DNA of 64,000 nt, taken from contig JAZQOV010000011.1 in NCBI GenBank assembly GCA_045628045.1, positions 1 through 64,000 on the forward strand, in the 5' to 3' direction. Positions 1-64,000 of the stretch are shown here, piece after piece; position 1 is the first letter of the stretch; every line of letters starts with the position of its first letter. Origin of the DNA: Bacilli bacterium. Lineage in GTDB: Bacteria; Bacillota_I; Bacilli_A; RFN20; CAG-826. A model generated the notes under the pieces. The model saw nothing but the letters and a program-made list of their open reading frames with translations, had not been told where the DNA came from and did not search any database. The position numbers and the translations under genes are program-made.

Positions 1-141
1 CAAGTTTAGAAAACTACATTCAATTAGTAGAAGAGTGGATTCGCTTTTATAATACAGACAGAATAAAAAACAAGAAGTCTTTGACTTCTCGTTCTTTGTA
101 GCTCCTTTTTTATTTTTGTGCACTATTCGGGGTGCACTTCA
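1..141 (+). mobile_element. Right end of an IS3-family insertion sequence (transposase C-terminus <1..101 plus right inverted repeat)
   Basis: Frame 3..101 reads SLENYIQLVEEWIRFYNTDRIKNKK..*, matching the IS3 OrfB C-terminal 'YI.FYN.ERI' pattern; followed by tgtgcactattcggggtgcacttCA ending at 141, typical of IS3/IS150 right ends ending in CA. Confidence 0.7.
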
Positions 142-147
142 CATATG

Positions 148-1032
148 CTATCTTTTTTCTTTATAAATTTTGTTTGTTATCGCATTTATTATATTGTAAA
201 CAATAAGGCCACCCAGTAACGCAATCAACATTCCACCTGTGACGTCACTAAGATAATGAACGTTAAGCATTAATCTTGAGATTGCTACAACAAAGCCATA
301 AAGTGCACCAATTATAATTGCTACAACTTGAGATGATTTTTTGAGTTCAACCTTTCTTAAAGAAAGAGCAAGTGGTAAAACAAAGATCATTTCAGTAGCG
401 TTTGTCGCATGACCTGAGACAAATGATTTATAACCATCGCCTAATTTTAAACATTCAAATGGTTTAAATTCATACCAATTTCTGAATGTATCAGCAAATG
501 GTCTTGGTCTGCTTGCTAAATATTTAATTATTTCAGTCCCGCATGTGCACGCGCCTATTATAAAAAGGATTGTTAAGCATGTTGGAACAATTGCTTTCTC
601 ATCAAGTTTGCGCATTGAAACCCGGGTAAATAAGATAATTGCCATATTAATAAGAATTACTAATACGATAATTGAAACTTTGTAAGTGTCTGCATTTGAT
701 GCTAAAGGTTCAAAATCAGCGTAATCCATACATACGTCTATTTCATAGACGTTGCAACCTAAAAACGCAAGGATAGAAATGATTTTTAAGAATGCGTTAA
801 AACCTTTACGCTTTTGTGCAGGAGAAAAGAAAAGCACAACAGAGGCGTAAACGCCTGTTGATAACGTTGCTATAACTCCAAAAGCAGTTAATAAGATAGC
901 GAAAAGACTATCGGTATTTGCAAGTTTCGGTGCTATTTCTTGATCAAAAAATGTGCCAACAAGCAAACCAAATGTGACTATTAATAAAACTAATATTGAT
1001 AAAACGTTTTGGAATCTTCTATTTATTTTCAT
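148..1032 (-). CDS. PAP2-family membrane phosphatase
   Basis: PAP2 motifs KYLASRPRP, SFVSGH, SRLMLNVHYLSD; multiple TM segments. Confidence 0.9.
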   Translation of the reverse strand: MKINRRFQNVLSILVLLIVTFGLLVGTFFDQEIAPKLANTDSLFAILLTAFGVIATLSTGVYASVVLFFSPAQKRKGFNAFLKIISILAFLGCNVYEIDVCMDYADFEPLASNADTYKVSIIVLVILINMAIILFTRVSMRKLDEKAIVPTCLTILFIIGACTCGTEIIKYLASRPRPFADTFRNWYEFKPFECLKLGDGYKSFVSGHATNATEMIFVLPLALSLRKVELKKSSQVVAIIIGALYGFVVAISRLMLNVHYLSDVTGGMLIALLGGLIVYNIINAITNKIYKEKR

Positions 1033-1033
1033 A

Positions 1034-1597
1034 TTATTTAATATAACTCATATGCCTTAGGTTTGACAATGTCAAATCAGTTAGAAATTTAACATTTTCA
1101 TCCTTTGTACCAGTTGCCAAGGTTATATAACCATTGATAACTCCTAATAATCCGTTAACCAAAAATGAAGTCTTCATTTTGTTCTTTTCTGTTGGCTTTA
1201 TTAACTCATTAAGAGTTTTATTTAATTTTTTACGTTCGGTTAAAATATAACCATAACAAGAAGAATCTGTTAGCAAAATACGATACAATTCGATATTTTC
1301 ATCAATAGCATTAAGAAGTTTTTTAAACATATCTTCAATTTTCTTTCGATTTAAGCCAATTTTTCTAAATGTTTCGACATCAAGATTACCAAAATGGTGC
1401 AAAAATGATTCTTTTACTATTGATTCAAGAATTTCTTCTTTTGTACCGTAATTTAGATAGATTGTATTACGATTTACCATTGCTTTTTCCGCAATTTCGG
1501 TGATAGAGACATTCTGAAATCCTTTCATTTCAACTAAATTAATGAAAGCATTTTCGATAGCTGCTCTACTTTTAATTACTCTAAGGTCTGTTTTCAT
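1034..1597 (-). CDS. TetR/AcrR family transcriptional regulator
   Basis: N-terminal KTDLRVIKSR...VSITEIAEKAMVNRNTIYLNY helix-turn-helix; extended -10 (TGGTAAAAT) upstream on the minus strand. Confidence 0.9.
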   Translation of the reverse strand: MKTDLRVIKSRAAIENAFINLVEMKGFQNVSITEIAEKAMVNRNTIYLNYGTKEEILESIVKESFLHHFGNLDVETFRKIGLNRKKIEDMFKKLLNAIDENIELYRILLTDSSCYGYILTERKKLNKTLNELIKPTEKNKMKTSFLVNGLLGVINGYITLATGTKDENVKFLTDLTLSNLRHMSYIK

Positions 1598-1713
1598 AAG
1601 ATATTAAGCATTTTACCATATTTGTATGATAAAAGGCAAATGCTAATAAGTGCCTATTGTTATGACATATATTTTAATATATAGTAGTGTCGTTCTTTTT
1701 AAAGGAGATTATC

Positions 1714-2619
1714 ATGAACAAATTTGCAATTTTCACTGATTCAACTAGTGATTTAACCACAAAACAAAGAAAAGATCATAATATCGAATACGTTAGAATG
1801 TTAGTTAACTGGACTGATAAAGATAAAGTATTCCACGAAACATATGCCGACCTCGATTGGACTGAATTAACTCCAACCGAATACTATAACTTGATGAAAG
1901 ATGGTGCAGTCATCATGACTTCACAAGTTACCGAACAAGAATTTGATTTAAAATTCATCCCACATTTTGAAAAAGGTGAGGACATTTTATATTTAGCATG
2001 TTCATCAGGCTTAAGCGCATCAGGCGCTCTAGCAGCACGCTTATGGAAGGAAAAATATTCCAAATCCTATCCAAATTGTAATTTAATAGTCGTTGATACT
2101 TTAACTTCAGTTATGGCTGAAGGATTAATGGTTCTTGATGCAGCAGCTATGAGAGATGCTGGTAAAACCATGGAAGAAATTGCTTCAACAATCGAAAAAA
2201 CAAGACTTTCATACAACCAATCAGCAACTGTTGAAGATTTAACAACACTTGGAAAACACGGACGTGTTAAAGCCTCAGCTGCTTTCTTTGGAAACATCTT
2301 TGGTGTCAAACCAATTCTTATCTCAGATGCCAAAGGCATGAACTTTGCTATTGAGAAAATGAAAGGCAGAAGAAATGCATTGATGAGAGTTGCATCCTTA
2401 GTAAAGGAAAGAGTTATTGATGCAAAGAATCAAATTTGCTATGTCTGCGAAGCAGATGCAAAGGCAGAAGACCTTGAACTTCTCGTTTCGCAATTAAAAG
2501 CAATCGGATTTAAAGCCATCGAAGTTCAAAAACTTGGACCAATTATTTCCGCATCATGTGGTCCAGCAACAATTGGTGTTTATTACAAAGGCCAAGAAGA
2601 ACTTCGTATAGGTGAATAA
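1714..2619 (+). CDS. fakB: DegV-family fatty acid-binding protein (FakB)
   Basis: IFTDSTSDL, TSQV, SSGLSAS, GRV, KPIL, CGPATIG motifs; AAGGAG SD before ATG at 1714. Confidence 0.9.
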   Translation: MNKFAIFTDSTSDLTTKQRKDHNIEYVRMLVNWTDKDKVFHETYADLDWTELTPTEYYNLMKDGAVIMTSQVTEQEFDLKFIPHFEKGEDILYLACSSGLSASGALAARLWKEKYSKSYPNCNLIVVDTLTSVMAEGLMVLDAAAMRDAGKTMEEIASTIEKTRLSYNQSATVEDLTTLGKHGRVKASAAFFGNIFGVKPILISDAKGMNFAIEKMKGRRNALMRVASLVKERVIDAKNQICYVCEADAKAEDLELLVSQLKAIGFKAIEVQKLGPIISASCGPATIGVYYKGQEELRIGE

Positions 2620-2621
2620 AA

Positions 2622-4295
2622 ATGATATTAAAAAAATTAAATGGTGAGCAATTCAAAGAATTACTCACAAACGGAGCTTTAAATTTAAAAGCTCACTTTG
2701 AAGAGGTTGACTCACTCAACGTCTTCCCTGTTCCTGATGGAGACACTGGAACAAATATGCTTAGAACAATCCAAGGCGGCGTTTCCGCTCTTAATGGATT
2801 TAAATCTAAAGACCTCGGGGAAGTTGGAAAAGTTGTTTCTAAAGGCATGCTTATGTCCGCAAGAGGAAACTCTGGCGTTATTCTTTCCCAAATTTTCCGT
2901 GGAATTTGTAAAGGTTTTGAAGGCAAAAAAGAAGTTGATGTTATGCAACTTGCTGCTGCCTTTAAAATAGGTGTTAAGCAAGCTTATGGCGCTGTTGTAA
3001 CACCAGTTGAAGGTACAATTCTTACTGTTTTTAGAGAAGCTACAGAAGCAGCTTCTAAGAAAGTTACAAAAGATTCAACAATCAATGAATTTTTTGAAGC
3101 GCATTTAAAACAATCAACTTCAACCTTGAAGAAAACAAAAGAAATGCTTCCAGTTTTAAAAGAAGCTAATGTTATTGACTCAGGTGGAGCTGGTTACGTT
3201 TACATAGTAAAAGGCTTTCTTAAATTCCTTGATGGAGAAAAAATCGAAGCAGAATTAAGCGAAGAAGAACATAAGAGCGAAGCACCTGAAATTGATTTTA
3301 GTGCTTTCTCAAAAGATGATGTTCTTCAATTTGGTTACTGCACAGAATTTATTCTTAGACTTCAAAGCTCAAAAGTTGATGTTGAAAATTTTGACGTCGA
3401 ACAAATAATCAAAGATCTTAATGAAGAAGATATTTCAGGTGACTCAATTGTCGCTTTAAAAGACGACGATGTCGTAAAAGTTCACGTTCACACCATAGAA
3501 CCAGGTATTGTTCTTCACAAAATGAGAAAATACGGCGAATTTTTAACAATTAAATGTGAAAACATGGCACTTCAACATAACGAAAACATGTCTGAAGAAG
3601 AACGTGAGTCACAAATTAAACGTGAACACAAAAAATACGCTATTGTTGCAGTCGCACAAGGTAAAGGAATTATTGAACAATTCGAAGCTTTAGGTGTTGA
3701 TGTTGTTGTTTCGGGCAACCAAACAATGAACCCTTCTACTGAAGATTTCATTAAAGCATTTAAGAGTTTGGATGCTGAAAACATTATTGTTTTCCCAAAT
3801 AACAAAAACATTATTATGGCTGCAAAACAAGCTGCTCAACTCTATAAGGGCGCACGCGTTAAAGTTATTCATTCAACTTCAATTCCACAATGTTTCTCAG
3901 CTTTAACAATGCTCGATTACTCAAGCGATGACTTCACAATTATCTGTGGTACATTCCTCGAAGCAATTCGTAATGTTGTTACAGGAGAAATCACGATTGC
4001 TAATAGATCAACAAAGTTGAATGGTGTTTCAGTCATGAAAAATGATCACATTTCAATTATTGATGGCAAATTAGTGAAAGCCTCAAAATACAAAAGCAAA
4101 GTTGTTTGTGATTTGCTTTCAAAAGTTCCTAACATTAAAGAAAAACAAGTTATCACTTTGATTTATGGTAAAGACACAACCGAGGATGAAAAGAAGAAAA
4201 ATGTCGATGCAATCAAAACAAAATATCCATTCCTCGAAATTGGTGCAGTTGATGGCGGCCAAAGTGTCTATAAATATTTGATCGCGATTGAATAA
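2622..4295 (+). CDS. fakA: DAK2-domain fatty acid kinase (FakA)
   Basis: LNVFPVPDGDTGTNM, ARGNSGVILSQ, PVEGTILTV, DSGG, GYCTEF, KVHVHT, TMNPS. Confidence 0.95.
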   Translation: MILKKLNGEQFKELLTNGALNLKAHFEEVDSLNVFPVPDGDTGTNMLRTIQGGVSALNGFKSKDLGEVGKVVSKGMLMSARGNSGVILSQIFRGICKGFEGKKEVDVMQLAAAFKIGVKQAYGAVVTPVEGTILTVFREATEAASKKVTKDSTINEFFEAHLKQSTSTLKKTKEMLPVLKEANVIDSGGAGYVYIVKGFLKFLDGEKIEAELSEEEHKSEAPEIDFSAFSKDDVLQFGYCTEFILRLQSSKVDVENFDVEQIIKDLNEEDISGDSIVALKDDDVVKVHVHTIEPGIVLHKMRKYGEFLTIKCENMALQHNENMSEEERESQIKREHKKYAIVAVAQGKGIIEQFEALGVDVVVSGNQTMNPSTEDFIKAFKSLDAENIIVFPNNKNIIMAAKQAAQLYKGARVKVIHSTSIPQCFSALTMLDYSSDDFTIICGTFLEAIRNVVTGEITIANRSTKLNGVSVMKNDHISIIDGKLVKASKYKSKVVCDLLSKVPNIKEKQVITLIYGKDTTEDEKKKNVDAIKTKYPFLEIGAVDGGQSVYKYLIAIE

Positions 4296-4354
4296 GGTTT
4301 TTGACCGTTGTCATACTTGACAATGAGAATAATAACTATAAACTATTAAAGCGT

Positions 4355-4825
4355 ATGGAAATTATATTTCTAGCATTATTAGCCTCTGCTATTACTATCT
4401 GTTTCTTGAAGTTAATAGATAAGAAAGTAGAAGGAAAATACACCGTTTTAAAGAAAATCGGCGTTCTTTTCCTACTTGGCGTTTGCGTATTTCTATTAGT
4501 GACATTCTATGGAGGAACAATCCTTAGCTTGTCTCGTTTAAAATTCAAATCCGTAGCAAAGATAAAACAAATTATCTTTTTACAAATCATTGGTATTATT
4601 GCACTTTTGCTAGTGTTTTTAATTTGCATACTTCGTCTTTTATTCACACGCACTTTCAAAGTGGAAAAAAGAGAATTTAACAAAGTTAATTCAATTAATT
4701 CTACATGCGACATTTGCTATGATGTCGATATTGTTCCGGTTGAAAAAAACACAACTATTTTTAACGCACAAAGAGTGACTCTAAGGAGTTACTCTTTTTG
4801 TTTGCCAGAAGGAGGGAATAATTAA
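4355..4825 (+). CDS. Hypothetical membrane protein (3 TM)
   Basis: Hydrophobic segments; ATG 4355 just after TTGACA(4317)-16-TAAACT(4339); stop overlaps the next ATG. Confidence 0.6.
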   Translation: MEIIFLALLASAITICFLKLIDKKVEGKYTVLKKIGVLFLLGVCVFLLVTFYGGTILSLSRLKFKSVAKIKQIIFLQIIGIIALLLVFLICILRLLFTRTFKVEKREFNKVNSINSTCDICYDVDIVPVEKNTTIFNAQRVTLRSYSFCLPEGGNN

Positions 4826-6351
4826 TGATTAGCACAATTATTTCACTTGGAATCACATTAGTAATCCTTGGCGCCCTTACTGGTTTATTCTTTATGTTAA
4901 GAAGAAAGAATATTGTTTTAGGTGAAACAAAGGCATTTAAGATCGCAGTTAAAGTTGCAGCATGCGTGCTTGTCGCGCTTATGTTTGCAAGATCTTATTG
5001 TAACGATAGATTTGTTGTTATTATTAACAAAGGTTATTTTGAAGGACGTTTCTACGATAACGCTACTCCAGAAACTAATTTACTTGCTATCTTAAGATGG
5101 ATTCAATTTGCGTCCTTATGTATTATTATTCCTGCTGTTTTCTACGATAATCGCATATTTAGAAATATGGCGAAGTATTTCTGCGCTCCTTTTGGCGTAG
5201 TTAACTTATTCTTCCTAAGTAAGTATTTAGATGATTTTAATATCCTTGCAGTTAGTGGAGTTGGCAAAAATAAAGGATTCTACGTCCAACCTTCTATAAG
5301 AACACCATTTGTTATTATTGAATTTGTCTTATTTATTGTTGTTCCAGCACTTTTATTCTTCATGGAATCTGGAAAGAAATATTACTCAACCAAAAAAGAA
5401 ATCATTCTTACTTGTATTTACGTGCCATGCGCTATTGCGTTATGCCCACCTGTATATTTATTTCAATCAGTTTTTGGATTTACAGAGAAATTTATGCTTT
5501 TAGGCACTTCTAGTTGGTTCTTGTGGGTGCTTTCAATACTTGTACTTCTAGCAGGAATTTATTTCCTATTTAGATTCAAGGATAAAACAACAAGAGAATC
5601 TGTCATTCTAATGCTTGCGCTATACACGTTCATGCATTACAACACGATTTATATGATGGATTTAGTTGCATCACGCTTGCCACTTCAATTATGTAACCTT
5701 GGTTCATATTTGATTTTAATTGCATGCATTTTCCATAATCAAAAATTCTTTAACTTCATCTTTATTGGAAACGTTTTTGGTGCGGTTGTTGCTACAATTA
5801 TTGGCTACGATAGTAATGAATTACTATCATTCTGGTCAATGCACTACATCATTGAGCATACTTGGGTTATTAATTTACCACTTTTAATGGTTGCCTTTAG
5901 ACTTTATGAAATGCCTGACTTTAGAAAGAAAGCATTACTTCACTTCTTTATCGGATTCACAATCTTCTTTGTGGTCTGCTGGAGCGGTGGTTTTGTTCTC
6001 AACTGTTTCTTATTTAAACAAGGCCATAAATTCTTTAATCACGTCAACTACTTCTACATGTATGACAATACGGTTGCGAATGTATTCCCGTTCTTAGGAT
6101 TTACAAAAGCGGGTTCTATAACAATAAACAATTACACATTCTATCCGATTTATCAGGCTGGAATTTATATTGGATACATGGCTCTTTGTATCGCGTTTTA
6201 TTTCTTAATTTGGTTTAGCCAAAGCGTTGCAGAGAGACATTTCAAACTTAGAAAATTAAGAATTAATTTCTTAAAAGAAAAAGGATTCTACAAGAAATTC
6301 CATCTTGAAGAGCCATTACTTGAATACAAAAAAGAAAGCGAGGAGAAGTAA
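4825..6351 (+). CDS. YwaF-like integral membrane protein (long, possibly two-domain)
   Basis: LPLQLCNL and 'HYIIEH...NYFYM' motifs typical of YwaF-type proteins; many TM segments; GGAGGG SD. Confidence 0.65.
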   Translation: MISTIISLGITLVILGALTGLFFMLRRKNIVLGETKAFKIAVKVAACVLVALMFARSYCNDRFVVIINKGYFEGRFYDNATPETNLLAILRWIQFASLCIIIPAVFYDNRIFRNMAKYFCAPFGVVNLFFLSKYLDDFNILAVSGVGKNKGFYVQPSIRTPFVIIEFVLFIVVPALLFFMESGKKYYSTKKEIILTCIYVPCAIALCPPVYLFQSVFGFTEKFMLLGTSSWFLWVLSILVLLAGIYFLFRFKDKTTRESVILMLALYTFMHYNTIYMMDLVASRLPLQLCNLGSYLILIACIFHNQKFFNFIFIGNVFGAVVATIIGYDSNELLSFWSMHYIIEHTWVINLPLLMVAFRLYEMPDFRKKALLHFFIGFTIFFVVCWSGGFVLNCFLFKQGHKFFNHVNYFYMYDNTVANVFPFLGFTKAGSITINNYTFYPIYQAGIYIGYMALCIAFYFLIWFSQSVAERHFKLRKLRINFLKEKGFYKKFHLEEPLLEYKKESEEK

Positions 6352-6352
6352 A

Positions 6353-7072
6353 ATGATCAGCATTAGAAATTTCTCAAAGCAATACAAGAAGAGTACTTAT
6401 TACTCTGTAAAAGATCTCAGTCTTGAAGTAAAAGATGGAGAAGTTTTCGGATTTTTAGGACCTAATGGTGCTGGAAAATCTACCACAATCAAATCCATTA
6501 TTGGGGTTCTTCCATTAACTGAAGGACAAATTTTGATTGATGGAATTGATATTTCTAAAGAACCAATGGCCGCAAAAAAGAAAATTGGTTATGTTCCTGA
6601 TAACCACGCAATCTTCGAAGGTTTAACAGGTAGAGAATACATTAATTACCTCGCAAATATATATCAAATTGAATTAAGCCAAGCAGAAGCTGTAGCTGAA
6701 AAATATCTTGATGTTTTCGGTTTACGCTTTGCGTACGATAATCCAATCAAGTCATACTCACATGGTATGAAACAAAAAATATGCGTTATTGGATCTTTAA
6801 TTCATAATCCGAAAGTTTGGATTCTTGATGAACCATTAACTGGTCTTGATCCACAAAGTGCATATCAATTAAAAGCTGCAATGAAAGAACATGCTAAAGC
6901 AGGAAATACAGTTTTCTTCTCAAGCCATATTCTTGATGTTGCTGAAAACCTCTGTGACAGAGTTTGCATTATTAAAAAAGGTCAATTACAAGGCGTTTAT
7001 AACACAAAAGATCTTAAGAAAGGCGACAAATCACTTGAAGATGTCTTCATGGATGTTATTGCAAAGGACTAA
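6353..7072 (+). CDS. ABC-2 type transporter ATP-binding protein
   Basis: Walker A GPNGAGKS, signature YSHGMKQK, Walker B ILDEP; AGGAG SD before ATG 6353. Confidence 0.95.
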   Translation: MISIRNFSKQYKKSTYYSVKDLSLEVKDGEVFGFLGPNGAGKSTTIKSIIGVLPLTEGQILIDGIDISKEPMAAKKKIGYVPDNHAIFEGLTGREYINYLANIYQIELSQAEAVAEKYLDVFGLRFAYDNPIKSYSHGMKQKICVIGSLIHNPKVWILDEPLTGLDPQSAYQLKAAMKEHAKAGNTVFFSSHILDVAENLCDRVCIIKKGQLQGVYNTKDLKKGDKSLEDVFMDVIAKD

Positions 7073-7078
7073 TTAAGG

Positions 7079-8815
7079 ATGAAAAAGACAGGTTTCTTTA
7101 AGAATATAAAAGATACCCTTATCGCAAAGTTTAAACGTGTTCCTCAACACGCCGAACGCAGTAAGGCTGTTTTAAGCTTACTTTTTGCGAACGCTTATCC
7201 TAATATGAGAAAAGGAAAACGTAAACAAGCCATTCCATCACTTCTTAAGAACATTCTTATTATGGCTGTTGTCTTCTTTGTTTTCTGGTTCTTAGCTGGA
7301 AAAATAATGAACTTCTTAAGTATTAAGGTTAATGGCGAATTCCTTTCAATTGCTTTACTTTTAACATCTGTTTTAGGATTAGCATTCGCTACAACAAGCA
7401 TTATTACAAAAATGTATTTGAGCAACGATAATAACTTGTTATTATCTTTACCAATATCATTCAACGAATTATTTATTGCAAAGGTTGTAATGGTTTATAT
7501 TTCGGAATTCATGTTCAACCTTATCTATATTCTTCCAATCTTCTGCGCAATCGGAGTTATTGGAGGAGTTGGAGTTTTGTATTACGTTGGAGTTATTGTT
7601 TTACTTCCATTCATTTCAGTTTTACCAATTGCTCTGGGAGCATTAATTTCAATTCCAATTATGTTTATCGTGAAATTCTTTAAATCACGTCCAGTTGTTA
7701 CAATTGTTGTATCAATTATTGCAATTATTGCTGTATTCGTTGGATACATGTTTATTGTTAGATCTGTTTCTGGTGCATTTAACATTGCTGAAGAACAAAT
7801 TTCTAACTCTCTCAAAGTGCATTACGCAATCAACGATATTGGCGGAAAACTCTTCTGTTACACATACATCATGCGAGCACTAGAAAGTTTCTTTGTAACG
7901 AAAAATATCGTGGAATTCCTGGTGTTTTTCGGAATTTTACTACTTTATTTAATTGGTTCAGTTATTGTTTTACTTCCATGTTTGTTACTTATCAAACACT
8001 TCTTCCAATCAATCGAAACAATGAATGAACAAACTCCTGTCATTAAAGTAAAAGGCGATAAGAAATTTAAAAAACGTAGTCAATTTAGACAATTACTTGA
8101 AAACGAGTTTAAGATGATTCTTCGTTCACCAAATCAACTTTTCAAGTACTTCTTAATCACAATTTTAATGCCTCTTATTGTTTTCACTTATGACTTTATT
8201 TTAAAAGACATTGTCGTTAACGATACAGGCAACATTGTTAAATACGCATCGCATTATTTTGCTTTATTTACAATGGTTTGTTTATCAAGTTTAATTTCTA
8301 GCGTCGCTATTTCAAAACAAGGAAGTTTATTCTACCTAACAAAGACTCTTCCAGTTGATTACAAGAAACAAATTACTGTAAAAGCTGTATTCAACTGTTC
8401 TTTAACAATTGGAATGGTTCTTATCACCATGATTGTAGTTCTCGCTACTGGAGTTATTAATGTCTGGCAGGTAACAGTGTGTTCAGCATTAAGTGCAATC
8501 TTTATTTGTATTGGGCACGTTTGTCACTCTATTGATTTAGATTTAAGAAAGCCAACTTTATCTTGGTATGATGTCAGTGATATTGATGAACTTAGCAAGA
8601 ACACTGCAACATCAGTTTTGATTGGTTTACTTATTTCAGCAGCCTCATTCCTTATTATGTATTTGACTTACACATTAAGGTTAAAAGAAGTTGTCTCTGT
8701 TAGCATTATGGAACCAGTCATAGTAGTTCTCATTTTAAGCATTTTATACGCGATTTTCCGTGTATATTTCCTATATTTACGCGTTCAAGATGAATTAGAA
8801 AGGATGGAATTATAA
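7079..8815 (+). CDS. ABC-2 type transporter permease
   Basis: Two-repeat multi-TM protein with LLLSLPI and LKTLPV-like motifs; follows the ATPase. Confidence 0.8.
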   Translation: MKKTGFFKNIKDTLIAKFKRVPQHAERSKAVLSLLFANAYPNMRKGKRKQAIPSLLKNILIMAVVFFVFWFLAGKIMNFLSIKVNGEFLSIALLLTSVLGLAFATTSIITKMYLSNDNNLLLSLPISFNELFIAKVVMVYISEFMFNLIYILPIFCAIGVIGGVGVLYYVGVIVLLPFISVLPIALGALISIPIMFIVKFFKSRPVVTIVVSIIAIIAVFVGYMFIVRSVSGAFNIAEEQISNSLKVHYAINDIGGKLFCYTYIMRALESFFVTKNIVEFLVFFGILLLYLIGSVIVLLPCLLLIKHFFQSIETMNEQTPVIKVKGDKKFKKRSQFRQLLENEFKMILRSPNQLFKYFLITILMPLIVFTYDFILKDIVVNDTGNIVKYASHYFALFTMVCLSSLISSVAISKQGSLFYLTKTLPVDYKKQITVKAVFNCSLTIGMVLITMIVVLATGVINVWQVTVCSALSAIFICIGHVCHSIDLDLRKPTLSWYDVSDIDELSKNTATSVLIGLLISAASFLIMYLTYTLRLKEVVSVSIMEPVIVVLILSILYAIFRVYFLYLRVQDELERMEL

Positions 8816-8816
8816 T

Positions 8817-9743
8817 ATGAAAAAGTTCTCTATTATCATTCTTATTTTACTTCCGTTTTTCCTAATTTATTTCGTCTCATTAGCAGGAAAAATTTATTCT
8901 GCATATTCTTCAATTGAACTCATTAGTATGTCGATTAGAGACTCAGATCACACCTTTGAAGAAGGCGAGATTTTAGAGATGAGAGTTGAAGAATCTCATT
9001 ACATTGAAATTGAGTTTAATCCAGATAACGCTTCAAACAAATCTTATACAGTTGCTAAGTATGATGAATCAGTCATTTCATATAACAACCACGGTTTAAT
9101 TGAAGCTGTTGGCGAAGGTGTTACAACTTTAATTTTCACATCACTCAGTAATTCATCTATTTTCACCGAACTCACTGTCCATGTACGTGATGATCAATTA
9201 AGAGATTTCACATTACCTACAAGCGAAATTAATATAAAAATCGGCGGAAAAGAGCAAATAAATCCAGTTTATGAACCAAAAAATCCAGTTGAAGAACAAA
9301 AAGGATTTACATATACATCCCTTGATCCATCAATCGCAACCGTTGACTCGAACGGTTACGTTACTGGTGTTTCTGAGGGTGAAACATACATTGTCGTTAA
9401 ATCTACTTATTTAGGAAAGGAGAAACAAGTCAAGGTAAAAGTATCAGAACACGGAGCAGGATCTGCCTACTTTAATCTCGAAAAGGAAGAAGGTTATTCT
9501 TACGCTATTTGGCACGAAGATACAATCGAACTTTATGACCATATTACTATTGTTAATGGATCACGAAAAGATTATGTATTTGATGTAACTTCAGCAAATG
9601 GTGTTGATACAACTTACTTAGAGAGCGATGGCATCCTCAGATTTACACAAAAAGGCGTACTGGTCACAGTTAATTTATATAGAAAGACCAGTGATTCAAA
9701 AGTAAAAATTGATGATATTTCAATTAAATATATTGCTAATTAG
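8817..9743 (+). CDS. Membrane-anchored Ig-like (Big_2) domain protein
   Basis: N-terminal TM; repeats such as YTSLDPSIATVDSNGYVTGVSEGET. Confidence 0.8.
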   Translation: MKKFSIIILILLPFFLIYFVSLAGKIYSAYSSIELISMSIRDSDHTFEEGEILEMRVEESHYIEIEFNPDNASNKSYTVAKYDESVISYNNHGLIEAVGEGVTTLIFTSLSNSSIFTELTVHVRDDQLRDFTLPTSEINIKIGGKEQINPVYEPKNPVEEQKGFTYTSLDPSIATVDSNGYVTGVSEGETYIVVKSTYLGKEKQVKVKVSEHGAGSAYFNLEKEEGYSYAIWHEDTIELYDHITIVNGSRKDYVFDVTSANGVDTTYLESDGILRFTQKGVLVTVNLYRKTSDSKVKIDDISIKYIAN

Positions 9744-9752
9744 GAGGAAAAT

Positions 9753-12700
9753 ATGAAAACTAAATTTTCGAAAATCATTCTAGCAAGCGCATGCGCATTT
9801 TCAGTAAGTGCATGTAATCAACAAACTCCAAAACTAACTATTAGTGTGGAGAACAACATTTCAAGTATCCAAAGAGCTCAAGAAATTCAAATTTCTGCAG
9901 CTATGGAACATCTTAGCGGCGATGTAGTTTATACCGTTGCTACAGATAAGGATACAGAAGAAGTAAAATACGCAACAGTTAGCGCAACTGGACTCTTAAA
10001 ATGTTCAGAAGAGGCACCTGTTGGCGCAATTATCACAGTTGAAGGAAGCGTAAATGGAACAATCTCTAACCCACTTACCTTTACCGTTCAACATACTTAT
10101 GCTGAATCAATTGAAATTGTTGCAACAGGCAGTGATGGAAAAGCTAAAGAAAACTTTGCTACATCTTTAGATGAAATTACTTTAACAACTTTATTTACAC
10201 CTGCATACGCAACAGTTAAATCAGTTAGATATTCAATTGTTGATGGTGATGAATTTGCTGTTGTCAGTGAACAAGGAGTTGTAAGCCTTAAACCAGGCAT
10301 CGACTTTGAAGACACTGCTAAAAACAAAATTGTTGAAGTTAAATCAACAGTTGTCAATCCAGATTCAACCGCTAAAGAAGTAAGTGCCACAAAGTCACTT
10401 ATTATTAACGGTATTCTTCCAGATAGAATTGAATTATCTGCAAAAATTGGTGAAGAACCAGCAGTCTCAATTAAGAGAAAAGATGAAGTTGTTTTAACAC
10501 GTGCTTTCTCATGCGAAAGTGGTGAAGAACCAACAATCAAAACAACATCATATGAATTTGAATCAGGTAGAGATATCTGCACAATTTCAAAAGATGTTCT
10601 TAAGTTAAAATCCATGGATTTATCCGCATATTATGGCTCAAAAATTAAATTTAGAGCAGTTTTAAATGCTGATGAATCAATTGCTTCAAACTGGGTAGAA
10701 TTAACAGTTGAAGAACTTACCGCATATCTTGATATTAAATGTGCAAAAGCAATGGAAGTTACCGAAACAGTTGCTATTCAAGTTGATTGCCAAGATGGTG
10801 CATCAAATGAATTCACAATTGGAATTGTCTCAGGTAAAGGCGATGACATTGCTGAAATTATTACAAACGAAACAAGCTCAGGAAAAACATACACTCTTGC
10901 TATTAAACATGGTCAAGAAGAGAACGCTGTTAATAGAGCTATCACAATTACAGCTACATCAGTTAACGATCCAGAAATTAATGACACTGTAGTTATCAAC
11001 GTTATTCCAGCAGTTGAACTTCAAGTTAACACAATGAACTTCATTGATGAATATTCATCAAATAACCATATTTCATTCTCAGTTCTTGAACATGGTGCTG
11101 AAATTCCAAGTGAACGAATTGATACCTCAAAAGTTAAATATGAATCATTAAATGCTGAAATTTTCACAGTTGATGCAACCGGTAAAGTTACAGCAGTTAA
11201 TCATGGTAAAGGTTCAGTAAAAGTTACCTATGGTGAAGTTGTTGGCTATGGCGATGTTAACATTATGGTCGCACCAACATCAGTCAATATTAACCTTGGT
11301 TTAACAAAAACATTCCAAGCAAACCACAGATATTCTTACTCTAAGAATGAAACATTAAAAATTGGTGTTTCTGCAACAAACATCTCTGGTAAGAAAACAA
11401 CCGAATCATTCAAATACAGATTTGATAGATTAGTTGATGGTGCAATCGTTGAAACTGGTAACTCAGTTGCAGAAATTGATGCATCACAAAACATTACATT
11501 CAAACAAACAGGCGAAATTAAGCTAACCGTTACATCAATCTCATCACTCAATGGTGAAAATACAACCGCTGTTGAAAAGTCAGATTACATGATCTTTGAA
11601 ATTAATGAAGGTGTTAACGTTAGAACTCAAGAAGACCTCGCAAAACTAAATAAGGGTAAAAATCTCACAATTAACTTTGTTAACGATATTTACATGACTG
11701 GCGATGGCTTCGGCTTAACAACTAACGCCGTCTATAGAGGCCTTATCTTCTATGGCTCAACAAAGATGAACGGAAATGGCTTCAAAATCTCTTCTGAAAA
11801 ACTTAAATTCCATACAGAAGCAGAAGATGGACAAAATAGTAATATGTTTACATTCCAACCAGAAGGATACGTTGATAATGGTGAAAACTCTAGAATTGAA
11901 GAAAATAGAGCTTGGGAAGTTATCGTTAAAGACCTTGAAGTCGTTGGTATGATGGGCGTTAATGGCGATTACACCGGTACAGAAGCATCTTCTAAAGGAC
12001 TTAGCGTTGTCAATAAAGACGGAACTCCAAAATGTGTATTCGAAAAAGGTTTCCATGTCGGTTATGGTGGATATCAAAACTACGCAGGATTAAGAGTCGC
12101 ATCTTCATGTCTTGAAAGATTAGTCCTTGAAAATTGTAATATTCACAACTTCCGTTTCGGCGTTAGAGTTGAACACGCAATTTATGCATTAGTTAAGGAC
12201 ACATACGTTGGAGCATGTTACGAATCCGGTATTATTTTCTCACAATGCTTTGCAACTCTTGAAAACCCATGGTTTGGTCAAGTCGGTACATTCGCTATTG
12301 AAATGGCACCAGACTGCATGAGAGATAAAGCATCTCAAAATCCAACTGGCTGTGCTGGTAAGGATTACAATCAAACTGCAACCCTTTACCTCAATGGTGA
12401 TATTGTTCGTGATGGTGTTTCAAGCATTCAAAACTTCAACAATGGTGCTTCTACTCCAGGCATGAAGGGATTCACCTTAGGTGAATATACAATGCCAATG
12501 GTTATCGCAATGTTAACTCAAGGCATCATTCAAGCTATTGTTGGACAAACTGGTGGTGGACAAGCTCTTGCGGATCAATTATTCGGAGCTGTTTCAAGAT
12601 GCTTATATAAGAATGGTGATGCTTCAGCATCAGAAATTAACTTATTCTTATTAATCTTCGTTAATCCAACACAATTTAACAGCTACTACAAAGGCAACCA

Positions 12701-12908
12701 AGAAGGTAAGTTTGGTCAATTTAAAACAAATAACACCGAACAAAACATGATTACCTTAATGGATTTGTTAGCTGGTATTGCAGCACAAAGTATTAATCCA
12801 GCAGATTATCAATACATTAGAGTTGACCTTGATGTTTCAAGTGTTGTCGGCACTGATATTGGTGACGCAATTGTCATTAACCAAGCTTATAAAGGCTTAG
12901 CAAAATAA
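9753..12908 (+). CDS. Large lipoprotein with Ig-like (Big_2) repeats and a C-terminal beta-helix-like domain
   Basis: Lipobox VSAC; YESLNAEIFTVDATGKVTAV repeat; MNGNGFKIS and LENCNIHNFRFG beta-helix-like stretches; GGAGG SD. Confidence 0.7.
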   Translation: MKTKFSKIILASACAFSVSACNQQTPKLTISVENNISSIQRAQEIQISAAMEHLSGDVVYTVATDKDTEEVKYATVSATGLLKCSEEAPVGAIITVEGSVNGTISNPLTFTVQHTYAESIEIVATGSDGKAKENFATSLDEITLTTLFTPAYATVKSVRYSIVDGDEFAVVSEQGVVSLKPGIDFEDTAKNKIVEVKSTVVNPDSTAKEVSATKSLIINGILPDRIELSAKIGEEPAVSIKRKDEVVLTRAFSCESGEEPTIKTTSYEFESGRDICTISKDVLKLKSMDLSAYYGSKIKFRAVLNADESIASNWVELTVEELTAYLDIKCAKAMEVTETVAIQVDCQDGASNEFTIGIVSGKGDDIAEIITNETSSGKTYTLAIKHGQEENAVNRAITITATSVNDPEINDTVVINVIPAVELQVNTMNFIDEYSSNNHISFSVLEHGAEIPSERIDTSKVKYESLNAEIFTVDATGKVTAVNHGKGSVKVTYGEVVGYGDVNIMVAPTSVNINLGLTKTFQANHRYSYSKNETLKIGVSATNISGKKTTESFKYRFDRLVDGAIVETGNSVAEIDASQNITFKQTGEIKLTVTSISSLNGENTTAVEKSDYMIFEINEGVNVRTQEDLAKLNKGKNLTINFVNDIYMTGDGFGLTTNAVYRGLIFYGSTKMNGNGFKISSEKLKFHTEAEDGQNSNMFTFQPEGYVDNGENSRIEENRAWEVIVKDLEVVGMMGVNGDYTGTEASSKGLSVVNKDGTPKCVFEKGFHVGYGGYQNYAGLRVASSCLERLVLENCNIHNFRFGVRVEHAIYALVKDTYVGACYESGIIFSQCFATLENPWFGQVGTFAIEMAPDCMRDKASQNPTGCAGKDYNQTATLYLNGDIVRDGVSSIQNFNNGASTPGMKGFTLGEYTMPMVIAMLTQGIIQAIVGQTGGGQALADQLFGAVSRCLYKNGDASASEINLFLLIFVNPTQFNSYYKGNQEGKFGQFKTNNTEQNMITLMDLLAGIAAQSINPADYQYIRVDLDVSSVVGTDIGDAIVINQAYKGLAK

Positions 12909-12926
12909 ACTTTGTTTATTAAGATT

Positions 12927-12957
12927 AAAGGTTCGGAGCAAAATCTGAACCTTTTTT
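12927..12957 (+). terminator. Intrinsic terminator
   Basis: aaaggttcgga-gcaaaa-tctgaacc followed by a T-run. Confidence 0.85.
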
Positions 12958-13016
12958 CGTAAAATTTTACGAAAAAAATTGATTAAATTTAGAATATTAT
13001 ATATATTTATATACGT

Positions 13017-15365
13017 ATGATTATCGCGAGAAATTTAGTAAAGAAATTTAAATCTCCAGATAAGAACGAGGAAATCGTTGCTTTAGACCACCTTAGTCTT
13101 ACACTTCCAGACAAAGGTTTAATCGCTATTGTTGGCGCATCAGGATGTGGTAAATCCACTCTTTTACACGTACTTGGTGGCCTTGAAAAAGCGGATTCAG
13201 GATCTTTTGTTGTAGATGGAAGAGACTCTAAATCATTCTCTGGCACAGAATGGGATTCATACAGAAACCAAATGGTTGGGTTTATTTTCCAAAATTACTA
13301 TCTTCTTCCACATCTTACTGTTTTTGAAAACGTTGCAATAACACTTGAATTGTCCAGAAACACGAAAGACATGAAGGAAAAAGTTATGGCTGCATTAGAA
13401 AGAGTTGGCCTTACTAAGTACGCAAAACGCTTACCAAGACAGCTTTCGGGCGGTCAACAACAACGCGTTGCCGTTGCTAGGGCACTTGTTTCAAACCCAT
13501 CTATTATTCTTGCAGATGAACCTACTGGCGCTTTGGATGCTAAATCATCTATTGCGGTTATGGATAACTTAAAAGATATTTCCACAGATCATCTTGTTGT
13601 TATGGTTACTCATAACGAACGTCTCGCTAATGAATATGCAGATAGAATTATTGAGATTTCCTATGGAAAAATTTTTAAAGACCTTACTTTAAAGACAAAA
13701 GATCAGAAAAAAGAGAATATAGAACCTCTTCGTAGAATTCACACTCCGTTCCTTACCTCAATTAAGTGGGGAACAAGAAATGTTATTAAGAAAAAAGGAC
13801 GTTCAATTCCTATTGCTGTTGCAACCGGTATTGGTTTAGCAGCTTGTGGTGTTGTCATTTCGATGACCCAAAGCGTTAATAAATATGTTCAAGAATCTCA
13901 GGATGCTGCTTTAAGCTCTTCTCCAATTTATATTCATTGTGTTGCGAATAACACAGTTGATTATTATCAGAAATCATTAACTATTTACCCAGATTCAACA
14001 GATGTCATAATCGAAAGATCTGGTGTTCAAAATCAATTCTTCCCAATCTTTGATAGCGAATTTAATGACTATGTTGATAAGCTTGTTCCTGGTGTTGATT
14101 ATGGTTATCTAAGAAAGTATGGTGCATACAAATTTAACCTCTATACTGAGAAAAATCCTGGGGAAATCATGAGGATTTCAGACTCAAATGCTTATACTGC
14201 TCCACTTTCTTTGGATCACGATACACTAGACTTTGTAGCAAATGATTACACAGTTTTAGCAGGTCACATGCCAGAAAACGAAAATGAAGTTGCATTGCTT
14301 GTAGATGAATATAACTGTATTTCCGAAAAGAAATTAAAAAATCTTGGATTCTCATTTACATCAGAAACCGATGTTATTAAATGGGATGATATTGTTAACA
14401 AAGAATATCGATGTGTTGATAACGATGATGTCTATTATGAAGCTACAAGAACTGTCGCTGATGATCCTGAACCACGAACAGTTTTCTATAGAAAATCAAA
14501 TGTAGATGCATATAATTCATCATCTATTAATTTAAAAATCACCGCAATTCTAAGAGCAAATAAAGAACTCGATGATACTCTTTTTGATGGAACATTACTT
14601 TTCCATCCAGATTTTTATAATAATCACGTAAGATTAAACGAAGAATCCGCTATAGTTAAAGCTCAAAAAGAGCATCCAAATTACAGCATTTTAGACGGGC
14701 ACACATTTGTTGATGATGTCTCTGGCACAAAGAGATACTATTATGAAGCAACCTTAGTTGAAATTGGTGGACTTAATGTTGCTTATTCGTATTTAATCTA
14801 TACAGATTATTATGAGCAAAGAGCTCAAATTATGAATTATTTTAATGCATACAACAACACCAATCCTGATTACATAATCAAGGTTAAGGATTCACTTGGG
14901 AATCTTAGTAACTCTTTCGCTAGTATCACAAAAACTTACTCAACTGTTGTTTTAGTGTTTGCAATCATTGCAATAATTATTGCAGGATTCTTAACTGCAA
15001 TCTTGACCTATATATCTGTTGTTGAAAGAACAAGAGAAATAGGCCTACTTAGATCACTCGGAAGTAGGTGCATAGATATATTTAACCTATTCTTGGTGGA
15101 AGCGTGTATTGTTGGCGTAATTGGAGGCGTTTTAAGCGTAGCTTTGTCTTATGCTTTATCGCCAGTAGCTTCGGGCGCTGTTATTAACCTTATTGAAGTT
15201 GCTGAAACTAACTTCCCACTTCCAACTCTTAAAGAATTCGCGTATGTTCCTGGTTGGATTGCTCCATTCTTAATAGGTCTTTCATTAATTGTTGCTATTA
15301 TTTCATCTCTTGCACCTGCAATCATTGCAAGCCGCAAGAGACCTGCACAAGCATTAAAAGAATAA
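13017..15365 (+). CDS. MacB-like ABC transporter, fused ATPase plus FtsX permease
   Basis: GASGCGKS, LSGGQQQR, ILADEPTG; C-terminal ERTREIGLLRSLG FtsX motif. Confidence 0.9.
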   Translation: MIIARNLVKKFKSPDKNEEIVALDHLSLTLPDKGLIAIVGASGCGKSTLLHVLGGLEKADSGSFVVDGRDSKSFSGTEWDSYRNQMVGFIFQNYYLLPHLTVFENVAITLELSRNTKDMKEKVMAALERVGLTKYAKRLPRQLSGGQQQRVAVARALVSNPSIILADEPTGALDAKSSIAVMDNLKDISTDHLVVMVTHNERLANEYADRIIEISYGKIFKDLTLKTKDQKKENIEPLRRIHTPFLTSIKWGTRNVIKKKGRSIPIAVATGIGLAACGVVISMTQSVNKYVQESQDAALSSSPIYIHCVANNTVDYYQKSLTIYPDSTDVIIERSGVQNQFFPIFDSEFNDYVDKLVPGVDYGYLRKYGAYKFNLYTEKNPGEIMRISDSNAYTAPLSLDHDTLDFVANDYTVLAGHMPENENEVALLVDEYNCISEKKLKNLGFSFTSETDVIKWDDIVNKEYRCVDNDDVYYEATRTVADDPEPRTVFYRKSNVDAYNSSSINLKITAILRANKELDDTLFDGTLLFHPDFYNNHVRLNEESAIVKAQKEHPNYSILDGHTFVDDVSGTKRYYYEATLVEIGGLNVAYSYLIYTDYYEQRAQIMNYFNAYNNTNPDYIIKVKDSLGNLSNSFASITKTYSTVVLVFAIIAIIIAGFLTAILTYISVVERTREIGLLRSLGSRCIDIFNLFLVEACIVGVIGGVLSVALSYALSPVASGAVINLIEVAETNFPLPTLKEFAYVPGWIAPFLIGLSLIVAIISSLAPAIIASRKRPAQALKE

Positions 15366-15366
15366 A

Positions 15367-16713
15367 ATGAAATTTGATCATGTTACTGGAAAGTGCGTTG
15401 ATCTTTCCTTTGAAGGGAAAGGCGTTGTAAAGCTTTCGTATGGAACAGTTTTTGTTGATGGCTTATTCCCTGGTGAAGAAGCTGAAATAGAAATTGAATA
15501 TAAACGTGCTGGTAATTATTTTGGAAAAGTTTATAGATTAATCACAAAATCTCCAGATAGAATTCAACCAAAATGTGGTGTTTGTACTGCGTGTGGTGGA
15601 TGTCAACTTCAACAACTTTCTTACAATGCTCAACTTGCTTATAAAACTAAAAAAGTAGCAGATGCTTTTAGACGTAATAAAATAGAAAATATTGAGGTTT
15701 TTCCGTGTATTTCAATGGAAAATCCCTATGAATATCGTAATAAAATACAAGTTCCAATTGGTAGAGATCCTCATGGCCATATCGTCTCCGGATTTTATAG
15801 AAGTGGCACTCACAAAATCATTCCGGTGGACAAATGTTGGATCGAATCAAAGGAAGCACCAAAGATAATTTCTGAAATCAAGAACTTGATGAAGGAATTT
15901 CATTATGCTCCATATGATGAAGACACAAGAACAGGTCTTATTCGACATGTCTTAATTAGAACTTCACTTCACTATAAAGAAATCATGGTTACTCTTGTTA
16001 CTAATAAAGATGAATTCAAAGGAAAGAATAATTTCGTTAAAGCTTTAGTGAAACGTTGTCCTCAAATTACAAGCATTGTTCAAAACATTAATACGAGAGA
16101 CACAAATGTAATTCTTGGAGAAAAAGAAAGAGTCCTTTTTGGCCCTTCTGTAATTAAGGATTCAATACTTGGCGTTGACTTCTTAATTTCATCAAAATCA
16201 TTCTTCCAAGTAAACCCTGTTCAAGTTGAAAATCTATACAAATTCGCCATTAATTTCGCAAATTTAAGCAAAGAAGAGAACATTTTTGATGCTTATTGTG
16301 GAATTGGAACAATCTCGTTATGCGCATCAAAATATGTTAATAAAGTTGTTGGCGCAGAGATAGTTAAAGAAGCAATTATTGACGCTAAAAAGAACGCTAA
16401 ATTAAATAATATTAATAATGCAACTTTTGTATGCGGAGACGCTGGTGAAGTTTTAGAAACTTTAATTAATAATGGAGAAAAATTCTCGACAGTTTTTGTG
16501 GACCCTCCTCGTAAAGGATTAGATGAAAAATTTATTAAGCATCTTCTTGAGCTTGCTCCATCGAAAATCATTTATGTTTCATGTGATCCGGAAACTTTAG
16601 CAAGAGATGTAAAAATCCTTGCTGAAAAATACGAGATACAACAAGTTCAACCTGTCGACATGTTTCCGATGACATTCCACGTTGAGACTGTTGTTTGTTT
16701 ATGTCTAAAATAA
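15367..16713 (+). CDS. rlmD: 23S rRNA (uracil-5)-methyltransferase RlmD/RumA
   Basis: TRAM domain, CxxxxxCGGC Fe-S motif, SFFQVN, DAYCGIG, VDPPRKG, YVSCDP, DMFPxTxHVE. Confidence 0.95.
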   Translation: MKFDHVTGKCVDLSFEGKGVVKLSYGTVFVDGLFPGEEAEIEIEYKRAGNYFGKVYRLITKSPDRIQPKCGVCTACGGCQLQQLSYNAQLAYKTKKVADAFRRNKIENIEVFPCISMENPYEYRNKIQVPIGRDPHGHIVSGFYRSGTHKIIPVDKCWIESKEAPKIISEIKNLMKEFHYAPYDEDTRTGLIRHVLIRTSLHYKEIMVTLVTNKDEFKGKNNFVKALVKRCPQITSIVQNINTRDTNVILGEKERVLFGPSVIKDSILGVDFLISSKSFFQVNPVQVENLYKFAINFANLSKEENIFDAYCGIGTISLCASKYVNKVVGAEIVKEAIIDAKKNAKLNNINNATFVCGDAGEVLETLINNGEKFSTVFVDPPRKGLDEKFIKHLLELAPSKIIYVSCDPETLARDVKILAEKYEIQQVQPVDMFPMTFHVETVVCLCLK

Positions 16714-16737
16714 CGATGCATTCTCGATGTGTTTTTC

Positions 16738-17622
16738 TTAATTTAATATTGATATATATTTATTCAATCTTTCCAATAAATATTTAGATATAAGTTTTTT
16801 CATTGGCTCAAGATTGTGCTTTAAATGAAATGCATCAAAAGCATCATAATAAGCACGTCTGTCGCTATATTTAATATCAATAGGTGGGAATCCTTGTTTC
16901 ATTAATTCTAGATTTAATAAGAGCCTTCCAGTTCTTCCGTTTCCATCAATAAAAGGGTGAATTGCTTCAAATTCAATATGGAATCTTGCTAATTTTGTAA
17001 CAATATCTTCATTAGATGTATTGTAGTTACAAATTAATTCATTCATTTTTGGTTCAATAGCATACGGTTGAACAGGTGTATGCTTTGAGCCCATTATTCT
17101 GACAGGGACCCTTCTGTAAACCCCTTTGTCTTGAGGTTGATCAGATAAAACCAAGGCATGTATTTGTTTAATTATACTTTCACCAATTTCAGTGTTTTCT
17201 TTCACTAAGTCGCATATAAAATCAAACGCTTCTTTGTGGCCAACAACTTCGAGATGATCTTTTAATGGTTTTTTGTCAATGGTAAGACCTCTTAGAACCA
17301 TATCCGTTTCTCTTAGTGTTAATGTATTACCTTCGATGGCGTTGCTGTTATATGTGAACTCTACAACGAATTCCTCATTTAATCTTTTAATTTCGCCAGG
17401 CGTTAATGGCCTTTTAGAATCTAATATATTTTTAAGTTCTAAAATTTTGGATAAATAGTTTTCGTTGTTTTTGATTCTGCCATCAATTGGTTTTACGGCA
17501 TCATCTGGTATAAACCACGTTTTTCCATACAATTCTGCTCCATCAATTTTGCCTTCTGCACAAAGAATGCGAATCCTTCTGTCAGATATATTCCATTTTA
17601 GACTAGCTTCTTTAGTATTCAT
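16738..17622 (-). CDS. Fic-family AMPylase with N-terminal excisionase/MerR-like HTH
   Basis: HPFIDGNGRTGR Fic motif; inhibitory SNAIEGN; N-terminal NTKEASLKWNISDRRIRILCAEGKI..GKTWFIP HTH; GGAGG SD. Confidence 0.9.
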   Translation of the reverse strand: MNTKEASLKWNISDRRIRILCAEGKIDGAELYGKTWFIPDDAVKPIDGRIKNNENYLSKILELKNILDSKRPLTPGEIKRLNEEFVVEFTYNSNAIEGNTLTLRETDMVLRGLTIDKKPLKDHLEVVGHKEAFDFICDLVKENTEIGESIIKQIHALVLSDQPQDKGVYRRVPVRIMGSKHTPVQPYAIEPKMNELICNYNTSNEDIVTKLARFHIEFEAIHPFIDGNGRTGRLLLNLELMKQGFPPIDIKYSDRRAYYDAFDAFHLKHNLEPMKKLISKYLLERLNKYISILN

Positions 17623-17641
17623 TATCGATTGCCTCCGACTT

Positions 17642-17698
17642 TATCGGAATAATAATAACACATATCGGAATAATAATAAAGCAATATCGGAATAATAT
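17642..17698. promoter_or_regulatory. Three direct repeats TATCGGAA(A)TAATA upstream of the HTH-Fic gene; likely autoregulatory operator
   Basis: Copies at ~17642, ~17663 and ~17685, about 21-22 bp apart (two helical turns). Confidence 0.6.
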
Positions 17699-17970
17699 TA
17701 AAAATGTGTTTTTGTTTCACGATTATAACGATTTGGGATACGTACCTAATTTGTTACACCAAAAGTGTAACCGCGTGTATCGGTGACTAGTAGTAACACG
17801 TGATTACAAGTGACATGTTTGTTAACATCGAGGTAGGGTTGCAAAAATGTATGTAACACGGTAATAAAATGGTAATGGTTTTCCTATTGTTTTTGACAAA
17901 AATTTAGTTTCAGTATAATACAGTTATATGACAGCCACGTATAGGCAAAACACTAATCATACGTCTTGTT

Positions 17971-18018
17971 ACGGTACATGTGGAGACTGTCGTTTCGTTA
18001 ATTTTTAAGCAAAAATAG
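17971..18018 (+). repeat. Second, diverged copy of the rlmD 3' end (att-like scar)
   Basis: acg gta cat gtg gag act gtc gtt tcg tta = TVHVETVVSLIFKQK* versus rlmD tail TFHVETVVCLCLK* (16672-16713). Confidence 0.75.
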
Positions 18019-18078
18019 CAAATTGTTGTTGCTCCCTGCAATTTGACTTTTATATATTGTTTCTTTACAATTCATATT

Positions 18079-20493
18079 ATGAATTACTTTAAAAACATCA
18101 GTAAAAACACAAAAATATTGGCGATTTTGCCGTCATTTTTCTTAACTCTAGTTTCGTTTGTCTCGATAGGACACGACAAAATATCTGAAGTAAAAGCAGA
18201 AGAAAATAAGATTTTTATAGCAATTGATAGCACAGAAGGAATTGGCTACATTTCGTCTGTCGATAATGATTTAATTCGTGGGACAAATTATTTTTGCGAA
18301 GTTGATCCAACTTTAACTCGTTCAGCGACAATCTTTTTACAAGATAAATACCAAGGATCCCAAGATTACTTAGGAGACATAAAAAAAGTCGTAATTTTAG
18401 ATAATGTCGAGCTTAATAACTGTTCCTTCCTCTTTGGAAATCTCGAAAATCTAGAAACTATTGAGAATTTAGGAAACATTAGTGTTCCAGTATGTTCATC
18501 TTTCGAATATATGTTCAGTGGTTCTCCAAAATTAAGAGAAGTGGATTTTACAGGTTTTGATGTTTCTAATTGCAGTAGTTTTAAAAACATGTTTTATGAC
18601 TGTGCACTTGAAACAATAGATTTATCTGATTTTGACACTTCAAGTTGTGGTGATTTCCACTATATGTTCGATTCATGTCGCAATTTAACATCCTTAGATT
18701 TATCTTCTTTTGATACAAGAAATGCTTCGTCAATGGTAGGCATGTTTTCTGGATGCTCTTCATTAGAATATCTCGATATTTCAAGTTTTGATTTATCAAA
18801 TAGCCCACGCACTGATGAATTTTTATTTGGCACAAAACCAAAAGTTATTGTTGCGCCTAAGTGTGTTCCGGAGCACGCAGTTGATAATATTGTTAAATTT
18901 GATCTTCCTCAAGAAACAGAAGAAAAACCTTACTATTATGATTATGACCTCAACACTTATGAGGAAATGGCTGAATCCAATAAATCTATAACTTATTATC
19001 ACCACTCATTAATACGTACGCTTGAATCTGCGTCGTTTACTTGTTCAAATTCTTTTAAAGAATACGAAGATTTAGATAATTTAGATATTGATGAATTAAT
19101 TTCGCATTGGGACTTCCTTTACGATACGCTTTTTGGATTTCTTCCAAAGAAAGACAATGAACCAATTTACACAATTTTAGAAAAATGCAAGGCTGACACC
19201 ATCAACGTTGAAGTAGGAAAATGGCTCACTATTTATGACAAGGTTTATCCACACTATTGCCATGCTTTACAAGAATGTGGTGGAGACTTTTTGAATAGAT
19301 GTCCAGACGCATTAGATCCTGATGGTCTTGTTCATATTGGAGTAAATACAGATGAAAATATTGGTTATCTTTCTTCTTTTGATACCTACGAAATCTTAAA
19401 ATCTGATTTGCGAACAAAAGTCGATTTATCCGTGAAAACCATAGGAAATTCAGTATTTTCTCTCTTAGATTCGAATGGATATGAAGATATTACTAAAGTC
19501 GTAATTCAAGATGAAATTAGTCTTTCGGATTGCTCAAATTTCTTTAAAGGTTTGACCAATCTTGTTTTAATTGATGGAATGAAAAAAGTAAATACTGAGC
19601 TCAACACAAAATGTATTTCAATGTTTGAGGATTGTTCTAAATTAGAATCTGTTGACTTATCTGCATTTAACACAGAGAAGGTTATTGTTACAGATTGCAT
19701 GTTTAAAGGATGCGTATCGTTAGGAGAAATTACTGGACTTTCTTTCACCTCAAAAACATTAGTTTCTATGTCAGAGATGTTCTCAGGATGCCAAGCCTTA
19801 GTATTACTTGATTTATCTAGTTATGATTTAACTAACGTAGAAAACACCTTTAATTGTATTTATAATACAACTCCTAATTATATTAAGACTCCAAAAGCGA
19901 TGCCTACTAAAGCAAATTGCGATATAGATTTGTATTTCCCTATGGGCATTATAAATTTTGGTTACTACGATTTGTCTTTTGCTACATACACCAAATTACC
20001 AAGTATCAATAGTTCCATTACATTAATTAGTGAAATCGGCAAATATGTCTTAGAAGATTTCTGTGATGATTTTGGTAAAGACACCGCGTATTATTGCGAT
20101 GCAAACGGAAATACAGCAGAAGCAAAATTAATTAGTCTTTGGGAAGGGCAATCTAAGGAATTCAATAAGCACTTTAAAGGTACTCAACACGAATGTTTAT
20201 TAGAATTCTTTGGGAAAGATAATTCTTCATGTACTAACACTTCATTGAAGAATTTCTCGGCAAAATATGACTATATTTACGGAAAATACCAATCATTTTT
20301 AGATGAACATGGTGGAGATTTCGCTAATAGATCAAAGCTTATTTCATTCCCAAATAGTTCAGCATTTATTCGTTTCAATCACACTACAAATGAGTCATCT
20401 GTTTTAATAATTTGTATTATTTCTATTGCTAGCGTTTCAACATTAATTTGTTTAGTGTTTACAAAAAAGCGTATTTCTGCTAAAAGGAAATAA
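18079..20493 (+). CDS. BspA/DUF285-type leucine-rich repeat surface protein with two-fold internal duplication
   Basis: MFxxCxxLxxLDLSSFDT repeats in two blocks; both halves start IxIGIxxxExIGYLSS-like and end GGDF(L/A)NR; signal peptide and C-terminal TM; TTGACT-17-TACAAT promoter places the start at ATG 18079. Confidence 0.85.
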   Translation: MNYFKNISKNTKILAILPSFFLTLVSFVSIGHDKISEVKAEENKIFIAIDSTEGIGYISSVDNDLIRGTNYFCEVDPTLTRSATIFLQDKYQGSQDYLGDIKKVVILDNVELNNCSFLFGNLENLETIENLGNISVPVCSSFEYMFSGSPKLREVDFTGFDVSNCSSFKNMFYDCALETIDLSDFDTSSCGDFHYMFDSCRNLTSLDLSSFDTRNASSMVGMFSGCSSLEYLDISSFDLSNSPRTDEFLFGTKPKVIVAPKCVPEHAVDNIVKFDLPQETEEKPYYYDYDLNTYEEMAESNKSITYYHHSLIRTLESASFTCSNSFKEYEDLDNLDIDELISHWDFLYDTLFGFLPKKDNEPIYTILEKCKADTINVEVGKWLTIYDKVYPHYCHALQECGGDFLNRCPDALDPDGLVHIGVNTDENIGYLSSFDTYEILKSDLRTKVDLSVKTIGNSVFSLLDSNGYEDITKVVIQDEISLSDCSNFFKGLTNLVLIDGMKKVNTELNTKCISMFEDCSKLESVDLSAFNTEKVIVTDCMFKGCVSLGEITGLSFTSKTLVSMSEMFSGCQALVLLDLSSYDLTNVENTFNCIYNTTPNYIKTPKAMPTKANCDIDLYFPMGIINFGYYDLSFATYTKLPSINSSITLISEIGKYVLEDFCDDFGKDTAYYCDANGNTAEAKLISLWEGQSKEFNKHFKGTQHECLLEFFGKDNSSCTNTSLKNFSAKYDYIYGKYQSFLDEHGGDFANRSKLISFPNSSAFIRFNHTTNESSVLIICIISIASVSTLICLVFTKKRISAKRK

Positions 20494-20518
20494 TTAAGTA
20501 ATATAGGAGGAATAAATA

Positions 20519-21436
20519 ATGAAAAATAACTTTAATAAGGCAGCGTTGTTATTACCAATTATTTTAACTTCGTGTTCTTTAGCGACTTCCGGAGAAAAAG
20601 CAAAAAATTTTTACGACAAAATTTGTGATGAGATAATAGAATTTGGAAACCCTAGAGATGATGATTTTGCTATTTCTTTCAAAGGTCGTTACAAAATTGG
20701 TGATGTCGAGATTAGAAATATTGACGGCTTTTTCGATGGTAGATTTATAAATATTATTGGTGATTATTATAACGAAAGACTGACCGCAAAATATTATACA
20801 TTTGATGAACTAGGCGAAAACGGATTGCCTTATCCATATACTTACTCATCTTTGTTAAATTCAGAAAATGAAACAGTTCTTGTTAGTAGAAGAAAACCAT
20901 TTGATGGAATACAAAATTATTGTGTTTTCCCGGACAAAATTGATGAATATAACGAAATTTACAATAATATTTTTAGAGTTTCGATATGTATAATGGAGTA
21001 TGGATTATTTGCTTCTGATCGTTATAGTGAAGAATCGCTCAAACAAGTTTTCTTGTTAGCTGATGAAGAAAGAATTGAATTTGATTTATCAGATCGCGTT
21101 AAGTATAGTTATGAAAAGAATGAAAATCTTGTTTTTACGATTTCTAGCGATTTAGATTCAATTGGGCCTTTTACTATTCTTTCTCCGGATCAATCAGTCA
21201 GATTTGCATATTGGAATAAAATGGCAAACGGACCGACAGGAAATTATTGGAAGAAAATCACGGTAGATAAGAAAACATATCAAGTTAAGAAAGTTGAAGT
21301 TTCATATAAAGGAATTGATACAAGATTATTACCAGGCGCGTCGACAGACTTTTATTTTGAATTTGAGCCTCGTGAGCAAAGCACTTCATCTTATAAAGAT
21401 CAATTTAAGATAAGTTGCGATTCATATTTTGATTAA
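20519..21436 (+). CDS. Hypothetical lipoprotein
   Basis: Lipobox LTSC; GGAGG SD. Confidence 0.7.
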   Translation: MKNNFNKAALLLPIILTSCSLATSGEKAKNFYDKICDEIIEFGNPRDDDFAISFKGRYKIGDVEIRNIDGFFDGRFINIIGDYYNERLTAKYYTFDELGENGLPYPYTYSSLLNSENETVLVSRRKPFDGIQNYCVFPDKIDEYNEIYNNIFRVSICIMEYGLFASDRYSEESLKQVFLLADEERIEFDLSDRVKYSYEKNENLVFTISSDLDSIGPFTILSPDQSVRFAYWNKMANGPTGNYWKKITVDKKTYQVKKVEVSYKGIDTRLLPGASTDFYFEFEPREQSTSSYKDQFKISCDSYFD

Positions 21437-21442
21437 GATAAA

Positions 21443-21470
21443 GCATCCTTAAAAGGATGCATTTTCTTTT
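21443..21470 (+). terminator. Intrinsic terminator
   Basis: gcatcctt-aa-aaggatgc followed by a T-rich tail. Confidence 0.75.
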
Positions 21471-21534
21471 TAAAAATGGATTTTTAGAAAATAATTAATT
21501 GAATCTTTGCATCAAAATTAGTTATAATATTTTT

Positions 21535-21609
21535 ACCACAATACACCTTATGGTGTGATTAGTGATTAAGATCGGTGTTTCGACCGCTTAGTGCGGTGCC
21601 GGTCTTTTT
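21535..21609 (+). ncRNA. Putative small RNA, orphan copy
   Basis: Own promoter; hairpin ACACC-UUAU-GGUGU; terminator AAGAUCGG..CCGGUCUUUUU; near-identical to 21804-21879. Confidence 0.6.
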
Positions 21610-21669
21610 CTTTCCGGATAAAGTTTATATATTGTATTTTACATAATATTATTCTTTGTTATAATAATG

Positions 21670-21734
21670 ATGCGGTTGCGATAAAAGGCTTATGCCTCGC
21701 AGTGCAATTAGGGCACCTTAATGGCAGCCTTTTT
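21670..21734 (+). ncRNA. Putative second-type small RNA
   Basis: TTTACA(21638)-16-TATAAT(21660) with TG extension; GC-rich structured transcript (AGGC-UUAU-GCCU hairpin, GGUUGC/GCAGCC closing stem) ending in a U-run. Confidence 0.5.
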
Positions 21735-21803
21735 CTTTTTAAAAATAATATTTTAGAAAATAATGAATTGAATTTTTACATCAAAATTAGTTATAATATT
21801 TTT

Positions 21804-21879
21804 ACCACAATACACCTTATGGTGTGATTAGTGATAAAGATCGGTGTTTCGACCGCTTAGCGCGGTGCCGGTCTTTTTT
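21804..21879 (+). ncRNA. Putative cis-antisense small RNA overlapping the 3' end of the 21828-22223 ORF
   Basis: Promoter 21768/21792, two hairpins and a U-run; overlaps the last ~17 codons of the minus-strand ORF. Confidence 0.65.
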
Positions 21880-22223
21880 CTTTCTAGATAAAGTTCATAT
21901 ATTGTATCTGACTTAAGAACATCCTTTTTGGACAACCCCCTTTTTATGTACTTCTCGCTATAGGTTTTCGCAGGGTAACTCCTAATTCTTTGTATAAAAT
22001 AACTCTGCAACGAATTATTTACTTTAAATGGTTTACATAACTTCGTATTTGCCTTGCCTTCCGAATAAGGCTTTGAAGTCAAAAAAACACTTGATAAGAT
22101 TAGCCCATCTTTTGTAGCTATAATTGCTTTAATGTGGCCATAATGTCCATGTTTATAATTATAACGAATTTGCCCAATTCTATAATTTCTTCCGATATTG
22201 ATTTTAATAATTTGTTTGCACAT
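21828..22223 (-). CDS. Basic 131 aa protein, possibly a MazF/PemK/ToxN-fold RNase
   Basis: AAGGAG SD and extended -10; motif order GQIRY..VFLTSK..QSYF.QRIRSY..GLSKKD resembles MazF GDIW..VPLTS..S.I..DQIR..G.LS..D (by eye only). Confidence 0.5.
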   Translation of the reverse strand: MCKQIIKINIGRNYRIGQIRYNYKHGHYGHIKAIIATKDGLILSSVFLTSKPYSEGKANTKLCKPFKVNNSLQSYFIQRIRSYPAKTYSEKYIKRGLSKKDVLKSDTIYELYLERKKTGTALSGRNTDLYH

Positions 22224-22238
22224 GTTGTTGTCTCCTTG

Positions 22239-22326
22239 GGCTCAAGAATATTTTACCATCTCTAAAGCAAGCCGATTCCCGTTTTTCATAACATTTTAAA
22301 GAACATAGTTCTTTCTTTTTAAAATT
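22239..22326 (-). promoter_or_regulatory. 88 bp promoter module, also found at 56814-56901
   Basis: About 12 mismatches in 88 nt by manual alignment; contains extended -10 TGnTAAAAT and palindrome AAAGAAC-N3-GTTCTTT. Confidence 0.85.
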
Positions 22327-22385
22327 CAACATTTTTAGAAAACAATGAATTGAATTTTTTCATCAAAATTAGTTATAATATTTTT

Positions 22386-22510
22386 ACCATAAAGAGTACG
22401 GCGAGGGACAAGCCCTATGACCCGTCAGCAACCTGCGTATAGCAAGGTGCTAAAGCTTGACTGATGGTTGTTTTTATTTTATAAGCCGTCAGTATCGATG
22501 GCTTTTAATT
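22386..22510 (+). promoter_or_regulatory. SAM riboswitch (SAM-I clan, P4-less / SAM-I/IV-like) with terminator expression platform
   Basis: P1 ACCAU/AUGGU, AAGAG, P2 with GAGGGA..CCC..UGA kink-turn, P3 AGCAACC..GGUGCU, pseudoknot CAAGC/GCUUG; downstream terminator aagccgtc..gatggctt-tt whose 5' arm can alternatively pair with ACUGAUGGUU. Confidence 0.85.
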
Positions 22511-22536
22511 TCTTTGTGGTAGATAAGGAGGCTTAT

Positions 22537-22791
22537 ATGCCACAGAAAACATTACAAAACGATCTTTACGTAGTCGTTATCTCTTCTAAAGAAGAAAGAG
22601 ATGAACTTAAAGCATTATGCGTAAAACATAACATTCCTCTTCTTTATCCAGAGTTATTTAAGGAAGAGGAGATTCATCACTTATGGGGAATCTCTAAAAA
22701 CGGTGTTGCTTTAGTGGGCACAATGATTGCAAGACATACACCTAAAGAGAATATATTTCATTCTGTTAAAGAACTGGAATGTATTCTCTAA
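22537..22791 (+). CDS. Hypothetical 84 aa protein under the SAM riboswitch
   Basis: AAGGAGG SD before ATG 22537; no recognised family. Confidence 0.7.
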   Translation: MPQKTLQNDLYVVVISSKEERDELKALCVKHNIPLLYPELFKEEEIHHLWGISKNGVALVGTMIARHTPKENIFHSVKELECIL

Positions 22792-23066
22792 TATCTTTTC
22801 TTGATAGAGAAGCGTAAGCAAGTTCTCGTATAACAAGAAAAGTGCGCTAAATTTCAATCCTTAAATGTCTATTAAATTAGCATCACGGTTAACACTTGCT
22901 CGTATTTACTAGGGGAAGCGGTAGTTATCTTTTCTTAAATTGCGCTATTTCCTGCCAATAAACAAGACTGGTTGTATTGGCTTTTTGTGTACTAAGAAAA
23001 GCAAATTTCGATATTGAAATACTGCATATTTTTTAGTAAAATATATTCAGTAAAAGAAAGGTTAAT

Positions 23067-24125
23067 ATGCACAAATTCAGTTATGATTTTATAAAAAATC
23101 AAATTTTAACCTCAAATCTTTTTTCGCTTTCAAGCATTATTATAGATCTTAAAGAAAAAGCATCTAGCAAAAAACAAAACAAAGAAAAACTTTTTAAAAA
23201 GCTTGAGACTATTGCAATTAAAGATTCTGTCGAAGCATCAAATGCAATTGAAGGAATCTACACAACTGGGGATCGTATTGAAGAAATTGTTGATAATGGC
23301 TCCACACCTCTTACGCATGACGAAGAAGAAATTGCAGGTTATAGGGACGCAATTATTTTTGTTAAAGAAAACTATCAATATTTAAGTTTTGATGAGACCA
23401 CAATCAAAAAACTTCATTCAATGTTATTTTCAAGGCATACCGGTTCACATAAGGGCGGTGAATATAAAAAAGAAGATAATATTATTGCGGAAAGAAACAA
23501 GAACGGAACAATAAAAAAAGTTATTTTTAAAACAGTGCCTGCTAAGGATGTTGAAAAGCAAATGAAAGAGTTTGTTTTGGCTCATCAAGTAGCGAGAGAC
23601 GATTACTCAATTCCTGGCTTGTTATTAATCCCGTGTGTTATTGTTGATTTTCTCGCCATTCACCCTTTTCAAGATGGCAATGGTAGATTATCTCGTTTAT
23701 TAATGCTTTTGCTTTTATTCAAGGAAGGCATTGATATTGGTAAATATATATCACTTGAAAAAATGATCAATGAATACAAGTTTAATTATTATGAATCACT
23801 TCAATCTTCTCAACTAGGTTGGCATGAGAACAAATCTAATTATCAGCCATTCATTGTGTTTACGTTTCAAATCATATATGAATGTTACAAAAAGATTAAT
23901 GAACGTTTCCTCATTATGACTAGCAATAAGATGAGTAAGAAAGAAATCATTGAAGAAACAATTAAACAAAGTTTAGTGCCAGTTTCAAAAGAGGAAATTC
24001 ATTCTTTATTTCCAGATATTTCTATTACTACTATTGAAGCTCAATTGTCTAATTTACAAAAGTTAAACAAGATAACTAAAATAGGAACATTTAAGAACGC
24101 TAAATATTTATATAACAAAAAATAA
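23067..24125 (+). CDS. Fic-family protein with C-terminal winged HTH
   Basis: HPFQDGNGRLSR; SNAIEG; C-terminal ISITTIEAQLSNLQKLNKITKIG. Confidence 0.9.
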   Translation: MHKFSYDFIKNQILTSNLFSLSSIIIDLKEKASSKKQNKEKLFKKLETIAIKDSVEASNAIEGIYTTGDRIEEIVDNGSTPLTHDEEEIAGYRDAIIFVKENYQYLSFDETTIKKLHSMLFSRHTGSHKGGEYKKEDNIIAERNKNGTIKKVIFKTVPAKDVEKQMKEFVLAHQVARDDYSIPGLLLIPCVIVDFLAIHPFQDGNGRLSRLLMLLLLFKEGIDIGKYISLEKMINEYKFNYYESLQSSQLGWHENKSNYQPFIVFTFQIIYECYKKINERFLIMTSNKMSKKEIIEETIKQSLVPVSKEEIHSLFPDISITTIEAQLSNLQKLNKITKIGTFKNAKYLYNKK

Positions 24126-24573
24126 TAAAGATAACATAACGACTTAAGATGATGTCTGATGACAATACAGGAATGTATGGCGATTCAGCACTTAATGTAA
24201 AGTAATCAATGAACTTTAAAGGTTCATAGATAAAATAGTTATTCTCCAAGCTAGAGGTAATTGGTAAAGAAGCATTCTTAAACAAAGAGTTAAATAAATC
24301 ATTAGAGATGTATCCACCTCTTTGAAGAATGTTTCTTGCATTTATCTTTCCGATTGTCATTGAGTCAATCCAAAAGGCCGGGGATGAACAAAGATTTTAG
24401 ACCCACCGATTTCGGGTGGTCTGAAGTGAAACCAGGTGAAAATGCATTTACTATGTCGCCGACAAGATGGATAAATTTAACAAACGCTAGGAAGACGGAA
24501 ACCTATAGCTTTTCTTATTATCTTAACTACTCCTAGCCTCCCTTATATCAAAAGGAAGGAAATATAAAAAAAT

Positions 24574-24617
24574 ATATCAAATTTGATATTGATTAAAAAT
24601 GTATATTTTGCTATATT
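24574..24617 (+). promoter_or_regulatory. Perfect 16 bp palindrome ATATCAAATTTGATAT abutting the TA operon promoter
   Basis: Palindrome 24574-24589; TTGATT(24589)-17-TATATT(24612) with TG extension. Confidence 0.7.
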
Positions 24618-24635
24618 AGTGATGAGGTTAGTATT

Positions 24636-25205
24636 ATGAGCAAGAAAAATTTAAAACTTAAATATGTAGTTCCTTATATGGGGTTAATTTATATACTTTG
24701 TTTTGATGACGGTTCTAGACGTGAACTTGATTGCAACATTCTCATCAAAGAAAAACCTGAATTTAACGTATTAAACAATAATGAAGTATTTTGGTATGCA
24801 ACAGTGGACCGTTTTCAAAAAAATATTGTTTTCACTGAAAAGCTATCTTTATCAATTGATGATGCTTTGAAATACAGCAGAGTTTACGATGTCAAAAAAG
24901 AAAATAAAAAGACCATGAAAATGATTTATAACATTGGCAGAGAAACACGCAAAAGACAAAGAATAACTCAGAATCAAATGGCGGACATGATTGGTGTGCC
25001 GCAAAGCTCTATAGCAAGACTTGAAAAAGGGGATCTTGATGTTCAATTATCAACGATTCTTAATTATCTTTCACCTTTAGGCTTGACTCTAGAAATTAGA
25101 GGTAAAGACACTCCTAACAAAACAACTTTAAAAGCAATGTTTGAAAAAGATCACAAAAAATCATTTAATTCAATGGATGAACTTTTAGCAGATTTAAGAT
25201 CATGA
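24636..25205 (+). CDS. Chimeric antitoxin: DUF2442-like + XRE HTH + DinJ/RelB-like C-terminal tail
   Basis: LCFDDGSRRELD..F..ATVD (DUF2442-like); RKRQRITQNQMADMIGVPQSSIARLEKG (HTH_3); TPNKTTLKAM..KSFNSMDELLADL (DinJ tail). Confidence 0.7.
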   Translation: MSKKNLKLKYVVPYMGLIYILCFDDGSRRELDCNILIKEKPEFNVLNNNEVFWYATVDRFQKNIVFTEKLSLSIDDALKYSRVYDVKKENKKTMKMIYNIGRETRKRQRITQNQMADMIGVPQSSIARLEKGDLDVQLSTILNYLSPLGLTLEIRGKDTPNKTTLKAMFEKDHKKSFNSMDELLADLRS

Positions 25206-25516
25206 TTTACGAAGTTAAAAGAACAAAACAATTTAAAAAAGATTTCAAATTAGCAGAAAAACAAGGTCGAAATCTTGAACGACTCATTGAGGCAATTGAT
25301 TTATTAAGAAAAGGTGAAAGCTTACCTGAAGATTTTCTTGATCATCCTTTAACAAATTTTCGTTCAAAATTTAGAGAATGTCATATTGAACCTGATTTTC
25401 TTCTTGTTTATGAAATTAGAAAACAATATTTGATACTTAAATTGATAAGATTGGGAACACATTCAGAATTGTTTGATAATAGCTCTTTAAAAGATATCGA
25501 TAAAAATAATATATAG
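25202..25516 (+). CDS. yafQ: YafQ-family mRNA interferase toxin
   Basis: TKQFKKD, DHPL, RECHIEPDFLLVY, LIRLGTHSELF; ATGA overlap with the antitoxin. Confidence 0.9.
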   Translation: MIYEVKRTKQFKKDFKLAEKQGRNLERLIEAIDLLRKGESLPEDFLDHPLTNFRSKFRECHIEPDFLLVYEIRKQYLILKLIRLGTHSELFDNSSLKDIDKNNI

Positions 25517-25683
25517 ATACCTATTCAAATTCGTGCCTTAGGAACCTGTCGATAATAAGAATTTTAAACGTGTCGAATTCGATGCGTTTAAAATTGCCTT
25601 TAAAAGTAACTCCTTTTTTTAATTATTAATTTCTCACAACGCATATTACGTAGAACATAAAATTATGTTAAAATAATAAAAGC

Positions 25684-27819
25684 ATGATTACCAAAAGTAT
25701 TATTAAAGATTTTGTACATAGAAGATGCCCTTATTTAGCGAAGGCATCTTTAGATGATAATTCATTACTCAAGTTAATTGAAAGTTATTTAGAGTTTGGC
25801 ACTAAAGAAGATATTGAAGAAGCTATCCTTATGGGAGAGCAAGATGAACAAGATGATCCAAACTCTGATAACACGTTTGATATTCTAGAAATAATGAAAG
25901 ATTACCCTTATCTAAGAGGGGACATTGAAAAGCTCATTGATAAACACGCGAAAGAAAACCCGGTTTATGATCTTCAAAAGAAATATGATGATTCTCAAGT
26001 TAGTGCGAGACTCTCTAGAAAATACATTGAACTTATTTATGGCAAAGAAAACTGCAAAAGATGCGATGTAAATGACTTTGGAGCGGAAACCTCTAATCAG
26101 AAGTTTATCGTGGAACGCACCAAAGAATATCTAAAAGATAAAAGCGTAAAAGTTCTTTTTGAAGGCCAAGTCGAACATAATGACTTAAGAGCAAGATTTG
26201 ACGTTTTAATTAAAGAAGATAATGGCACTTTTACTCTTATTGAGGCTAAAGGAAGTAATTCTCCATTTACTCATCCAGATAAAAAGCCTGAAATTGATAG
26301 CGGAATTAAAATTCCTTATTTATACGACCTTCTCTTCCAATATTATATTTACGTAAAAGAAGGTCTTAATATTTCAAAACTTGGTTATCTTCATCTTAAT
26401 AAGGAATTCACATTTTCAAAGGAAAATGTAAACTATCCTGATTTATGTGATGAAGATATTAAGAATTTATTCAAACTTTCTTTTGAATTAAATTTAAAAA
26501 TTAAAAAGGATGAAACGGAACTAGTTCCTATCATCACATATTTTGATTCTGAGTTATACCTTAAACGAAACAAAGATGGTGAACCTACCATAACACCTAT
26601 TGAAGATGTTATTTACGAGATACGTTCTTTGGCTACCAAGTTTGAAATTAACCCTAACAAGCATTATGAATGTGTGAAAGGTGGAAAATGTCCTTTCTTA
26701 TTATCATGCTTTAGCGATGCGGATGATGAAAACTCAATTTTAAAGCTCACTAGATGGGGCTCCTTTGGCGGATACTGGGGACGTTCTAAAAAGGCCCTCG
26801 AAGAAGGTATTTTACGTATTTCTGATTTACCTACAGCTTACATTGAAGAATATTCCTTACAAAGTGAAAAAGACGGCGTTATTAAGTATGGAAACGCAAG
26901 GTCTCAGATTTCCTTCCAACGTGAGTGGAAAGACAAAGGCTTTGACTACGTCATCCATACGAAATTAATGGAAGAAATCTTACGTAGAGACTACCTAAAT
27001 GATGAGATTGATTACCTTGTTTTCTTTGACTTTGAATCAATCCAAAATCCTGTGCCTTTGATGAGGGACGCTCATCCATGGCAACAGGTTGTTACCCAAT
27101 ACTCAATGCACATTGTTAAGAAGGGTTATGACCTCACAAAACATGACTTTGCGAAAGGAAGAGGTGGAGATTGTTCTCACTACGAATTCATTGGACATCC
27201 ATCAAAAGATGGATATGTTAATCCTGAATTTGCATTATTTAAGACTTTAAGGGACCATCTTATTGATTTTGGTATTAATCCAATGGCGAAGAATTATCGC
27301 GTTGTTGTCTTTAACCAAAATTTTGAAAAAACAAGAATGAATGAGTTTGTAAGACTTTACATTTCTCATCCTGAAGTTGACGCGGATTTAGTCAACTTTG
27401 TGCAGAATTTTAATGACAATGTCGTTGATCTTCTTGATTTCTTCACAAGTGGCAGTTTTTATGGCAAAAAATTCAACGGAAGAGGCTCATTAAAGGTTGT
27501 TCAACCAACATTATGTGAAGACGAAGATGTTCAAGCTTATTACGAGTCAATTAAGCTATCTTTTGACCTAAAACATTCCCTTGATTATCACAAAGAAGGC
27601 GCACTTGTTTATAATGGCGGAATCTGCCTTGATTTATACAAAGCTTTGCTTATGAGGAATCACAAAAATCCTCAAGATAATGACCCGGATGAAGAGAAAA
27701 TGCTTGCTCAAGCACTTGCGTATTGCAAGATCGATTCGTGGGGAACTGTTATCATTTATGACGTTCTAAAGCACGTCTTAGATGGTAAGATAAAAATCAA
27801 AGCGAAATTCTTATCTTAA
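25684..27819 (+). CDS. DUF2779-type protein: N-terminal PD-(D/E)XK nuclease-like plus C-terminal RNase H/DEDD-like domain
   Basis: ARFDVL..LIEAKGS, DLLFQYY; FFDFES, PWQQVVTQYSMH, FNQNFEK, SLKVVQP, YCKIDS. Confidence 0.75.
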   Translation: MITKSIIKDFVHRRCPYLAKASLDDNSLLKLIESYLEFGTKEDIEEAILMGEQDEQDDPNSDNTFDILEIMKDYPYLRGDIEKLIDKHAKENPVYDLQKKYDDSQVSARLSRKYIELIYGKENCKRCDVNDFGAETSNQKFIVERTKEYLKDKSVKVLFEGQVEHNDLRARFDVLIKEDNGTFTLIEAKGSNSPFTHPDKKPEIDSGIKIPYLYDLLFQYYIYVKEGLNISKLGYLHLNKEFTFSKENVNYPDLCDEDIKNLFKLSFELNLKIKKDETELVPIITYFDSELYLKRNKDGEPTITPIEDVIYEIRSLATKFEINPNKHYECVKGGKCPFLLSCFSDADDENSILKLTRWGSFGGYWGRSKKALEEGILRISDLPTAYIEEYSLQSEKDGVIKYGNARSQISFQREWKDKGFDYVIHTKLMEEILRRDYLNDEIDYLVFFDFESIQNPVPLMRDAHPWQQVVTQYSMHIVKKGYDLTKHDFAKGRGGDCSHYEFIGHPSKDGYVNPEFALFKTLRDHLIDFGINPMAKNYRVVVFNQNFEKTRMNEFVRLYISHPEVDADLVNFVQNFNDNVVDLLDFFTSGSFYGKKFNGRGSLKVVQPTLCEDEDVQAYYESIKLSFDLKHSLDYHKEGALVYNGGICLDLYKALLMRNHKNPQDNDPDEEKMLAQALAYCKIDSWGTVIIYDVLKHVLDGKIKIKAKFLS

Positions 27820-27825
27820 TATTTG

Positions 27826-27849
27826 AAGAGAGACTTAGTCTCTTTTTTT
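27826..27849 (+). terminator. Intrinsic terminator
   Basis: aagagagac-tta-gtctct followed by a T-run. Confidence 0.8.
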
Positions 27850-28062
27850 ATTTATAAAAGAATTAAATTAAATTGAAATTTTTTCCGTTTTCCAAAATTC
27901 AAAAATTTTAATACTTTGTATTAGAAAAGTTTTTTAACATTATTGCAAAAAAATCTCTAATTAGTATGTGAAAGGTTTACAAGACACCTGGAAAGGAAAT
28001 GACTTTAAAACATTGCTGTGCGACATAATTTGGTATATAATTTAGCCACAAGGTGAAAACTT

Positions 28063-28320
28063 ATGAATATAATACCAATGAGAGATTTAAAAAATACCGT
28101 TAATATAGAAAAACTTTGCGCAACTTCAAAGGCACCAGTCTTTGTTACTAAAAATGGATATGGAAGTTTAGTTGTTATGAATATCGAGTGTTTTGAAAAA
28201 ATACTTGAGCAAGCTTATGAAACAGTCGAACTCAAAAAGGGAATGGAAGATATAGAAAATGGCAGAGTAAGAAATGGCAACGATGTTTTGAATGACATAA
28301 AAACAAAATTTGGATTTTGA
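28063..28320 (+). CDS. Phd/YefM-family antitoxin
   Basis: IIPMRDLKN..PVFVTKNGYGSLVVMNIE. Confidence 0.9.
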   Translation: MNIIPMRDLKNTVNIEKLCATSKAPVFVTKNGYGSLVVMNIECFEKILEQAYETVELKKGMEDIENGRVRNGNDVLNDIKTKFGF

Positions 28321-28612
28321 GTTTTCAAAAAATGCTGAAATTGATTTTAACAATATTATTCTTTTTTAAAAGAATAAACTTAATAACGAATTAGTTGCAA
28401 AAAACCTAGTTTATAAAATTAGCAAAGCAATTGATAACATAAAGCTTTTTCCTGAGATGTATGAACAAATTAGCAATGATTTATGTGAGTACAAAAATAT
28501 AAGAAGAATTCCAATAGATAACTACAATTTGTATTATTCCTTTAATGAAGAGAAAAATAAATTAATAATTGTAAGAATACTATACGCTCACTATAATTTT
28601 GATAAATATTAA
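28310..28612 (+). pseudogene. RelE/ParE-family toxin with an internal stop (absent from the ORF track)
   Basis: TTG start; (M)DFEFSKNAEIDFNNIILF*KNKLNNELVAKNL..LFPEMY..IRRIPIDNYNLYY..IIVRILY; in-frame TAA at 28367-28369. Confidence 0.85.
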
Positions 28613-28801
28613 AATATTTAATGACAATAAAAATGCCCCAAATTTTTGGGTTTTTTTCATAATTTTGACACAAATTTTTATGTAATTTCCCTAAGTTTTT
28701 TCTTGTCGATTATTCCTGTTTTTATACTTCACTAAGTGAAATTACTTGACTAGAACTATTCTTATATATAAGATATACATTGAATAAAAGGAGTTTTTTC
28801 T

Positions 28802-31800
28802 ATGAAAATCAAAAGTCTTCTCAAAACTGCTGTCGTCACAATGGCAATTGGCATGCTTGCCGGTTGTGGTCGAAAGGCCAAATACATTGTTCAATGGTTC
28901 AATGATGACAGAAAAACAGTTTTACATGTTTCAATGCCTCTCGAAGAAGGTACAGTCCCAGAATATCCTGAAGAATTAGAGACACCTGTCAAAGAATCCG
29001 GCACTGAAGAAATTAAGTATGTTTTTGATGGTTGGTCACCAGAAGTCGGCCCGCTAACAAAAGCTACTAACTATTACGCAAGGTATAAAACACAATATCG
29101 TGTTGAATGGAAAAATTCAGATGGATCTATTTTAAAATCCGGATATACATTTGATGGTGAACTTCCAGATGTTCCAACAGACTTAAAATTCACTAGTCCG
29201 GCTCAAGATGATGGCACGCATTACTCATTCGTGAAATGGGTAGGTGAAGATGATTCTATGAAAGTAGATCAGCCAATTAAAAAACCATCATGTTTTTATG
29301 CATCATACAATGTTGAGAGTTATAGAATTACATGGAAAAATGTCGACGGTGAACAACTCGGTTCATCATTTGTTGCCGCTGGTCAAATCCCAATTTATAC
29401 TGGTGAAGTACCAACATTAGATTCAGGAAAAGAAGACCTTGAATATGTGTTTGATGGTTGGGATAAAGAAATTGCTCCTGCTGAAGAACCAGTAACTTAT
29501 GTTGCTAAATTTAAAGAAGTTAAAAAATACGTTATTACCTGGAAAAATGAAGATGGCACAGTTTTAGCATCTGGACTCGTTGCAGAAGGACAAATGCCAG
29601 AGTGTCCAACTCATGAACCAACAAAGGAAAATACAGAAAGATATAGTTATGAATTCGCTGGTTGGGATCCGGCAATTTCAACTGTTAAGGGCGATGCTGT
29701 TTATACAGCCAAATATGAAATAGTACAAGAAAGATTCCTCATTACATGGAAGAATCATAATGGTACTGTTCTTTATCAAGATTATGTTGCCGAAGGCAAA
29801 TTACCAGAATATAAAGGTGAAGAACCAACAAAGGTTACTACAGAAAGAGAAGCATACCGCTTCAGCGGTTGGTCTCCAAGTATCGTAGTCGCTAGCGAAG
29901 ACGCTGTTTATGTAGCAGAATTTGAACTCGACCACCTTTTATACGAAATTACATGGAAAAACGATGATGGCCACGTTCTTGCTACAAAATATTGCGTTGA
30001 AGGACAAACTCCTGTCTATCCAAATGCTGAACCTACAAAACCAAGCGATAATGTTGCTGTTTATAAGTTCAGTGGTTGGAATCCTACACCTGTTACTGTT
30101 ACACGTGATGCCACTTACCTTGCAACCTTTGCGGTAGAAAAAGCTAAATATCCAGTTACATGGAAAGACGAAGATGGCACAGTTCTTGCAACAAGTTATG
30201 TTCCAGAGGCTGAAATGCCAGTTTGCCCAGTTGATAATCCTACTAAAGCAGATGATAATCGTCATTCATATACTTTTGCTGGATGGGAACCAGCACTTAC
30301 TACAGTAAGCGGCGCTGTTACTTATACTGCAAAATATGATGTTTCTGAAGAAAGATTCTTAGTTACATGGAAAGATGAAAACGGGTCAGTCCTTGCTACA
30401 AATTTTGTTGCTGAAGGAAAAACTCCAGTTTGCCCAGTTGGTAACCCAACAAAACAAGATGACGATCGTCACACATATGAATTTGGTGGATGGTCTCCAG
30501 CAGTTTCACCTGTTACAGCAGATATCACCTATACAGCAGTATACAATGTTTCTGAAGAAAGATTCTTAATTACATGGAAAAATGAAGACGGATCAGTCCT
30601 TGCTACAAAATTTGTTGCTGAAGGAGAGACTCCATCTTGCCCAGTTTCCAATCCAATTAAAAAAGCTGATGAACGTCATACATATGCATTCAACGGTTGG
30701 TCTCCAGCAGTATTACCTGTCACTGAAGATGCTACTTATACTGCTCAATTTAAAGTAACCGAAGAAAGATTCTTAGTTACATGGAAGAATGATGACGGCT
30801 CAGTCCTTGCTACAGAATATGTAGCAGAAGGAAAAGTTCCAAAATATCCTGGAACTGTTAATCCTAGCAAGGATGATAATCCTCCATATGTTTACGAATT
30901 TATGGGTTGGGATAAGAAAATAACACCTGTTATAGCAGATGAAGTTTATACTGCAACATATAAGGATGTTAAGAAACAATACACTATTAAGTGGGTCGAC
31001 TATGATAATAAAGTCCTTCACACTGACTATATTGATTACGGTTCACCAATCACTTATGAATATGCATTACCAACAAGAGCTTCAACAACCTTGTCCGATT
31101 TCGAATTTATTGGTTGGGATAAAGAACTCAAAAATTTAACTGCTACAAGTGATTTAACTATCACAGCTCTCTATAAAGAAACCGTTTATAAAGGTGCTAA
31201 TATTACATATCACTTTAATGAAACAAAGAATAAAGTAACTAATCCTAAACAAAATGTTTCTCTTATTAGAGTTGGAACAGATCTCTCTCTTGCTAATGCA
31301 ACCGCACCAGGTTATAAGTTTGATGGTTGGTTCTTTGATGAAGCTTACACTATTAGTGCAGGCACAAAATTAACAAACGTTGACCATGATATTACCTTGT
31401 ATGGTAAATTCTCAAAAAATACTTATACCATTACTTATGTAATGAATGGTGGTGAGTTAGATGCTGGCGCTTCTAATCCAACATCAATTACTTGTGAAGA
31501 TCAAGCAATTGTCTTAGCTAATCCAAGTAAACTTGGTTACACATTTACTGGCTGGTCAGGATATGGCTCTGGAAAAGTGATTGATTGTAGACTTGAAAAT
31601 GTAACTAAAGCATTAACTCTTACAGCAAACTTTAAAGCAAATACTTATAAAATTGTTTTGAAGTATACTGACAGAGACGATACAAGTATTAACGTTGATT
31701 ACAATTCAGAGATTTCTGGTTTACCAGAATTGGCTGATAAGGAAGGCTCAGAATTCATTGGTTGGTTCACCAAAGAAGGCATCCAATTTGAAAACGGATA

Positions 31801-32857
31801 TACTTATTCATATACAACTGACGTTGTACTTTATCCATTATTTGCTGACACAAAAGTTCATAAAATTGATTATGAGCTTAACGGTGGTGTTTTACCAGCA
31901 GGATATCCAACTTCTTATAAAGCATTTGAAGCATTCCCTGAAATTTACAATCCAACAAAAGAAGGGTATTCATTTACTGGTTGGACTTATGTTGATCCTG
32001 CAACAGGAAAAACTGTTGATTTTAAATCACTAGCAGGCTTAGATTTCGATATTACATTGATTGCAAACTGGGGCGTCAGAGAAGTTACTATAAACTATGT
32101 TTATGGTGAAGGCGCAACACTCAAACGTAATCTTACTTTCGTTGATGAAACTTCAACAGAAATTGAAAGCCATGAAATTTCATACTTTGAAGGTGCAGAA
32201 TTTGTTTCCTATGAAGATACTGACACGGCTCAATTTAAAGGATGGGCTGATGAAAAAGGAAAGATGTATGACTTTAGCTCTGATGCAATTGTTGAAGGCG
32301 ACACCACATTAAAACCAGTCATGGAACCAATCGCGGAAGGCGCAGTTGCTGGTAAGGTTGGCGAGGACGCACACGTTACAGCAACAGGTTCAAGCACAAA
32401 AGTTATTCAATATACTTCAGTAAGTGCTCAAGATGTCAATTTTGAAGTTAGTTCAACAGCAGGACTTAAAGTTATTATTGCTGATAAGAACGGAAAACAA
32501 ATTGCATCATCTGGAGTTGGATCTACTTCATCCATAAGTATGAATGGAGTTCACTTCGAAGCAAATACAACTTATCTCGTAAGTATTGAAGTTTCAGGTA
32601 GTGGTGATAATAATATTACCGTTGCAACAACTGGTACAGTTGCAGAAGGTGCTTTAAGTGGAAAGATCTACTCAAAAGAGTATGTCACTGAATTCACAGT
32701 TCAACACTTCGGTGAGACATTTGATAACAGCATTGTCCCAGTTAAAGAAGGGTATTTATTCGATGGTTGGTTTGACGCAGATGGAAACTACTACGATTCA
32801 TACACTGAATTAACTTCAACAGTCATTACCCTTTACGCAAAATGGGTAAAAGCCTAA
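28802..32857 (+). CDS. Lipoprotein with many InlB B-repeat (Listeria-Bacteroides repeat)-like units
   Basis: Lipobox LAGC; ITWKNxDGxVL..PTK..YxFxGW..YTAxY units with exact 207 bp period at 30161/30368/30575/30782; C-terminal KEGYxFxGW units. Confidence 0.85.
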   Translation: MKIKSLLKTAVVTMAIGMLAGCGRKAKYIVQWFNDDRKTVLHVSMPLEEGTVPEYPEELETPVKESGTEEIKYVFDGWSPEVGPLTKATNYYARYKTQYRVEWKNSDGSILKSGYTFDGELPDVPTDLKFTSPAQDDGTHYSFVKWVGEDDSMKVDQPIKKPSCFYASYNVESYRITWKNVDGEQLGSSFVAAGQIPIYTGEVPTLDSGKEDLEYVFDGWDKEIAPAEEPVTYVAKFKEVKKYVITWKNEDGTVLASGLVAEGQMPECPTHEPTKENTERYSYEFAGWDPAISTVKGDAVYTAKYEIVQERFLITWKNHNGTVLYQDYVAEGKLPEYKGEEPTKVTTEREAYRFSGWSPSIVVASEDAVYVAEFELDHLLYEITWKNDDGHVLATKYCVEGQTPVYPNAEPTKPSDNVAVYKFSGWNPTPVTVTRDATYLATFAVEKAKYPVTWKDEDGTVLATSYVPEAEMPVCPVDNPTKADDNRHSYTFAGWEPALTTVSGAVTYTAKYDVSEERFLVTWKDENGSVLATNFVAEGKTPVCPVGNPTKQDDDRHTYEFGGWSPAVSPVTADITYTAVYNVSEERFLITWKNEDGSVLATKFVAEGETPSCPVSNPIKKADERHTYAFNGWSPAVLPVTEDATYTAQFKVTEERFLVTWKNDDGSVLATEYVAEGKVPKYPGTVNPSKDDNPPYVYEFMGWDKKITPVIADEVYTATYKDVKKQYTIKWVDYDNKVLHTDYIDYGSPITYEYALPTRASTTLSDFEFIGWDKELKNLTATSDLTITALYKETVYKGANITYHFNETKNKVTNPKQNVSLIRVGTDLSLANATAPGYKFDGWFFDEAYTISAGTKLTNVDHDITLYGKFSKNTYTITYVMNGGELDAGASNPTSITCEDQAIVLANPSKLGYTFTGWSGYGSGKVIDCRLENVTKALTLTANFKANTYKIVLKYTDRDDTSINVDYNSEISGLPELADKEGSEFIGWFTKEGIQFENGYTYSYTTDVVLYPLFADTKVHKIDYELNGGVLPAGYPTSYKAFEAFPEIYNPTKEGYSFTGWTYVDPATGKTVDFKSLAGLDFDITLIANWGVREVTINYVYGEGATLKRNLTFVDETSTEIESHEISYFEGAEFVSYEDTDTAQFKGWADEKGKMYDFSSDAIVEGDTTLKPVMEPIAEGAVAGKVGEDAHVTATGSSTKVIQYTSVSAQDVNFEVSSTAGLKVIIADKNGKQIASSGVGSTSSISMNGVHFEANTTYLVSIEVSGSGDNNITVATTGTVAEGALSGKIYSKEYVTEFTVQHFGETFDNSIVPVKEGYLFDGWFDADGNYYDSYTELTSTVITLYAKWVKA

Positions 32858-32876
32858 TAGCTTACTAATAACAAAC

Positions 32877-32905
32877 AAGGCGGATACTTTGTATCTGCCT
32901 TTTTT
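32877..32905 (+). terminator. Intrinsic terminator
   Basis: aaggcggatac-ttt-gtatctgcc followed by a T-run. Confidence 0.85.
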
Positions 32906-32963
32906 ATTAATTAATTTAATATTATATATTGAATAACAATTCAAAATCCGTATAATAAAAAGC

Positions 32964-33869
32964 ATGAAACGTTTATATATTTACACAATCATTGTGGCCT
33001 CCTCTTTAGCAATGGGTGCTTTAGTAGGTTTTGGGGCCAAAAAACTATTTAATAAAGAGTACGTTTACAATAACGTTGACTTTGATGCATTTGTACCAGA
33101 TTACAATGCTATTTTTGAAGAAGTTAATTCATATAAAGGAAGCTCGAAAGAAAAAGTTGATCATTTCTCAGCAGTTGAAGTAATTAATTATTCTTTAGAA
33201 AAATTCCGTCGTAATGAAAAATGTGCTACTTATACCTATGGTATTTCCCATACAGCGGTTGAACAAATCATTAGAGGCGCAAATTATAAAGTTGGTTCAG
33301 AATATTTTGAGGAATCACTTTCTAAATCTAGCCTTGTTTCGGTCGCAAGCAGGGTTTATATGAGCGGAAAGTCCGGAGACATTAAAATGTATAAGGGAGA
33401 AGATGATTCAATCGTTATTAACGATAAAGAAGCATTTGCAGAATATCCTGAAGTTTCGGAAGACATTATTGAACACAGCACATATAAGAAAACATACGGA
33501 AAAACACTTGATGAGATGTTTATTTATCTTATTTGTAATGATGGCGTATTAAGTTCATCAGTTAATGAAACAGATAGTGGTTATCAATATGTTGTTAATT
33601 TAGATAATGAAATTTCTACTTACTTTAATAAGTTACAAATGAAAAATCTATCTGATCTTGATACTTATCCAGTATTCCAAACTGTTACTCTTACTTTTGA
33701 TTTAGACAAAGATTTATCTTTGAAGAAATGTAATATAGATGAATATTATAAAGCTAAGAAAATTATTTATGCGAGTGCGCATGCTCTAATCGATATCTAT
33801 TTTGTATCTAATGCAGATATTGAAATCCCGGCAGTAAATGAAAAATTAAATTATGATTTGGAGTTTTAA
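32964..33869 (+). CDS. Hypothetical membrane-anchored protein
   Basis: N-terminal TM; long ORF; promoter immediately upstream. Confidence 0.7.
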   Translation: MKRLYIYTIIVASSLAMGALVGFGAKKLFNKEYVYNNVDFDAFVPDYNAIFEEVNSYKGSSKEKVDHFSAVEVINYSLEKFRRNEKCATYTYGISHTAVEQIIRGANYKVGSEYFEESLSKSSLVSVASRVYMSGKSGDIKMYKGEDDSIVINDKEAFAEYPEVSEDIIEHSTYKKTYGKTLDEMFIYLICNDGVLSSSVNETDSGYQYVVNLDNEISTYFNKLQMKNLSDLDTYPVFQTVTLTFDLDKDLSLKKCNIDEYYKAKKIIYASAHALIDIYFVSNADIEIPAVNEKLNYDLEF

Positions 33870-33874
33870 CCATT

Positions 33875-36214
33875 ATGAAATTATTTAATAAAAAGAATTT
33901 AGGAAAAATTATTACCGGTGTAGCATGCTTTGGCGTTGCTTTTACTGTTCTTTATTTAGTTGTTAACCCAAGAAAGGTCGAAAGTAACCTAAAACCTTCA
34001 GCTCCAGAGATTCCTGTTACAGAAGATACATATTTTGATAAATTTGCAAATAAACTTATTGATAAATTCGCAAAATCTGAAGAACCTTTAAAATTTAAGG
34101 CCACACTTGAAAATTTAGCAGTTTCTTCTAAAGAAGACCCAACAAATGTTTATGCTTCTACTAAAGGTGAATTAGCTTTATCTATTGATGAAAATAAGAA
34201 TATTGAATACACAGTCGATTTAGATGTTTCTAGCGGCGGAAGTGATCTTCTTTTAGGATTTGGCTATGTTAATAAATATAGCTATTTCTCATTAGGCGAT
34301 AAAGGATTTAAACTTGCAGATACATCATTTGATGAAATAACCAATTTTGCTAAAGAAGTTTTTACCTCAGTTTTAGATCTTGATATTGGTGGTGTTTCAC
34401 TAGATTTATCCGGTTTAATTTCAGGCATTGATATTGATTCATTACTTCCTCAAGAAGTTGTTGATGGTGATAATGTTAATTTTTTAATTAACAATGACAC
34501 TATTAATCTTGAAATTAGTGCTAATAAAGAAACATTAGAACTTAAGAAAATTAATGTTAAGAGTTTAAATATTGAATCTATTTCTCTTTCTACACTAGTT
34601 TCAGTTGAAAAAATTGAAAAAGTTTGTCCATTTGATGATGGCTCATATAAAGGAAGACATATTTCTTTTGCAGAAGCAAAGGTTTTCTCAAATGTCATTT
34701 CTGGTTTTAATAGACTTGCCGCTATTGGAGAAATGGGGATGAGCCTTAAAGCCTCAATTAGCAAAAGCGGAACAAAACTTATCGACATACAAAATAGTGT
34801 TAATTCCAAATTAGATGACAATCATAATCCTGAAATTGATTTAGATATTTTTGCAACTATTGAAAAAAGCAAAGCTTATGCAGCTATTAATGCATGTTAC
34901 TTTGATGGTTGCACATATGTAACCGTTCCTACCGAAAATGATAGTCTTAAATTAAAATATGCAGACGAAAAATTCACAAGCATTTATGAATTTATGATTG
35001 AGATTGTTTCTGGTTTAATTGGCGATGAATTAAGCGATATTTTTAGCCGTTCTAGCAGAGTTATGCGAACAATTAGCAAGGCAACAAGCGGAAATATACT
35101 TTCATTTGATATTCTTTCATTTATTAATAACACCTTTGAGTATTTCGATTTTACAGAGAATAAATTAATTATTAATTTATCAGATGATGCAAATCCTGCT
35201 CAAATCGTTCTTACTTCTAAGGAAAATGAAAATACAATGAATGTTTCCTTTGAAAACTTTAATATTGAATCTTTAGTATTTGATTTGGACCTTGATATTG
35301 TAGATTTTGACTCCAAAAACATAGAAAAAGTCAAAAAGGAAGCAAAACAATATGATGAATTTGATTTTGTTTTATTAAGATTCCTTTTAAGATCTCTTAA
35401 CACCAAAACATATAGATTAACAACATCATTATCATTGTCTTTCCCGGCAGTATTTATCAATACACAAATTGTCCTTAAAACAGAACTTAGCATTTATGTG
35501 GACTATTCTTCAGGATATTTAAAGATATTTATTGAAACACACGATCAAATCTTCTGGCCTATCATTATGAGTTATGGAGTTAGCAATGTTAAAATTGGTT
35601 ATGATGGAGAGACGGGCCTTGTTCATATTTTAAATTTAGTACAAGAATTAGACCCATTTACAGGCTTTCCGTTTGGAGATATGTATAATCTCTATTATGT
35701 GACAGATCTCGATAATTTCATCGATAATATTGCTGAATATCTTTTAAAAGATATATTGTACTTTATTCCAGATTTAGTTGATGAAATTCTTGGTTCGAGA
35801 AGAACCTCTCCTGTTTTATCAAGAGCTAGAGTTACATCTTCATACAATATTTATGAATCATTCTTATCCTTTACCCACACATATAATGAAAAAACTAAAG
35901 AAGATGTGATTTCCACAAAATTCGATTTATCAGCAATTTTAGGTATTTCTATATTTAAAGATCTTAATCTTACACTTTATGGTAAAAGAGAAAACGATGA
36001 TTCTAATTTCATTACAAGATACACACTTAGTACAAAATTGTTTAATATTATTACTCTTACTGCTGAAGCAGTAAATGACAATGAATCATCAGAACAAGAT
36101 GAAAAGTGTGATGCATTATTTAGTATTTACGCTAATTTATCTAGTGAAGAAAAAGCTTTATTTGATGAATCTTATCTAAATAACCCAGCAGTTGGTTGGA
36201 AGATACGTTTGTGA
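33875..36214 (+). CDS. Hypothetical membrane-anchored beta-rich protein
   Basis: N-terminal TM; 779 aa ORF in an operon. Confidence 0.7.
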   Translation: MKLFNKKNLGKIITGVACFGVAFTVLYLVVNPRKVESNLKPSAPEIPVTEDTYFDKFANKLIDKFAKSEEPLKFKATLENLAVSSKEDPTNVYASTKGELALSIDENKNIEYTVDLDVSSGGSDLLLGFGYVNKYSYFSLGDKGFKLADTSFDEITNFAKEVFTSVLDLDIGGVSLDLSGLISGIDIDSLLPQEVVDGDNVNFLINNDTINLEISANKETLELKKINVKSLNIESISLSTLVSVEKIEKVCPFDDGSYKGRHISFAEAKVFSNVISGFNRLAAIGEMGMSLKASISKSGTKLIDIQNSVNSKLDDNHNPEIDLDIFATIEKSKAYAAINACYFDGCTYVTVPTENDSLKLKYADEKFTSIYEFMIEIVSGLIGDELSDIFSRSSRVMRTISKATSGNILSFDILSFINNTFEYFDFTENKLIINLSDDANPAQIVLTSKENENTMNVSFENFNIESLVFDLDLDIVDFDSKNIEKVKKEAKQYDEFDFVLLRFLLRSLNTKTYRLTTSLSLSFPAVFINTQIVLKTELSIYVDYSSGYLKIFIETHDQIFWPIIMSYGVSNVKIGYDGETGLVHILNLVQELDPFTGFPFGDMYNLYYVTDLDNFIDNIAEYLLKDILYFIPDLVDEILGSRRTSPVLSRARVTSSYNIYESFLSFTHTYNEKTKEDVISTKFDLSAILGISIFKDLNLTLYGKRENDDSNFITRYTLSTKLFNIITLTAEAVNDNESSEQDEKCDALFSIYANLSSEEKALFDESYLNNPAVGWKIRL

Positions 36215-37068
36215 AAATAAATACTAGAATTTCAAACCAAACTTTTGATCAAGAACGCTCTTTATACGGCGTAAAAAATGCAGAAGTTTTTTCGTGCAAA
36301 TTTAGTGGTCCAAATGATGGCGAATCACCACTTAAAGAAACGTCAATCATAAACGTTCATGATTGTGAGTTTGACCTCCGCTATCCTTTGTGGCACTCAA
36401 CAAATTTAATTTTAGAGAATTTAAGTTTTTCTAACTTATCAAGAGCTCCACTTTGGTATGACAAAAACGTTGTTATTAAGAACACAAATTCCCAATCTCC
36501 TAAAATTTTTAGAGAATGCGAAAACATTAAACTGGAAAATTGTAAATTAGAAAGCGAAGAGCCTTTTTGGAAATGTAGCAAAATCACCGGGAATTCCTGC
36601 ATATTTTCAGGATTTTATGGCTTTTTTGCGTGTAAAAATATTTCTCTTTTTGATGTAAAATTCTCGGGTAAATATTCATTTCAATATTGCAAAAATATAA
36701 GGATTTTTAACTCTGAAATTGACACAAAGGATGCATTCTGGCATTCCAAAAATGTTTACGTAAAAGACTCAATAATTAAGGGTGAATATATCGGGTGGTA
36801 TAGCTCCAATTTAACATTTGTAAATTGTATTATTGAATCACATCAACCATTTTGTTATTCTAATAACGTAACCTTTATCAATTGCAAGATGCCAAATTGC
36901 GATTTAGCGTTTGAAAAAACGTCAATCAAAGGTAATGTTACCGGGAAAATCAATTCTATTAAAAACCCAAGGAAAGCGAGCTTTAAAGTCGAAGAAATTG
37001 GGGAGTTGATTCAAGAGAAGAAAAATAGACATGTTCATATCAAAATTACAGGTGATGTGAATAAATAA
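36211..37068 (+). CDS. DUF3737-family beta-helix protein
   Basis: ERSLYG, DGESPLKE, LRYPLWH, GKYSFQ, TKDAFWH, GEYIGW, CDLAFE; GTGA overlap with the upstream stop. Confidence 0.85.
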   Translation: MKINTRISNQTFDQERSLYGVKNAEVFSCKFSGPNDGESPLKETSIINVHDCEFDLRYPLWHSTNLILENLSFSNLSRAPLWYDKNVVIKNTNSQSPKIFRECENIKLENCKLESEEPFWKCSKITGNSCIFSGFYGFFACKNISLFDVKFSGKYSFQYCKNIRIFNSEIDTKDAFWHSKNVYVKDSIIKGEYIGWYSSNLTFVNCIIESHQPFCYSNNVTFINCKMPNCDLAFEKTSIKGNVTGKINSIKNPRKASFKVEEIGELIQEKKNRHVHIKITGDVNK

Positions 37069-37080
37069 AAGGAGATACTT

Positions 37081-38802
37081 ATGGGAAAAACTTCAATTGA
37101 AAAACCATGGATGCAGTTTTATAAAAATTTCGATGGTGATATAAGCTCAACAAATAAAACCATTTACAGATACTTGGTTGATGAAGTTGAAGATTACTTA
37201 GACTACACTGCAATAAACTACTTTGGTAAAAAATATTCATATAGACAAATGCTTTACGAAATTGATCGTTTGGCAGATTGTTTTACATATTTAGGTATTA
37301 AGAAAGGTGAAAAGGTCGTTTTTGTCACCGCAAACTTACCTGAAACACTTTTCTCATTCTATGCTCTTAATAAAATCGGTGCTGTTCCAGTTCTAGTTGA
37401 ACCAAGAATGGCAAAAAGTAGAATTGAACACTTCATCGATATGGTGAAAGCTAAGACAATTATTCTTCTTGATATTGTTTATCCAAAAGTTGCTGACTTA
37501 TTAGACAAGTACGAAATTGAACACGTTATTGTCCAAAATGCCTCGCACGCGCTCCCGTTATATAAAAAGGTATTTAAATTAATACACGAAAGAATTTCAG
37601 GTCTTGGAACTGACAAACGTGCTATTAGATATTCAACATTCTATGACGATTATGCTAAACAAGATGCTAAAGAAGTTAAGTTCAAACAAGGCTCATTAGC
37701 AGTCGTAACTCAAACTGGTGGTACAACAGGTTCACCTAAAGGTGTTATGCTTACAAACGAGGGTTTAAATGCTGTTGCATTAAGCTTCAAGTTTACAGGC
37801 AATGATTGTGTTCCATCAGACCGCTTCTTAAACATTATGCCAATCTTTACTTCTTATGGTGTTGTTTGTGGTGTCCATATGGCATTTACCCAAAGGGTAG
37901 AAAACATATTAGTACCAAATTTTGCTCCAAAGAAGTTCCCAAAATTAATGCTTCAACATAAGCCTCATGCTGTTATCGCTGTTCCTGCATTCTATGAGAT
38001 ATTTATTAATGATAAAAGAGCACAAAAAGCAGACTTATCAAATTTGAAGTTTGCGGTCTCTGGCGGTGATGTTCTTAACCCAACCTTAGAAGAAGAGTTA
38101 AATCTCTTCTTTAAGAACCATGGATGTAAGTATCATATTTGCCAAGGTTATGGCTTGTCTGAAACATCTGCTGTAACGGCATTTAACTGTGTTTATAGAG
38201 CGAAAAGTGAGGGTATCCCTCTATGTACCTCAACCATGGGTATTTTTGATCCTGATACAGGAGAAGAACTTGACTATGGTAAAAGAGGCGAAATTTGTAT
38301 TACCGGTCCATCAATTATGAATGGATATTATGATAATAAGGAAGAAACTGATAACGTGCTTAAAATGCATGATGATGGCCTTCTTTGGGTTCATAGTGGT
38401 GATAGAGGCTATTTTGATAAAGATGGTTTCTTATTCTTTGAAGGTCGTTTCAAATTCGTTATTCCACGCTTTGACGGGCACAAGAATTTCCCTATTCAAA
38501 TTGAGAGAGTCGTAAATTCTTACGAAGGTGTTGCAAATTGCTGTGTTGTTGCATGTAAAGACCTTGACCATTTACAAGGGATGTATCCTCTTGTAATTGT
38601 CGAGATGGATGATAAAGAAATTCCTGAAGAAGAAGTGCGTGAAGGCATCCTTGCTTTGTGCAATGATAAACTCGAAGAAAGAGGGCAGCCTTGCGATGTT
38701 GTCGTTGTTGATAAAATTCCACTTACTTTGGTGGGCAAAAACGACGTTACTTTGTTAAGAGAACAATATGAACATTATGATTATTATAATCATAAACTTT
38801 AA
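37081..38802 (+). CDS. Long-chain acyl-CoA synthetase (AMP-binding)
   Basis: SIEKPW, QTGGTTGSPKG, GYGLSE, GEICITGP, HSGDRG, PLTLVGK. Confidence 0.9.
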   Translation: MGKTSIEKPWMQFYKNFDGDISSTNKTIYRYLVDEVEDYLDYTAINYFGKKYSYRQMLYEIDRLADCFTYLGIKKGEKVVFVTANLPETLFSFYALNKIGAVPVLVEPRMAKSRIEHFIDMVKAKTIILLDIVYPKVADLLDKYEIEHVIVQNASHALPLYKKVFKLIHERISGLGTDKRAIRYSTFYDDYAKQDAKEVKFKQGSLAVVTQTGGTTGSPKGVMLTNEGLNAVALSFKFTGNDCVPSDRFLNIMPIFTSYGVVCGVHMAFTQRVENILVPNFAPKKFPKLMLQHKPHAVIAVPAFYEIFINDKRAQKADLSNLKFAVSGGDVLNPTLEEELNLFFKNHGCKYHICQGYGLSETSAVTAFNCVYRAKSEGIPLCTSTMGIFDPDTGEELDYGKRGEICITGPSIMNGYYDNKEETDNVLKMHDDGLLWVHSGDRGYFDKDGFLFFEGRFKFVIPRFDGHKNFPIQIERVVNSYEGVANCCVVACKDLDHLQGMYPLVIVEMDDKEIPEEEVREGILALCNDKLEERGQPCDVVVVDKIPLTLVGKNDVTLLREQYEHYDYYNHKL

Positions 38803-38824
38803 TACTTAATTCCAAAAATTACAA

Positions 38825-38857
38825 AAAAATTTCCTCGATGAATTCGGGGATTTTTTA
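38825..38857 (+). terminator. Intrinsic terminator
   Basis: ttcctcga-tgaa-ttcgggga followed by a T-run. Confidence 0.65.
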
Positions 38858-39010
38858 TTTCAAAACGAGCAGCTATTGTCGGATCAATGTCTATAAGAAC
38901 TTATAGTAAATATGTGAAAAATGTGTATGATTACCTATGGTAATAATTAGTATTGTATTAGATAAAATTTGGTAGTATAATTACTTTGTAAAAAATTTAG
39001 GAGGAACGAT

Positions 39011-42000
39011 ATGACTAAACTTTTTAAAAAGATTAAGTTGTTCTTGTTAGTCTCTGTCGCCGGCTTTATGGGCTTAGCTACTGCCGCTGGTGTCAAAGGC
39101 GCAAAAGCAGACGCAGAACCAGAAACAAAGTTAGTTTCACTTGGTAGCACTGCTGCAACAGGCACAAACTTAACAGCAGGGGTTACCGAAGAAGCAGACG
39201 GTTTCCTTGTTGAGGTCGCAGATTCATATGCGGCAAAATACGCAACAAAGGTTGGCGCAAAACTCGTTAATCTTGCTGCAGATTCATTCAGACTTGAAGA
39301 TATTTGCTTTGAGTTAGAAAACGAATCAGAGGATAGGTACTTTACAAAAGCCTTCCGTGCTGAAGGAGAAGCAAAGAGAAACAGCAAATTCGTTGCTGCT
39401 GCTACAGATGCTGGATTCAGTCTTGTAGGCTCAAGCGATAACATAAAACTTACCAGCTTCATGAAAGAAGAAATTAAATCTGCTAATTATGTTACCGTTG
39501 ATGCAGGCTTCGGTGGTTATGCTGAATACTTAAAGTATGCAGTTAATAATTTAATCGAAGGCAATCAAAAGGTTGAAATTAACGGAATCATGGAATTATT
39601 GCTTCAACCAATCAACAAGATTCTCGAAGAAGCAGTTAAATCAAACGAAGTTACTAAAGCAATCTTTGAAGTTGTTGATGAACTCATTGATGTTGATCTC
39701 GTTAAATTATTAAACGTTGGTGATGCAAAGAAGGCAGTCAGCGATTTTGTTAAACTTGTTAATGAAATGCTCGCTAGCTACTTCAATAGCATTGACACAT
39801 TAACTTCAAAAATTCGTTCACTTAACAAAGATGCAAAAATTATTGTTGTTGGCGCATCAAATCCAGTTAAAAACGGAAAAGTCAGAATTGGTGACAAGAC
39901 TGTTAATGTTGGCAAATACATCGATGCAATTATCAAATTAGTTAATAACTATACTCAAATCACAACTAAGAATTCTGGTAGTTATTTCTTTGTCGATCCA
40001 GTTAAATTTGACCTTGATACAGTCGAAGGACACGCATCAGTTGCAGAAGCAATTGACGCAGTCGTAACAGCTGGCAAATCAGCAAGAGCAGTCTTCATCG
40101 AAGATACTGTTGCTGCTATTAAGAAAGCTGTAACTGAACTTATTGATCATATTTTTGGTAAGAAAGTTTCTAAAGGCGCTATTACAAAAGGTGTCTTAAA
40201 TGAAAGAAATGATTTAACAGAATTTATTATGGAATTCTTTGATGGCGTTATCTATTCAGCCTTCCCAGGTATTGAACAAGAACACGTTGTCACAGAAATT
40301 GTTGATTTCTTTAGCGAAGATATATTCAGCAAAATCAACGCATTCGCTGTTGGTATTGTTGCAAAAGTAACAGATGAAATTATTCCTGCTGCTTTTGATC
40401 AAGTTATGACTGTTCTTAGCGGTGTTGCTTGCTATATCGAAAACGTTGTTATCGAAGCAATCAACTTTGTTGCAGCAATTCCAGCAAACATGGAAAACTG
40501 TGCAAGTGTCCAAATGATTATGGATTTCTATAATCAAACCTTCGAAACTAAAGTTAACGTCCTTGCTGATGTTCTTTCAAAAGCATTCATTGATTTAAGA
40601 GGACAAATTACTGAAGGTGTTGGATTCTTATTTACTATTCCAGCTATTTTAACAGTTGAAATTCGTTCCGCTTTATTAGCAAAACTTGTAACTGTTTTTG
40701 TCTCACATCCAATTGATTCATTAACAATTGCATATTACTTTAATAAACTCTTTGGAGATGATGCTTCAGCATTACTCGAAAAATTAGGTGCACTTAAAGA
40801 TGGCAACGCAGTTGAACAACATATTTATAATATTTTGTTTGATGTTGATGCATTATTCAAAGGTGTTCCAGCAGATGTAGAAGGATTCTTTGCTCAATCA
40901 GATCTTCTCATTGCAAAAATTGTCAGAGCTCTTGATGGAATCGTTGCAGAAATTCATTCAGAAGTTGCTCCAATGATTGCCGAAATCTTTGATACAGTTG
41001 TTGAAAATATTCAAAAGGTTATGCCACATGAATACTTATTAGTTTCAGAAATTGATGCTAATGAAAACATTCACTATTATGCAGAATGTCAAGATTGTGG
41101 CTTCCGCGTAGAAGTTTATCCAGAATATACTTGGAAAGTTCTCGAAGATGATTATGGAAATGGCGTTGGCATTGGTTGTGATGTTGAATTTACATTACCA
41201 TCAGTTCGTGGCGAAGAACCAGTTGTCATCAAAGGCTATGCAGTTGGTGCTCCTAGAGAAATGTCTACTAATCCATTCTTAGAGATGGAAGTTGTTGAAA
41301 TTCCAGAAATTGAATTTGGCGATTACGGTGTAGTCGTTGATCAAACTCCAGGTGTTGCTAAATTCACTGTTGAACATGTCTATTTCGAAGAAAATGATGA
41401 ATATGTTGACGAAGTTTACTTCGATGAAGAACTTTGCTTAGATTTCGTTCTCGATCCTATTTGCTATTTCGATTCTGGATATTATTATCAATCTGTTGCA
41501 AAATTTGACGCATACACTCTTCTTGGCGATGAATTGTGCTACATTGGTACAGTTAAATTTGAAGGAAAAGTTAATGCAGAAAGCCTTAAATTAGATCTTG
41601 AAAACAAGATTGCAACATTCGAGACCGTTTATGGAGTTGATGAATTAAGTAGCACATTCTCCTTAGCACATAGTTACGGATATACACCATACGTTAGCAC
41701 TTATGAATTCGACGATGAAACAGGTGTCTTAACAGCTATTGGTACAATTGTTACAGAAGGTGGCAAAAACTTCGATTATGAAGAAAGCGTTAGCTTTGCA
41801 GATGGCACACTTCATTTCTATGATGAAGATCAATATGATGAAGATGACAATCTAGTTTATGAAGAAGGTTTCACTGCTGAATTTGAAGTCTTCGGCACAC
41901 AACAAATTTCATATCACATGGAAGATGTTGAATATGTTTTCGACAAGAAAGAGGCCACATACACAGCAAGCGGATATGTCACATCTAACAACGTTGGTGA

Positions 42001-43399
42001 TCAAATCCAATTCTATGTAGAAGAAACCACTGATGCATATATTGCAAAGAAAACAACTCCAGCCGGATTCTGCATTTGCATGGACTTCGATTTCCCAGGA
42101 TTCGCTGATTATTGCAAATTATTACAAGTTTCAGGTATTCAATATCGTTGGGATATGGAAGAATTAAGCTGTTTAGCAACATTCTATGTTACTTCCCAAA
42201 CTGATTCTGATATTAGTTTCATGTTCTATGAATATGCCACTGTTGAAGATTATAGTGGCGTTGAAGTTACTGCTGATGGTAGACTCTGTGCTGATTTCAC
42301 TTTAGTTCCTGATTCATATATGGGTGCAAATGTATCTGAAGTTTACACACGTATATATAATAAGGACGCAGGCACAGCTGTTGAACATTCAAACTACTAT
42401 ATTGATGGTGTTAAAGCTGGTGAAACAAATGTTGTTTACGAATTAGAAGGTGAAGCTTTAGTTCAACATTATATGGACGGATCATGGGCAGTTGGCTATG
42501 TTATTGCCGGAACCGAATATGCTATACCATTCTATGATTTAGAAGTCGAAGAAATTCCTACATTTGTAAAAAATGAAAACGGCAATTTCGAAGCAACAAT
42601 GAAATTCGTTGATCCACTTGGACAACACTTTGAAGGCAAATATCTTTTACAAAATGCTATCTATGCTAATTCACAAATTGCAGAAGGCTCTTCAGTTGAA
42701 TACACATTAAGTGAAGACGGATCAACATTCACAGCATCTGTCACCTTAGTTGATATATTCGACTTTACTTACATAGTTGAAGAAACAGTACCAGCAGTTA
42801 GTGAATATAAGATTCTTCCAGACGGAACAACTGTCTTTACGTATAAAAACGCAGTAGACTTTACCTTAAAGAATTTATTCAAAGGTTGTTCTGAAGAAGT
42901 TAGAGTTTCAGGAACCCCACTTGCTGTATTTGCAGAAGGTGGTAAGGCATCTGTTAGTGGTGTTGGTGTTTCATTCAGCGAAGGTGCATTAGAATCATTA
43001 AGCGATTCTGCTGCATTAGTTGCTAATACAACAAAGACCGAAGATGGAACAATGCTTGATATTAAGATTGAAGATCTTGGTAGAGAAGTTGAATTTGATG
43101 GTGAATGTACAGTTACAGTCCCATTTGATGAAAAAGTTCCAACTGGTTGTGAAGTCAAAGTTTATTACCAAGGTGCTGATGGTGAAGTTGATATGGGTGC
43201 TGTCTATGATAAGACAACAGGTACTGTATCATTCAACACTACACACTTCTCACAATACCGTGTTGTTGTTGAAAGAGTCGGCTTAGGCTTATGGTGGATT
43301 TTAATCGGATTTGGCATTCTTCTTGCTGTTGCAGCAGTTTGCTACTTCGTTATTATTAGACCACGCACAAATAAGAAGGCTAAAAAAGGGAATAAATAA
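39011..43399 (+). CDS. Large surface protein: degenerate SGNH-like N-terminus, helical region, acidic beta repeats, THFS motif domain, C-terminal TM
   Basis: Signal peptide; LVSLGSTAATG, EIKSANYVTVDAG and LNKDAKIIVVG align with the SGNH blocks of the neighbouring gene; FNTTHFSQY then TM and basic tail. Confidence 0.65.
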   Translation: MTKLFKKIKLFLLVSVAGFMGLATAAGVKGAKADAEPETKLVSLGSTAATGTNLTAGVTEEADGFLVEVADSYAAKYATKVGAKLVNLAADSFRLEDICFELENESEDRYFTKAFRAEGEAKRNSKFVAAATDAGFSLVGSSDNIKLTSFMKEEIKSANYVTVDAGFGGYAEYLKYAVNNLIEGNQKVEINGIMELLLQPINKILEEAVKSNEVTKAIFEVVDELIDVDLVKLLNVGDAKKAVSDFVKLVNEMLASYFNSIDTLTSKIRSLNKDAKIIVVGASNPVKNGKVRIGDKTVNVGKYIDAIIKLVNNYTQITTKNSGSYFFVDPVKFDLDTVEGHASVAEAIDAVVTAGKSARAVFIEDTVAAIKKAVTELIDHIFGKKVSKGAITKGVLNERNDLTEFIMEFFDGVIYSAFPGIEQEHVVTEIVDFFSEDIFSKINAFAVGIVAKVTDEIIPAAFDQVMTVLSGVACYIENVVIEAINFVAAIPANMENCASVQMIMDFYNQTFETKVNVLADVLSKAFIDLRGQITEGVGFLFTIPAILTVEIRSALLAKLVTVFVSHPIDSLTIAYYFNKLFGDDASALLEKLGALKDGNAVEQHIYNILFDVDALFKGVPADVEGFFAQSDLLIAKIVRALDGIVAEIHSEVAPMIAEIFDTVVENIQKVMPHEYLLVSEIDANENIHYYAECQDCGFRVEVYPEYTWKVLEDDYGNGVGIGCDVEFTLPSVRGEEPVVIKGYAVGAPREMSTNPFLEMEVVEIPEIEFGDYGVVVDQTPGVAKFTVEHVYFEENDEYVDEVYFDEELCLDFVLDPICYFDSGYYYQSVAKFDAYTLLGDELCYIGTVKFEGKVNAESLKLDLENKIATFETVYGVDELSSTFSLAHSYGYTPYVSTYEFDDETGVLTAIGTIVTEGGKNFDYEESVSFADGTLHFYDEDQYDEDDNLVYEEGFTAEFEVFGTQQISYHMEDVEYVFDKKEATYTASGYVTSNNVGDQIQFYVEETTDAYIAKKTTPAGFCICMDFDFPGFADYCKLLQVSGIQYRWDMEELSCLATFYVTSQTDSDISFMFYEYATVEDYSGVEVTADGRLCADFTLVPDSYMGANVSEVYTRIYNKDAGTAVEHSNYYIDGVKAGETNVVYELEGEALVQHYMDGSWAVGYVIAGTEYAIPFYDLEVEEIPTFVKNENGNFEATMKFVDPLGQHFEGKYLLQNAIYANSQIAEGSSVEYTLSEDGSTFTASVTLVDIFDFTYIVEETVPAVSEYKILPDGTTVFTYKNAVDFTLKNLFKGCSEEVRVSGTPLAVFAEGGKASVSGVGVSFSEGALESLSDSAALVANTTKTEDGTMLDIKIEDLGREVEFDGECTVTVPFDEKVPTGCEVKVYYQGADGEVDMGAVYDKTTGTVSFNTTHFSQYRVVVERVGLGLWWILIGFGILLAVAAVCYFVIIRPRTNKKAKKGNK

Positions 43400-43467
43400 T
43401 ATAAGAGGAAAAGGGTTACGATAGTTTGTCGTAACCCCTATCCCGTATATCGGAAAGGAATTAATAT

Positions 43468-46400
43468 ATGAAAAAATTATTACAATTATTACTTGCGCTT
43501 ACTATGGCAAGACCAGCTGCATATGCTGAGAAAAATAAGACATTCAATTATGTTAGTTTTGGTGATTCCCAAACTGCCGGCTTAGGCTTACATGGTTGCG
43601 TTCCAGAATGGTTCTATGAAGATCCTTCGTATTATTGGACAGGAACAAACCCAATCACTGGAGAAAAAATAAAGAGTGGTTACTTCGCATCGGGATATTA
43701 TTTCCAATCAGAAGATAGCTATCCAAGATTAATTGAAAAGGCATTACAAAGAGAATACAAAAATGTAAACTTCAAACCTGCCGCAATTAATGCATTTAGA
43801 GCCGAAACTCTTAAACATCTTCTTTACGGCGAACCAATGACTCATGTCTATGATCAATTTATGGCATCTGACTATATTAGTGGTTCTGAAGCAGAAAGAC
43901 ATGAAACTTACACAATTAATGGTAAGGTTTATACTTACGATAAGGCAAAAACAAGCGTAAGTGCTGAAATGATTAGCGCAGTCGAAAATGCTGATTTAAT
44001 CACATACGATTTAGGCGCAAACGATTTCGGTGGATTCTTTATGTTTGGATCTTTTGCTTCTTACCTTGAAAAATACGGAATTAAAGTCACAGATTTATAT
44101 GAACTTATTCCAGCCGAATATGCTGATATTTATTATTCAACAAAAGGCTATATTTTAAATATGATTCTTGAATCTGCTGGAGAAGCTATTCCTGCAGAAT
44201 TACTTTCATCACTTACATCATATGTTGATATGTTTGTTTATTCATTAGTGTCATTCATAGTTAACTTTGATGCCACTATGGAAAGAATTTATACATTAAA
44301 CCCAGATGTTGAAGTTGTCGTTATGTCAATTCAAAACATCTATAAAGATGCACAAGCAGCAATGGGTGATATGGTTCTCCCACTCGGTGACATCATAGGT
44401 GTATTAATGACTATTGCTAATGCATATACATCATTCTTCTCACCATATGCTAATAAGTATTATTATGTTGATTTTGGTAATGAACACGTTCACGATCATA
44501 TCGATGAACTCGAAACATGGTCATCACAAAGATCATTCTTAAATACTTCACTTACACGTTATGCTGAATTAGAAAGATTAATGGGTTATGGTGAAATTAT
44601 TGATTCATTCAATGTTTACTCAGAACTCTTAGTTGAATATACTCTTAAGAACGAAATTGCAGCAAGAGAAAACGTTATCGTCGGTGGAAGACAACTTACA
44701 TTTGACGAAATCGTCAATTCAAATTCCTATGCTTTAAGAAGCATTAAGAATAGAATTCAAAAAGAATTAGCTGTTAAAACAAAACTTTCTTATTATGCTC
44801 ATGCTAGAGCATTTGTATGTTCATTTGAAAACAAGACCATGGCCATGGAAGCCACATGGGGCGATCCAGCACTTGATCAAATCAGTGTTATCGCAAAAGA
44901 ATATCAAGATAAATTTAATCCAAATCTTAGCGAAGAAGCTAATATCTTAAATGTTATTAATGATCTTGATAAAGCAATTACTGCTGAATATTCAGGAGCA
45001 GAGAACGCTGATAAACAAGCTGCATTATTTGCACAATTATTAGGTACTGGTTATGCTTATGCATTTATGTGCCACAGATCTGTTGAAGGTCATAAAGAAT
45101 GTGCAGAAAGAGTACTTGCAGCATTCCACGCAAAGAATAATAAGAGAACAACTGGTAAAGAAGGCTTACTCGCTGCATTACCATCAATCTTATTTAACTT
45201 TAATAAAGAAAAGAGCTATCAAACTGTAGCTCAAGTAGTTGCAGCAATTACCCCATTTATCGTTGGTGGTAAGATCAATGAAGGCTATATCGTTTCAACA
45301 CTTGATGAACTTCTTGCCTTTATCGATAACGCTGAACAATACGTTACAGAAAACGAAGAAGCTGTTGTAAATGTTAAGACAGCAATTGATAGCTTAGTTG
45401 AACAACTTGGTTTAACTGAACAATTTGCAGAATTACTTGCAAGCAATCCATTATTAAAAGAATTCTACGAAAATACTGAAGAAATGCTCATCAAGACATT
45501 CGGTGATGCAAGACTCGCATTAAAGATTGTCGAATTTGTTGAAATACTCAGAAATACATTCGTTGGAAGAGATATTGCTGTTGCAGTTTCATATGCAGTT
45601 GGCGAAGTCTTAAAAGATCTCGGCATTGCATTAGCTGAAATTGTTAAGGTTGCAGAAGGCATTGGCGAAAAAGTTCATGAAGCAATTATGAACACTCCAA
45701 GTGCTATCTCATATGCTATTAAAGCAATTGAAGAAGCTCTTGGCGTTGTCGCTGATAAAGTAATGGCAGCTCTTGACTATGCTGGCCACGTTGCTGGTGA
45801 AGTTAAAGATAAAGCAATTGAAGTTTCAATCGAAGCACTTCATGCAATTGATAAGGCATTTGATTGGACAGGTGATCAACTTAAGAATTTAGTTGAATTC
45901 ATTGCTAAAACATTTGTTAAAACTGTAAATGCTACTGAAGAAGCTGCTAAAAATGCTGCTGTTGCAACATATAACGCAGTTAAATATGTAGCAGAAGAAG
46001 TTGGTAATTCAGTTGACTTTGTCTTAGGAGAATTATCAGAGATTCCAGGAATCATTGGCGAAGCTATAGGCGATGCCCGTGCATTTACTGAATCAGTCTT
46101 ATCATGGGCAGGTAAACAAGTTAGCAAGGCATTCTCTGCTGTTGTTGATGTCCTTGATAGTATTCCAGGCGCAGTTAAAGAAGGTGCAGAATTTGTTGCC
46201 TCAGTAATTGCTGATCTTATTGGAAAAGCAAAAGATGCTATCGGTGATGTTGTCAGTTTCGAAAAAGAAGTTGCTGAAAAAATCTATAATGCTGGTAAAT
46301 CAGCTGTAGAATATGTTGTCGATGAAGTTTCTAAGGCAATTCCAGAAGTTGTTGAATTTGTCGAAGATGCAGCAAAATTCGTTTCTGACGGAGTTAAAGC

Positions 46401-47040
46401 ATATGTTAATTTTGTAAGAGAAACCATTGCTTCAATTCCAGGTGCTATCCGTGATGCAGTTGATAATATTGGCGAAGTTGCAAGTAAGATCTTCAACTCA
46501 TTATCTGATTTCTCAAAAGAAGCAATTACCACAGTTATTAATGTAGCTGGTGAAATCGCTGGTAATGTTGAAGATGCAGTTAAAGCAGGAGCTTCATTTA
46601 TTGCTGATGCAGTTTCAGAAATTGCTGGTAATGTTGGCGACTTCATTGGAAGCGTTATTGAATTCTTTACAGGAAATAGAAGAGTTACAAGAGGTGCTCC
46701 AGTACCACAAGAATATCATGGTATTGAAGCTCTTGAAGAATTCGTTGCAAAGATTCAAGAAACATTAGCAAAAGCTGAAGATGTCAGCCTTGAAACTGTT
46801 GCTGTGCTTCTTGGTTATGTTACCAAAGTTATTCCGGCAGCAATTCAAGAAGTCTATACAATGGCTGTTAAAGGAGTTAATGAATTTGTCATTGCTTCTT
46901 ATGAAAAACTTGCAAGCACTGTAATGAGCGAAGTTTGTGGCTTTGTTAGTTCAGTTGCTCCAGTTGCAATGAGCGTCTACTCAGACCTCTTAGCAGCATT
47001 ATCAAGTGCATTCATTGCATGGGCTCCATTATTCAAATAA
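43468..47040 (+). CDS. Secreted SGNH/GDSL hydrolase with long amphipathic-helix C-terminus
   Basis: YVSFGDSQTAG, ADLITYDLGAND, NPDVEVVVM, CHRSVEGH; Ala/Val/Glu-rich helical repeats. Confidence 0.8.
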   Translation: MKKLLQLLLALTMARPAAYAEKNKTFNYVSFGDSQTAGLGLHGCVPEWFYEDPSYYWTGTNPITGEKIKSGYFASGYYFQSEDSYPRLIEKALQREYKNVNFKPAAINAFRAETLKHLLYGEPMTHVYDQFMASDYISGSEAERHETYTINGKVYTYDKAKTSVSAEMISAVENADLITYDLGANDFGGFFMFGSFASYLEKYGIKVTDLYELIPAEYADIYYSTKGYILNMILESAGEAIPAELLSSLTSYVDMFVYSLVSFIVNFDATMERIYTLNPDVEVVVMSIQNIYKDAQAAMGDMVLPLGDIIGVLMTIANAYTSFFSPYANKYYYVDFGNEHVHDHIDELETWSSQRSFLNTSLTRYAELERLMGYGEIIDSFNVYSELLVEYTLKNEIAARENVIVGGRQLTFDEIVNSNSYALRSIKNRIQKELAVKTKLSYYAHARAFVCSFENKTMAMEATWGDPALDQISVIAKEYQDKFNPNLSEEANILNVINDLDKAITAEYSGAENADKQAALFAQLLGTGYAYAFMCHRSVEGHKECAERVLAAFHAKNNKRTTGKEGLLAALPSILFNFNKEKSYQTVAQVVAAITPFIVGGKINEGYIVSTLDELLAFIDNAEQYVTENEEAVVNVKTAIDSLVEQLGLTEQFAELLASNPLLKEFYENTEEMLIKTFGDARLALKIVEFVEILRNTFVGRDIAVAVSYAVGEVLKDLGIALAEIVKVAEGIGEKVHEAIMNTPSAISYAIKAIEEALGVVADKVMAALDYAGHVAGEVKDKAIEVSIEALHAIDKAFDWTGDQLKNLVEFIAKTFVKTVNATEEAAKNAAVATYNAVKYVAEEVGNSVDFVLGELSEIPGIIGEAIGDARAFTESVLSWAGKQVSKAFSAVVDVLDSIPGAVKEGAEFVASVIADLIGKAKDAIGDVVSFEKEVAEKIYNAGKSAVEYVVDEVSKAIPEVVEFVEDAAKFVSDGVKAYVNFVRETIASIPGAIRDAVDNIGEVASKIFNSLSDFSKEAITTVINVAGEIAGNVEDAVKAGASFIADAVSEIAGNVGDFIGSVIEFFTGNRRVTRGAPVPQEYHGIEALEEFVAKIQETLAKAEDVSLETVAVLLGYVTKVIPAAIQEVYTMAVKGVNEFVIASYEKLASTVMSEVCGFVSSVAPVAMSVYSDLLAALSSAFIAWAPLFK

Positions 47041-47061
47041 TTTGAGTAATTAAACAAATAC

Positions 47062-47093
47062 AAAACCAGATCGTTTCTAGCGGTCTGGTTTTT
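47062..47093 (+). terminator. Intrinsic terminator
   Basis: aaaaccagatcg-tttctag-cggtctggttttt. Confidence 0.85.
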
Positions 47094-47259
47094 ATTTTGC
47101 TTAATTGAGAGTTCTTTACTTTTCTTATATTAATATAAAAAAAGCTTTTAGGCTTATTTAGGCTCTCAATTAAGAAAGAATGTAAACTTAACCGTCACAA
47201 TAAGAAAAAGGCCTCTATGGGCCTTAAAACATATTTATAAATAATTTTATTATTAATTC

Positions 47260-48150
47260 TTATTTAGATTTAGCACGATTAAGTAGTTTTGCTATTAATA
47301 ATGAAGATAAATATAGTTCTAATGAAACAAGTGTTGTAATAGCGAGTGTTTCTATTGTTCCTATCTTATCTAGGCTTATATGAAGAAGCATCTTATTAAT
47401 TACATAGCCAATTCCTAATCCTAATAAAGAGAATATGATTATTATTAATAATGCTTTACGAGTTCTTGGCTTTTTATCTTTTATTAAATAAAGTTTTAAC
47501 GAGAATGCTTCTGCCGCTACAAGGATGATAGCGGTAATCCAATATAATAAATAAAATTTATTCCCGCCTACGTACTCGTACGAGCCCACAAGTGCGCTAC
47601 AAGATCCAAGAAGTGGGATTATAAACGACAAGATTGTTGGTAAGGAGAATTTTGAATTCTTTTTAACGGAAATCATATGCTCTTTATCAAGTACAAGAAG
47701 TGGGAAGTTTAATTCCACATCTGCGAGTTTGTTTATATCTAATTTAAATGACTCTAATTTATCAAAAGAAACATAAAGAGGATTATATTTATTTACGATT
47801 TTAATTAGAGTCTTTATTTTCTCAATTTGTTGAGCCTCTGATAATTTATTATCAGTTTTTAACATTACAAGTTCATTTAAAATCTTCTTTCCTTGATTTT
47901 CATTAAAGGAATTTTGTGCAAAATTTGCCATGAAAAAACCAACTTTATTCATGTTAATTTTTATTTGCACAACATCATTAATTTCATTCTTGTTTGAGTC
48001 AATTATTTTTAGACCCATAACCTTATTTTTCGCATATGATTTATTTAGCGAAGAAATGAAGTCTTTATCTCTAATAACGACAATGTTATTTTCAAAACTA
48101 AATTTGCGACTTGAATCGGAAATTTGGAATGTGATTTGATTTTTTTCCAT
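47260..48150 (-). CDS. Hypothetical membrane protein (4 C-terminal TM)
   Basis: Soluble N-terminus, four hydrophobic segments. Confidence 0.7.
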   Translation of the reverse strand: MEKNQITFQISDSSRKFSFENNIVVIRDKDFISSLNKSYAKNKVMGLKIIDSNKNEINDVVQIKINMNKVGFFMANFAQNSFNENQGKKILNELVMLKTDNKLSEAQQIEKIKTLIKIVNKYNPLYVSFDKLESFKLDINKLADVELNFPLLVLDKEHMISVKKNSKFSLPTILSFIIPLLGSCSALVGSYEYVGGNKFYLLYWITAIILVAAEAFSLKLYLIKDKKPRTRKALLIIIIFSLLGLGIGYVINKMLLHISLDKIGTIETLAITTLVSLELYLSSLLIAKLLNRAKSK

Positions 48151-48415
48151 AACGATATTTTAGATTATTATCAGTTATCTTTCTATACAAAAATTTTTAA
48201 AGTTATCCGCGAAATTACCATTATTTTCGGTATAAAACGCTCATTTTTTAAACTCAAATTGAACTTTTTTGACCACAAAATATTATTTTGATTGTTATTT
48301 AGAAGACACTTAATATAAAATATTAGAGAAGTAAGATTTAGTTCATTTATTTAAATTTGTAAAAAATGGTTGTCTATTTTATAAGACAAACTACATCTTA
48401 AGGAAGGATATCATT

Positions 48416-51232
48416 ATGAAAAAAAGTATCTCTGGAATCTTGTTAGCATCCGTTATGTCACTCGGCTTTTTAGCTGCACCTAGTACAGTTAAGGAATCAG
48501 GAAGTGCAGAGGAAGAAACAGCCATTACTTTACGCGCGAAGGCAAAAGAGGAAAGAAATTGTTTTATTTCCACTTTAGTTGAAAACATTACATCTGGGAA
48601 AACATATACCTTTAAAATTGATGGAAAGGATGTCGGTCGTTTTAGACTAACCAAATATAAAAAAGGCTGGGCAATTTCTAAGGGAACAATGTTTGTCGGC
48701 ATTCAAAATAAGAGAATTGTCTACAAATTAACCCCAACTGAATGGAATTATGAAGATGGTGCATTTAGCCTCCCAGTAAAAAAAGTAAATTTTGGTTTTA
48801 TCCATATTGATACTTCCGAACAACCAACCCAATACATTAAATCATTTAAAGTTGGTGCAAGATTAACCACCGAAAAAACTAACGTTGAAATTTATAACGT
48901 TATTCACACTGCGCACGCAATGACCGACTGGATTGATTGCGAAGATGGTGTACACCACAAGAAAGTTTGTTTAAATGAATGTGGTTACGAAGAAATTGGC
49001 GTTCATAACTTTGGTGAATTTAATAGTTCGCTTTATTGTCTTGATTGTGGCGCTATTAATCCAGGTGATCCTGAAGTTAATATTTCTGCTGCATTTAGAG
49101 AAGTAGAAACAGTCAATTATTTGAACATTCTTGTTGGAAAACCATTTAAATACACTACATATTATGCAGACGTTGATGTTTCATATAATAACGTTGGTAT
49201 TTCCAAAGTTGAATTAAGAATGAATGAACAAGGCGACTTTGTCGAAGGATATAGTTGCTCACTAAATTCAAGAATCAAAACTCTTGAAGTTAGAGTTACC
49301 GATACACGCAACAATGTTTACAACGAAGTATTCAAAAACCTCATTGTTTCATTTGATTTACAAGGTAAAGCATCAAAAATCGCTCCTATTACACATGTGG
49401 GCGAAGGCGATAAAATCGCTGCTCCAGAAAGACCAGCTCCAACAAAAGATGAAATCTTTGCTGGCTGGTACAAAGAAGCAGAATGCGAAAATCCTTGGGA
49501 TTTCGAAGTTGATACTGTCGAAGATGATACAGTTTTATATGCTAAGTACGTTAAAGGAAATACCCTTTCAAGTGTTTTAAGCTTAAGCTATGACATCTTC
49601 CCATACGCAACAAGCGCAACCCCAGTTCCAACAAAATCTTGGGTCAATGGCAAAGGCATTAGAGCATACATTTCAGGTGAAAACCTTGTTCTTTTAAACG
49701 GCACGAAGAAATTAACACTTCCTCTTGCAACCGAAATGTCTATTAACGAAAACAATGAATACATCATTCAAGAAGGATCTGTTACTTGGAAATTCAACCT
49801 TCTTAGATACTTTGGATTTGATTATTTAGGATATTTTGAAATCGAAGGTTCAGAAGGCTTTGATGGTGCTTATGGTAAAACAAGTTCAAGACTTACAACA
49901 GTTATTGCAAATGCAACAGGTATGGGTGGTTTCCCAGTTGGTGAAGCTCGTCCAGTAAATGCTTGGTCCAATGAAAAAGGAAATCGTTTATATGTAGATT
50001 CTGCTACTGGTGCAATTACAATTGAAAGCCCTAATAAAGAAGCAATTGTTCTTGAAAACAATGTTCCTGTTAATGTTTTTGATAACTATGTTATCAGAGA
50101 TGAAGAAAATAACATTAAGTTAATGCTTAACACTGAAAATGGTAAATTAACTTCTATTGAAGTTGTTACACTTGGATCATCTGAGGAAACTTCCGATTTC
50201 GGAACATTCATTCCAGCATATGATTTAGGTAGCCTTTTAGGTACCACATTCCCAGTTACAGATATTAACAAAGCTCCACTTGATGCTTGGTTAAATGGTA
50301 ATGGCGGAAAAGCATATATTGATGCAAATGGTAATTTTGCTATTGCAGATAACAACGGAATTGTTTACTCAGATTCCTTAGAAAAACCATACGTTTACAA
50401 AGATGGTTACTATGTAAATGTCGGTGCTACTGAAGAAAATTATGTTAAAGTTGGTTATGTGGATGATGTTGTAACCTCAATTATTGTTAATGGTAGCTTT
50501 GGTAGCGGTGCAAATGGCACTTACACAGCTTTAGGAATTACTGTTTCATCTGTATTAGACACACTTAAAGTAATCTTCCCATATTTCAATGGAAATGGTG
50601 AAGTTTGGAGCAGTGCTTCTGGCGCAACAGTTTATTATGATGAAGATGCAAAAGCTATCGTTTTCAACACATTCTCACTTGCAGATACAACTGCATGTAT
50701 TAGAGATGGTGAAAACTATGTTTGCACATATAAGAAAGGCTATGACAGCGCAAAGGTTACCTTTGTTATGGATAATGGAACATTAACATCAATTGTTGTT
50801 TCAGATGCTTCCCTTATGATTAGACGTGCAAATGGTGAATACGTTCCAACATCATTTATTGAAACTGTTAAAGATGTATTAGATTGCTCTAGTAGAGCAT
50901 TCCCAGTTAGATCAGCTGAAAATAATAACAATTCTTCAGCAATTCCAGAAGAAGCTTGGGAAAATGAAAATGGCATTAAGTGCTTCATTCAAAATGGCGA
51001 AGATACTCAATCATTAGTCTTCTGTGAAGTCTTAGACGTCAAAGGCTACAAGATTGAAAAGAAAATCACTATCGACAATATTCTTGATAATATTGATCAA
51101 GCTGAAGGTGATTATGTCTATCAATATTTCACATTTAAGATGACAAGAGGTGTCCTCTCAAGTATTGAAGTTAACTATCCACAAGGTAGCTTATATATTT
51201 CATTCAACGGTTCATATCAACCAGTTCTTTAA
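48416..51232 (+). CDS. Secreted repeat protein with one InlB B-repeat and about five ~110 aa repeats
   Basis: Signal peptide; FAGWYKEAEC..WDFEVDTVEDDTVLYAKY; recurring 'VL....FP......AW.N..G.K.Y' units. Confidence 0.7.
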   Translation: MKKSISGILLASVMSLGFLAAPSTVKESGSAEEETAITLRAKAKEERNCFISTLVENITSGKTYTFKIDGKDVGRFRLTKYKKGWAISKGTMFVGIQNKRIVYKLTPTEWNYEDGAFSLPVKKVNFGFIHIDTSEQPTQYIKSFKVGARLTTEKTNVEIYNVIHTAHAMTDWIDCEDGVHHKKVCLNECGYEEIGVHNFGEFNSSLYCLDCGAINPGDPEVNISAAFREVETVNYLNILVGKPFKYTTYYADVDVSYNNVGISKVELRMNEQGDFVEGYSCSLNSRIKTLEVRVTDTRNNVYNEVFKNLIVSFDLQGKASKIAPITHVGEGDKIAAPERPAPTKDEIFAGWYKEAECENPWDFEVDTVEDDTVLYAKYVKGNTLSSVLSLSYDIFPYATSATPVPTKSWVNGKGIRAYISGENLVLLNGTKKLTLPLATEMSINENNEYIIQEGSVTWKFNLLRYFGFDYLGYFEIEGSEGFDGAYGKTSSRLTTVIANATGMGGFPVGEARPVNAWSNEKGNRLYVDSATGAITIESPNKEAIVLENNVPVNVFDNYVIRDEENNIKLMLNTENGKLTSIEVVTLGSSEETSDFGTFIPAYDLGSLLGTTFPVTDINKAPLDAWLNGNGGKAYIDANGNFAIADNNGIVYSDSLEKPYVYKDGYYVNVGATEENYVKVGYVDDVVTSIIVNGSFGSGANGTYTALGITVSSVLDTLKVIFPYFNGNGEVWSSASGATVYYDEDAKAIVFNTFSLADTTACIRDGENYVCTYKKGYDSAKVTFVMDNGTLTSIVVSDASLMIRRANGEYVPTSFIETVKDVLDCSSRAFPVRSAENNNNSSAIPEEAWENENGIKCFIQNGEDTQSLVFCEVLDVKGYKIEKKITIDNILDNIDQAEGDYVYQYFTFKMTRGVLSSIEVNYPQGSLYISFNGSYQPVL

Positions 51233-51244
51233 TAAAAAATAACA

Positions 51245-53236
51245 ATGATTAACTTTGTTAAAGCGATAAAAATAATATGCGCTACTTTTAGCGCACTTAC
51301 ATCAATGTTTGGCATTAAGCCAAATCATGATAAAAAATACACCTATGTTTCTTTAGGTGATTCCATGTCTACTGGTTTTGGCTTTGATGACTATTATATT
51401 GACGACGAAATCATTCCGGTTGAATCAATGGAACATTATAGACCAGAAGACGGTCATAAAAATGTTCATGGATTTTTAAGAGAGGCCAAAGAAGCTTATC
51501 CAACCTTAGTTCATTCTTATCTAAAAGATAAATATGGAGAAGAGAATGTTGAGCATATTCAATTAGCGGTTAACGTTACAAGAATTGATGATATTTATTA
51601 TCATCTTAACAAAGACGCAAAAACTGACGAATTTTATCAAGCCCTTTTTGAAGATAATGGTCATGGTGATCAATGGAATGATGTTTTTGCTAATAGAGCA
51701 AGACAATTTGGTTACACTACAAATGAAGATAACAACGAAGCTGTAGTTGAAACATACGTAAATTCTATAAAGAAAGCCGATTTAATAACTTTAAATGCTG
51801 GATTTAATAACTTTGGTTGTTTCTTTAGCGGAAAATTAGGCGACATTATTGAAGGTTTGCCTATTGCCGAAAGCTTTGGAGGTCACGACACTCTCCAAGG
51901 ATTCTTAGATAGAACTGGTGTTGATCTTAATATTGGCGAAGTTTATGAGCAAATAAATGATATTTTTCATAGTTACACTGGACTTGATTTAACTTCGTAT
52001 GAAAAGGTCAAAGTTGGTGGCTATAACATTAATGTTAAATATTTATTAGAACTCATTGTTACTGCCTTTGCTTCATATTGTTATTATATGAATGAGACCA
52101 CTAAATTAATTTATGAATTAAATCCAGATGTTGAATTAGTGGTAATTGGATTATTTAATATCCTAAAGGGTATTAAACTTTCTGTTAATGATATAACAAT
52201 TGATGTTGGTGAAATCACTAGCAAGATTTTTGAACTTGTTAATTTACATACAGCCTTAGGAACAGAATGTTCAAATAAATACAAATTCGTGGATTCTACA
52301 GATTTAAACGTTGGTATTCATGCTGAAGATATTGCTAATGGCACAATGGACGAAGAACAAGTAAGACGTGCATACATTGGCTTATACACAATGGCTAAAG
52401 AAGTTGGTGTTGATATTCCAACATTTACTATAGTAAAAGACCAAATTAATGGAGCCATGATTAATTTAGGCAATCTTGATTTTGATATCTCTGAATATAT
52501 TGTTGATGAAGATGAAAATCCATTAACTGATGCTGAGGCTTATGAGACTAAGTGGTTAGCATCATCCTTGGTGTTTGGTGAAGAGAATGCTAACAGCATT
52601 AATAGCGTGCTTAACGAGTATTATGGCGTCATTGATTCACTCTTTAATGTTCTAAAACGCGCCACAAACTCAAAAACAGTCACTTTAGAAGCTCTTTCTA
52701 GTTTAGGTGAAAGTATTTCTGTTGAACAAATTAATAATGGCGATTTTGATGGTTTAATTAATATTTATGTTCGCATTGTTATCAACAATGGAATGTGGAG
52801 TCATCCTAACGAAGAAGGGCACATTGAAATTTCAAAAGCAGTTATTGAAACACTTGAAAGTCATAAAACTGCAAAAGAAGTTGGAGAAGAAAGAATTAGA
52901 AACATTCTCACTAACATTACTTCTGAAATAGATTCGCTAGTGGATGAGTTAAAAACTCAAATTGGAATTGAGACAAAAACACTTCTTGTAAAGTTTATTG
53001 GAGAAAAAGGTTATGAAAAAGTAATTGAAGTCTCCACAAAAGTTTATAAACTCATTAAAGAATGCATTAGAATTTTGAATTTTATAGATCAATTTTTATC
53101 TTTGATAAAAGAATACAATCCTATTCTTTATAAATTCATCGAAAATTTTAATGGTAATTTGCAAAAATATTTGGTTAATCCATTTATTAAGAAGATTTTA
53201 TCTTCAAATCGTTTTTGCAATATTTTATTAGGATAA
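51245..53236 (+). CDS. Secreted SGNH/GDSL hydrolase
   Basis: YVSLGDSMSTG, ADLITLNAGFNN, NPDVELVVIG, HPNEEGH. Confidence 0.85.
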   Translation: MINFVKAIKIICATFSALTSMFGIKPNHDKKYTYVSLGDSMSTGFGFDDYYIDDEIIPVESMEHYRPEDGHKNVHGFLREAKEAYPTLVHSYLKDKYGEENVEHIQLAVNVTRIDDIYYHLNKDAKTDEFYQALFEDNGHGDQWNDVFANRARQFGYTTNEDNNEAVVETYVNSIKKADLITLNAGFNNFGCFFSGKLGDIIEGLPIAESFGGHDTLQGFLDRTGVDLNIGEVYEQINDIFHSYTGLDLTSYEKVKVGGYNINVKYLLELIVTAFASYCYYMNETTKLIYELNPDVELVVIGLFNILKGIKLSVNDITIDVGEITSKIFELVNLHTALGTECSNKYKFVDSTDLNVGIHAEDIANGTMDEEQVRRAYIGLYTMAKEVGVDIPTFTIVKDQINGAMINLGNLDFDISEYIVDEDENPLTDAEAYETKWLASSLVFGEENANSINSVLNEYYGVIDSLFNVLKRATNSKTVTLEALSSLGESISVEQINNGDFDGLINIYVRIVINNGMWSHPNEEGHIEISKAVIETLESHKTAKEVGEERIRNILTNITSEIDSLVDELKTQIGIETKTLLVKFIGEKGYEKVIEVSTKVYKLIKECIRILNFIDQFLSLIKEYNPILYKFIENFNGNLQKYLVNPFIKKILSSNRFCNILLG

Positions 53237-53241
53237 TTATT

Positions 53242-54351
53242 ATGAAAAAGAATAAGGCTTTGGATTTCTTATCAACATCACTTAACGGGATGGCGTATGG
53301 TCTTTTTTCTACACTTATTATTGGAACAATAATTGCTACAATTGGTTTAATTTTCTCAAATTGGAATAATTCCTTTTGTAACTTTATGGTTGATTTATTA
53401 GGAACTAATAACGTAAACAAAGGAATATCATTTATACTAAAAAATTTAACTGGTGTTGGAATTGGTGTTGGAATTGCCTTATCTTTAAAGCTTGGTTCTC
53501 TTGAAACAATTACATTAGGAATAGTTGGTGAAATTGCAGCACTTGCTGGCAAAAATTCTAATGGTTTTCCTGTTATTACTTCAACCTTTGCAGTTGGTGA
53601 TCCATTGCTTATTTTTGTAGCTTGCATTTTGGTTGTTCTACTTTTTAAAGTAGTTTTAAAGAAAAAGACTTCTTTAGATATATTTATAATTCCTCTTTTA
53701 GGCGTCGTTGGAGGCGTTTTAATTACCCTTGTGGCATATTATCCAACTTGGGCAATTACATATGGAATTAGATGGTTAATTTCTGAAGGCACAACACTTA
53801 TGCCATTCCTCATGGGAATTGTAGTCGCTGTATTAATGGGAGTTGCACTTACTGCACCTATTTCTAGTGCGGCAATTGCTGCTATTATCTTTGGCTCAGG
53901 AGTTACAATGAGCGAAGGACTAGCTTTAGCTAGTGGAGCAGCGGTTGTGGGTTGCTCAACTCAAATGATTGGTTTTGCAATTCAATCAATTAGAGATAAC
54001 AAATTTGGGCAAGTAGTTTCTGTAGGAATCGGAACTTCTATGCTTCAATTTAAAAATATCATTAAAAAGCCAGTTATTTGGCTTCCAACAATTATTGCGT
54101 CTGCTATTTTAGGTCCAATTTCGACTTGTGTATTAAAGCTTCAATGTTTTGGAGTAGCATCTGGAATGGGTACAGCAGGACTTGTTGGTCAAATTGGAAC
54201 TTATTCATCAATGGGAAATACATGGCAAACCTGGGTTGGAATATTCGGAATGCAGATTATTTTCCCAATGATTCTTGTATTTTTTATTGATCTTATTTTT
54301 AGGAAATTTGGCCTCATTAAGAAGGGTGACTTATCACTAAAAAATGAATAA
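53242..54351 (+). CDS. PTS EIIC-like membrane protein (stand-alone)
   Basis: LNGMAYGLFSTLIIG, LTAPISSAAI, GIGTSMLQ, SGMGTAGLVG; no EIIA/EIIB gene adjacent. Confidence 0.85.
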   Translation: MKKNKALDFLSTSLNGMAYGLFSTLIIGTIIATIGLIFSNWNNSFCNFMVDLLGTNNVNKGISFILKNLTGVGIGVGIALSLKLGSLETITLGIVGEIAALAGKNSNGFPVITSTFAVGDPLLIFVACILVVLLFKVVLKKKTSLDIFIIPLLGVVGGVLITLVAYYPTWAITYGIRWLISEGTTLMPFLMGIVVAVLMGVALTAPISSAAIAAIIFGSGVTMSEGLALASGAAVVGCSTQMIGFAIQSIRDNKFGQVVSVGIGTSMLQFKNIIKKPVIWLPTIIASAILGPISTCVLKLQCFGVASGMGTAGLVGQIGTYSSMGNTWQTWVGIFGMQIIFPMILVFFIDLIFRKFGLIKKGDLSLKNE

Positions 54352-54774
54352 TGAATATTGTTTTTAACAAGTTCTTGCAAAGCAAGAAAAGTTGTTTTTG
54401 AAATATTCTAGATCTTCTTAAAATGTTTCTTAGTCTTCTGTGCGTCTAATAATTCTTTTTCCAATTCTTCTTTCTTTGGGAGATGAGTTATATATTTAGT
54501 CACAAAGATTTGGTTCGTAATATTTCCTAGTGCATATTCTACCTGTATGTGATCATAGTCAGTACACATGACAATACCAACAGGGTCATTGTCGCTCGAT
54601 TTATTAACGTTTTCCTTAAAATAATTTAGGTAAGTGTTAATTTGGCCCATTACATCTTTTTTAAATGGAGTGGCTTTTAGCTCAATGAGCACATAACATT
54701 TAAGATTTTCATTATAGAACACTAAATCGACAAAATATTTCTTGTTATCAATTAAAAATTGATACTGATTATCA

Positions 54775-54960
54775 TTGAACTACCCCCACTTAAACATTCT
54801 ATGTTTAGAAGATGGGGGATTCCTACTCAAGAATCCTCGAGGATTCAGTGTCGATAGGCTAACCCCGTAGTTCCTACGGTTTGGTGGACTACCACTATTG
54901 TTTTTGAAGTACTAATCTAATTCCTTCTTTTTTGATATTAATTGCTGCATTTATATCTCT
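54775..54960 (-). ncRNA. Predicted TnpB omega/reRNA scaffold (5' boundary approximate)
   Basis: Right-end region with accgtaggaactacgggg and ccccc..ggggg hairpins ending GTTCAA; location follows established TnpB biology. Confidence 0.65.
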
Positions 54961-56043
54961 ATCATGCTTTCTACCACAGATAGGACAAATCCAATCTCTA
55001 TCATTTAATTCAAGACTTTTGTTGATGTAACCACAATCACTGCAAGTTTTACTAGACGGAAAGTACCTATCTACTTTTATTAATTCCTTACCTAACCATC
55101 TTAATTTGTAATCTAGAAAATTGACAAAAGTTCCATATGCTCGATCAGATAGATTTCTGCCCAACTTCATTTTTGTATCTTTTGATTGCATTGATTTCAA
55201 ATCTAAATTTTCTACAAAAACATAATCGTATTTATTTGCAATTTTTCTGGATTCTTTATGCAAAAAATCTTTCCTAGAATTTGAAATATGAAGTTGAAGT
55301 TTTCTGACTTTTTGCCAGGATTTAATGGAGTTTTTGCTACCTTTTTGGCATTTTGATGCTCTTCTGGTTAATTTTGCAAGTTTCTCCATTTCGTTTTGAA
55401 GATACTTTGGCATATCTGCGTGATTGCCATCGCTATCGACATAAAGATGTGACAAAGAAAAATCTAATCCTATTGAGTTGTTGATATCAAGTTTTTCAAG
55501 CTTGTCGAATAACTCGACGTTTGGATTATCTTCTTCACCAGTCAATGTCACAAAATACATGTTTGCAACTCTAGAGATGGTGACTGTGGTAAAAGAGAAT
55601 GATTCAGGCATCAAACGAGATACTACAACTTTAACTCTGCCTAATTTAGGAATTTGGATTTCGTTACCATCAAGGCGGAGGTTATTGTTGATTTTCATAG
55701 TTGTGTAGCTATGATCATTTCTTTTGGATTTAAATTTTGGAAAAGAACCTCTATGTTCAAAGAAATTAATATACGCAGCATGTAAATGAATAATGGCTTG
55801 TTGCAAAGCAACACTATCAACTTCTTTTAAGTATTCATACCCTTCTTTGTAATCAGGAAGTATTTTGACTAAATCAAATTTTCTCAATTTAAAAGAAGGA
55901 TCTTCCGCGTGCTTTTCGACACACATTTCAAGAAAATCATTATAGACTTGGCGAACGCATCCTAAAGTTTTCTCAATTTGTTGTTTTTGAGAAGAATTAG
56001 GATAGATTCGAAATTTATAAGCTTTCTTTATTTTCTTTTCCAT
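54895..56043 (-). CDS. tnpB: RNA-guided endonuclease TnpB
   Basis: KAYKFRIYP HTH, RuvC-I GLDFS, RuvC-II VENL, zinc finger CSDC/CPIC, RuvC-III DRDINAA; catalytic D-E-D intact. Confidence 0.95.
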   Translation of the reverse strand: MEKKIKKAYKFRIYPNSSQKQQIEKTLGCVRQVYNDFLEMCVEKHAEDPSFKLRKFDLVKILPDYKEGYEYLKEVDSVALQQAIIHLHAAYINFFEHRGSFPKFKSKRNDHSYTTMKINNNLRLDGNEIQIPKLGRVKVVVSRLMPESFSFTTVTISRVANMYFVTLTGEEDNPNVELFDKLEKLDINNSIGLDFSLSHLYVDSDGNHADMPKYLQNEMEKLAKLTRRASKCQKGSKNSIKSWQKVRKLQLHISNSRKDFLHKESRKIANKYDYVFVENLDLKSMQSKDTKMKLGRNLSDRAYGTFVNFLDYKLRWLGKELIKVDRYFPSSKTCSDCGYINKSLELNDRDWICPICGRKHDRDINAAINIKKEGIRLVLQKQ

Positions 56044-56813
56044 ACTTATATTATACTATCATTTCTTAAGAAATGATAGTGTTATTTCATTTTTTGCTTG
56101 CAATTCATCCCGCCGCTTTACGAGCTTCAAGCGTGGGTCTTCTTGCTAAATTAGATAAATCTAAAACCTGAGCCTAGTTCTAAAAGGAATTCTTTCATGT
56201 GCGTTATAATACCTTTTTCAATTTCTTTTTCCCTAAGGTTAAAACCTTTTTTGAAGAAATTAATTACAATCGGATCTACCATTACATCTTTTGGTTCAAC
56301 AATCTGATTCCCAAGAGTGGATAATTGATTCTTTTTTGCCTCTATATTTTCTTTTGAGCCCAGTAAGATTCTTTGATAGTATCCCGATTGTATTTGTCTT
56401 TTTAAATCCCTGACAGACCATCTTTGTTTTGCACACTCTATTTCATAGAATTTTCTTTCTTCATCATTTTTTACATTTAGAAGACAAAAGTAATGCCCCC
56501 ATGATAAAGTGGGAAACAGTGTTTCCCAATTTTTATATATAATATAAAAATTTAACATTGCTTTAATGTTTCTTCTTGAATACCCAGAGCCGAATTCTTT
56601 GGTTAGCTCATTAGAAATTGAACTAATCGTGCGCTTTTTATAATCGCTTTTTCCTTTATTGGAGTCGATGTCTTTTTGAATTTGTTCCCCTATATACATA
56701 TAAAGCTTAAGTAATTCAGTATTAACGTTATATATGATTTTTGCCTTCGTTGTTTCTATTGCATTTTTTAAATTTATTACTAGTTTATTTTCTTTCATAA
56801 CCTTTCCTCCTCC

Positions 56814-56901
56814 GGCTTAAGAACATTTTAACATCTCTGAGGCTAACTGATTCCCGTTTTTCATAACACTCTAAAGAACAAAGTTCTTTCTTTTGAAAAT
56901 T
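56814..56901 (-). promoter_or_regulatory. Second copy of the 88 bp promoter module (see 22239-22326)
   Basis: gattcccgtttttcataaca..aaagaac-aaa-gttctttctttt shared with the first copy. Confidence 0.85.
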
Positions 56902-57032
56902 GACTGTTTTATGATTATTTTTAGTTTTATTAGATAGGTGAGATTTAATCAATAATGAATATACTTTTATAGAAAAAGTATTTTAAATTCATTATTATAT
57001 TAGTATAAGTTTTTAAAAAGAGGCCTTTTATT

Positions 57033-58208
57033 ATGTATGACATTAATATAAAAGTTTGCGAAAATACTAAAGTTTTTATTTTTAATGGTCCTATCGACTC
57101 TAACGTTACAGACGAAATTAAAAATTTCGTTGAATCGAATTCTTCTGGCTCTGATAGCGTTATTTTTGATATGGAAAAAGTTCCATACATGTCTAGTGCA
57201 GGCCTTAGAGTAGTGCTTAAGACTGCTAAATCAGTAAAAGAATTTGAAGTTATCAATGCTTCTGTAGAGTTATATAACATTTTCGACATGGTTGGGTTTA
57301 CCCAAATGATCAAAATTAAGAAAGCCATGAGAGAAATTTCTATCGAAGGAAAAGAACTTATTGGAGAAGGTTATATGGGTAAAGTCTATAGACTTGATCC
57401 AGATACAATCATCAAAGTATTTAAAAGAACCTCTGATACTTCTGATATCGAAAGAGAAATTTCTTTGGCAAAGAAAGCATTCATTCTTGGAGTTCCTACC
57501 GCAATACCTTTTGACATAGTCAAAGTTAAAGAAGGTGGCTACGGTTCTGTATTTGAACTTCTTAAATCATCTTCATTTAATAAATTATTTATTAATCATC
57601 CTGAGAAGGAAGATGAATACATTAAGATGTACGTGAACATCATTAAGACAATTACTTCTATTGAGGCTAAAAACCCTAGTGAGTTCCCTCGTAAGATAAA
57701 TGATGCGTTAACTTGGGTAAATGGTCTTAAGGAAGCAAAAGCCTATGATGAAGCTACACTTGCTAAACTTGAAAAATTAGTTAACACAATTCCTGAGAGT
57801 TCGCACTTAATTCATGGTGATTGCCACATCAAAAATATTATGATGCAAGGTGATGAACCATTCCTTATTGATATGGACACTTTGGGTGTTGGGCACACCA
57901 TATTTGAGTTAACTGCAATATTCTTAACTTATATCGGATATCCTGATAAATTCCCAGGAAATGTCCAGGAATTCCTAGGTATTTCCGATGAAACCGCTAA
58001 GAAATTATTCTATTCAACAATTGATTCTTTATACGCAGATAAATCAAAAGAAGAAAGAAACACAATTGTTGAGAAATGTGCTTTGTTTGGTTATATGTGG
58101 TTAACATACAAGACATTATTATTTGAACCAGAAAATAAAGTAAGACTTGATAACGCAAAAGAGAAAGTTATGAGTCTTATTGATAAATACGACACACTTA
58201 ATTTTTAA
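57033..58208 (+). CDS. STAS domain fused to an APH/protein-kinase-like phosphotransferase
   Basis: STAS YMSSAGLRV; kinase IGEGYMGKVY, IIKVF, HGDCHIKN, IDMD. Confidence 0.85.
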   Translation: MYDINIKVCENTKVFIFNGPIDSNVTDEIKNFVESNSSGSDSVIFDMEKVPYMSSAGLRVVLKTAKSVKEFEVINASVELYNIFDMVGFTQMIKIKKAMREISIEGKELIGEGYMGKVYRLDPDTIIKVFKRTSDTSDIEREISLAKKAFILGVPTAIPFDIVKVKEGGYGSVFELLKSSSFNKLFINHPEKEDEYIKMYVNIIKTITSIEAKNPSEFPRKINDALTWVNGLKEAKAYDEATLAKLEKLVNTIPESSHLIHGDCHIKNIMMQGDEPFLIDMDTLGVGHTIFELTAIFLTYIGYPDKFPGNVQEFLGISDETAKKLFYSTIDSLYADKSKEERNTIVEKCALFGYMWLTYKTLLFEPENKVRLDNAKEKVMSLIDKYDTLNF

Positions 58209-58226
58209 TGAAAGAAGGACACGAAA

Positions 58227-58523
58227 ATGGAAATAAACAAACTTGTAGAGAAAGACACTCTCACACTTGCTATTGAAGGAAGACTTGATACTTTAACATC
58301 TCCAACCCTTCAAGAAACAATTAATTCATCACTTGAAGGCATTGTTCATTTAGTAATTGATCTAAAGAAAGTTGTCTATATTTCGAGTGCCGGATTAAGA
58401 GTAATTTTAAGTGCACAAAAATTAATGAATACGAAAGGTGATATGGTTGTAAAAAATTGTTCAGCTGAAGTCCTTGAAGTTTTTGAAATGACAGGATTTA
58501 CTGAGATTTTAACGATAAAATAA
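58227..58523 (+). CDS. STAS anti-sigma factor antagonist (RsbV/SpoIIAA-like)
   Basis: EGRLDTLTSP, YISSAGLRV, VFEMTGF. Confidence 0.9.
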   Translation: MEINKLVEKDTLTLAIEGRLDTLTSPTLQETINSSLEGIVHLVIDLKKVVYISSAGLRVILSAQKLMNTKGDMVVKNCSAEVLEVFEMTGFTEILTIK

Positions 58524-58524
58524 T

Positions 58525-61395
58525 ATGGAATTCCTGGATATTTTTAAATTTATAATAGCTGCAATCATTCCAATTCTTTTAAGCGTTGGCTGTATTTATC
58601 TTGAGAAAACAAGAAGATTTTCTAAGTTAAACAAATACGTTAAAGCTTTAATATTTGGAGTTATTTTTGGCATCAGTTCAATTAGTGGAACTTTACTTGG
58701 TTTAAAACTACCAAATGGCGCAATCATCAACGTGCGTGATGCCTCTCCTATTATATGTGGTCTTCTTTTTGGTGGACCATCAGGAATTTTGGCTGGCTTA
58801 ATTGGCGGCGGCTTTAGAGCACTTACTCCTCTTTGGGAACCATCGACAGCTTACACAGTTGTTGCATGTTCTATTTCAACCGCAATGGCTGGTGTATTTA
58901 CTGTGTTTGTTAGACATTTCATCTTTGATGATAAAAAAGGTACTTGGTACTATGGATTCTTCCTTGGCGTATTAGTTGAAGACTTCCATATGATGATGTC
59001 TGTGCTTACACACACAGAAGATATTGTTAAGGTTTATAACTCAGTTATAAAAGTATGTACAGTTCCAATGGTATTAGCAAATTCATTAGCGGTAATGATT
59101 GCAATTATTATTGTTAATTTAATAAATCACGAGAAAATATTTGAAAAAGAAGTCAGAACTCATATTTCTACAAAGGTTCAGGTTTCTTTGATTCTTTCTC
59201 TTGTTGTTTCTTATGTTGCAACTGCGTTATTTACGAATATGTCTGTTAATAAAGTTGTTCAAACAAATATTAAAGGTCAATGTGAAAACGCTATAAGCGA
59301 TGTTATTAATAATGTTGATGACACAATCAACAATGTTATGAGTGACAAACTTGATGAAGTCGCAATAAAACTTCTTGATGAAGTAAAACCATTAGAAAAA
59401 GATAGGCTTTTACGTAAAGAAGCATTAGTAAGTATTCTTAATGATTTCTCTGGTGAGATTTCTGAAATCAATATTGTTGGCACTGATGGTTTTGTTCATT
59501 ATTCCACAGATCAATACGATTTTATGGAAGACGGAAGTGGACCATTTAACATGGAAATTGGTGACCAATCAAGAGAATTTAATGTCTTACTTAAAGAAGG
59601 CGAAACAAACTATTTTATCCAGGAATTCCGCGAGATTTCTGCGTATGATGGCGGAAAATCAATGAAATATGCTGGCTATAGATTTGATGCTGAAGACATT
59701 GAATCAGACTTCTGTTATTTCCAAATTGGTTTAGATGCTGCAAGGTATCACGAACTACTTCAAGACTATGTTGATGAATGTGCTAAATTTAGACACATTG
59801 GTGAAGAAGGATTCGTTGTAGTTAGCGATGAAAATGGTGCAATTGTTTCAACAATCGTTGATTGTCCATTTACTGAAACAATTGATGTAAATAAGTTCCT
59901 AAACGATGGTTACGATAAATATTACACTTACTCTAAATTTGTTGAAGGTTACTACATTGTTGCTTTTGCAGGCGCTGAAGAAAGTGATTTAGCATCCGTA
60001 ATTTCATTCACTGCAATTTCTCTTGCTGAAGTTTTTGTTTATTTGCTTTTATATTGCGTTTTATATATAGCAGTTAAACGTAGAATCGTTGATAAAATTA
60101 AAACTATAGGCTTAAGCCTAAATGAAATTTCTTCAGGAAACTTAGATGTTGTTGTTAATCAAAGAGACAGTTATGAATTTGATTCATTAAGTAACGACAT
60201 TAATAAAACTGTTGGAACTCTTAAAGAGTTCATTGCGAAAGAAGCTAATAAGAATGCTGAAGAGTTAGCATTTGCTAAAAACATTCAATATTCTGTTCTT
60301 CCAACCGCTTTCCCAATGAATGATAGATTTGAAATTTATGCTTCTATGTCAACCGCCAAGACTGTTGGTGGTGACTTCTATGATTTCTATTTTATAGATA
60401 GAGAGCATGTATTAATTGAAATCGCTGATGTTAGTGGAAAAGGTATTCCTGCCGCTATGTTCATGATGAGAGCAAAATCTGTTCTTAAATCACTTATAGA
60501 ATCAGGTATTGGAATTGAAAATGCCTTTATTGAAGCAAATAGAAAACTTTGTCAAGGTAATGATACTCAAACATTTATTACGGTTTGGGGTGGAATTATC
60601 GATTTAACTACAGGACATGTTGACTTTGTCAACGCTGGTCATAATCCTCCAATTATTTGTAGAGATGGCAAATTTGAGTACTTACATAGTAAACCAGGCT
60701 TTGTTTTAGCAGGTTTAGAAGGATTTAAATACGTTAAGCAAAGCTTTGACATTAAGCCAGGTGATATGATTTATCTTTATACTGATGGTGTTACTGAAGC
60801 TAATAACGAAAAACATGAACTTTATGGAGAAGAAAGACTTCTTAAAGCAATTGGAGATAAAACATATACTTCTAAATCTATTTGTGAAACTGTCTCAAAG
60901 AGTTTGAAGAAGTTTGTGAATGATGCAGAACAATCTGATGATATTACAATGCTCGCATTTAAATTCTATGATGTTGAGCTCGCTAATATTAAAGTTGTGG
61001 ATGCAGACTTAAAGAATTTACCAGAAATCATAGATTATATCGATGATTTGCTTGATAAAAATAACGCCACATTATCTGCAAAATCACAAATCGATGTAGC
61101 AGTGGATGAGATATTCTCAAATATCGCATTCTACGCTTATCCAGAAGGCCAAGTTGGTAAGGTCAAAGTTTCAGTCATTATGTCTAAAGACAATGAAGAA
61201 ATGACCATTATCTTTGAAGATAAAGGAAAAACATATAACCCACTTGAGAAAGAAGATCCAGATACTTCACTATCTCTAGAAGAGAAGTCTATTGGTGGAC
61301 TAGGTATATTTATTGTTAAAAAGACAATGGATTCATTAGAATACGATAACGTTAATGGTCATAACGTATTAACCCTCAGAAAGAAGATTCATTAG
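58525..61395 (+). CDS. Membrane sensor: LytS-type 5TM + extracellular domain + HAMP + SpoIIE/PP2C phosphatase + RsbW-like HATPase
   Basis: IINVRD..GGP.SG.LAGLIGGGFR; VGGDFYD, IADVSGKG, NAGHNPP, YTDGVTEA, QSDDIT; DEIFSNIAFYAY, DKGKTYNP, GGLGIF. Confidence 0.9.
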   Translation: MEFLDIFKFIIAAIIPILLSVGCIYLEKTRRFSKLNKYVKALIFGVIFGISSISGTLLGLKLPNGAIINVRDASPIICGLLFGGPSGILAGLIGGGFRALTPLWEPSTAYTVVACSISTAMAGVFTVFVRHFIFDDKKGTWYYGFFLGVLVEDFHMMMSVLTHTEDIVKVYNSVIKVCTVPMVLANSLAVMIAIIIVNLINHEKIFEKEVRTHISTKVQVSLILSLVVSYVATALFTNMSVNKVVQTNIKGQCENAISDVINNVDDTINNVMSDKLDEVAIKLLDEVKPLEKDRLLRKEALVSILNDFSGEISEINIVGTDGFVHYSTDQYDFMEDGSGPFNMEIGDQSREFNVLLKEGETNYFIQEFREISAYDGGKSMKYAGYRFDAEDIESDFCYFQIGLDAARYHELLQDYVDECAKFRHIGEEGFVVVSDENGAIVSTIVDCPFTETIDVNKFLNDGYDKYYTYSKFVEGYYIVAFAGAEESDLASVISFTAISLAEVFVYLLLYCVLYIAVKRRIVDKIKTIGLSLNEISSGNLDVVVNQRDSYEFDSLSNDINKTVGTLKEFIAKEANKNAEELAFAKNIQYSVLPTAFPMNDRFEIYASMSTAKTVGGDFYDFYFIDREHVLIEIADVSGKGIPAAMFMMRAKSVLKSLIESGIGIENAFIEANRKLCQGNDTQTFITVWGGIIDLTTGHVDFVNAGHNPPIICRDGKFEYLHSKPGFVLAGLEGFKYVKQSFDIKPGDMIYLYTDGVTEANNEKHELYGEERLLKAIGDKTYTSKSICETVSKSLKKFVNDAEQSDDITMLAFKFYDVELANIKVVDADLKNLPEIIDYIDDLLDKNNATLSAKSQIDVAVDEIFSNIAFYAYPEGQVGKVKVSVIMSKDNEEMTIIFEDKGKTYNPLEKEDPDTSLSLEEKSIGGLGIFIVKKTMDSLEYDNVNGHNVLTLRKKIH

Positions 61396-61404
61396 GTAGA
61401 AATT

Positions 61405-62235
61405 ATGTCAATTGCAGATAAGATTTTTGTAGAAAATATGAAAGACATTCTTAAGAATGGTTTTTCAGATGAAAAGTTAGAAGTTAGACCTCATTGGGAA
61501 GATGGAACTCCTGCTCACACGATTAAAAAGTTCTGTATTGTGAATAGATACAATCTTCAAGAGGAGCTTCCAATTCTCACAATAAGAAAAACCGCTTTTA
61601 AGTCATGTCTTGATGAACTTCTTTGGATTTGGCAAAAGAAATCAAACAATATTCATGATTTAAAATCACATATTTGGGATTCTTGGGCTGATGAAAATGG
61701 TTCGATAGGCAAAGCCTATGGTTATCAACTTGGAGTCAAACATCATTATCCTGAAGGAGACATGGATCAAGTTGATAGAGTTCTTTATGATTTAAAACAT
61801 AATCCTCAATCAAGAAGAATCTTAACAAATATCTATAATTTCCAAGATCTTCATGAAATGAATCTTTATCCATGCGCTTACTCAATGACATTTAATGTCA
61901 CTGGTGACACATTAAATGGAATTTTAAATCAACGTTCTAACGATATGTTAACAGCGAATAACTGGAATGTTTTGCAATATTCATTATTGTTAATAATGTT
62001 CGCGCAAGTTTCAGGTTTAAAACCAGGAACTCTAGTTCATGTAATCGCTGATGCTCATATTTATGACCGCCATGTTGAGCTTGTTAAAAAGGTAATTGAA
62101 AAACCTCAACATAAAGCTCCTAAATTATGGGTTAATCCAGAGATCAAAAACTTCTATGATTTTAAAGTTGAAGACTTCAAACTTATTGATTATGAATATG
62201 AAACTTTAGAAGAAAAAATACCGGTGGCAATTTAG
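61405..62235 (+). CDS. thyA: Thymidylate synthase
   Basis: ELLW, IWDSWADENG, LYPC, QRSND, DAHIYDRH. Confidence 0.95.
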   Translation: MSIADKIFVENMKDILKNGFSDEKLEVRPHWEDGTPAHTIKKFCIVNRYNLQEELPILTIRKTAFKSCLDELLWIWQKKSNNIHDLKSHIWDSWADENGSIGKAYGYQLGVKHHYPEGDMDQVDRVLYDLKHNPQSRRILTNIYNFQDLHEMNLYPCAYSMTFNVTGDTLNGILNQRSNDMLTANNWNVLQYSLLLIMFAQVSGLKPGTLVHVIADAHIYDRHVELVKKVIEKPQHKAPKLWVNPEIKNFYDFKVEDFKLIDYEYETLEEKIPVAI

Positions 62236-62236
62236 T

Positions 62237-62731
62237 ATGATTATTTCAATTTTAAGTGTTGACAAAAACTATGGAATTGGGAAAAATAATTCCCTTCTTT
62301 TCCATCTAAAAAAAGACATGGAATTCTTCAGAAAGACAACTGAAGGTCATATGGTTTTTATGGGTGAAAATACTTTACTTTCTTTCCCTGGAAGTAAGCC
62401 ACTTAAAAATAGAATCAATGTAGTTCTTAGCAAAGACAAAACTCACAATTACGAAGGTTGTAAGAATGTTCACAATTTCCGAAAATTCACGAGAATTCTC
62501 AGGAAAAATGGCAGAAAACACGATGTTTTTGTAATTGGTGGAGCGTCTATTTATATGCAAACACTTCCTATAGTGGATATGGTATTATTAACCAAAGTTG
62601 ATGCTGATGGACACGCTGATGTCTTCTTTGATAATTTAGATAAAAATCCATCTTTTGAATGTGTTGATCAAGGCACACCAATTATGGATGGAGATTACAA
62701 AATTAGATTCACAACTTATATTCGAAAATAA
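62237..62731 (+). CDS. folA: Dihydrofolate reductase
   Basis: GIGKNN, DMEFFR, MGENT, PLKNRINVVLS, VIGGASIY; follows thyA. Confidence 0.95.
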   Translation: MIISILSVDKNYGIGKNNSLLFHLKKDMEFFRKTTEGHMVFMGENTLLSFPGSKPLKNRINVVLSKDKTHNYEGCKNVHNFRKFTRILRKNGRKHDVFVIGGASIYMQTLPIVDMVLLTKVDADGHADVFFDNLDKNPSFECVDQGTPIMDGDYKIRFTTYIRK

Positions 62732-62779
62732 TCTTTAGTATTGTATTGCAATTTAACGAGAATTATTTGTAATATTGTT

Positions 62780-62836
62780 ATCAGGCGAGATGGGTCTGAC
62801 AAAAGGAAAGAGATTGGCTGCTACCAATCTCTTTTT
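62780..62836 (+). ncRNA. Putative antitoxin small RNA, variant/orphan copy
   Basis: TTGCAA(62746)-18-TAATAT(62770); UCAG..CUGA hairpin, then terminator aaagagattgg-ctgcta-ccaatctcttttt. Confidence 0.6.
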
Positions 62837-62922
62837 CATACTTTGGAATACAGACTGTAGAATTAATCATGAATTTTGCAAAAATGCATTGAAATAATTA
62901 TGAATTTAGATATAATAATAGT

Positions 62923-62977
62923 ATCAGGCGTGGGATCTGACAAAAGGAAAGAGATTGGTTGCATCCAATCTCTTTTT
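62923..62977 (+). ncRNA. Putative cognate antitoxin small RNA of a type I TA locus
   Basis: TTGAAA(62889)-16-TATAAT(62911); 5' UCAGGCGUGGG; bidirectional terminator aaagagattgg-ttgcat-ccaatctcttt. Confidence 0.7.
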
Positions 62978-63011
62978 CATAGTTTGGAATACAGGCGTGG
63001 GTTTCTAACCC

Positions 63012-63077
63012 TTAATCATTGATTTTAATAATCAGTAAAATAAGAGCTAGAATAAGAAGGTACTCCACTAAGGACAT
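63012..63077 (-). CDS. Small hydrophobic peptide, putative type I toxin MSLVEYLLILALILLIIKIND (or 18 aa from GTG 63068)
   Basis: GGGAAGGGAGG SD; single TM-like run; convergent with the small RNA; structured 5' UTR. Confidence 0.7.
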   Translation of the reverse strand: MSLVEYLLILALILLIIKIND

Positions 63078-63357
63078 CCTCCCTTCCCAAACGCCTGAAT
63101 GCAAACTCCGACGTTCGAAGACCGCCATCATATTCCTTTCTATGAAGTCAAATGAATTATTGACCCCACACTAACTAATTAGAGAAAAATAAGCAAAACT
63201 GCTAAAAAATATTTTTAATATATTAATATATTACAATTTAGCACTTTTTCTGAGACTCAAAAAAGTACGGAAAAAAACTTGCTTTTATACTTAAAAAGGA
63301 ATAATTTAACATAAATGTTTAATTACATTGCTTTACTCTAGAAAAGAGGTAGAAGTT

Positions 63358-64000
63358 ATGAAGAAAAGTAGATTTTATACTTTATTAGCTCTATCAAGTA
63401 TCCTTACTTTAGGAACTGCTTTTGCAGCCACCTCAATTAATGATGAAACTAATAGAAACCAAGGCATTAACGAATTAAATGCAGAGTCTTTGTCAGAGGA
63501 TAAACTTTATGTTGCTCCTGCTGCAGTTTCTCCATATACATACACTACTTCTCCAACTAATGAACCGTGGTATAAAAATAGCCACGAATACCATTCTACA
63601 GCAACTGGATCAGATGGGTTTGATTATCAAAGAAACCAAAAAACTACAATGTATGATTTCATGAATGTTTCTGAAACATGGAACTCATATCGTGGTGAAA
63701 ATGTTAAAGTAGCCGTTATTGACACAGGTTGTTATACATCACATGAAGACTTTAACGGCACAAATATAAAAACAATCTCTAAAAACATGGTGTCAGGAAC
63801 AACTGGATTATCAGCTGTAAATGATGCTCATGGACATGGAACAACTTCTGCAGCAACAATTGCGGCCGCTGTTAATGGTAAAGGCGGCACCGGAATTGCA
63901 CCAAATGTAGAATTAATAGTTTTGAAATGCGTTGATGCTAACAATGCTTTTAGTAATACTGCAATTAACAATGCTCTTCAATATTGTATTGATAATGATG
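63358..64000 (+). CDS. Secreted S8 subtilase (runs off the window end; absent from the ORF track)
   Basis: GAGG SD, signal peptide, VAVIDTG (Asp), HGHGT (His), GIAPNVELIVLK. Confidence 0.9.
   Translation, partial: MKKSRFYTLLALSSILTLGTAFAATSINDETNRNQGINELNAESLSEDKLYVAPAAVSPYTYTTSPTNEPWYKNSHEYHSTATGSDGFDYQRNQKTTMYDFMNVSETWNSYRGENVKVAVIDTGCYTSHEDFNGTNIKTISKNMVSGTTGLSAVNDAHGHGTTSAATIAAAVNGKGGTGIAPNVELIVLKCVDANNAFSNTAINNALQYCIDND

What the first reader, a model, noticed from the sequence alone, without database searches (positions are those of the whole stretch)
21465..22389. Array punctuated by three copies of one promoter, each driving a structured RNA
A ~70 bp TTGAAT-18-TATAAT block occurs three times and the similarity breaks right after the predicted start (…TTTTACCA). 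Copies 1 and 2 lead into a two-hairpin sRNA; copy 3 leads into a SAM riboswitch whose P1 begins with that ACCA. The layout repeat-cassette(~200 bp)-repeat-cassette(~510 bp)-repeat suggests modules added or swapped by recombination at the promoter, so each new RNA gains expression.
Basis: partly seen in the sequence, partly recalled or inferred. Interest (0 to 1): 0.7.

Follow-up and report, generated by a model that had tools for sequence, protein, structure and literature searches.

The report
Ribonuclease-like toxin facing small-RNA array
The repeated promoters point short hairpin RNAs head-on at an overlooked small gene predicted to be an RNA-cutting toxin, a gene-plus-RNA pairing that recurs across many gut Bacilli and is likely an undescribed toxin-antitoxin family with stacked RNA antidotes.

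Summary
The three promoter copies are real and occur nowhere else in the genome. Its predicted structure best matches MazF/PemK ribonuclease toxins and the type III toxin CptN (Z 7-8), but it has no Pfam, PHROG or NCBIfam family.

Relatives occur in 45 of 401 genomes sampled from the family. In 41 of 50 loci a convergent hairpin RNA ends at the stop codon (control genes: 47 of 797), often as 2-3 stacked RNAs of different types. No protein antitoxin gene lies beside the ORF, and no Rfam family matches the RNAs.

Copy 1 is a ~215-nt duplicate carrying a toxin-gene remnant, and a fourth promoter drives another RNA. Copy 3 belongs to a genuine SAM-I riboswitch, which stays in strains that lack the whole 1.85-kb insert.

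Best reading: a toxin-antitoxin family with RNA antitoxins, fitting neither type I nor type III as defined (about 0.67 overall). Direct binding is slightly favoured over antisense. Toxicity and transcription are untested.

The parts
21443..21460 (.). Terminator-like hairpin scored on both strands; ends the upstream lipoprotein-like gene and could end the toxin mRNA
21463..21541 (+). Promoter block copy 1 (-35 at 21499, -10 ending 21528)
21535..21612 (+). Predicted small RNA 1: hairpin unit a (21537-21564) plus stem/bulge/hairpin unit b with U-tail (21569-21609); likely an orphan duplicate antitoxin
   Evidence: fold z -4.5; top hit, E 0.037, of a model built only from other genomes
21562..21657 (-). 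Remnant of the toxin-like gene's 3' end (residues 114-131 at 83%; upstream part interrupted by stops)
21638..21665 (+). Fourth, different sigma70-type promoter (11 of 12 consensus, TG before the -10)
21670..21738 (+). Predicted small RNA of two stacked hairpin units (c, d) with U-tail; candidate orphan antitoxin(s) of other types
   Evidence: folding not significant alone (z -1.0)
21732..21810 (+). Promoter block copy 2 (-35 at 21768, -10 ending 21797)
21804..21882 (+). Predicted small RNA 2, convergent with and overlapping the last ~55 nt of the 131-aa ORF; candidate cognate antitoxin
   Evidence: fold z -3.9; second hit of model R1
21828..22223 (-). 131-aa basic ORF (P0001, pI 10.0), predicted MazF/PemK-like fold; family residues His27 and Asp101 invariant, Ser/Thr49 in 65 of 67
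22232..22326 (-). Leader of the toxin-like ORF (RBS, extended -10-like element, 19-nt motif at 22274-22292); 85% identical to the leader of the DUF1016 gene at 56807-56901
22312..22392 (+). Promoter block copy 3, most likely the native promoter of the SAM riboswitch; kept from 22344 on in strains lacking the insert
22384..22470 (+). SAM-I riboswitch aptamer (variant without P4)
22483..22504 (+). Riboswitch terminator; its 5' arm can instead pair with the 3' strand of P1
22537..22791 (+). 84-aa ORF of unknown function (P0002) behind the riboswitch
   Evidence: similar ORFs follow the riboswitch in relatives

Best explanation
The locus is likely a toxin-antitoxin module in which a predicted MazF/PemK-fold ribonuclease (minus strand, 21828-22223) is held in check by a short hairpin RNA predicted to be transcribed head-on from promoter copy 2, most likely by the RNA binding the protein directly. 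SHOWN: the ORF, its homologs, the conserved convergent promoter-stem-loop-U-tail unit, covariation in its stems, stacking of several RNA types, strain variation. PREDICTED: the fold. INFERRED: transcription, RNase activity (His27/Thr49 in place of MazF's Arg/Thr), toxicity, neutralisation, and that extra RNAs (copy 1, units a, c, d) are orphans left when earlier toxin genes decayed, which would keep immunity against related toxins. The module sits beside a SAM-I riboswitch gene and probably took over copies of its promoter by local recombination. Probability that it is an RNA-antitoxin TA system by either mechanism is about 0.67; the figure below is for the direct-binding version.
For: FOLD: AlphaFold2 model from 67 sequences, pLDDT 89, pTM 0.82. 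In VIA-align the top six chains are MazF (Z 8.2-7.2, 97-100 residues, rmsd 3.1-4.1), then CptN (Z 7.0, 103 residues); the best non-toxin chain is Z 6.8 over 62 residues. Foldseek's top two hits are a mycobacterial toxin endoribonuclease (E 0.017, 0.037). The Atlas lead was a cluster with 16% PemK members. RESIDUES: His27 in 67 of 67, Ser/Thr49 in 65 of 67, 22 apart, versus 23 for MazF-bs Arg25/Thr48 (PMC10893535). NO PROTEIN ANTITOXIN: a small same-strand ORF lies directly upstream in 1 of 47 loci. PARTNER RNA: a long-loop stem with U-tail ends within -90..+40 of the stop in 41 of 50 family loci, against 47 of 797 control ORFs and 21 of 246 that are followed by a gap; 18 of 29 in a later set. 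STRUCTURE: in 19 RNAs of one type, 8 of 10 pairs change on both sides, covariation 0.49 against at most 0.15 for slid controls, while the internal-loop letters stay. Family median pI 10.3, 28% Lys+Arg. ARRAYS: 12 of 50 loci have two or more units, often of a type that is proximal to another toxin subgroup. Copy 1 carries a toxin remnant. A new three-RNA array lies beside a weakly matching partial ORF (L129).
Against: No activity, toxicity, binding or transcript was measured. The fold scores are middling: no Foldseek E at or below 0.001, and the first, shallower model ranked KOW/Tudor domains first. Profile comparison with one PemK protein is insignificant (probability 3%). The catalytic Arg is absent, and the His-for-Arg mapping was not checked residue by residue. 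The detector was designed after seeing the loci, and genomes are related. Fifteen of the 19 aligned RNAs were picked by a pattern demanding the loop letters and P1 pairing, so those two features are partly circular. The window's RNA matches the model only weakly (E 0.037, outer stem only), and the detector missed it as a proximal unit. Three distant loci (L141, L142, L151) show no RNA by eye. RNA types differ completely between subgroups while the convergent position is constant, which is what an antisense mechanism predicts.
Confidence: 0.37

Rival explanations
1. Same toxin-antitoxin module, but the RNA acts as a cis-antisense (type I-like) antitoxin. The toxin mRNA reads through the RNA gene(s), forms a duplex at its 3' end and is degraded; orphan RNAs would silence incoming modules in trans.
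For: The convergent 3' geometry is near-invariant across subgroups with unrelated RNA sequences and is the arrangement of Gram-positive type I loci (PMC4147584). Only 3 of 45 proximal stems have a U-tail on the ORF strand, so the mRNA probably runs across the RNA gene. A two-way terminator lies beyond the array in the window. Many apical loops fit a U-turn (YUNR) pattern typical of antisense recognition loops (by eye; recalled knowledge).
Against: The RNAs are short and closed by their own terminator stem, and usually end 3-15 nt beyond the stop, so they barely touch the coding sequence. Unpaired loop letters are kept while stems covary, which free cis-complementarity does not need. The nearest RNA-inhibited structural relative, CptN, is inhibited by direct binding.
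Confidence: 0.3
2. The protein is not a toxin but an SH3-fold RNA-binding or RNA-processing protein that forms a ribonucleoprotein with these RNAs for another purpose (regulation, or targeting by the variable loops).
For: The catalytic Arg of MazF is absent. SH3-like barrels of other kinds score close behind (Z 6-6.8). Several RNA types sit beside one protein. The protein is very basic.
Against: The full-length matches are toxins. The variable parts of the RNAs are paired hairpins, not long single-stranded guides. Patchy, multi-copy occurrence with frameshifted copies (L091, L093) and TA-rich neighbourhoods (Fic, YafQ, Phd in this window) fit selfish TA modules.
Confidence: 0.15
3. One reading: the hairpins are terminators or unrelated sRNAs shuffled behind a recombinogenic promoter, with no functional tie to the ORF.
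For: Strain alleles break at the promoter block. One RNA-first hit lies with its promoter but no family ORF within 3 kb (L131), and one is at a contig end (L130).
Against: The block exists only here in the genome, whereas the ORF-RNA pairing recurs with other promoters in dozens of genomes. Each stem has its own -10 element a few bases upstream with no ORF between (31 of 50 by detector).
Confidence: 0.1

Closest known systems
Type III toxin-antitoxin systems (ToxIN, CptIN, TenpIN/AbiQ)
   Same: Toxin with a MazF/Kid/CcdB-like fold (CptN Z 7.0; PMC5086642); partner is a small structured RNA in several copies; RNA type follows toxin subgroup.
   Different: The RNA lies downstream on the opposite strand with its own promoter and terminator, not upstream in a bicistronic operon. 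Units are nested hairpins of differing types, not tandem repeats of one pseudoknot. No ToxN/CptN family match.
Gram-positive type I systems with 3' overlap (txpA/RatA, bsrG/SR4, par Fst/RNAII); SymE/SymR as nuclease-type exception
   Same: Convergent sRNA meeting the toxin gene at its 3' end (PMC4147584).
   Different: The toxin is a 95-135-aa basic beta-barrel, not a hydrophobic peptide. Most RNAs are only 35-60 nt and often stacked. SymR overlaps the start of symE, not the end.
Type II MazEF / PemIK / Kis-Kid
   Same: Predicted fold over ~100 residues; Thr/Ser at the expected place.
   Different: No adjacent protein antitoxin (1 of 47 loci with a small upstream ORF); His instead of the catalytic Arg; no PF02452 match.
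pemK RNA motif (Rfam RF02913)
   Same: By its name, a short structured RNA associated with PemK-type genes (association recalled; the paper's supplement could not be read).
   Different: Its model does not hit these RNAs in 5 genomes that carry the modules (best E 0.9, elsewhere).
SAM-I riboswitch (RF00162)
   Same: Copy 3 leader scores above the gathering threshold and has a terminator/antiterminator platform.
   Different: No P4, a mismatch at the top of P1, and followed by small unknown ORFs rather than recognisable methionine or SAM genes in most relatives seen.

Membership tests
Type III TA | Toxin with MazF/Kid-like fold | tested here: met
   Predicted model; MazF Z 8.2-7.2, CptN Z 7.0, rmsd 3.1-4.1 over 97-103 residues; middling scores
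Type III TA | Antitoxin upstream of the toxin in one operon, separated by a terminator | tested here: not met
   RNA is downstream and on the opposite strand; definition from PMC5086642
Type III TA | Tandem array of near-identical repeats on one transcript | tested here: not met
   Units mostly have their own promoter and U-tail and differ in type; a few loci stack 2-3 unlike units on one transcript
Type III TA | Pseudoknotted antitoxin | not tested
   Only nested structures were computed
Type III TA | Direct RNA-protein inhibition and processing of the RNA by the toxin | not testable with these tools
   Needs biochemistry
Type I TA (Gram-positive) | Convergent sRNA overlapping the toxin transcript's 3' end | tested here: inconclusive
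   Gene geometry fits (41 of 50; ~55 nt of coding overlap in the window); transcript ends unknown
Type I TA (Gram-positive) | Small hydrophobic toxin peptide | tested here: not met
   131-aa basic beta-barrel; SymE and RalR are known exceptions
Type I TA (Gram-positive) | Neutralisation by base-pairing to the mRNA | not testable with these tools
   No RNA data
Type II MazEF/PemIK | Adjacent protein antitoxin gene | tested here: not met
   1 of 47 loci with an ORF of at most 150 aa ending within 60 nt upstream; 2 loci with a close downstream ORF
Type II MazEF/PemIK | Catalytic Arg and Thr | tested here: inconclusive
   His27 67 of 67 and Ser/Thr49 65 of 67 at similar spacing; no residue-level structural mapping
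Type II MazEF/PemIK | PemK_toxin profile (PF02452) | tested here: not met
   0 of 67 members at E 0.05; none in G000
pemK RNA motif RF02913 | Covariance-model score over 34.8 bits | tested here: not met
   0 of 5 genomes; no hit in Rfam scans of window 18000-26000 and 29 loci
SAM-I riboswitch | RF00162 score over the gathering threshold | tested here: met
   51.8 vs 44.4 bits
SAM-I riboswitch | Expression platform | tested here: met
   Terminator 22483-22504 and alternative pairing with the P1 3' strand
SAM-I riboswitch | Binds SAM and controls sulfur or methionine genes | tested here: inconclusive
   Downstream ORF has no Pfam family; binding untested

The most novel reading that the evidence does not exclude
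A widespread, unclassified family of His-catalysed MazF-fold ribonucleases is neutralised by 35-60-nt hairpin RNAs that bind the protein. Hosts accumulate orphan RNAs of several specificities as an acquired immunity library against incoming toxin modules. Some toxin genes are wired to competence-type transcription (behind radC or comF, or behind a shared alternative-promoter motif), so they would switch on when DNA is taken up.
Probability: 0.22. Interest if true: 0.88.

Novelty: new variant of a known kind. Interest (0 to 1): 0.72.

Why it matters
RNA-neutralised ribonuclease toxins are known from few families, and those defined as type III have the antitoxin upstream as a repeat array. This would add a family with the gene geometry of type I and the protein fold of types II and III, so it bears directly on how MazF-like toxins switched between protein and RNA antitoxins. 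The RNAs are tiny and come in cognate types with natural orphans, so specificity and cross-immunity can be tested with a small toxin-by-RNA matrix. The proteins escape Pfam, PHROGs and NCBIfam and the RNAs escape Rfam, so these loci are invisible to those libraries; this genome holds three. New sequence-specific RNases are also useful reagents.

Tried and rejected
SEQUENCE LIBRARIES. No meaningful Pfam, PHROGs, NCBIfam or PDB-sequence match for the 67 family members. Rfam scans of window 18000-26000 and 29 loci gave no match to the convergent RNAs; COG3943 RNA lies upstream of two distant members.

COLLECTIONS. The pemK RNA motif was rejected. Pattern scans found nothing in viral contigs or in the first metagenome scan; the second gave two 19-residue matches that were not followed. 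The genome-contig scan returned only the G017 locus again. One member (L090) found nothing in phage or plasmid records.

BLOCK AS A DISPERSED REPEAT. Rejected: three copies only. A BLASTN of the region over 60 relatives gave strong matches only to the riboswitch and the 84-aa ORF, not to the block or the RNAs.

EXPRESSION. No RNA holder listed; this is no evidence either way.

MODELS. The first structure model (11 sequences, pLDDT 74) gave ambiguous SH3-type matches. The viral fold library gave no hit at E 0.001, with PemK-like rows among weak ones. A homodimer prediction was not run, so the oligomeric state is open.

OWN ANALYSES OF LIMITED WEIGHT. The regex typing of RNAs on the protein tree (12 changes vs 25.9 shuffled) mislabelled several proximal RNAs as distal and is confounded by linkage, so it is only descriptive. 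The apical-loop word count (30 of 53 vs 12.8 +/- 2.7) used a motif chosen after the fact and includes duplicate rows.

LITERATURE. Searches listed no paper describing this arrangement. The library lacks most subscription papers, and the supplements of PMC5737381, PMC8040213 and the Minerva preprint, which list many RNA motifs, were not seen.

Full report
OBSERVATION. The window is contig C11 of a 1.07-Mb, 96% complete, ~33% GC genome. A same-genus relative's record is titled a Bacilli MAG from horse faeces (its locus is identical to that of G017). The 62-nt block at 21480, 21749 and 22331 is 92% identical, carries TTGAAT-18-TATAAT and occurs only three times in the genome. Copies 1 and 2 are part of a ~215-nt duplication and lead into 78-nt folds with z -4.5 and -3.9. 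Copy 3 leads into a SAM-I riboswitch, a terminator and an 84-aa ORF with no family.

The longer cassette contains a 131-aa ORF on the minus strand (21828-22223, P0001) with an RBS; its last ~55 nt are the reverse complement of RNA 2. The shorter cassette contains a remnant of the same gene's 3' end (83% over residues 114-131) and a fourth promoter (21638-21665) with a further U-tailed RNA. The order is therefore: promoter, RNA, remnant; promoter, RNA; promoter, RNA facing an intact gene; then the riboswitch unit.

THE PROTEIN FAMILY. Close homologs are few (21 cluster representatives at E 0.001). Iterated profiles find the family in 45 of 401 genomes sampled from the taxonomic family and in 22 of 400 sampled from the phylum, including other families of the class. 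G000 has three copies (C11, C3:42706-43038, C6:173919-174149). Members are mostly 95-135 aa and basic (median pI 10.3), and none of 67 matches Pfam, PHROGs, NCBIfam or PDB sequences meaningfully. A model from the 67-sequence alignment (pLDDT 89) aligns best with MazF toxins (Z 8.2-7.2, 97-100 residues), then the type III toxin CptN (Z 7.0, 103 residues), with Kid and CcdB at Z 6.4 and 6.3; unrelated SH3-type domains reach Z 6.8 over about 60 residues. Foldseek ranks a mycobacterial toxin endoribonuclease first but at E 0.017, and a shallower model was ambiguous. His27 and Asp101 are invariant and Ser/Thr49 is present in 65 of 67. MazF needs an Arg and a Thr 23 residues apart (PMC10893535, passages), so His27/Thr49 is my inferred catalytic pair. 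A small upstream ORF that could be a protein antitoxin was found in 1 of 47 loci.

THE RNA PARTNER. On the opposite strand, just past the stop codon, the loci carry a -10 element followed within a few bases by an outer stem, an internal loop, an inner hairpin and a U-tail. A simple detector found such a unit ending within -90..+40 of the stop in 41 of 50 loci, against 47 of 797 G000 ORFs and 21 of 246 followed by a gap; 31 of 50 had a unit with a -10 element (control 22 of 797), and 12 of 50 had two or more units. In a later set it found 18 of 29 (at least four repeat earlier loci). By eye several misses there have a unit, while L141, L142 and L151 have none. The detector was written after seeing the loci, and the genomes are related. 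For the commonest type (19 sequences) 8 of 10 pairs change on both sides, with covariation 0.49 against 0.25 in shuffles and at most 0.15 in slid controls. The loop letters and outer-stem pairing were selection criteria for 15 of the 19; the inner stem was not (2 of 3 pairs covary). A model built from these, without window sequence, ranks the two window units first in the 64 kb, though weakly (E 0.037, outer stem only). Searched alone in 150 genomes it gave 7 hits in 6 genomes: four known loci, one new three-RNA array beside a weakly matching partial ORF, one orphan, and one at a contig end. No Rfam family matches the RNAs. RNA types cluster on the protein tree, as both linkage and cognate pairing predict. 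Distal RNAs are often of a type that is proximal to another subgroup (L071, L083, L097, L100).

STRAIN VARIATION AND THE PROMOTER BLOCK. Contigs from gut metagenomes show several alleles. X3 and X4 and X10, from three studies, join 20491 to 22344: lipoprotein gene, all RNAs and P0001 are absent while the copy-3 promoter and riboswitch remain. X4 also joins 20487 to 21489, X1 has a long contig from 21647 onward without copy 1, and X7 places 101 other bases before unit b. The joints fall where the end of the upstream gene resembles the start of the block. Some joints rest on one low-depth contig laid at 85-88% likeness and may come from related species. In another species (G032) the riboswitch has a similar promoter, while RNA genes of the family elsewhere use different promoters. 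I infer that the block belongs to the riboswitch and was copied onto the RNA genes locally.

MECHANISM. A MazF-fold protein with no protein partner and a constant, separately promoted RNA neighbour is most simply a toxin with an RNA antitoxin (about 0.67). Type III systems are defined by an upstream repeat array in one operon (PMC5086642, passages), which is not met. Gram-positive type I systems overlap at the 3' ends (PMC4147584, passages), which fits the geometry but not the toxin. For direct binding: short closed RNAs, loops kept while stems covary, little overlap with the coding sequence, a basic surface, and CptN as a fold relative. For antisense: constant convergence despite unrelated RNA types, and probable read-through of the mRNA (3 of 45 stems have a U-tail on the ORF strand). 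I put them at 0.37 and 0.30; both could operate. Orphan RNAs beside a remnant suggest repeated arrival of modules at one site, with loss of the toxin and retention of the RNA.

A POSSIBLE LINK TO COMPETENCE (inferred). Five toxin genes directly follow a RadC-like gene (Pfam-confirmed for L116; the other four by resemblance) and one follows a ComF-like gene. The window's toxin leader carries a 19-nt motif found at five sites in G000 (0-2 in shuffles at the same tolerance), ahead of a DUF1016 gene, an rRNA methylase gene and two ORFs without Pfam hits that I recognise from memory as recX-like and ssb-like. That radC and comF are competence-regulon genes is recalled, not tested.

PRIOR ART. Six literature searches listed no description of this arrangement. 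I read passages only of PMC5737381, PMC5086642, PMC4147584, PMC7781912, PMC10893535, PMC8040213 and bioRxiv 10.64898/2026.09.22.753630. Their supplements, which list many unnamed RNA motifs, were not seen and could contain these RNAs. Earlier scan notes gave nothing by sequence or place and two loosely worded hits.

VERDICT. Observation partly confirmed; interpretation partly supported; most likely a new variant of RNA-antitoxin toxin-antitoxin system; interest 0.72.

Noticed in passing
window 22794-22842; G000:C2 124727-131590: The hairpin right after the 84-aa ORF is the 3' half of a ~90-nt repeat that occurs five times on contig C2 between accessory genes, like the sites of an integron-type cassette array. 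It is very common in gut metagenome contigs, and one strain joins RNA unit b straight to it. No recombinase was looked for.
   Followed up: partly
window 22384-22530; L023-L033: SAM-I-like riboswitches in this group share a variant top of P1 and lack P4, end in a segment complementary to their own 5' end near the RBS, and precede diverse small unknown ORFs rather than recognisable methionine genes; possible altered ligand or a mobile expression cassette.
   Followed up: partly
window 22274-22292 and 56849-56867; G000 C2:62108, C3:56730, C11:103246: A 19-nt motif at five sites (four exact) 50-70 nt before start codons in four cases; candidate alternative-sigma or competence promoter element.
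   Followed up: partly
L069, L072, L097, L099, L100, L116: Toxin-like genes sit directly behind radC-like or comF-like genes on the same strand.
   Followed up: partly
L052 (G017) 1300-1480: Further promoter-hairpin-U-tail units lie upstream of the toxin-like gene, on the same strand as the convergent RNA.
   Followed up: no
L055/L060 (G019): The module lies among small ORFs, one membrane-type, and an HTH repressor, resembling an integrated small phage or plasmid; resemblance by eye.
   Followed up: no
L062, L137 and related loci (L095, L096, L105, L106): A distant subgroup has a longer (~130-nt) convergent RNA, lies next to tRNA genes, and has a COG3943 RNA upstream of the ORF.
   Followed up: no
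window 16738-28320: The neighbourhood is rich in TA-type genes: two Fic genes, an HTH plus YafQ pair and a Phd/YefM antitoxin.
   Followed up: no
L091, L093: The toxin-like gene is split by a frameshift while the RNA gene is intact.
   Followed up: no

Follow-up and report, generated by a model that had tools for sequence, protein, structure and literature searches.

A toxin-less RNA unit stacked on a predicted type I toxin-antitoxin module of gut Bacilli is probably the scar of an older module

Among type I toxin-antitoxin systems already described, the par locus of E. faecalis plasmid pAD1 (RNA I/RNA II, Fst) has a toxin mRNA and a short antitoxin that converge on a terminator in common, an oppositely read direct repeat, a hidden Shine-Dalgarno sequence, a 5' helix and repeats that vary from locus to locus, according to the available text of PMC7472228. 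In txpA/RatA of Bacillus subtilis, the antitoxin pairs with the 3' part of the toxin mRNA only, away from the start, and in hok/mok/Sok and ldr/ldrX/Rdl an upstream ORF lies over the toxin start, intergenic copies stand in tandem and the 5' and 3' ends of the mRNA pair over long range (both as given in the available part of PMC4147584). The aapA/IsoA systems of H. pylori, here locus II, form a multi-copy chromosomal type I family with loop-set specificity and a copy number that varies among strains; IsoA2 has been conserved in the absence of a functional toxin, ghost copies are known, and the accessible portion of that paper (PMC5416894) proposes no anti-addiction role for IsoA2. These traits of par, txpA/RatA, hok, ldr and aapA/IsoA have a seen or predicted likeness in the family described below, the terminator in common being a candidate one. 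Anti-addiction, the neutralisation of a foreign toxin by an antitoxin, is a stated concept (PMC12548467), and tandem type I loci (PMC2887945, with candidate tandem toxins in its supplements) as well as non-AUG starts and cross-talk between paralogues (PMC8167048) are known, each from the sections of these papers that were at hand. Our literature search, in a collection thin on subscription papers, found no description of the toxin-antitoxin family reported here; it returned nothing pertinent by title and abstract on orphan antitoxins with type I systems and antisense RNA, and none on RFN20 toxin-antitoxin systems.

The window is the whole 64,000-nucleotide stretch of a Bacilli genome analysed here. 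A preliminary description had placed a second promoter-plus-RNA unit upstream of a cognate RNA antitoxin near its end, and had read it as a variant antitoxin. The features of this region are as follows.

62237..62731, plus strand: folA (dihydrofolate reductase; Pfam DHFR_1, E 5e-39), last gene of thyA-folA
62746..62773, plus strand: promoter P1 of unit 1 (-35 TTGCAA at 62746-51, 16-nt spacer, -10 TGTAAT)
about 62780..62838, plus strand: unit 1, a predicted toxin-less antitoxin-like RNA (fold z -4.5)
62781-62799, plus strand: 5' hairpin of unit 1 (predicted fold)
62805-62836, plus strand: terminator hairpin of unit 1, with its loop at 62818-62823, then a T run (predicted fold)
62839..62855, plus strand: remnant of a toxin 3' UTR spacer, by alignment to the unit 2 spacer
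62889..62916, plus strand: promoter P2 of the cognate antitoxin (TTGAAA at 62889-94, 16-nt spacer, TATAAT at 62911-16)
about 62923..62979, plus strand: unit 2, the predicted cognate antitoxin RNA (fold z -3.4)
62992..63001, plus strand: CAGGCGTGGG, a direct repeat that brings the first letters of the antitoxin into the toxin 3' UTR; second copy at 62925-62934
63012..63068, minus strand: predicted type I toxin of 18 aa, MEYLLILALILLIIKIND, with a GTG start 9 nt after GGAGG (63078-63082)
63012..63139, minus strand: mok-like upstream ORF (RBS 63134-63139, ATG 63128), in frame with the toxin
63086..63097, minus strand: leader of the toxin mRNA, predicted partner of the direct repeat in a 5'-3' long-range helix

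The second unit is indeed present. Sequence and alignments place the two promoters 143 bp apart and the two RNA bodies 141 bp apart, the difference being a 2-nt indel. The bodies are about 89% alike in the alignment and have in common a 62-nt direct repeat that is 92% identical. Both units fold as a 5' hairpin followed by a terminator hairpin, with z-scores (-4.5 and -3.4) reached by 0 of 200 shuffles each. P2 matches the consensus at 11 of 12 positions in the promoter scan, which does not call P1, whose -10 in the window is mutated (TGTAAT). Neither unit matched Rfam at or above the gathering threshold, with sub-threshold noise in 62600-63400; RNA model R2, built partly from unit 1, scores unit 1 at 86.5 bits. 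That the stems are conserved and the loops differ also stood: of 13 positions in loops the units differ at 6, and of 38 in stems at 1 (Fisher p 0.0006), with the loop letters as quoted. The loop extents had to be corrected: with a 5' stem of 6 bp, less of each unit is loop than had been quoted. The stems themselves have one difference, at 62794 versus 62935.

Unit 2, which the preliminary description took for the cognate RNA antitoxin, is the putative antitoxin in a module of type I, and its best pairing is with its own toxin 3' UTR. The 18-aa predicted toxin is hydrophobic with a charged C-terminus, presumably a membrane peptide, and neither Pfam nor NCBIfam returned anything for it or for the 38-aa in-frame form. 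The CAGGCGTGGG repeat, which occurs in two copies only in the whole genome, is the predicted antitoxin target at 62992..63001. The toxin mRNA is predicted to fold (z -6.2, 0 of 200 shuffles) with its RBS hidden and its leader paired with the 3' UTR, and leader-repeat pairing was also computed across the family modules. The layout is convergent and a terminator is called on both strands, so that the unit 2 terminator is predicted to be common to the toxin mRNA; the toxin promoter was not placed with confidence. Of 14 modules tested, only that of the window has its upstream ORF in frame with the toxin, which predicts a 38-aa extended product.

In the working that we propose, unit 2 RNA would be made towards the toxin mRNA, with the terminator in common, and its 5' end would bind the mRNA at the direct repeat of the 3' UTR, the duplex then being degraded as in txpA/RatA. 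The toxin mRNA would be kept silent by its hidden RBS, weak start codon and 5'-3' helix. Translational blocking at a distance by the antitoxin found no support in opening energies: blocking the 3' UTR raised the cost of opening the toxin start by at most 0.4 kcal/mol in 14 modules, and it made the upstream RBS easier to open in 8 of 13 modules and harder to open in 5. Because the 3' UTR block did not close the toxin start in silico, we infer decay as for txpA/RatA to be the mode of action.

Searches with RNA models built in this analysis showed that the module belongs to a family. They returned at least 15 strong toxin-region matches in 4 of 37 genomes of the genus; the genome searches score part of the candidates only, so module counts are lower bounds. 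The source genome holds 5 complete modules, as an unfiltered HMM scan confirms. The other four lie outside the window, at G000 C11:83100-84400 (L019), where three form a tandem array, and at C2:55400-55700 (L058); each has its own repeat and starts with ATC or ATA. Elsewhere in the order, where the best 11 of 12 non-own matches were taken, we found four further clear modules of the same layout and one tandem neighbour seen in part. An exact 7-18-nt repeat of the module's own antitoxin 5' end was present in 15 of 15 modules, and in 12 of them the strongest pairing of the antitoxin 5' end is with the 3' UTR of the same module, the other 3 favouring a near-identical relative. Toxins are 18-23 aa long in the 14 intact modules and antitoxins about 55-65 nt. 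In 13 of the 14 modules tested, a mok-like upstream RBS with ATG precedes the toxin start by 53-60 nt; the ORF it opens overlaps the toxin out of frame in 11, runs in frame in 1 (the window) and ends early in 1. Seven kinds of toxin start codon occur: ATG, GTG, TTG, CTG, ATC, ATA and ATT.

Wider searches added little. The 12 matches of model R2 inspected in the genus comprised 2 complete modules and 10 ordinary terminators, and 2 of 4 weak R3 matches were inspected, neither of them a module. A toxin-side pattern gave 8 matches in genome contigs (the module of relative G033 and 7 from taxa unrelated by title) and 1 in viral contigs, which is not a module. The 2 matches of an antitoxin-core pattern in metagenomes were both due to chance, an A-type-module pattern had 0 matches in the viral collection, and plasmid and phage BLAST gave short weak matches only (E 0.09 or worse among the matches listed) and no module. 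A module in the relative G008 and one in the relative G017, which occupy different sites, share 98% identity over 279 nt, compared with a background of 90-92%; judged from these sequences, family modules move between species. Beside modules in G008 C2 (L033 1750-2020) and G017 C16 (L045 1230-1300) lie promoter-plus-short-RNA-plus-terminator units of other sequence, and the extra RNA units in G008 lie near TnpB-like and nuclease-like genes. G184, of another genus, carries a type I family that is related and whose antitoxin has one hairpin; it has at least 2 toxin types there and several stacked or decayed units (L091, L099, L101, L103, L105, L106 and L131).

We read unit 1 as the scar of an older family module whose toxin was lost or replaced, with a probability of roughly 60%. 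No toxin follows it, in agreement with the preliminary description: an HMM from 14 toxin regions finds exactly 5 genome-wide, none there. What does follow is a probable trace of one. The stretch at 62839-62853 differs at one position from the toxin 3' UTR spacer of unit 2 and stops where the direct repeat should begin, and in conspecific runs X6, X7 and X9 position 62854 is G and the C at 62855 is kept, which are the first letters of the repeat. Unit 1 thus keeps a toxin-side spacer, which has no role in the RNA, and we count this for the scar.

The promoters speak to the rival view that promoter and antitoxin were simply duplicated in tandem, the older toxin never having been present. P1 and P2, compared with each other, score 14.5, within the range of 10.5-22.5 among promoters of unrelated modules, and P2 is not closer to P1 than to promoters of other species' modules, which argues for two modules rather than one recent duplication. 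The inter-unit spacer is, by alignment, not a copy of the DNA upstream of P1.

Toxin loss is seen directly in relatives. G008 C2 has a toxin with a stop at codon 3 and an intact antitoxin. In G033 C37, at 67 kb, a 5'-deleted toxin lies upstream of a complete module and its antitoxin is broken by an IS. In G033 C25, a solitary antitoxin stands where G017 and G008 hold a complete module, with 358 bp missing and a downstream flank 94-96% identical. This orphan (L017 1460-1540) is 82% identical to the same-site antitoxin of G017, compared with 96% for the downstream flank; its 5' hairpin was therefore replaced or is fast-changing. Decayed toxins in relatives thus show a stop codon, a half deletion and a whole deletion, with the antitoxin left in two of these cases, and an intact toxin without an antitoxin was found at none of the family loci inspected. 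The stacking of orphans, which the preliminary description had suspected to be recurrent, is seen again in G033, where an orphan is stacked on a complete module as in the window, and in G184, where a toxin-less unit is stacked upstream at 3 of 6 toxin loci. One G184 orphan retains the last toxin codons, a complete module of that toxin being present elsewhere in G184; in one G184 remnant the antitoxin is gone together with the toxin 3' end.

The context of unit 1 may explain its persistence. folA ends 15 nt before P1 with no terminator in between, and the unit 1 hairpin is the first terminator downstream of it; all 5 congeneric genomes that were checked have a plain terminator-like hairpin behind folA, and none of them has a module there. 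Losing the antitoxin first would be lethal, so survivors would have the toxin removed and the antitoxin kept. As the only terminator for thyA-folA, the orphan would then be likely to persist, and exchange with the adjacent copy would re-homogenise it repeatedly while its loops drift. Against the scar we count that terminator duty leaves the retention of P1 and of the 5' hairpin unexplained. We infer the scar origin of unit 1 from events at other sites, and its original toxin was not found. Run X1 has extra letters directly after folA, at 62718-62733, and a similar short stretch lies upstream of the G008 C31 module (L061 70-100); the two are possibly copies of a small repeated element.

To follow the locus within the species, the window was compared with 6 conspecific runs, out of 15 listed, from 4 studies; the strain alleles were deduced from difference tables and contig breakpoints, assuming 31-letter graph overlaps, and are not printed sequences. 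Position 62769 reads A in 6 of 6 runs (G62769A), which restores TATAAT, so that the mutated -10 is found in the window only. Five of the 6 runs carry both units, and X1 has a single copy (joint 62778 to 62922), so that a copy-number survey at this locus, one of the checks proposed earlier, yields 1 or 2 copies. Since 9 letters are shared at the joint, the X1 allele can be ascribed to deletion between the repeats. Its single copy adjoins the toxin gene and carries the terminator loop found in unit 1 of the window.

In X2 and X9 the 5' loop of unit 1 equals the cognate loop, and in X3 it is one base from it, both X3 copies having a strain-specific terminator loop. Terminator loops vary between strains and match or nearly match between copies within X2, X3, X7 and X9, and the RNA bodies are identical over 46-64 nt between copies in X2 and X3. 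X7 and one X6 contig likewise have the long loop of the window, but their background is diverged. These alleles suggest that the copies are largely homogenised within strains and that the terminator loop is an allelic polymorphism. Across strains, unit 1 varies at 6 of its 13 loop positions and at 1 of the 38 in its stems; this and the intact -10 in 6 of 6 runs argue that unit 1 is not simply rotting, although its stem conservation is confounded by conversion and terminator duty. Promoter hexamers vary at 1 of 12 positions versus 7 of 22 in the spacers (p 0.21, not significant). For the purifying selection proposed for the orphan, the conserved stems and the -10 of all six runs are ambiguous signs, and the window's own -10 is mutated.

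The leading alternative is an unlikely one: unit 1 would be kept or retuned, through its 5' loop, to neutralise in trans the toxin of a different, mobile family module. That loops set antisense specificity, its starting point, agrees with our prediction that the 5' loop region is the specificity element of the family, and in par the repeat sequence is the presumed specificity setter in the available text of PMC7472228. An exact partner repeat for unit 1 was found neither in the source genome, nor in 400 family genomes, nor in viral contigs, and the patterns of a unit 1 partner and of the G008 repeat each had 0 matches in the viral collection. Pairing energy gave one near match, so that neutralisation of a different toxin allele keeps a candidate target at cognate-level energy and lacks an exact one. 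The first 26 nt of unit 1 pair with the repeat region of G008:C2:24362-24478 through 12 bp, a 2-nt bulge and 5 bp at -28.8 kcal/mol. Cognate pairs range from -21 to -34 kcal/mol and the cognate pair, of the same helix-bulge-helix shape, has -28.2, so that the match has cognate geometry and strength and exceeds that of unit 1 with its neighbour (-22.0). None of 160 natural between-group pairs reached this value, nor did any of 500 randomised loops, 1000 shuffled targets or 3000 genome windows; of 64 loop triplets, the real one alone did. The mobility indicated by the G008-G017 pair and the recurrence of stacked orphans in G033 and at 3 of 6 G184 loci likewise speak for orphan immunity.

Against it, the G008 C2 match was found post hoc among 45 orphan-target pairs (3 orphans by 15 targets), and unit 2 already reaches -19.4 on the same target, so that family resemblance supplies most of the match. 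As a rough estimate, the match would arise by chance with 1-3%; function we put lower still. The target belongs to another species and subfamily, the terminators of unit 1 and the G008 C2 module are unrelated and the gain in whole-molecule cofolding is -0.7. P1 is mutated in the window, the loop is cognate-like in three strains (X3 perhaps being a mutational step on the way to the long loop), and the best partner of the two G033 orphans is their neighbour or the same-site module. Searches of plasmid, phage and viral collections turned up no module of the family. Several supports of the original proposal also fell away. The terminator loop of unit 1 is not specific to it, the same allele sitting in the cognate copy of X1 and X7; the two copies are homogenised in three strains, by the deduced alleles, rather than diversified; the genome holds 1 orphan versus 5 complete modules and does not accumulate them; and toxin decay in relatives accounts for orphans without selection for immunity. 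The broader idea that gut Bacilli keep stacked spent antitoxins as a heritable immunity record against mobile sister modules, the long loop of unit 1 having been retuned to G008-C2-like modules via the 3' repeat alone, is as doubtful as that alternative.

Still less probable is that unit 1 is a backup or dosage copy, kept to add to the antitoxin supply against the neighbouring toxin. Strain by strain the two copies resemble each other, unit 1 remains able to pair with the repeat of the neighbour at -22.0 (0 of 600 shuffles) and it pairs with the neighbour's terminator, with a cofold gain of -19.2 compared with -30.0 for unit 2. This gain varies with the terminator included (-19.2, -14.0, -6.9), and at the last value the neighbour is not the best partner; moreover, X1 manages with one copy, the window's loops and -10 have drifted, and close direct repeats homogenise without selection. 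The local duplication introduced above is the least probable origin, its points in favour (copy number 1 or 2 among strains, identical RNA bodies over 46-64 nt in X2 and X3) being met by promoter regions no more alike than those of unrelated modules, by a spacer not copied from upstream of P1 and by the deletion between repeats that explains the single copy of X1.

A pair of RNAs at 21.5-21.9 kb had been cited as a parallel case of variant-loop antitoxins. This did not hold: the pair is of an unrelated family (no significant R2 match, E 0.32), and the 21.5- and 21.8-kb RNAs are near-identical, with two substitutions and one T between them. Opposite the second are the last codons, at the 3' end, of a conserved minus-strand 131-aa gene at 21.8-22.2 kb, and opposite the first is a broken remnant of these codons. 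From the sequence, the pair appears to repeat the scar pattern, and not loop diversification. The 131-aa gene has two homologs and a weak PemK lead on 16% of one cluster; Pfam and NCBIfam searches gave no family for its protein. The region 21447-22223 thus holds two near-identical promoter-plus-75-nt RNA units with a third, unrelated promoter-RNA unit between them (about 21630-21740). One promoter, 92% identical over 62 nt, recurs at 21480-21541, 21749-21810 and 22331-22392, ahead of the two RNAs and of a SAM riboswitch (22384-22470). This riboswitch, the only Rfam match in the window, stands ahead of an 84-aa gene for which Pfam has no family. When the genome was scanned de novo for a promoter plus two hairpins, the scan returned the five cognate antitoxins, the 21.5- and 21.8-kb RNAs and eight other matches. 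Elsewhere in the window, a 956-aa ORF at 58525-61395, read by eye, presumably combines a membrane domain with a phosphatase-like region and with a C-terminus like that of anti-sigma kinases.

Taken together, the modules make up a predicted type I family of uncultured gut Bacilli that is not yet catalogued. In it a par-like repeat, moved to the 3' UTR, goes together with a mok-like upstream ORF and seven start codons. It supplies 15 natural antitoxin/target sets and a visible decay series, and makes it testable whether addiction forces toxin-first decay and whether orphan RNA antitoxins act as anti-addiction immunity, for which unit 1 and the G008 C2 module are a named candidate pair. If the immunity-record reading were true, an addiction scar would become a programmable anti-addiction RNA.

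Set against known systems, the family is not par/Fst, membership failing on the repeat position, after the stop codon, and on the toxin motif. It has one repeat, in the toxin 3' UTR, whereas par has two (DRa, DRb), over the translation start, as the available text of PMC7472228 gives them. Its 14 translated toxins of 18-23 aa have no PXXXG motif or conserved Trp, an upstream ORF is present, and the two terminator loops of the window show, by eye, no YUNR motif, unlike par. RNase III decay is the likely outcome here as in txpA/RatA (PMC4147584, from the part available); no match to txpA/RatA as a sequence family was found, and much of the predicted pairing comes here from a separate repeat outside the overlap, with an antitoxin of about 55-65 nt. 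Binding of the hok/mok type, at the upstream ORF start, was also rejected: Sok and Rdl bind the 5' leader in the same partial source, whereas the complementarity of the window antitoxin is to the 3' UTR and terminator. In aapA/IsoA the antitoxin lies in the 5' UTR, in the portion of PMC5416894 at hand, and no sequence link to the window family was seen. The H. pylori loci offer a precedent for unit 1, which is probably an orphan of ordinary decay. The anti-addiction cases in the available text of PMC12548467 are whole chromosomal systems or phage-borne decoys; for unit 1 such a function is a candidate one.
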